From: Erysipelotrichaceae bacterium
Lineage (GTDB): Bacteria; Bacillota_I; Bacilli_A; Erysipelotrichales; Erysipelotrichaceae
Assembly (NCBI GenBank): GCA_963609745.1
Contig: CAVDLK010000001.1
Location: 1-26,974, forward strand
Reading direction: 5' to 3'
Length of the DNA stretch: 26,974 bases
The position numbers and the translations under genes were made by a program. Positions 1-26,974 of the stretch are shown here, in pieces. The notes under the pieces were generated by a model, which ran no database searches, was not told the origin of the DNA, and was given only the letters and a program-made list of their open reading frames with translations. The number at the start of each line of letters is the position of its first letter. Position 1 is the first letter of the stretch.

Positions 1-924
1 TTATCTGGCAGTATAACAATTGGCGAAATAAGTGTCTTTCTAAATTATGCTTCAAGTTATGGTAAACCATTTAATGAAATATCTTCAGTAATTGGTGAGT
101 TACAAAATTCATTAAATTGTGCAGCTCATATTTTTGAACTTTTAGATGAAAAAGAGGAAATTGAAGATAAAGATATTATTAACTTTAAGGCAAAGGGTGA
201 TGTAAGTTTTAATAATATTAGTTTTGGTTATACTAAGGATAGAATTTTATTTAAGGATTTCTCTTTAGATGTTAGAAGTGGCCAACATATCGCAATTGTT
301 GGACCTACTGGTGCTGGTAAGACTTCTTTAATTAATTTAATAATGCGTTTCTATGATGTAAATGATGGTTCTATCACTATTGATGATATAGATATTAGAA
401 ATTTGAATCGTTATGATTTAAGAAAAAATTGTGGTATGGTCTTACAAGAAACATGGTTAAAATCTGGGACAATAAAGCAAAATATTGCTTATGGTAATGT
501 TAATGCTAGTGATGAACAGATTATTGAGGCTGCTAAGAAGGCTCATGCCCATAACTTTATTATGCGTTTACCTAATGGTTATGATACCTATATTAATGAA
601 AATGGTTCATTATTATCACAGGGTGAAAAACAATTATTATGTATTGCTAGAGTGATGCTTAATTCACCAAGTATTTTAATATTAGATGAGGCTACATCTT
701 CTATTGATACTAGAACAGAGATTAATATTCAAAAGGCTTTCTATAAGATGATGAAGGGTAAAACTAGTTTTATAGTTGCCCATCGTTTATCAACTATTAG
801 GGATGCTGATATTATCTTGGTAATGGATAATGGTGATATTAAGGAATCAGGAAGTCATGAGGAGTTATTAAAGAAGAAGGGTTTCTATTATAATCTCTAT
901 CATTCACAATTTAAGAATGTTTAA
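1..924 (+). CDS. ABC transporter permease/ATP-binding fusion (MdlB/MsbA-type exporter), 5'-truncated by the window
   Basis: Frame is open from base 1 (LSGSITIGEISVFLNY...). It has Walker A GPTGAGKT, signature LSQGEKQ, Walker B ILILDEATS and H-loop VAHRLST. The listed ORF at 343 starts at an internal Met. Confidence 0.95.
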   Translation, partial: LSGSITIGEISVFLNYASSYGKPFNEISSVIGELQNSLNCAAHIFELLDEKEEIEDKDIINFKAKGDVSFNNISFGYTKDRILFKDFSLDVRSGQHIAIVGPTGAGKTSLINLIMRFYDVNDGSITIDDIDIRNLNRYDLRKNCGMVLQETWLKSGTIKQNIAYGNVNASDEQIIEAAKKAHAHNFIMRLPNGYDTYINENGSLLSQGEKQLLCIARVMLNSPSILILDEATSSIDTRTEINIQKAFYKMMKGKTSFIVAHRLSTIRDADIILVMDNGDIKESGSHEELLKKKGFYYNLYHSQFKNV

Positions 925-946
925 GGTCCTATGGACCTTTTTCTTT
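923..946 (+). terminator. Intrinsic terminator after the ABC transporter
   Basis: AAGGTCC-TAT-GGACCTT followed by a T-rich tract. Confidence 0.75.
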
Positions 947-947
947 A

Positions 948-1078
948 CAAGAATTAACTTCAACAGGTGATGTTATTACTACTGTTGCCACAATCCAAAT
1001 GCTATAGGTTATGCACCTTTAGCTTCAGTTAAAAATACTGTAAAGACTTTAATAATTAACGGTATAGTTCCAATTGAA
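948..1078 (+). pseudogene. pstS: Frameshifted internal fragment of a PstS-like phosphate-binding protein
   Basis: 948-989 reads QELTSTGDVITTVA. After a frameshift at ~990, 992 onward reads NPNAIGYAPLASVKNTVKTLIINGIVP, matching the clostridial PstS segment QELTSTGDVITTV.xNPNAIGYASL.SV...VK.L...G. No start codon. Confidence 0.75.
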
Positions 1079-1715
1079 GGTGGTAATTGTGGAAAGACTT
1101 ATAAAAGAACAATTTAAAGGTATTAATAATATAGAAGTTGTTGAATCTATTATGAATAATAATAACGGATATATTACTTCAAAGTATCTGGACGCTATTG
1201 GAATACATAGAATGTATCTAAATATAATGCAAAAAAATGGCCTTATAGAAAAAGTTGCTTCTGGTATTTATATGGATGTTAATAAAGTTGAAGATAGTTA
1301 TTATACTTTTAGTCTAAGCATGCCTAATACAATTTTTTCGCATATGACCGCCCTTTATTTTCATGGGCTTTCTATTAAAGCTCCAAATGATAGATACGAT
1401 ATTACTATTAGAAAAAACTATAATAATGTACATCTAAAAAATCACGAAGTATTTTATGTATCAAATGATATATATGAGCTAGGCCTTAGCGAAGTAAAAA
1501 CACCTATGGGGAATAAAGTAAGAGCTTATGATGTTGAACGATGCATATGTGATATTATCAAGTCTAAAAAAAGAATGGATTCAGAACTTGTTAAATATTC
1601 AATCAAAGCATTTCTTAAGGATAAAGATAAAGATCTACTTAAACTATCAAATTATGCTGAAAAAATGGGAATAAAAGAAGAAGTAATGAATTATATAGAG
1701 GTTTTCTATGAATAG
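1074..1715 (+). CDS. abiEi: Type IV toxin-antitoxin AbiEi-family antitoxin (wHTH transcriptional regulator)
   Basis: NNGYITS..L...GI, EKVASGIY, FSHMTALYFHGLS and YDVERCICD motifs; overlaps the toxin start (ATGAATAG). Start uncertain (TTG 1074, ATT 1122 or ATG 1152). Confidence 0.85.
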   Translation: MKVVIVERLIKEQFKGINNIEVVESIMNNNNGYITSKYLDAIGIHRMYLNIMQKNGLIEKVASGIYMDVNKVEDSYYTFSLSMPNTIFSHMTALYFHGLSIKAPNDRYDITIRKNYNNVHLKNHEVFYVSNDIYELGLSEVKTPMGNKVRAYDVERCICDIIKSKKRMDSELVKYSIKAFLKDKDKDLLKLSNYAEKMGIKEEVMNYIEVFYE

Positions 1716-2530
1716 TAGGCAATTAAAAGACAGATTAAAGAATGTTTCCAAAGAGAAAAACGTAGATTTTACACACTGCTTAGACTTTATATGTATGATA
1801 GGTTTATAGAAAGGCTTTTATTAAGTAAATATAAAAATAATTTCATTCTAAAAGGCGGTTTTATTTAAGTGTATTATTTGGAGTTGAGAATAGAACTACC
1901 ATGGATATTGATACTGCTTTTAGAAATGCTGATTTTAATGAGGAAACAGTAGTTAGAATGATTAAAGAAATAATATCCATAGAAATAGATGATAATACTA
2001 GTCTTAATTATTTAGGAATATCTCCAATAAGAGACGAAGATGAATATGGTGGTTTTAGAGTTGATATCCAAGTTAACATAGAGAATATTAGAGAAAAATT
2101 TCGTATTGATATAGCAACAGGAGACCCTATTACTCCTAAAGAAATAAGTTACCAATATAAGCCAATTCTAAGTGAAAACTATGTAAAACTTTGGGCATAT
2201 AATATAGAAACTGTATTGGCTGAAAAAATAGAAACAATTTTAAGTAGAGTAGAATTAAATGGAAGAATGAGAGATTTCTATGATGTTTATTTAATTTATA
2301 CAAAAGATTGGAACTGTGTTAACTTAGATCATTTTAAAGAAGCAATTGAAGTAACATTTAATAAAAGGGGATATTCCGGTAATCCGATGTTGACTTTAAA
2401 TTTGATTATGGACAGTAGTGTTCTTAAAGAAAGATGGAAGAGTTATCAAAAGAAATACAATTATGCAAGCAATATAGAATTCGAAGAAATAATAGTTTGC
2501 TTAAAGAAAATTATTAATGAAGTTATGTAA
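1708..2530 (+). pseudogene. abiEii: AbiEii/AbiGii nucleotidyltransferase toxin interrupted by two -1 frameshifts
   Basis: ATG 1708 reads MNSRQLKDRLKNVSKEKNVDF, then a shift at ~1771, TLLRLYMYDRFIERL...FILKGG, then a shift at ~1860, YLSVLFGVENRTTMDID..., joining ORF 1901-2530 (DIATGDPITP, ETVLAEK, RMRDFYD). The first frame stops at 1807-1809. Confidence 0.85.
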
Positions 2531-2570
2531 AAATTTAGTGACGAAATAGTACAAAAATAACCCAAAATTA

Positions 2571-2599
2571 TTGAATTGTGGCTTGAAATGAGGTACCAT
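2571..2599 (+). promoter_or_regulatory. Putative sigma-A promoter of the rplJL-rpoBC region
   Basis: TTGAAT-17 bp-TACCAT just upstream of the L10 leader. Confidence 0.45.
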
Positions 2600-2614
2600 A
2601 GTAAAGCATCGATA

Positions 2615-2711
2615 TACCATAGACAGTAACGGGTTTATCCTTAATAATGTTACCGAGGTTGAGAAGATTGTTTTTTCAAGGCCTGTCTATGTATAGATAG
2701 GCCTTTATTTT
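2615..2711 (+). promoter_or_regulatory. Ribosomal protein L10 leader (autoregulatory attenuator)
   Basis: AGACAGTA...TTAAT...TTACCGAGG core, then hairpin AAGGCCTGTCTAT-GT-ATAGATAGGCCTT with a T tract, directly upstream of rplJ. Confidence 0.85.
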
Positions 2712-2741
2712 ATGTGTATATGGGTGTTAGAAAGAGGAAAT

Positions 2742-3293
2742 ATGAATCAAGCTGTATTAAGCGCAAAGCAAGCATTAGTTACAGAAATTTCTGATAAAAT
2801 CAAGAATTCTGATTCAACTGTTGTTTGCGAGTATCGTGGTCTTAGCGTTGCTGAAGTAACTGAATTAAGACGTAATTTAAGAGAAGAAAACGTTGAATTC
2901 AAAGTTTACAAGAACACTATGGTTGAAAGAGCATGTGAAGATTGTGGCTATGAAGCATTAAAAGATGTTCTTGCTGGTCCTAACGCATTTGCTTTCTCTA
3001 AGGATGCAACTGCTCCAGCTAGAGTATTAGCTAAGTTCGCGAAAAAACACAAAGCATTAGTACTTAAATCAGGTATCGTTGAAGGTAAGGTTGTTGATGA
3101 AAACACAATTAAAGAATTATCATTACTTCCTAACCGTGATGGTATGTTATCTATGTTACTAAGTTGCTTACAATCACCAGTTTCTTCATTCGCAAGAGTT
3201 GTAAAGGCTGTTGCTGATGCTAAGGAGGCTGGATCTAGCGCTCCAATTGAGGAGCCAAAGGCTGAAGAAGCCGCACCTGCAGAAGTTGCATAA
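2742..3293 (+). CDS. rplJ: 50S ribosomal protein L10
   Basis: EYRGLSV, KVYKNT and [11 protein letters not shown] motifs. SD AGAGGA precedes ATG 2742, so the start is moved from 2712. Confidence 0.97.
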
Positions 3294-3316
3294 TAAAGAA
3301 AGAGGAGAAAAAAATT

Positions 3317-3685
3317 ATGGCAAAATTATCACATGATGATATCTTAGCTTACTTAGAAGAAGCAAGCATTCTAGAATTAAATGATTTAGTAAAAGCAATT
3401 GAAGAAAAGTTTGGCGTTACTGCTGCTGCACCTGTAGCTGTTGCTGCACCTGTTGAAGCTGTTGCTGAAGGTCCAACATCTGTATCAGTTATCTTAAATC
3501 ACTTTGGTGATGCAAAGACTGCTGTTATCAAAGTCGTTAAAGAAATCACTGGCCTAGGCTTAGTTGAAGCTAAGGGTTTAGTTGATAAATGTCCAAGTCC
3601 AATCAAAGAAAATATTAGTGTAGATGAAGCTGAAGAAATCAAAAAGAAACTAGTAGATGCTGGAGCATCTGTCGAAATCAAATAA
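3317..3685 (+). CDS. rplL: 50S ribosomal protein L7/L12
   Basis: [22 protein letters not shown] hinge and [25 protein letters not shown]. Confidence 0.98.
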
Positions 3686-3692
3686 TTAAACA

Positions 3693-4283
3693 ATGTCTCA
3701 TTATTATACAGATAATAGCAATCTTTCTAGTGATAGAAAAGAATTTGATTATTACTTTGATAATGAGGTTTTCCGTTTCACTACTGATATTGGCGTTTTT
3801 TCTAAAAAGGGCGTTGATTATGGTAGTTATATCTTAATTAAAAGTATTTATAAGTTTAATTTAGGAAACTCTTTTCTTGACTTAGGTTCAGGATATGGAC
3901 CTATTGGAATTATTATCAAGCGTTTTAATCCAAATCTTGAAGTAGAAATGGTTGATGTTAATTCTAGGGCAGTTGAGTTAGCTGAATTAAATGCAAAAAA
4001 TAACAAGACTGATATTAAGGCTTATTTATGTGAAGATATACTTGGCATCAATCATAATTTTGATACTATTGCACTTAATCCTCCCATTAGGGCAGGTAAG
4101 GTTGTAATATATAGTCTTTATGAAAAGGCTAGTATGAAACTTAATGTGGGTGGTCATCTATATATTGTGATTAGAAAGGCACAGGGGGCAAACTCTTCTA
4201 TAAGTAGGCTTGAAACACTATTTAAAACAGTTAGGGTAATTAATAAGGATAGCGGATACTATATTATTGATTGTCATAACTAA
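3693..4283 (+). CDS. ybxB: Class I SAM-dependent methyltransferase (YbxB/RsmC-like)
   Basis: MSHYY start, GVFSK..VDYGS, LDLGSGYGPIG and NPPIRAGK; same position between rplL and rpoB as in Bacillus. Confidence 0.9.
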   Translation: MSHYYTDNSNLSSDRKEFDYYFDNEVFRFTTDIGVFSKKGVDYGSYILIKSIYKFNLGNSFLDLGSGYGPIGIIIKRFNPNLEVEMVDVNSRAVELAELNAKNNKTDIKAYLCEDILGINHNFDTIALNPPIRAGKVVIYSLYEKASMKLNVGGHLYIVIRKAQGANSSISRLETLFKTVRVINKDSGYYIIDCHN

Positions 4284-4314
4284 ACTACACTAATTATTTG
4301 AAAGGACGGCGCAC

Positions 4315-7300
4315 ATGAAACAAACTTATAAAGAAGTACAATTGGGTAAGCATTCTACTCGCCGTGACTATTCCAAGGTAAGTGGCACTTTAGAGTTGCC
4401 AAACCTAGTAGAGGTACAAACAGATTCCTTCAAGTGGTTTACAACTGAAGGTATCAAGGAAGTATTTGATGATATTTATCCAATTCAAAACTATAGCGGA
4501 AACATTCGTTTAAGATTGTTAGATTATGAATTCGGTGAGCCCGAACATACTGTAGCTGAAGCGAAATACCGCGAAGAAGATTACAAGGCCAAATTAAATG
4601 CGAATATGGAACTTGAAATCGTTGATGAGGAAACTGGCGAAGTCATTACAAGAAAAGAACAAGTATTTTTAGGCGATTTTCCAATGATGACTCCTACTGG
4701 TACTTTCATTATCAATGGTGCTGAAAGAGTTATTGTTTCGCAAATTGTAAGGTCTCCTGGCGCTTACTTTGATTCTTCAAACGATGATAAGACTGGTAGG
4801 GAGAACTTTTCTGGCGAATTAATCCCATCACGTGGTACTTGGTTGGAATTCTTTACTGATGATAAGAAAAACGCTACTGGCAGATTATTAAATATGTCAG
4901 TTGATAGAAAGCGTAAGATTTTATCAACTATCTTATTAAAATGTATTGGTTTCTCTTTAAACTTGGAAAAGGGAGAAAATGCTTTTGATTTAGATAAGGT
5001 TAAGACTTTTATCAAGTCTATGGGTTTAGATGTTTATGATGATTTAATTAATCAAAATGATGATAGAGAATTCTTAAACATTTATGAAGCAATTTATACT
5101 TCTTTCCTTGGTGCGTATGAAGAAGTAGTTAATACTCTTCAATCTGATAAAACAAAGACTACTGATGCTGCATTATTAGAAATGCATAAGAACCAAAAGG
5201 CTGATGAAGTTCCTACAGTCGAAGGTGCTGCAAGTTTAATGAATGCTAAGTTCTTTGATCAAAAGAAATACGATTTAACCAAAGCTGGTAGATATAAGTT
5301 AGGAAAGAAATTGAGTGTCGTTGATCGTATAGAACATCATACATTAGCTCAAGATGTATATAAAGCAGATGGTTCTATATTATTTAAAGCTGGAACACAT
5401 ATTGAAAAAGCTGAACGTAATATCTTAAGAGAAGAATTAGCTAAAGGTGGACATGTTGAAGCATTCCCATTTAGACATTCATTCTCTCATCCTAATACTA
5501 TTGAAGTTGAAACTTCAAACAAGTTAGCTATTATTGGTAGAGTTCTAGCAAACGATATTATTACTAAGAAGATTAGTTACTACATCGGTACAGTTTTAAC
5601 TGCTAAGGATGTAGATATTATTGCTAAGGAAGTTGATAAGATTAGAGTTTATTCTTCTATTAGTGCAACCGAGGTTGAACTAAATAAGGATAACTTTGAT
5701 TCTATTATGGATTATGGTCAAAGATTATTTGTATTAGCGAGATTAGTTGATACAGATAATAAGGACATTATGGTTGATGATGAACAAGCTATGCCATATT
5801 ACATTCCTGATGCTGATTCTTATATGTTAATGATTGACAAAGAAGAAGCAATCAAACAAAGAGTAATGGCTGGTGAAAAGATGACTGCTTGGTTAGTAGG
5901 TAGTGCTTGCCAAGTTATTAAGGTTGTTCATCCAGATGATCCAAATACAACAATTAAACTAATTGGTATTGACCCATTAAATGATAAGAAGTGTATCACA
6001 ATGTCTGATATGATAGCATTCTATAACTATATGCTTACTATATTAGATGGTGTTGGTAGCACTGATGATATCGATATGTTGGGTAATAGAAGAATTAGAA
6101 CCGTTGGTGAATTAATTCAAAATCAATTCCGTATTGGTCTTTCAAGAATGGAAAAGGCTGTTAAGGAAAAGATGTCTATTACTGAAGTTGAAGTTGCAAC
6201 TCCTAAGATTTTAACTAACAATCGTCCATTGTCTGGTGCAATTAGAGAATTCTTCTCTTCTTCACAATTATCACAATTCATGGATCAACAAAATCCACTA
6301 GCAGAATTAACTAACAAGCGTCGTATATCTGCTTTAGGTCCAGGCGGTTTGACAAGAGAACGTGCTGGATTCGAAGTACGTGACGTTCATAATTCACACT
6401 ATGGTAGAATTTGTCCAATTGAGACTCCAGAAGGTCAAAACATTGGTCTAATTTCTTACTTAACTACTTACGCTAAGATTAATGAATATGGTTTTATTCA
6501 AACTCCTTATCGTAAAGTAGATAAAAAGGGTAATGTATCTGAAGATTACATCTATCTAAGTGCTGATGATGAAAATGATTATATAATTGCCCAAGCAAAT
6601 GAGGTTGTTAATGGCAAACTAGTAAATGAACAAGTAGTTGCTAGAAAAGCTGGTGAAACAATCATGGCTAATAGAGAAGATGTTGAATTAGCTGACGTTT
6701 CTCCTAAACAGATTGTATCTGTTGCTGCTGCATGTATTCCATTCCTAGAAAACGATGATGCTTCTCGTGCCTTAATGGGTGCTAACATGCAAAGACAAGC
6801 TGTTCCACTTCTAAGACCTCATGCACCTTATGTTGGTACTGGTATTGAAGCAAAGATTGCTAAGGATTCTGGTACTGGCCTAGTATGTCAACATGATGGT
6901 GTTGTAACTTATGTTGATGCTAGAAATATTACTGTTACTTCATTAGATGGTAAAAAGCATGATTATGCCTTAGAAAAATTCGCAAGATCAAATGCTGGTA
7001 CATGTATCAACCATAGACCAATCGTCTCTTTAGGCGAAGAAGTTAAGGCTGGTGATATATTAGCTGATGGTCCATCTATGGATGATGGTGAATTGGCTCT
7101 TGGCCAAAACGTTACTATTGCTTTCATGACTTGGAATGGTTATAACTACGAGGATGCCATTATCATGTCTGAGAGAATGGTAAAAGATGATGTATATACT
7201 TCAATTCATGTTGATGAATATACTATTGAAAAAAGAAAGACTAAGTTAGGTGATGAAGAAATCACTAGAGATATTCCTAACGTTCAAGAAGGCGCATGCC

Positions 7301-8469
7301 GTAACTTAAACTCTAAGGGTATAGTTATGGTTGGTGCTGAAGTTAAGGAAGGCGATATCTTAGTCGGTAAAGTTACACCTAAAGGACAATCTGATTCTTC
7401 ACCTGAAGAAAAACTATTATTAGCTATCTTTGGTGAAAAGTCACATGAAGTACGTGATAGTTCCTTAAGAGTTCCTCATGGCGGTGCTGGTATTGTTCAA
7501 GATATCAGAATCTTCAAGAGATCTGATGGCTATGATTTAGGTCCTGGTGTTACAGAAGTTGTTAAAGTATTCGTTGTTCAAAAACGTAAGATTTCTGAAG
7601 GCGATAAGATGGCTGGTAGACATGGTAATAAGGGTGTTATCTCTAAGATATTACCAATCGAAGATATGCCAATTATGCCTGATGGAACACCAATTGATAT
7701 CATGCTTAACCCATTCGGTGTACCTTCACGTATGAATATCGGACAAGTTCTAGAAATTCATCTAGGTATGGCTGCTAAGACATTAAGCGAAAAATTAGGT
7801 AAACCAGTTAAATTTGCTACACCAGTATTTGATGGTATTACCAATGAAGAATTAATTGACATCATGAAGGAAGCTCAAGTTTCTCAAGATGGTAAATTAG
7901 TTTTACGTGATGGTAGAACTGGTGAACCATATGATGAAAGAATTGCCGTTGGTGTTATGTATATGATTAAGTTAGCACACATGGTTGATGATAAGTTACA
8001 TGCTCGTGCAACTGGTCCATATTCACTAGTTACCCAACAACCATTAGGTGGTAAAGCACAAAATGGTGGCCAAAGATTTGGTGAAATGGAAGTTTGGGCA
8101 CTAGAAGCTTATGGTGCTGCACATACACTAGAAGAAATCTTGACTATTAAATCAGATGATATTAATGGTCGTACAAGAACATACGATGCAATCATTAAGG
8201 GTAAGAAGATTCCTGAACCTGGTATTCCTGAATCATTCAATGTCTTAAAGAATGAATTACAGGCTCTAGCAATTGATATTAGATTACTAGATGAAAATGG
8301 AAATGAAGTTAGCGTTTCTAGAGAAGATGAAGATAAAGAAATAGAAACAGCTAAGGATGCAAATGTAGTCGAAGATACTGAAGGCTTAACTATTAAGGAT
8401 TCATTAGAAGATGATGAAACTCCAGTTGCTGCAGCAGGCTTTGATTTAGATGATGAGGAGGAAATCTAA
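4315..8469 (+). CDS. rpoB: DNA-directed RNA polymerase subunit beta
   Basis: [36 protein letters not shown] and [17 protein letters not shown]. Confidence 0.99.
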
Positions 8470-8470
8470 G

Positions 8471-11400
8471 ATGGCAAAAAGATTTGAAGCTATTAAAGTA
8501 GGTTTAGCCTCTCCTGAGAGAATATTAGAGTGGTCTCATGGCGAAGTAACAAAACCAGAAACTATTAACTATCGTTCTCAAAAACCAGAACGTGATGGTT
8601 TATTCTGTGAAAGAATTTTTGGTCCAACTAAGGACTGGGAATGTTACTGTGGCAAATACAAGAAAGTTCGTTATAAGGGCGTAATATGTGATAGATGTGG
8701 TGTTGAAATCACAAAATCAAGTGTACGTAGAGAACGTATGGGCCATATTTCTCTTGCAGCTCCTGTTGCCCATATTTGGTACTTAAAGGGAATCCCTTCA
8801 AGAATGAGTTTTGTCTTAAATGTTCCACCAAAACAATTAGAGGAAATCGTTTATTTCGTATCTTGGATTGTAACTGATCCTGGTAATACTCCTCTAGAAT
8901 ACAAGCAAGTTTTAACTGAATTACAAGTTAGAGAAAATGAAGCTCTATATGGTAAGGATGCTTTCAAAGCACAAACTGGTGCTGAAGCAGTTAAAACGCT
9001 TTTGGAACAAGTGGATGTTGTTAAGGAAAAGAAAACATTACTTAAGGAACTTGAAAAGGCTCAAGGTGATAAACGTAAGAAACTTATCAAGAGACTTGAA
9101 ACAATCAATGCTTTCGTTGAATCTGACAACAAGCCTGAATGGATGATTCTAACAGAACTTCCAGTCATTCCACCAGATTTAAGACCAATGCTTCAACTAG
9201 ATGGTGGCAGATTCGCTACATCTGACTTAAACGATTTATATAGAAGAGTAATTACTCGTAATAATCGTTTAAAGAAATTATTAGAAATCGGTACTCCTAG
9301 TATCATCGTTCAAAATGAAAAACGTATGTTACAAGAAGCTGTCGATGCTTTAATTGATAACGGTCGTAGAGGTAATCCTGTTAAGGGTTCTGGTAATAGA
9401 CCTCTTAAGTCTTTATCACACTCTTTAAAGGGTAAACAAGGTAGATTTAGACAAAACTTACTAGGTAAGCGTGTCGACTTCTCAGGTAGATCAGTTATCG
9501 CCGTTGGACCAGATCTTAAGATGTACCAATGTGGTATCCCAAGAGAAATGGCTATCCAACTATATAAACCATTTGTAATCAATGAACTAGTAAATCAAAA
9601 GATTGCTCAGTCACCTAAATATGCTGAGAAGATGATTGATAAACTAGATCCACAGATTTGGGATGTACTAGAAGAGATTATGGATAATCATCCAGTATTC
9701 CTAAATAGAGCTCCTACTTTACATAGATTAGGTATTCAAGCATTCAAACCTAAACTAGTTGAAGGTAGAGCAATCAGATTACATCCATTAGTATGTCCTG
9801 CTTTCAATGCTGACTTTGATGGTGACCAGATGGCTGTCCATCTTCCTCTAACAGAAGAAGCTAGAGCTGAAGCAGAAATATTAATGATGGCTTCTAACAA
9901 TATCCTTGGTCCTAAGGATGGTAAACCAATCGTTACTCCATCACAAGATATGGTTCTTGGTAACTTCTATCTAAATATGGAAGAAACTGCTGAAGAATTC
10001 TATGAACAAGCTGATGCTATTGAGGCTTTAGGCGATAAGCAAAGAGCACAAGTATGGAGAACATATGGTGATAACGAAGGTCATGTTTATAAGGATGTTA
10101 ATGAAGCTTTAGTTGCTTATAATGAAAAGGTTGTCCACCTACATACTCGTATTGCTGTTCCAGCAAAATCAGTAGGTAAGACTTGCTTTACAAGTAAGCA
10201 AAATGGTATGTACCTAGTTACTACCATTGGTAAATTAATATTCAACAGTGGTTTCCCAGCAGATTTCCCTTATGTCAACTATGTTGATGGAAATTCTTTA
10301 AAGAAAACTGCAGATGATTGTTTTGTACCAATTGGAACTGATATTAAAGCATATTTCAAACAAGCTCCAGTTCATGGCGAACTAACAAAGAAAGCTTTAG
10401 GAAAAGTAATCGCTGAAGTATTCGCTAAATACAAGACTGAGGGTTCTGCACCTATCCTTGATAATATTAAGGATTTAGGTTTCAAATATTCTACAGTTGC
10501 TGGTATGACAATATCATTGTCTGATATTAATGTTGCACCAAATAAACAAAAATTCGTTGATGAAGCAAAAGCAAAAGCAGATGTATTACATAACTTATTA
10601 GAAAGAGGTCAATTAACTCTTCCTGAATGGGAAAAACATTTCTCTAAACTATGGTCTGATACAACAAATGCTATTGGTGATGATGTTATGAACAATCTAT
10701 CAAGAAAGTCACCAATATCTATGTCATTTACATCAGGTGCCCGTGGTAATAAGTCTAACTTTACACAACTTGCTGGTATGCGTGGTTTGATGGGTAGACC
10801 TACTCAATCAAAATCAAAGAAGGAATATCAACCATCAATTATTGAAGTTCCTATTTATTCTTCATTCCGTGAAGGTTTAAATATGTCAGAATTCTTTATT
10901 TCTACCCATGGTGTTAGAAAAGGATTAACTGATACTGCCTTAAAGACAGCTGAATCTGGTTACTTAACTAGAAGATTAGTTGATGTAGCTCAAGATGTCA
11001 TGATTATGGAAGAAGATTGTCATACTGACCAAGGCTATTATGTTGAAGATGTAATAGATCAAAAGAATAATACTGTTATTGAAAAATTCTATGACCGTAT
11101 TGTTGGTAGATTTGCTAAGGAACAAATCGTTGACAAGAAGGGCGAAGTTATCGTTGATGAAGATGAATTCATCGATGAAGATATCGCTGACAAGATTATA
11201 GCTGCTGGCTATAAGAAGATGTATATAAGAAATGCCTTTGTATGTAAATGCAAAGATGGTATCTGCCGTAAGTGTTATGGTAGAAACATGGCAACTGGTA
11301 AACTAGTTGAAAATGGTGAAGCTGTAGGTATTATGGCTGCTCAATCAATCGGTGAACCTGGTACTCAATTAACAATGCGTACTTTCCACTCTGGTGGTGT

Positions 11401-12304
11401 TGCCAACGCTAGTGATGATATTACTCAAGGTTTACCACGTGTTGAAGAACTATTCGAAGCACGTTGTCCTAAGAAGCCTGCTGTTTTAGCTAAGATTAGT
11501 GGTGAAATCACTAAGATTGAAGAACAAGAAGATCACTCATATGTTGTAGAAGTTTCTAATGATAAGGAAACAATTGCTCATAGATGTGGTATTAACCAAA
11601 CTATTAGAGATTGGTTCAAAGTTGGTTCTAAAGTTAAGGCTGGTGAAAAGTTAACTGAAGGTAATGTTGATCCTAAGGAATTACTTTCTATTGCTGGTGT
11701 AAAGGCAGTTCAAGATTACATTTCTAAGGAAGTTAAGAAAGTTTATGCTGTAGCTGGTATTGATATTTCTGATAAGCACGTTGAAGTAATTATCAAACAA
11801 ATGCTTAAGAAGGTTATTGTCATTGAACCAGGTGATTCAGAATTATGTGCTGGTCAAACTATTTCTTTAAGAAAAGTTACTGCCTTAAATAATGATTTAT
11901 TAATTAATGGTCATACTCCAGCTAAATTCGGACCATTATTGCTTGGTATTTCAAAAGCTTCTGTTGAAACTGATTCATTCTTATCAGCTGCATCATTCCA
12001 AGAAACTACTAAGGTTCTAACTGATGCTGCTGTAAATGCTAAGGTTGATAACTTATTTGGTATCAAGGAAAATGTTATTATCGGTAAGCCAATCCCTGCT
12101 GGTAGTGGTTCTAAATTTGATAGAGAAACTACTAGATTAATCAAGGAAAGAGCTGCTGAACTTGATGCAATTAGAGAAGCTAAACTTGAAGCATCTATGG
12201 AAGAAACAAGACTTCCTGCTGAGGTAGTTGGTGATGAAGATGATGACCTTGATGATGTCAAGGCTAAGGATTCAGAAACAATTGCCATTGAAGAAGCTGA
12301 ATAA
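8471..12304 (+). CDS. rpoC: DNA-directed RNA polymerase subunit beta'
   Basis: Zn-finger CYCGKYK..CDRC, catalytic NADFDGDQM and [22 protein letters not shown] precedes ATG 8471, so the start is moved from 8450. Confidence 0.99.
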
Positions 12305-12310
12305 GCAATC

Positions 12311-12339
12311 AAGGTGTCTACAAAATAGGCACCTTTTTT
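12311..12339 (+). terminator. Intrinsic terminator after rpoC
   Basis: AAGGTGTCTA-CAAAA-TAGGCACCTT followed by a T tract. Confidence 0.85.
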
Positions 12340-12368
12340 ATTTTGTCTAAATCAATTAAAATAGTCTT

Positions 12369-12887
12369 ATGACATATATATTGATACTTATTAATGTAGT
12401 TATTTTTATCTTAATAAATAAGAATAAACTATATGTTGATGATTTAGATTCATCTTATTTGTGTGTATTTGTTAGAAAACAATATTATCGTTTGATAAGT
12501 AGTGGCTTTGTTCATGAACAGCCAATGCATCTATTATGTAATATGTATTCTTTACTTAATATTGGTAGAGTAATGGAATCTTATTATGGGCCTATTAGGT
12601 TTGTGGTTATATATCTATTATTACTAATACTTGGTGATGCATTATCATTATTATCAAGACATAATGCTAGTGATGATTATACTTGTTCAATTGGAGCATC
12701 AGGGGCAATATGTGGATTAATTGGTATTTATTTCATCAAATTATTCCTTGCCTTTGGAATGGGTTCTCTATATGATATCGCAAGTTCTCTAATTCCAATG
12801 ATAATCATGTCCTTTATGCCAGGAGTTGATTATAAGTCCCATTTCTATGGTTTAATAGTAGGCGGAATTATTGGTTTTATATTTTAA
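12369..12887 (+). CDS. Rhomboid family intramembrane serine protease
   Basis: H...HLLCNM, catalytic GASGA and SHFYGLIVGG (His); several hydrophobic helices. Confidence 0.92.
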   Translation: MTYILILINVVIFILINKNKLYVDDLDSSYLCVFVRKQYYRLISSGFVHEQPMHLLCNMYSLLNIGRVMESYYGPIRFVVIYLLLLILGDALSLLSRHNASDDYTCSIGASGAICGLIGIYFIKLFLAFGMGSLYDIASSLIPMIIMSFMPGVDYKSHFYGLIVGGIIGFIF

Positions 12888-12914
12888 AAAATCCTTATTA
12901 ACTTAAGGATTTTT
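12887..12914. terminator. Bidirectional terminator between convergent genes
   Basis: AAAAATCCTTA-TTAACT-TAAGGATTTTT, with A and T tracts on either side. Confidence 0.7.
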
Positions 12915-13457
12915 CTTTGGATTTTTAATTATTTTATATAGAAGCGTAACAATATTTAATATTGTAAAGGCAATTACTAATGCGGTTAAGATAATTATTA
13001 TGTATCTTAATAGACCTGTTTCATACTTACCAATCCAGGTATATAAGATTAATGAAATGATAGTTAGAATAATAATTATCATTATTAATCTTCCAAAACT
13101 ATAGTCTTTAGCATTATATACGATGTAGTTGTCTTTGTTTTGCTTGTTGAAATCACTAGTTTCAGGAAGTTTCTTGAGAAACTTAAAGTAGAAGAGAAGG
13201 CTTGTTACAAGATAAAAGCCAACACCAACTATAGAAGCAATTAGATAACTATCTTTAGCTACTATTATGATTAGAGTAGCTAATAAGAGAGCACCATACA
13301 TTCTTAAAGAATAGTTGTAATATTCATTGGCATATGAGTTTGTGATAACACGTCCCTTTTTTAAGAAGTGATCATAGTAGACAGTTCTTCCTTTGCTGTC
13401 TTTATATAGATTTGCACCTTGAAGTTCATCTGCAGTATAAGAATTTTTTATTTTCAT
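12903..13457 (-). CDS. Hypothetical membrane protein (about 4 TM helices)
   Basis: 184-aa ORF with four hydrophobic stretches; TATAAT lies 6 nt upstream of the ATG on the minus strand. Confidence 0.8.
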   Translation of the reverse strand: MKIKNSYTADELQGANLYKDSKGRTVYYDHFLKKGRVITNSYANEYYNYSLRMYGALLLATLIIIVAKDSYLIASIVGVGFYLVTSLLFYFKFLKKLPETSDFNKQNKDNYIVYNAKDYSFGRLIMIIIILTIISLILYTWIGKYETGLLRYIIIILTALVIAFTILNIVTLLYKIIKNPKKNP

Positions 13458-13520
13458 GGTTTTATTATATAACTTGCATATATTAAAAAATATTAGAAAA
13501 CAGATGTATAATTAAGTGCG

Positions 13521-13952
13521 ATGGAAAATATTATTGAACTTAGAAACATTAAATGTAATGTTGAAGCAAGTGATTGGGAAGATGCTATTAGAAAAGCAGG
13601 TGAATTATTAGTAAAAGATGGTAAGATATCTTCTCAATATATTGAAAATATGATTGAATCAGTTAAGACTTTGGGACCATATATTGTATTAATGCCAGGT
13701 TTTGCTTTAGGTCATTCTGAACCATGTCCTGAGGTATATGAATCTTCATTATCATTAATTACTTTAAAAAATGAAGTATCTTTTGGTAGTCCTAATGATC
13801 CTGTTAAGGTAGTAATGTGTTTAGCTTGTAAGGATAAGGAGTCTCATATCTCAAAGATTCAAGCAATTGCGACAAAATTAATGGAAGACAATGCTATTGA
13901 AAAGATTTTAGCTTGTCAAAATGAAGAAGAATTATTTAAATTTTTTAATTAA
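13521..13952 (+). CDS. PTS EIIA component (fructose/mannitol/ascorbate type, UlaC-like)
   Basis: DWEDAIRKAG, GPYIVLMPGFALGH (phospho-His) and FGSPNDPV. Confidence 0.92.
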   Translation: MENIIELRNIKCNVEASDWEDAIRKAGELLVKDGKISSQYIENMIESVKTLGPYIVLMPGFALGHSEPCPEVYESSLSLITLKNEVSFGSPNDPVKVVMCLACKDKESHISKIQAIATKLMEDNAIEKILACQNEEELFKFFN

Positions 13953-14016
13953 ATTGGTTAATACACCTAAGGTGTTTAACAGGCTTTGCCTAATATAAAG
14001 AAATGAGGGACAAATT

Positions 14017-14301
14017 ATGAAACCAAAAATTCAAGCTGTGTGTGGATATGGTTGTGGCTCTTCTTTGATGCTAAGAATGGCTATTGATGATGTCTGTAAG
14101 AAACATGGCTTAGAGGCAGAAACCTTCTGCGGGGACGTTGGTACATGCCTATCAAATCCATGCGATGCTATCTTTATCTCTAGAGATTTAGGTGATCGTA
14201 TCATTGACAGAGCAAAAATGCCTGTCATTATCGTTGACAACTTTATGTCAAAAAAAGAAGTCGAAGAAAAAGTATTGGCTTACTTTGAAACTTTGAAATA
14301 G
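14017..14301 (+). CDS. PTS EIIB component (UlaB-like)
   Basis: P-loop VCGYGCGSSLM with the phospho-Cys. Confidence 0.92.
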   Translation: MKPKIQAVCGYGCGSSLMLRMAIDDVCKKHGLEAETFCGDVGTCLSNPCDAIFISRDLGDRIIDRAKMPVIIVDNFMSKKEVEEKVLAYFETLK

Positions 14302-14313
14302 TCGGAGGAAAAT

Positions 14314-15585
14314 ATGAACGCTATTCTTGATTTTATTATTAATCAAATATTCGGCCAAGGTGCAATTTTCCTAGCTTTAATTGCTTGCGTTGGTCTATTA
14401 TTACAAAAGAAACCTGCATCTGATGTAATCCGTGGTACTGCTATGACAGCTATCGGTTACTTCGTATTAAATACAGGTACTGGTTTAATTACTGGTTCTT
14501 CAGTTGATGGTATTATTGGAGCTTTCTCAACAATGATGGGCTCTGCATCATCAAGTGATGTAACATTTGATGCAACTCAATATGGTACTCAAATTGGTAT
14601 CGTTATGATTCTTGCATTCGCTATTAATATTCTAGTTGCTAGATTTACTAAGTGGAAATCAATTTTCTTAACAGGACATATGTTATATTGGTTCCCATAT
14701 GTATTCGTTGCAGCTGGTGTTGATGCTGGATTAACTGGCGGCAAACTTATCGTTGTTGCTGCTATATTCACAGCTCTTTATATGATTATTTCCCCTAACC
14801 TAATGGCACCACTAGTAAAAGAAGCTACTGGTGATGATTCATTCACAATTGGTCACCCTACAACAATCCTTTCATTAATCGCTGGTTTCTTAGGCAAAGT
14901 ATTTGGCGATAAGTCTAAATCTACAGAAGATTTGAATTTCCCTAAGAGTTTAGGTTTCTTAAGAGAAGTTCCTATCACTGGTTCTATCGTTATCGCTATT
15001 ACATATATTGTTATGTACTTTGTATTAAAAGCAAATGGTTTAGATCCTGCAGCTGTTTGGGGTTCAAATCAAATGTTTACTTATATCTTCACACATTCAA
15101 TTTACTTTGGTGTTGGTATGACTATCATGCTTCAAGGTGTACGTATGGTTATCGCTGAAATCGTTCCTGCATTCAAGGGTATTGCTGAAAAGGTTGTTCC
15201 AGGTGCTATTCCTGCACTTGACTGTCCAGTTATCTTCGGTACAGCTCCTAATGCATTAATTTTAGGTTTCATCGTTGCTATGATAACTTCAACTATCACT
15301 ATCATCATCGTTGATGGTGCTGCTATGTTCACTCCTGCAATCGTTCCACTTGTATCAACTTGTTTCTTTGAAATCGGTTGTGCTTCTATCATCGGTAATG
15401 CTACTGGTGGTATCAGAGGTTGTGTTATCGGTTCAGCAGTATGTGGTATTATCATGGTATTCTTAGTTGGATGGGGCAACCTATTCTTCCAAAACACTAT
15501 CGCTAACTGGCTATTAGTATTCGGTGGCCAAGACTTCTCTCTATGGGGAATCATCGTTGGTCTAGTTTCTAGATTATTAGCTTAA
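14314..15585 (+). CDS. PTS ascorbate-family EIIC permease (UlaA/SgaT-like)
   Basis: IFLTGH, FTIGHP, GVRMVIAEIVPAFKGIAEKVVPGAIPALDCPV; multiple TM helices. Confidence 0.92.
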   Translation: MNAILDFIINQIFGQGAIFLALIACVGLLLQKKPASDVIRGTAMTAIGYFVLNTGTGLITGSSVDGIIGAFSTMMGSASSSDVTFDATQYGTQIGIVMILAFAINILVARFTKWKSIFLTGHMLYWFPYVFVAAGVDAGLTGGKLIVVAAIFTALYMIISPNLMAPLVKEATGDDSFTIGHPTTILSLIAGFLGKVFGDKSKSTEDLNFPKSLGFLREVPITGSIVIAITYIVMYFVLKANGLDPAAVWGSNQMFTYIFTHSIYFGVGMTIMLQGVRMVIAEIVPAFKGIAEKVVPGAIPALDCPVIFGTAPNALILGFIVAMITSTITIIIVDGAAMFTPAIVPLVSTCFFEIGCASIIGNATGGIRGCVIGSAVCGIIMVFLVGWGNLFFQNTIANWLLVFGGQDFSLWGIIVGLVSRLLA

Positions 15586-15609
15586 TTGATAGTAAATTAA
15601 GAAAACTTG

Positions 15610-15637
15610 AAAAGGTGGATTATTTCCACCTTTTTTA
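15610..15637 (+). terminator. Intrinsic terminator after the PTS operon
   Basis: AAAAGGTGGA-TTATT-TCCACCTTTT followed by further T residues. Confidence 0.85.
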
Positions 15638-15690
15638 ATTGTTAAATGTAAAATGATATAATCTAACTTGCTATAAATATAAGGTTAAAG

Positions 15691-16362
15691 ATGAACGATA
15701 GAGTTATTGAAATTATTACAAATTCATTTCCTAAAATATTAGAACTTGGTATAAAGGTATCAATACCTTTAGCCATTGCTTCTTTCTTATTAGCATTTTT
15801 AATATCAGTTGTAGTTGCCTTTATACAATATGCTCATATTAAGGTTTTAACACCTTTAACAAGATTCTATATTTGGATAACTAGAGGAACACCACTACTT
15901 GTACAGCTATATATATTCTTTTATGGTTTACCTAATTTTGGTATAACCTTAAATCCAATATTTTGTGCTATTTTAGTTTTGGGATTAAATGAGGGTGCAT
16001 ATATGGCAGAAACAATGCGTGCAGCACTTGAAGCGGTACCAAGTGGTCAAATGGAAGCTGGATATTGCGTAGGCATGAAGTATTTACAAATAATGAATAG
16101 AATTATTTTACCTCAAGCTTTAAGAACTGCTTTTCCTTCTCTTATGAATTCTTTTATTGCTTTAATTAAAGATTCTTCAATGGCTTCCACAATTACAGTT
16201 GTTGAAATGTTTAGACAAGCACAAATTGTTAATGGTAGAGTATTTGAACCATTTATTCTATATTTAGAAGCAGCCTTTATTTATTTGCTTTTCTGTTCAA
16301 TTGCTTCATATCTACAAAAACAAGTTGAGAAAAAGCTTAATTTTTATGGAGGTGTCAAATGA
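15691..16362 (+). CDS. Polar amino acid ABC transporter permease (cystine TcyB-like)
   Basis: RGTPLLVQL, EAA-like motif GQMEAG...GM and IILPQALR. Confidence 0.92.
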   Translation: MNDRVIEIITNSFPKILELGIKVSIPLAIASFLLAFLISVVVAFIQYAHIKVLTPLTRFYIWITRGTPLLVQLYIFFYGLPNFGITLNPIFCAILVLGLNEGAYMAETMRAALEAVPSGQMEAGYCVGMKYLQIMNRIILPQALRTAFPSLMNSFIALIKDSSMASTITVVEMFRQAQIVNGRVFEPFILYLEAAFIYLLFCSIASYLQKQVEKKLNFYGGVK

Positions 16363-17099
16363 TTGAAGTAAAAAATCTACATAAAAGTTTTGAAGGTAAT
16401 GAAGTTTTAAAAGGTATTGATTTTAAAATAAATGAAGGTGATGTTATTGCAATTTTAGGTCCTTCGGGTAGTGGTAAAACTACTATATTAAGGTGTATTA
16501 ATTTTTTAACTAGGGCTGATAAGGGTAGTCTAATATTTGATGATAAGGAATATGATTTAACTACTATTTCAAATAAAGATATTTTAAATATTCGTAAAAA
16601 GACAGGCTTTGTTTTTCAAAACTATAATTTATTTCTAAACAAAACAGCTTTAGAAAATGTTACTGAGGGTTTACTTGTTGCCCGTAAGATGAATAAGGAA
16701 GAAGCTAAGAAAAAGGCTATAGCAGCTTTAGAAAAGGTTGGTATGGGCCAAAAATTAGACTATTATCCATCTAAATTATCTGGTGGTCAACAACAGCGTG
16801 TGGCTATCGCTAGAGCCTTAGCATATGAACCAGAAGTAATTTATTTTGATGAACCAACAAGTGCTTTAGACCCTGAGTTAATAAATGAAGTACTAAATGT
16901 TATGAAGAATTTAGCACAAAGTGGCATCACGATGGTTGTTGTTACTCATGAAATGTCTTTTGCGAAAAATGTTGCTGATAGGATATTATTTGTGGAAGAT
17001 GGAAAAATTATCGAAAATAAGGATTCAAAATCTTTCTTTGAATCTTCAGATAATGAAAGAATTAATCGTTTTATAAAAAATGTAAGTGAAAGGATATAA
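16359..17099 (+). CDS. Polar amino acid ABC transporter ATP-binding protein (TcyC/GlnQ-like)
   Basis: GPSGSGKT, LSGGQQQR, FDEPTSALDPEL and VTHEM. Confidence 0.95.
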   Translation: MIEVKNLHKSFEGNEVLKGIDFKINEGDVIAILGPSGSGKTTILRCINFLTRADKGSLIFDDKEYDLTTISNKDILNIRKKTGFVFQNYNLFLNKTALENVTEGLLVARKMNKEEAKKKAIAALEKVGMGQKLDYYPSKLSGGQQQRVAIARALAYEPEVIYFDEPTSALDPELINEVLNVMKNLAQSGITMVVVTHEMSFAKNVADRILFVEDGKIIENKDSKSFFESSDNERINRFIKNVSERI

Positions 17100-17101
17100 A
17101 A

Positions 17102-17914
17102 ATGAAAAAATTATTTACTTTATTATTCAGTTTATTAATTATTTTTTCTTTAAGTGCTTGTGCATCTAAAGAAGAAAATAAGGACCAGGATTTATTAAGT
17201 GAGATTAAAGAAAAGGGTGTTATTACAATTGCAACAGAGGGTGATTGGTCTCCTTATACATATCATGATGAAGAAACTGATGAACTTGTTGGTTTTGATG
17301 TAGAACTTGGTAAATTAATTGCTGAAAAGTTAGGTGTCAGTGCAGAATTTAAAGAAACTGATTGGGATTCTATTTTAGCGGGAGTAGAATCTGGTATCTT
17401 TGATTTAGGTATTAATGGTATTACTTATACTGAAGAAAGAGCTAAATCTTTTAACTTTAGTGATCCTTATCTTTATGATCAAACTGTTTTAATTGTTCTT
17501 GAAGATAATGATGATATTAAATCTTTTGAAGATTTAAAGGGTAAGGTATCAACTAATTCACCTGGTTCAAGTTATGCGCAAATGGGTGAAGAATATGGTG
17601 CAACTGTAAAATATATCACTACTTTTGCTGATACAATTCAACTTTTACAAAGAGGTGATGCAGATGCTACAATCAATGCTCTTGCTGTATATAATGATTA
17701 CATAAGAGAAAAAGGTGAAGATGCTGGTATTAAGGTTGTTGATCGTACTGATCCTGAAAAAACAGTAGTAGCAACACAAAAGTCTGATAGCACAAATACT
17801 TTGATTGCTGAAATAAATAATATATTACAAGAATTTAGAGATGATGGCACATTAACAAATCTATCAAATAAGTATTTTGCTTATGATGCTACCGTAGAAC
17901 CAGTAAGTGAATAA
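17102..17914 (+). CDS. Amino acid ABC substrate-binding lipoprotein (SBP family 3, TcyA/FliY-like)
   Basis: Lipobox LSAC, ATEGDWSPYTY, GFDVEL and FNFSDPY. Confidence 0.92.
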   Translation: MKKLFTLLFSLLIIFSLSACASKEENKDQDLLSEIKEKGVITIATEGDWSPYTYHDEETDELVGFDVELGKLIAEKLGVSAEFKETDWDSILAGVESGIFDLGINGITYTEERAKSFNFSDPYLYDQTVLIVLEDNDDIKSFEDLKGKVSTNSPGSSYAQMGEEYGATVKYITTFADTIQLLQRGDADATINALAVYNDYIREKGEDAGIKVVDRTDPEKTVVATQKSDSTNTLIAEINNILQEFRDDGTLTNLSNKYFAYDATVEPVSE

Positions 17915-17922
17915 AATATCAA

Positions 17923-17946
17923 GAGGCAACAATTGTTGCCTTTTTT
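17923..17946 (+). terminator. Intrinsic terminator
   Basis: GGCAAC-AATT-GTTGCC followed by TTTTTT. Confidence 0.8.
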
Positions 17947-17999
17947 AATATTTATTTTTTATATATAATCAAAATAAGAAAAAAAGTACTAGAGCATTA

Positions 18000-19010
18000 T
18001 TGGTAGTAACGACTATTTTAAGTTTCATGTTACTTATTACCAGCATATTGGCAATTCGTTATTATAAAGAAAGTAAAGAAGTTGCAGCGTGTGAATTAAT
18101 AAATACTAAAACAATTTATTTAGCGATTAATGAATCAATTACTATTGATATAGATAAAGATATTGATTCAGAATATATTACATATGAGAATGGTATATTA
18201 ACAGGTATAAATGTTGGAGATACAATTGTTGATTTAGGTGATTGTAATAATCTTAAAATTGTTGTTACAAATTTATATACAAGAGAAACTTTAAATAATA
18301 ATAAACAATACTTACCAGATAATAGATATACATATGAAGAAAATATCTTACTAGATGATGCATTAGAATACTATATAAATAATGCTGGTTATAAAACGCG
18401 TGCTGGTGTAGTAGAGGCTGCTAGATTTTTATTACTTAGATTTGAATATAAACTAAATTATTTCTATGAAAATGGAAGATTAGGAAAAACAGAAATTGAA
18501 GATATTTGTGATGGCGAAGGAAGATATTACCATTATGGTTTATATTTAAGTGAAGAAAAGTATTCAGAAATATCTGTTAGTTTTGAAGGTCCAGCATATT
18601 GGGGAAAACAACTATATTCATCAATAGTTGATGAAATGGAAGTTAATGGCTTAGATTGTAGTGGTTTTATATCTTGGGCTTTATATAATGCTGGATATGA
18701 TTGTGGTGATATTGGTGCTGGGCCAAGTGATGATTGCTTAGATTTTAGTGATTTTGGAGAATCTACTTGTATTTATGATGTCGATTTCAACAAACTTAAG
18801 GTTGGTGACTTAGTAGGTTTTGATGGCCATGTTGCTATTATTATTGGTATGGATGAAGATAATATCTATATAGGTGAAGCTTATTGGGAAGGTGATTTAC
18901 ATGTATTAACACAAACTTATCGTGAATTTATTGAAGATTCTGATTGGGAATATGTTATGTATATGGATTCTTATTACCAAGGTGATGGCCAATTAAGTGA
19001 TATGTGGTAA
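18000..19010 (+). CDS. Membrane-anchored NlpC/P60-superfamily cysteine peptidase (putative cell wall hydrolase)
   Basis: N-terminal TM helix, GLDCSGFISWALYNAG (catalytic Cys) and KVGDLV...GHVAI (His). Start uncertain; the frame is open upstream of TTG 18000. Confidence 0.8.
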   Translation: MVVTTILSFMLLITSILAIRYYKESKEVAACELINTKTIYLAINESITIDIDKDIDSEYITYENGILTGINVGDTIVDLGDCNNLKIVVTNLYTRETLNNNKQYLPDNRYTYEENILLDDALEYYINNAGYKTRAGVVEAARFLLLRFEYKLNYFYENGRLGKTEIEDICDGEGRYYHYGLYLSEEKYSEISVSFEGPAYWGKQLYSSIVDEMEVNGLDCSGFISWALYNAGYDCGDIGAGPSDDCLDFSDFGESTCIYDVDFNKLKVGDLVGFDGHVAIIIGMDEDNIYIGEAYWEGDLHVLTQTYREFIEDSDWEYVMYMDSYYQGDGQLSDMW

Positions 19011-19024
19011 ATAAGTGATCAAAT

Positions 19025-19053
19025 TTGACATTCTAATTATTTTGATTTAGTAT
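19025..19053 (+). promoter_or_regulatory. Sigma-A promoter of the T-box/metQNI operon
   Basis: TTGACA-17 bp-TAGTAT. Confidence 0.75.
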
Positions 19054-19059
19054 AAGTGA

Positions 19060-19289
19060 AAAGCATAGAAAAGAAGAGTACTTTGGATTTAGGTTGTAGA
19101 GAGTTCCTGCTTGGTGAAAAGGAATACTGATGTTTAAAGGAATATGGTCTTGGAGCTGCTGTCTCGATATTAGAGATAGACGTATGCACCCGTTATAGTG
19201 CTAAGATATGATTGTATCTGATGAGGCATAGCGATATGCGAATTAAGGTGGTAACACGTTCAAAGACGTCCTTAGGGATGTCTTTTTTG
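19060..19289 (+). promoter_or_regulatory. T-box riboswitch, Met-specific
   Basis: Stem I AGTA, AGAGAG and GGTGAAA motifs; specifier ATG at 19144-19146; CCGTTA element; T-box AAGGTGGTAACACG at 19245-19258; terminator AAAGACGTCC-TTAG-GGATGTCTTT plus T tract. Confidence 0.93.
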
Positions 19290-19346
19290 TTTAAAAAACG
19301 TTTCCTTTCCTTAAGTCTAGGATACAAGAAAAGGGAGGAAAGAAAG

Positions 19347-20165
19347 ATGAAGAAGTTGTTATTAGCAGTATTAGTATTATTAGTTTTAGTAGGTTGTTCA
19401 TCAAAACAAGAAGATGACAAGACAATCAGTGTTGCTTGTTCGCCTACACCTCATGCTGAAATATTAGAAAAGGCAGCTGAGATTTTAAAGGAACAAGGTT
19501 GGACTTTAGAAATTGAAGAGTTTGAAGATTATGTTCAACCAATTGAAGTTGTTGAATCTGGTGATGTTGATGCAAACTATTTTGCGCATGTTCCTTATTT
19601 AAATAATTACAATGAAAAAAAGGGAACTCATCAAGTAGTAGTTGCTAAGGTACATTATGAACCATTTGGTATTTATCCAGGTACTTCTAATACTTTAGAT
19701 TTAAGTGATGATGTTACTAATGAAATAATTGTTCCAAATGATGGTACAAATGAAACAAGAGCATTATTATTACTTCAAGATATTGGTTTTATAACTTTAC
19801 CAAGTGATACTTCAGCAGAGAGTATTGTTACAGTTAATGATGTAGTATCTTATGAAAAGAATATTAAGATTATTGAAATGGAAGCAGCTCAAATTGCTAG
19901 AGTTAGAGATTCTGCAGCTCTAGTAGTATTAAATGGTAACTATGCATTAGCAGCTGATTTAAATGTTTCAAAAGATGCTCTAGCTTATGAAAAGGCTGAT
20001 TCTTCTGCAGCTCAAACATATGTAAATGTATTAGCTACTAAAGCTGATAATGCTGAAAATGAAGGTTTATTGGTTTTAAAGGAAGTATTAGAGTCTAAGG
20101 AAATTGCTGATTTCATTAATTCAAAATATGAGGGAGCTGTAGTGCCTTTTAACAATTATGATTAA
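19347..20165 (+). CDS. metQ: Methionine ABC transporter substrate-binding lipoprotein (MetQ/NlpA)
   Basis: SD GGGAGG precedes ATG 19347 (start moved from 19212). Lipobox LVGC, PTPHAEIL, DANYFAH.PYL and VPNDGTNETRAL. Confidence 0.93.
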   Translation: MKKLLLAVLVLLVLVGCSSKQEDDKTISVACSPTPHAEILEKAAEILKEQGWTLEIEEFEDYVQPIEVVESGDVDANYFAHVPYLNNYNEKKGTHQVVVAKVHYEPFGIYPGTSNTLDLSDDVTNEIIVPNDGTNETRALLLLQDIGFITLPSDTSAESIVTVNDVVSYEKNIKIIEMEAAQIARVRDSAALVVLNGNYALAADLNVSKDALAYEKADSSAAQTYVNVLATKADNAENEGLLVLKEVLESKEIADFINSKYEGAVVPFNNYD

Positions 20166-21162
20166 GGTTAGTAACTTATATAAAACTTACGAAACAAAGG
20201 ACAACATCGTTGAAGCATTAAACGATGTGTCTTTTGAAGTAGAAAAGGGAGAGATATTTGGCATTATCGGTTTATCAGGTGCGGGTAAATCAACATTAAT
20301 TCGTTGTTTAAATTTCTTAGAAAGACCAAATAAGGGTACTGTTGAAATTGATGGTGAGGATTTAGCTAAATTATCTAATAAGCAACTTGCTTTAAAAAGA
20401 AGAAAGATTGGTATGATATTTCAATCATTCAACTTATTAATGCAAGAAAATGTTTTAGATAATGTTTGTTTTCCAATGACAATTGCTGGAGTTAATAAAA
20501 ATGAGGCAAAAGAAAAAGCTTTGCATTATTTAGAGATAGTAGGTTTAAAAGATAAGGCTAAGGCATATCCATCGCAATTATCTGGTGGTCAAAAACAAAG
20601 AGTGGCAATTGCTAGAGTATTGGCAAGCAATCCTGAGATATTACTTTGTGATGAAGCTACAAGTGCATTAGATCCACAAACTACTAAATCCATATTGGAT
20701 TTAATAAAAGATATAAATGAAAAATATGGTATTACTGTTGTATTAATTACCCATGAAATGAGTGTTATTCAAGAAACTTGTTCACGTTGTGTAGTGTTGG
20801 AAAATGGTCGTTTGATGGAAGAAAATACCGTAGAAGAGTTATTTAGACATCCTAAGACTAATGCTGCTAGAAAATTGATTTTTAATTCTAATAAACAGAT
20901 TAAAAATATGGAAGGTGGCAGAATTATAAGAATTGCTTTTGAAGAATCTAATACATCTGAACCTGTTATTGCCAATTTAATATTAGAATTTAAGACTGCT
21001 GTTAATATTTTGGAATCTAATATTAATGATATTAATGGTAAGGCTAAGGGACAGATAATGATTCAACTTCCAAATGATGATGTTCTAGCAAATAAGATGA
21101 TTGATTATTTGCATGCAAATGAATCAATTGTAGTAGATGAGGTTAAAGATTATGGGCAATAG
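20158..21162 (+). CDS. metN: Methionine ABC transporter ATP-binding protein with C-terminal NIL domain
   Basis: GLSGAGKST, LSGGQKQR and LCDEATSALDPQTT. Confidence 0.95.
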   Translation: MIKVSNLYKTYETKDNIVEALNDVSFEVEKGEIFGIIGLSGAGKSTLIRCLNFLERPNKGTVEIDGEDLAKLSNKQLALKRRKIGMIFQSFNLLMQENVLDNVCFPMTIAGVNKNEAKEKALHYLEIVGLKDKAKAYPSQLSGGQKQRVAIARVLASNPEILLCDEATSALDPQTTKSILDLIKDINEKYGITVVLITHEMSVIQETCSRCVVLENGRLMEENTVEELFRHPKTNAARKLIFNSNKQIKNMEGGRIIRIAFEESNTSEPVIANLILEFKTAVNILESNINDINGKAKGQIMIQLPNDDVLANKMIDYLHANESIVVDEVKDYGQ

Positions 21163-21817
21163 TACAGTTGTAAATATGATTTTAGTAGGTGTTTTAGAAA
21201 CACTATTGATGGTTGTTGTTGCCACTATTTTTGGTTATTTATTTGGTTTACCACTTGGTATTTGCTTATATATAAGTGATTCAGATGGTATTAAGCCAAA
21301 TAAGGCGTTATATCGTATATTAGATTTTATTGTTAATATTGGTAGATCTATTCCATTTTTGATTCTATTAATCTTAATTATTCCTTTAACTAAATTAATA
21401 GTTGGTAAACCTTATGGTACGGTTGCAACTATTGTACCTTTAACAGTTAGTGCTATTCCTTTTATTGGTAGAATGGTTGAATCTAGTTTAAAGGAAGTTG
21501 ATAAGGGCGTTATTGAAGCTGCTGAGTCTATGGGTGCTTCAACTTTACAAATAATAGTTAAGGTATTATTAGTAGAAGCTAAACCTTCTTTAATTAATGG
21601 GGCAACTATTTGTCTAGGAACAATTTTAGGTTATAGTGCTATGGCAGGAACAGTTGGTGGCGGTGGACTTGGTGATATCGCAATCAGGTATGGTTACTAT
21701 CGTTATCAAACTGATATTATGATTATTACTGTTGTCATTATTGTTGTATTGGTACAATTATTTCAATATATTGGTAATATGTTGGCAATTAAATTAGACC
21801 ATCGTAAAAATTTATAA
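21152..21817 (+). CDS. metI: Methionine ABC transporter permease
   Basis: RSIPFLIL and YSAMAGTVGGGGLGDIAIRYGY; SD GAGG precedes ATG 21152. Confidence 0.95.
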   Translation: MGNSTVVNMILVGVLETLLMVVVATIFGYLFGLPLGICLYISDSDGIKPNKALYRILDFIVNIGRSIPFLILLILIIPLTKLIVGKPYGTVATIVPLTVSAIPFIGRMVESSLKEVDKGVIEAAESMGASTLQIIVKVLLVEAKPSLINGATICLGTILGYSAMAGTVGGGGLGDIAIRYGYYRYQTDIMIITVVIIVVLVQLFQYIGNMLAIKLDHRKNL

Positions 21818-21823
21818 TGATAC

Positions 21824-21852
21824 TTGTATCAAAATTCATGTAGTGCTAATAT
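21824..21852 (+). promoter_or_regulatory. Sigma-A promoter upstream of the SAM riboswitch
   Basis: TTGTAT-17 bp-TAATAT with an extended -10 TG. Confidence 0.6.
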
Positions 21853-21858
21853 AGTTAT

Positions 21859-21977
21859 GTCCATAAAGAGAGGTGGAGAGACAAGCTCTATGAATCCTCA
21901 GCAACCTGCTTGCAAGGTGCTAATGCTTGAATGATGGGTCTAGTAAATCATTTACCCATCAAATATGATGGGTTTTA
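21859..21977 (+). promoter_or_regulatory. SAM-I (S-box) riboswitch, compact variant without P4, with terminator
   Basis: CCAT-AAAGAG, kink-turn P2 (GGTGGAGAGACAAGCTCTATGAATCC), GCAACC...AAGGTGCTAA, pseudoknot CAAGC/GCTTG and P1 3' strand GATGGG. Terminator ACCCATCA-AATA-TGATGGGT-TTT competes with antiterminator GATGGGT/ACCCATC. Confidence 0.9.
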
Positions 21978-22005
21978 ATATTTATGGATAGAAAAGGGGA
22001 GAAAA

Positions 22006-22551
22006 ATGAATAAAAAAGTATTTTCAACAAAAACTATTGTTGCAACTGGACTTGGAGCTGCATTGTTCCTAGTTCTATTTATGTTTGTTAAGGTACCATC
22101 ACCTGTTGCTAACACAAACATTCAATTTGCTTATGGTGTATCAACATTCTTTGGTGCATTATTTGGTCCTATCTGTGGTGGCTTAGTAGCATTTGCTGGC
22201 CATGCTTTAAATGACTTCTTATCATATGGATCATGCTGGTGGTCATGGATTATTGCTTCTGGTGTTGCTGGTGTATTTGCTGGTATTCCTTACTTCAAAT
22301 CAAATATTGAAGCTGGCGAAAAACCTGGCGTTTCATTCTATATTTGGAATGTTGTTGGTCATGCTGTTGCTTGGCTATTAGTTGCTCCAGTTCTTGATAT
22401 CGTTATGTATGGCGAAGATAAGAGCTTAGTATTCTTACAAGGTATCACAGCCTTCATCGTTAATGCATTATCAAGTGTTATCGTTGGTGCAATCCTATCA
22501 ATCGCTTATTCTAAGACAAGAACTTCAAAGGGAAGCCTAGACAAAGAATAA
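22006..22551 (+). CDS. ECF transporter S component (UPF0397/MtsT-like, SAM/methionine-regulated)
   Basis: KTIVATGLGAALF, VPSPVANTNIQFAYG, FGPICG, GHALND, WWSWII and C-terminal TSKGSL; about 6 TM helices. Confidence 0.88.
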   Translation: MNKKVFSTKTIVATGLGAALFLVLFMFVKVPSPVANTNIQFAYGVSTFFGALFGPICGGLVAFAGHALNDFLSYGSCWWSWIIASGVAGVFAGIPYFKSNIEAGEKPGVSFYIWNVVGHAVAWLLVAPVLDIVMYGEDKSLVFLQGITAFIVNALSSVIVGAILSIAYSKTRTSKGSLDKE

Positions 22552-22559
22552 TTCAAATG

Positions 22560-22581
22560 AGTCGGTGAAAGCCGACTTTTT
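22560..22581 (+). terminator. Intrinsic terminator after the S component
   Basis: AGTCGGT-GAAA-GCCGACT followed by TTTT. Confidence 0.8.
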
Positions 22582-22612
22582 GTATGCTTATTTTTTGTTA
22601 TAATCTTTATGT

Positions 22613-24316
22613 ATGAAAAACATTATTGAATTTAATAATTTTAGTTTCAAATACTTTTCTCAAAAGAATCCTACTTTAAAAAATATTAATTTAAAGATTA
22701 AGCAAGGAGAAAAGATTTTAATTGCTGGTTTATCTGGTAGTGGTAAATCAACATTGGGAAATTGTATCAATGGTTTAATTCCTTTTGTATATGAGGGTGA
22801 GATAAGTGGTGAATGTATTATTGATGGTAAAAACATTCAAGAAATGTCAGTTGCTGAATTGTCTAAAACAGTTGGTACAGTCTTACAAGATACTGATGGT
22901 CAATTTGTTGGTTTAACAGTTGGTGAAGATATTGCTTTCGCAATGGAAAATGATTGTGTTTCTTATAACGAGTTACATAGTAGAGTTGATGACATTGCTT
23001 CAAAGATTGATATTGTTGATTTATTAAAAAAAGCACCAGGAGAATTATCAGGTGGACAAAAACAAAGAGTATCTTTGGCTGGTGTATTAGTTGATGATGT
23101 AAAGATATTATTATTTGATGAACCTTTGGCAAATCTAGATCCTGCTACTGGTAAGAATACTATTGAATTAATTGATGAAATTGCGAAAAGGACTTCAGCT
23201 ACAATTATTATCATTGAACATCGTTTAGAAGATGTTTTATATAAGAGTATTGATCGTATTATTTTATTTGATGATGGCAAGATAGTTAATGATTCTACTC
23301 CTGATGAACTACTTTCCACAAATAAATTAATTGAATCAGGTATAAGAGAACCACTTTATTTAAGTGCTATTAAGTTTGCTGGAGTGAAGGTAAATAAGGA
23401 TGATCATCCTGGTTATATTGATTCATTAAAATTAAATGATGATGATAAAAATAAGATAAGAAATTGGGTTTCAAATAATCGTCAAGTACCTAAGGTATAT
23501 AATGATGTAACTTTAAAATTAGAGAATTTAAATTTTAGTTATGATGGTATAAAAAATAATGTTGATGATGTTTCTTTTAATGTTAATAAGGGAGAAATGT
23601 TAGCCATTGTTGGTAAAAATGGTGCTGGTAAGTCTACTATTTCTAAATTATTGTCTGGTTTTATTCAATTAGATTCAGGAAGAATATTACTAAATGATAG
23701 AGATTTGAAGGATGATACTATCTTTGAAAGAGGACAGAAGATTGGTTTAGTATTACAAAATCCTAATCAGATGATATGCAATACAATGATTTATGATGAA
23801 GTTGCTTATGGTTTAGTCAATATGCATATTGATGAAGAGGAAATTAAAAATAGAGTTGATGAAATATTGAAAGTATGTGGTTTATATGAATTTAGAAATT
23901 GGCCAATTAGTGCTTTAAGTTATGGTCAAAAGAAAAGAGTTACTATTGCTTCTATTATTGTAATGAAACCAGATATATTGATATTAGATGAACCTACAGC
24001 TGGCCAAGATTATCATCATTATACAGAAATCATGGATTTCTTAAGTGATTTAAATAAGAAGGGATATACCATTATTATCATTACTCATGATATGCATTTG
24101 ATGTTAGAGTATTGTAATAGATGCGTTGTAATATTGGATGGTAAAAAAGTATATGATGGTTTATGTGCTGAAGTTTTAGTTGATGATGCTATTGTGAATA
24201 AGGCTAATCTAAAGAAAACATCATTATATTATCTAGCTGAACAAGTAGGCTTAGATCCAATTGATGTAACATTGTCTTACATAAATACTGAAAGAGGTAT
24301 GCGCAATGAAGATTAA
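22613..24316 (+). CDS. ECF transporter duplicated (A-A') ATPase
   Basis: Two NBDs: GLSGSGKST/LSGGQKQR/FDEPLANLD and GKNGAGKST/LSYGQKKR/LDEPTAGQD; linker GIREPLY. Confidence 0.95.
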   Translation: MKNIIEFNNFSFKYFSQKNPTLKNINLKIKQGEKILIAGLSGSGKSTLGNCINGLIPFVYEGEISGECIIDGKNIQEMSVAELSKTVGTVLQDTDGQFVGLTVGEDIAFAMENDCVSYNELHSRVDDIASKIDIVDLLKKAPGELSGGQKQRVSLAGVLVDDVKILLFDEPLANLDPATGKNTIELIDEIAKRTSATIIIIEHRLEDVLYKSIDRIILFDDGKIVNDSTPDELLSTNKLIESGIREPLYLSAIKFAGVKVNKDDHPGYIDSLKLNDDDKNKIRNWVSNNRQVPKVYNDVTLKLENLNFSYDGIKNNVDDVSFNVNKGEMLAIVGKNGAGKSTISKLLSGFIQLDSGRILLNDRDLKDDTIFERGQKIGLVLQNPNQMICNTMIYDEVAYGLVNMHIDEEEIKNRVDEILKVCGLYEFRNWPISALSYGQKKRVTIASIIVMKPDILILDEPTAGQDYHHYTEIMDFLSDLNKKGYTIIIITHDMHLMLEYCNRCVVILDGKKVYDGLCAEVLVDDAIVNKANLKKTSLYYLAEQVGLDPIDVTLSYINTERGMRNED

Positions 24317-25139
24317 ACTATTTAGTTATAATCAATTAGATACCATAATTCATAAAATGTCAGGTTCTAGTAAACTTATTTGTTTTTTATTAGTAACTAG
24401 TGCTGTTATGTTTACCTATGATCCTAGAATTATTATTGGTATTCTAATTTTTTCTTTCATTATGTTATTTGTTTCCAAGATATCTTTTAAACAAATAAGG
24501 CCAATGTTGATGTATGTCTTTGTATTTTTATTGATTAATTTTGTATTAACTTATGTTATTTCTCCTGATTATGGACCTAAGATATATGGAACTAGAACAG
24601 TATTATTAAAATTATTTGGTAGATATGATATAACACAAGAACAATTATTATATCAATGCACAAAAACATTAAAATATTTTAGTGCTATACCTTTAGGTTT
24701 TATTTTCTTTCTAACAACCAATCCTAGTGAATTTGCTTCTAGTTTAAATGGTATTGGTGTTCCTTATAAGGCATGTACAGCATTATCATTAACATTACGT
24801 TATTTCCCTGATGTTCAAGTGGATTTTAATGATGTTTCTAATGCTCAACAAGCCAGAGGCTTAGATAATTCTAAGAAGGCTAAATTTAAAGATAGGGTAG
24901 TGAATACAACAAAGATAATTATTCCTTTAATATTTTCAACATTAGATAGAGTTGAATCTATTACTAATGCCATGGAACTTAGAGGTTATGGTAAGAATAA
25001 TAAGAGAACTTGGTATTCATATAGAAAAAAGACAAAGATAGATTATATTGCGATGTTTATTTGTTTATTAATATTATTATTTTCTTTATATATGCGTTTC
25101 TTTGTGGTTAAATCGATGTATTATAACCCTTTTGCTTAG
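24306..25139 (+). CDS. ecfT: ECF transporter transmembrane T component
   Basis: TTNPSEFASSL, LTLRYFP, AQQARG and AMELRGY (X-R-X motifs). Confidence 0.95.
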   Translation: MKIKLFSYNQLDTIIHKMSGSSKLICFLLVTSAVMFTYDPRIIIGILIFSFIMLFVSKISFKQIRPMLMYVFVFLLINFVLTYVISPDYGPKIYGTRTVLLKLFGRYDITQEQLLYQCTKTLKYFSAIPLGFIFFLTTNPSEFASSLNGIGVPYKACTALSLTLRYFPDVQVDFNDVSNAQQARGLDNSKKAKFKDRVVNTTKIIIPLIFSTLDRVESITNAMELRGYGKNNKRTWYSYRKKTKIDYIAMFICLLILLFSLYMRFFVVKSMYYNPFA

Positions 25140-25146
25140 GAGGAGT

Positions 25147-25989
25147 ATGAAAAAGTTATTAGTATTTCAAAGTGATTGGACATATGCTGAAGGTGCTGTT
25201 GCATCTACTTATGGTGTAATTAAAAGTGTTGATAGTGATATTGATATAATTACTGCTACTCATGAGATTCCGCAATTTGATATCTATAGTGCATCTTATC
25301 GTTTATATCAATATATGGATTTTTGGCCAAAAGGTACAATATTTGTTTCTGTAGTTGACCCAGGGGTTGGTACTTCTAGAAAAGCTTGTGTAGCCAAAAC
25401 TAAAAATGGTTATTATCTTGTTACTCCTGATAATGGTACTTTAACTCATATTGATAAATATTTTGGTATTGAAGAGGTAAGAGTAATAGATGAAAAAATA
25501 AATCGTTTGCATCGCTTAGATAATAATTTTGTTTCTATATTCCATGGCCGTGATTTATTTGGCTATTGTGCTGCTAGACTTGCTTCAAATATTATCACTT
25601 ATGAAGAAGTTGGTCCTAAATATGATATTAGTGAAATTGTTAGATTACCAATATTGGAAGCTAGAATTAATGGTGATTATATTGAGGGTATTTTTGAAAT
25701 TAATGATCCTAATTTTGGTAATATGTGGACTAATATACCTTTAGATATGTTTAATGAATTTGGTTTTAAGCATGGTGATCTTATTCATACCTTAATATAT
25801 AAAAAGGATGAATTGCTTTATGATTTACAGTTACCTTATTATGATTCTTTCTGTAAGGCTAAAGATTATTCAGTAATGATATATAACAATGAGTTAAATA
25901 AGATTGCTTTAGCTAAGGTACTTGGTAATCTATGTAAAGATTATAATTTAAGTTATGGTAGTGATTATAGAGTTATTTTTAAGAGGTGA
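25147..25989 (+). CDS. DUF62 SAM hydroxide adenosyltransferase family protein (divergent paralogue 1)
   Basis: SD AGGAGG precedes ATG 25147 (start moved from 25102). VSVVDPGVGTSRK, TPDNGTL and FHGRDLF. Confidence 0.92.
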   Translation: MKKLLVFQSDWTYAEGAVASTYGVIKSVDSDIDIITATHEIPQFDIYSASYRLYQYMDFWPKGTIFVSVVDPGVGTSRKACVAKTKNGYYLVTPDNGTLTHIDKYFGIEEVRVIDEKINRLHRLDNNFVSIFHGRDLFGYCAARLASNIITYEEVGPKYDISEIVRLPILEARINGDYIEGIFEINDPNFGNMWTNIPLDMFNEFGFKHGDLIHTLIYKKDELLYDLQLPYYDSFCKAKDYSVMIYNNELNKIALAKVLGNLCKDYNLSYGSDYRVIFKR

Positions 25990-25991
25990 GT

Positions 25992-26828
25992 ATGAATAAG
26001 TTATTAGTATTTCAATCAGATTTTGGTTTAGATGATGCAGCTATTAGTGCTATGGAAGGTGTTTCTTTTACTGTATGTAAAGATTTAAACATCAGACATT
26101 TAACTCATAATATTCCTCAATATAATACTTTTGATGCTTCATATAGACTATATCAAGCAATTAGTTATTGGCCTGAAGGCACAGTATTTGTTTCTATTGT
26201 TGATCCAGGAGTAGGAACAAGTAGAAAATCAGTTGTCGCAAAAACAAAGACTGGTCAATATATTGTTACTCCTGATAATGGTACTTTAACTCATATAGGT
26301 AAGTTTATTGGTATTGATGAAGTAAGGGAAATAGATGAAGCAGTAAATAGATTAAAGAATTCTGAAAAATCATATACTTTCCATGGTAGAGATGTATATG
26401 CTTATACTGCCGCCAAACTTGCTTCAGGATTAATTAGTTTTGAAGAAGTAGGACCTAAAGTTGATGATTATTGTAGTTTACCTTTATATGGTTATCATGA
26501 AATTGAAAATGGTCTTGAAGGTCAAGTTGACATTTTAGATGTAAGATATGGTTCTTTATGGACATCTATACCATATAAGGCTTTTAAAGAATGTGGCTTT
26601 GAATTTGGTGATAAATTATTAGTAGAAATTTTTAATAATGAAACAAAAGTATATAGTGGTATTATGTCTTATTGCAAGTCTTTTGCGGATGTAAGTATTA
26701 ATCAATCGCTAATTTATATGAATTCTACTAACCAGATGGCAATTGCCATAAATCAAAATTCGTTTGCGAAAGTATATGGAATTGGTGTAGGTAAGGGTTG
26801 GATTATTAAACTAACAAGAAATATCTAA
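25992..26828 (+). CDS. DUF62 SAM hydroxide adenosyltransferase (SAM-dependent chlorinase/fluorinase family), paralogue 2
   Basis: QSDFGLDD, VDPGVGTSRK, TPDNGTL, TFHGRDVY and LDVRYGSLWT. Confidence 0.95.
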   Translation: MNKLLVFQSDFGLDDAAISAMEGVSFTVCKDLNIRHLTHNIPQYNTFDASYRLYQAISYWPEGTVFVSIVDPGVGTSRKSVVAKTKTGQYIVTPDNGTLTHIGKFIGIDEVREIDEAVNRLKNSEKSYTFHGRDVYAYTAAKLASGLISFEEVGPKVDDYCSLPLYGYHEIENGLEGQVDILDVRYGSLWTSIPYKAFKECGFEFGDKLLVEIFNNETKVYSGIMSYCKSFADVSINQSLIYMNSTNQMAIAINQNSFAKVYGIGVGKGWIIKLTRNI

Positions 26829-26891
26829 AAGATTATAGTTATAATGTAATATTTTTTTGTAAATTTAACCTGTGTGATTTAGGAGTTAATT

Positions 26892-26974
26892 TTCAGTAAC
26901 CCACCACTAAAGTAGTGGGATTGTGACCAAGGTTGCAATTTTGCTGAATAGCCTCAGTTTCTTGTCTTGCCAAA
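26892..26974 (+). ncRNA. 5' end of a HEARO/omega-RNA scaffold (IS200/IS605 IscB/IsrB-type element end), truncated by the window
   Basis: TTCAGTA (26892-98) pairs with TGCTGAA (26942-48), enclosing CCCACCAC-TAAA-GTAGTGGG and ATTGTGAC-CAAG-GTTGCAAT, and is followed by TAGCCTCAG. This is the same layout as the GTCAA.ACCC..CTAAAG..GGG...TTGAC.AGCCT.AG start of omega-RNAs. Confidence 0.7.

Follow-up and report, generated by a model that had tools for sequence, protein, structure and literature searches.

What is the structured segment that closes the window, the 26,974-nt stretch of DNA analysed here, and why does it stand directly behind a Shine–Dalgarno (SD) motif with no start codon? The original prediction, made from the letters, held that an IscB omega-RNA (HEARO) element had inserted between a host ribosome-binding site (RBS) and its ATG. 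The contig's last 83 nt are indeed the 5′ guide-RNA end of an IscB/omega-RNA transposon, a known element type, and the evidence supports 26892–26974 as the right end, in the convention of Meers 2023 (bioRxiv 10.1101/2023.03.14.532601), of an ISC (IscB) element of the IS200/IS605 superfamily. The best explanation of the locus as a whole, which we hold with considerable confidence, is an ISC/IscB omega end behind a host SD, likely inserted at the ATGA start of the next gene. Both the element family and its N|ATGA target are already published. The window is an entire contig (C1) of a 1.16-Mb assembly (G000; 147 contigs, 76% complete, 30% GC), and the features on which the argument draws are the following.

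21858–21940, SAM (S-box) riboswitch, found in the Rfam scan of the window.
25986–26828, + strand, gene of the SAM hydroxide adenosyltransferase family (Pfam PF01887/PF20257), co-oriented with the omega RNA.
26832–26858, + strand, weak hairpin with a T7 run, containing TATAAT (−1.5 kcal/mol, z 0.0) and aligned to a stronger hairpin in the sister species G022.
26872–26891, + strand, host flank GTGTGATTTAGGAGTTAATT holding the orphaned RBS, the predicted guide segment by its position 5′ of the scaffold and the guide origin described in Meers 2023.
26881–26885, + strand, host SD AGGAG, 6 nt before the insertion point, in a 15-nt context identical to the leader of a G022 MFS transporter gene, with a 6-nt spacer (anti-SD duplex −6.8 vs −7.3 kcal/mol).
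26892–26974, + strand, 5′ 83 nt of the omega-RNA/HEARO scaffold, cut by the contig end (Rfam RF02033, positions 1–73 of 211).
26892–26948, + strand, three-way junction in which P1 (TTCAGTA/TGCTGAA) closes two hairpins (fold z −3.41; compensated pairs in 26 ends).
26900–26919, strand unassigned, subterminal imperfect palindrome CCCACCACTAAAGTAGTGGG, from sequence and fold.

The motifs named in the original prediction lie where it placed them (AGGAG at 26881–85, TTAATT at 26886–91, TTCAGTA from 26892 and TATAAT at 26840–45), and RNAfold returns the three-way junction that it described (26892–26948, −20.2 kcal/mol), with one C·A mismatch in the second hairpin. Only 1 of 200 shuffles is equally stable, and the longer segment 26893–26974 reaches a z of −1.12 because its tail is cut by the contig end. 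The covariance search that had been proposed as a check does match 26892–26974 to HEARO (RF02033, 3′ truncated, 29.4 bits, E 1.5e-4), though below the model's gathering score of 83 bits; the match is absent from the whole-window scan at the gathering cut-off, and a HEARO search of the whole G000 assembly gave 0 matches, not returning even this truncated end. Compared with the model, the window has its first and fifth P1 pairs swapped (U-A and G-C), carries a longer third hairpin and stops before the 3′ two-thirds.

The unusual TTCAG start, for which a matching 3′ strand had been pointed out, proves to be a compensated variant of the common GTCAA. Among 26 aligned 5′ ends, which were chosen by hand, no row loses any of the six P1 pairs. 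The first pair is U-A in 12, G-C in 11, G-U in two and A-U in one, the fifth is A-U in 13 and G-C in 13, and the two change together between the TTCAG and GTCAA types, with the proviso that related rows are not independent. The TTCAG-start subfamily is a natural compensated variant of transposon end and scaffold alike.

Thirteen loci with the same 5′ end were collected, two by an exact 27-nt search of a genome collection, ten by a degenerate 34-nt search of metagenomes and one by a search of relatives. In all 13, similarity sets in exactly at TTCAG, and none of the 5′ flanks is related to that of the window. The relatives bear out TTCAG as the start of the element, which begins at 26892, not 26852, so that the window contains just 83 nt of it. 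This sharp boundary with variable flanks, together with the absence of the element from the orthologous site in G022, marks the segment as mobile. Of 12 TTCAG-start loci scanned, nine score above the HEARO gathering cut-off, relatives reaching 104–152 bits. The nearest complete copy (L026, 1,644 bp; HEARO 136.2 bits) is identical to the window end at 75 of 83 nt (90%), the differences lying mostly in one hairpin tip. It encodes a 431-aa IscB (NF040563, 337 bits against a cut-off of 175; RRXRR present), and its far end reads ...TGATTTTT (...CCCTGCCTGATTTTT), followed directly by ATGAA. Together with the HEARO match and the element-free G022 allele, these complete relatives support the IscB omega-RNA identity.

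Nine of the 13 loci contain iscB sequence, near full length in three (L026, L119, L028) and running to the contig end in one (L120); the gene is internally deleted in L027 and L123, interrupted in L121 and L125 and unmatched in L126 and L127, and the sequence of L124 and L128 stops too soon. The interruption in L121 and L125 is unrelated AT-rich coding DNA after residue 115, about 590 nt into the element. In L126 and L127, another short palindromic element cuts into the TTCAG-start end after about 70 nt, and past this break L127 has a far end and the ATGA of a long ORF, without iscB. A mini element of about 380 nt (L123:2501–2885) consists of an omega 5′ end, a remnant of the iscB C-terminus and a far end, and stands before an ATGA. 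Elsewhere in the family, three spaced, partial omega-RNA-like repeats stand 5′ of iscB in an array-like arrangement (L103:1350–2350).

The original prediction had also proposed looking for iscB or isrB. Profile searches of the 76%-complete G000 assembly found no IscB, RRXRR or NF040563 match, nor a Y1 transposase (Y1_Tnp), and a search with the L026 element found nothing past the window's 83 nt. Two explanations compete. The contig was likely broken inside the repeat, which would also account for the missing iscB. Alternatively, the window copy may itself be defective or protein-less (internally deleted, interrupted or PATE-like), providing at most a guide RNA with IscB supplied from elsewhere, or being inert; this would change its activity and leave its identity the same. 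We give this second reading somewhat less than an even chance, weighing the several damaged or iscB-free copies among the 13 loci and the lack of iscB in the assembly against an 83-nt end that keeps every P1 pair and departs from the intact L026 mostly in a hairpin tip.

The orthologous locus of the sister species G022 matches window positions 25986–26855 at 93% over 870 nt and, in the empty-site comparison that had been proposed, carries no element. There, TGTGTGATTTAGGAG-AGAGTT-ATGAGT opens a 384-aa MFS transporter gene, and the window counterpart reads TGTGTGATTTAGGAG-TTAATT-TTCAG. The distance from SD to junction in the window equals that from SD to ATG in G022, whose next four bases are the family target. 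Against this stands that the empty allele belongs to another species, that four of the six spacer positions differ and that the window lacks 16 nt of the gap. This element-free allele and the complete relatives support the proposed insertion between a host RBS and its ATG: the element end sits behind a host SD motif, was likely inserted directly 5′ of the next gene's ATGA start, and that gene is probably of the G022 MFS type. Behind the orthologous gene, no omega end was found at E ≤ 0.1 in the 25 relative loci scanned.

The identity of the displaced gene is inferred from one genome, G022: the gene behind the adenosyltransferase pair varies among relatives, being an MFS gene only in G022 among 24 loci, and the MFS gene was not found in the 76%-complete G000 assembly. 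The gene beyond the element could instead be another one, or the site rearranged at the element, or the junction a metagenomic mis-join, an alternative that we consider fairly improbable. Apart from the missing MFS gene and the variable downstream genes, this alternative draws on the sole far-end-like hairpin of G000 (C45:7–40, family HMM E 0.015), which is followed by ATAAA and not ATGA; what speaks against it is full identity with the G022 MFS leader over 15 nt, SD included, at the same SD spacing. That C45 end was rejected as the far end of the window's element, its next bases being ATAAA and non-coding sequence, and no ATGA-adjoining far end was found in the 76%-complete assembly. C45:1–60 (L268) opens with a far-end-type IS200/IS605 hairpin that is like the window's at 18 of 20 nt, and is likely a second element at another assembly break, perhaps of the TnpB type. 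A scan with the C45 end gave 0 matches, and a search for its family reached two other genomes, one match being an IscB right end and the other a hairpin after a gene. When the leader plus ATG was sought in a genome collection, 120 stretches from unrelated taxa matched, and these were taken as chance.

That a host cis-regulatory RNA or terminator should resemble HEARO by chance, as the sub-threshold score and the three genuine leader RNAs in the window (Rfam scan) might suggest, is very improbable and already contradicted by the near-identical ends joined to iscB in unrelated flanks at the 13 loci and by their absence at the orthologous G022 site.

The promoter assigned to TATAAT at 26840–45 fares less well. 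The motif lies within a hairpin and T-run (ATTATAG-TTATAA-TGTAAT-T7) that aligns to a terminator-like hairpin of G022 (L002:2344–2373, −8.4 kcal/mol, z −3.45), and the promoter consensus scan gives it no −35 partner; the motif appears to sit in a decayed terminator-like hairpin, and the promoter claim is doubtful. G022's own TATAAT is located in the stretch absent from the window. The same scan found five sites in 375 nt vs 2.1 ± 1.5 by chance, one of them CTAACA-17-TATAGT (26811–39). Read-through from the upstream S-box/ECF operon, whose last gene is the one at 25986–26828, would be no less plausible than a local promoter as the origin of the omega RNA. In the one pair compared, the terminator-like hairpin has decayed in the genome with the element but is strong in the sister without it, a difference that could favour read-through into the omega RNA.

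How the element would work can be outlined from published systems. ISC elements have subterminal hairpins for a trans-acting Y1 transposase, and some insert at N|ATGA without duplication, according to the consulted portion of Kapitonov 2016 (PMC4810608). Meers 2023 (bioRxiv 10.1101/2023.03.14.532601) places the omega RNA of IscB elements at the right end, with a guide taken from the outside flank and a need for outside transcription; when IscB cuts the excised site, the element is restored, and the GstIscB TAM is TTCAT, i.e., ATGAA on the window strand. On the model of these two sources, the palindrome at 26900–26919 is likely the binding hairpin of the Y1 transposase (TnpA) at the DNA level. 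A Y1 transposase acting in trans would have pasted the element at N|ATGA without duplication, as is established for the family. Host-side transcription would then yield one RNA comprising a 16–20-nt leader guide, the scaffold and iscB, a step established for IscB elements and extended here by analogy. IscB with this RNA would cut any allele in which the leader again adjoins ATGA, and repair would bring the element back, as established for ISGst5; this step would require IscB from the window copy or from another copy. Start codons would be frequent landing or survival sites, given an ATGA target, transcription in the right direction and no broken reading frame. As to self-targeting, the predicted guide has no full match followed by ATG[AG] elsewhere in G000; its best site, a 10-nt seed within a long ORF, is not deemed a target.

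While similar to two published systems, the window element differs from each. Like the ISC2-type non-autonomous transposons ISC1-1_MA, ISC2-1_HM and ISC2-1_MS, which have the N|ATGA target (Kapitonov, Makarova, Koonin 2016, PMC4810608, as far as that source was covered), it would have inserted 5′ of ATGA without duplication, and its nearest complete copy L026 has an IscB gene without TnpA and subterminal hairpins. In contrast, its 5′ terminus is TTCAG, whereas theirs is GTCA. Its host, at 30% GC and with T-box and S-box leaders, is of the low-GC Bacillota type; the N|ATGA entries in the covered part of PMC4810608 are cyanobacterial and proteobacterial. Like ISGst5/GstIscB of Geobacillus stearothermophilus (10.1101/2023.03.14.532601, covered sections), it has a right-end omega RNA, a predicted outside guide and a co-oriented upstream gene, and ATGAA, in keeping with the GstIscB TAM TTCAT, is found at 47 of 66 family ends. 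Activity was demonstrated for ISGst5, whereas the window copy is known from sequence alone. Orientation bias is described in the Meers preprint, and no RBS or start-codon analysis was found in its covered sections; the main text of PMC4810608 never uses "start codon". The literature searched yielded no paper on IscB elements parked at start codons or providing a replacement RBS, and Weinberg 2009 and Altae-Tran 2021 may cover it.

The family-wide question worth pursuing is why IscB elements so often occupy start codons and whether expression of the displaced gene survives. The sample comprised 102 loci, of which 96 matched IscB, 90 were distinct and 70 had the far-end motif. An ATG lies 9–18 nt behind this motif in 66 of the 70, under a rule that itself seeks ATG, and the target after the far end is ATGA in 62 of the 66. 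Both ends were called in 44 loci, two of which were dropped for short flanks, leaving 42 sites. At 24 of these, the target opens an ORF of at least 100 codons without a long frame upstream; in 18 of these 24, an SD (≤ −5 kcal/mol) precedes the omega end as well. This coincidence of start and SD, counted over a sample in which several loci come from one genome, compares, under an identical rule, with 53 of 1529 flanking ATGA (3.5%) and 325 of 16520 ATGA in G000 (2%). When the control is limited to ATGA that break no ORF, it rises to 53/319 (17%, p 2.5e-4), and when also restricted to the same strand, to 45/202 (22%, p 0.011), so that survival and orientation explain much of the start-codon excess. 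By appearance, at most seven of the 42 sites are in-gene insertions. To the eye, L027 also sits at a start codon, but the rule did not pick it up and it is left out of the counts. Pfam matches occur in 18 of the 24 downstream ORFs, ten of them beginning within 11 residues. Among the start codons occupied by IscB elements are those of genes for RNase P protein (L042:3812) and D-Ala-D-Ala ligase (L058:2721), both of which are usually essential.

A tentative idea, which we hold to be less likely than not, is that IscB elements of this clade may swap RBSs with the host: the host SD becomes part of the guide and the far end gives the displaced gene a replacement SD bridged by a hairpin, with the iscB stop codon of many copies falling on or beside the host ATG as a further aid. 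The candidate SD, GAAAGGAG, lies about 54 nt before the ATG linearly and would lie about 10 nt away once the hairpin folds. In 47 of 66 far ends, a purine core, mostly of this sequence, falls within a fixed 20-nt window ahead of the terminal hairpin, compared with a mean of 10.8% and a maximum of 28.8% in 38 control windows of the iscB body; L026 has a weaker AAGGAA form. Folded as RNA, the core-to-ATG DNA forms one outer stem and leaves a median of 10 unpaired nt (5–13 in 40/47). Where the tract codes for Glu-Arg, 34 of 41 cases use AGG for Arg, vs 315 of 2308 in the gene body, and several copies whose iscB stopped earlier retain the tract. By eye, five loci (L049, L052, L076, L093, L094) have lost the hairpin and carry the purine tract about 6–17 nt before the ATG. 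As raw counts without a null, the iscB stop falls within −12 to +1 of the target in 31 of 65 loci and overlaps it as ATGA in 11.

Several results weigh against a bridged SD. The core is missing from the fixed window in 19 of 66 far ends, the tract can also pair with a TTCCTCC arm, the terminal hairpin is already explained by transposition, and the far-end DNA is absent from the window. An SD at canonical linear spacing occurs inside the far end in three of 66. The best-of-window SD energy of the far end is no different from that of iscB coding DNA (56 vs 59 of 66 at ≤ −7 kcal/mol), and fixed position alone distinguishes the purine tract from coding DNA. If the swap were real, start codons would be safe harbours, those of essential genes like rnpA included, at which elements obtain outside transcription for the guide without silencing the displaced gene, a translation-level counterpart of the self-splicing IStron.

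The host neighbourhood has features of its own. From 21858 to 26828, the S-box riboswitch leads an ECF transporter (S, ATPase and T components) and two tandem SAM hydroxide adenosyltransferase genes, a pair found repeatedly across the genus. A T-box leader stands 5′ of a MetQ/MetN/MetI-like ABC transporter (19057–21817). At 1074–2530, directly 5′ of an L10 leader, rplJ-rplL and rpoB-rpoC, an AbiEii-domain gene (1901–2530) is preceded by an unassigned 213-aa ORF, the two likely forming a type IV toxin–antitoxin pair.
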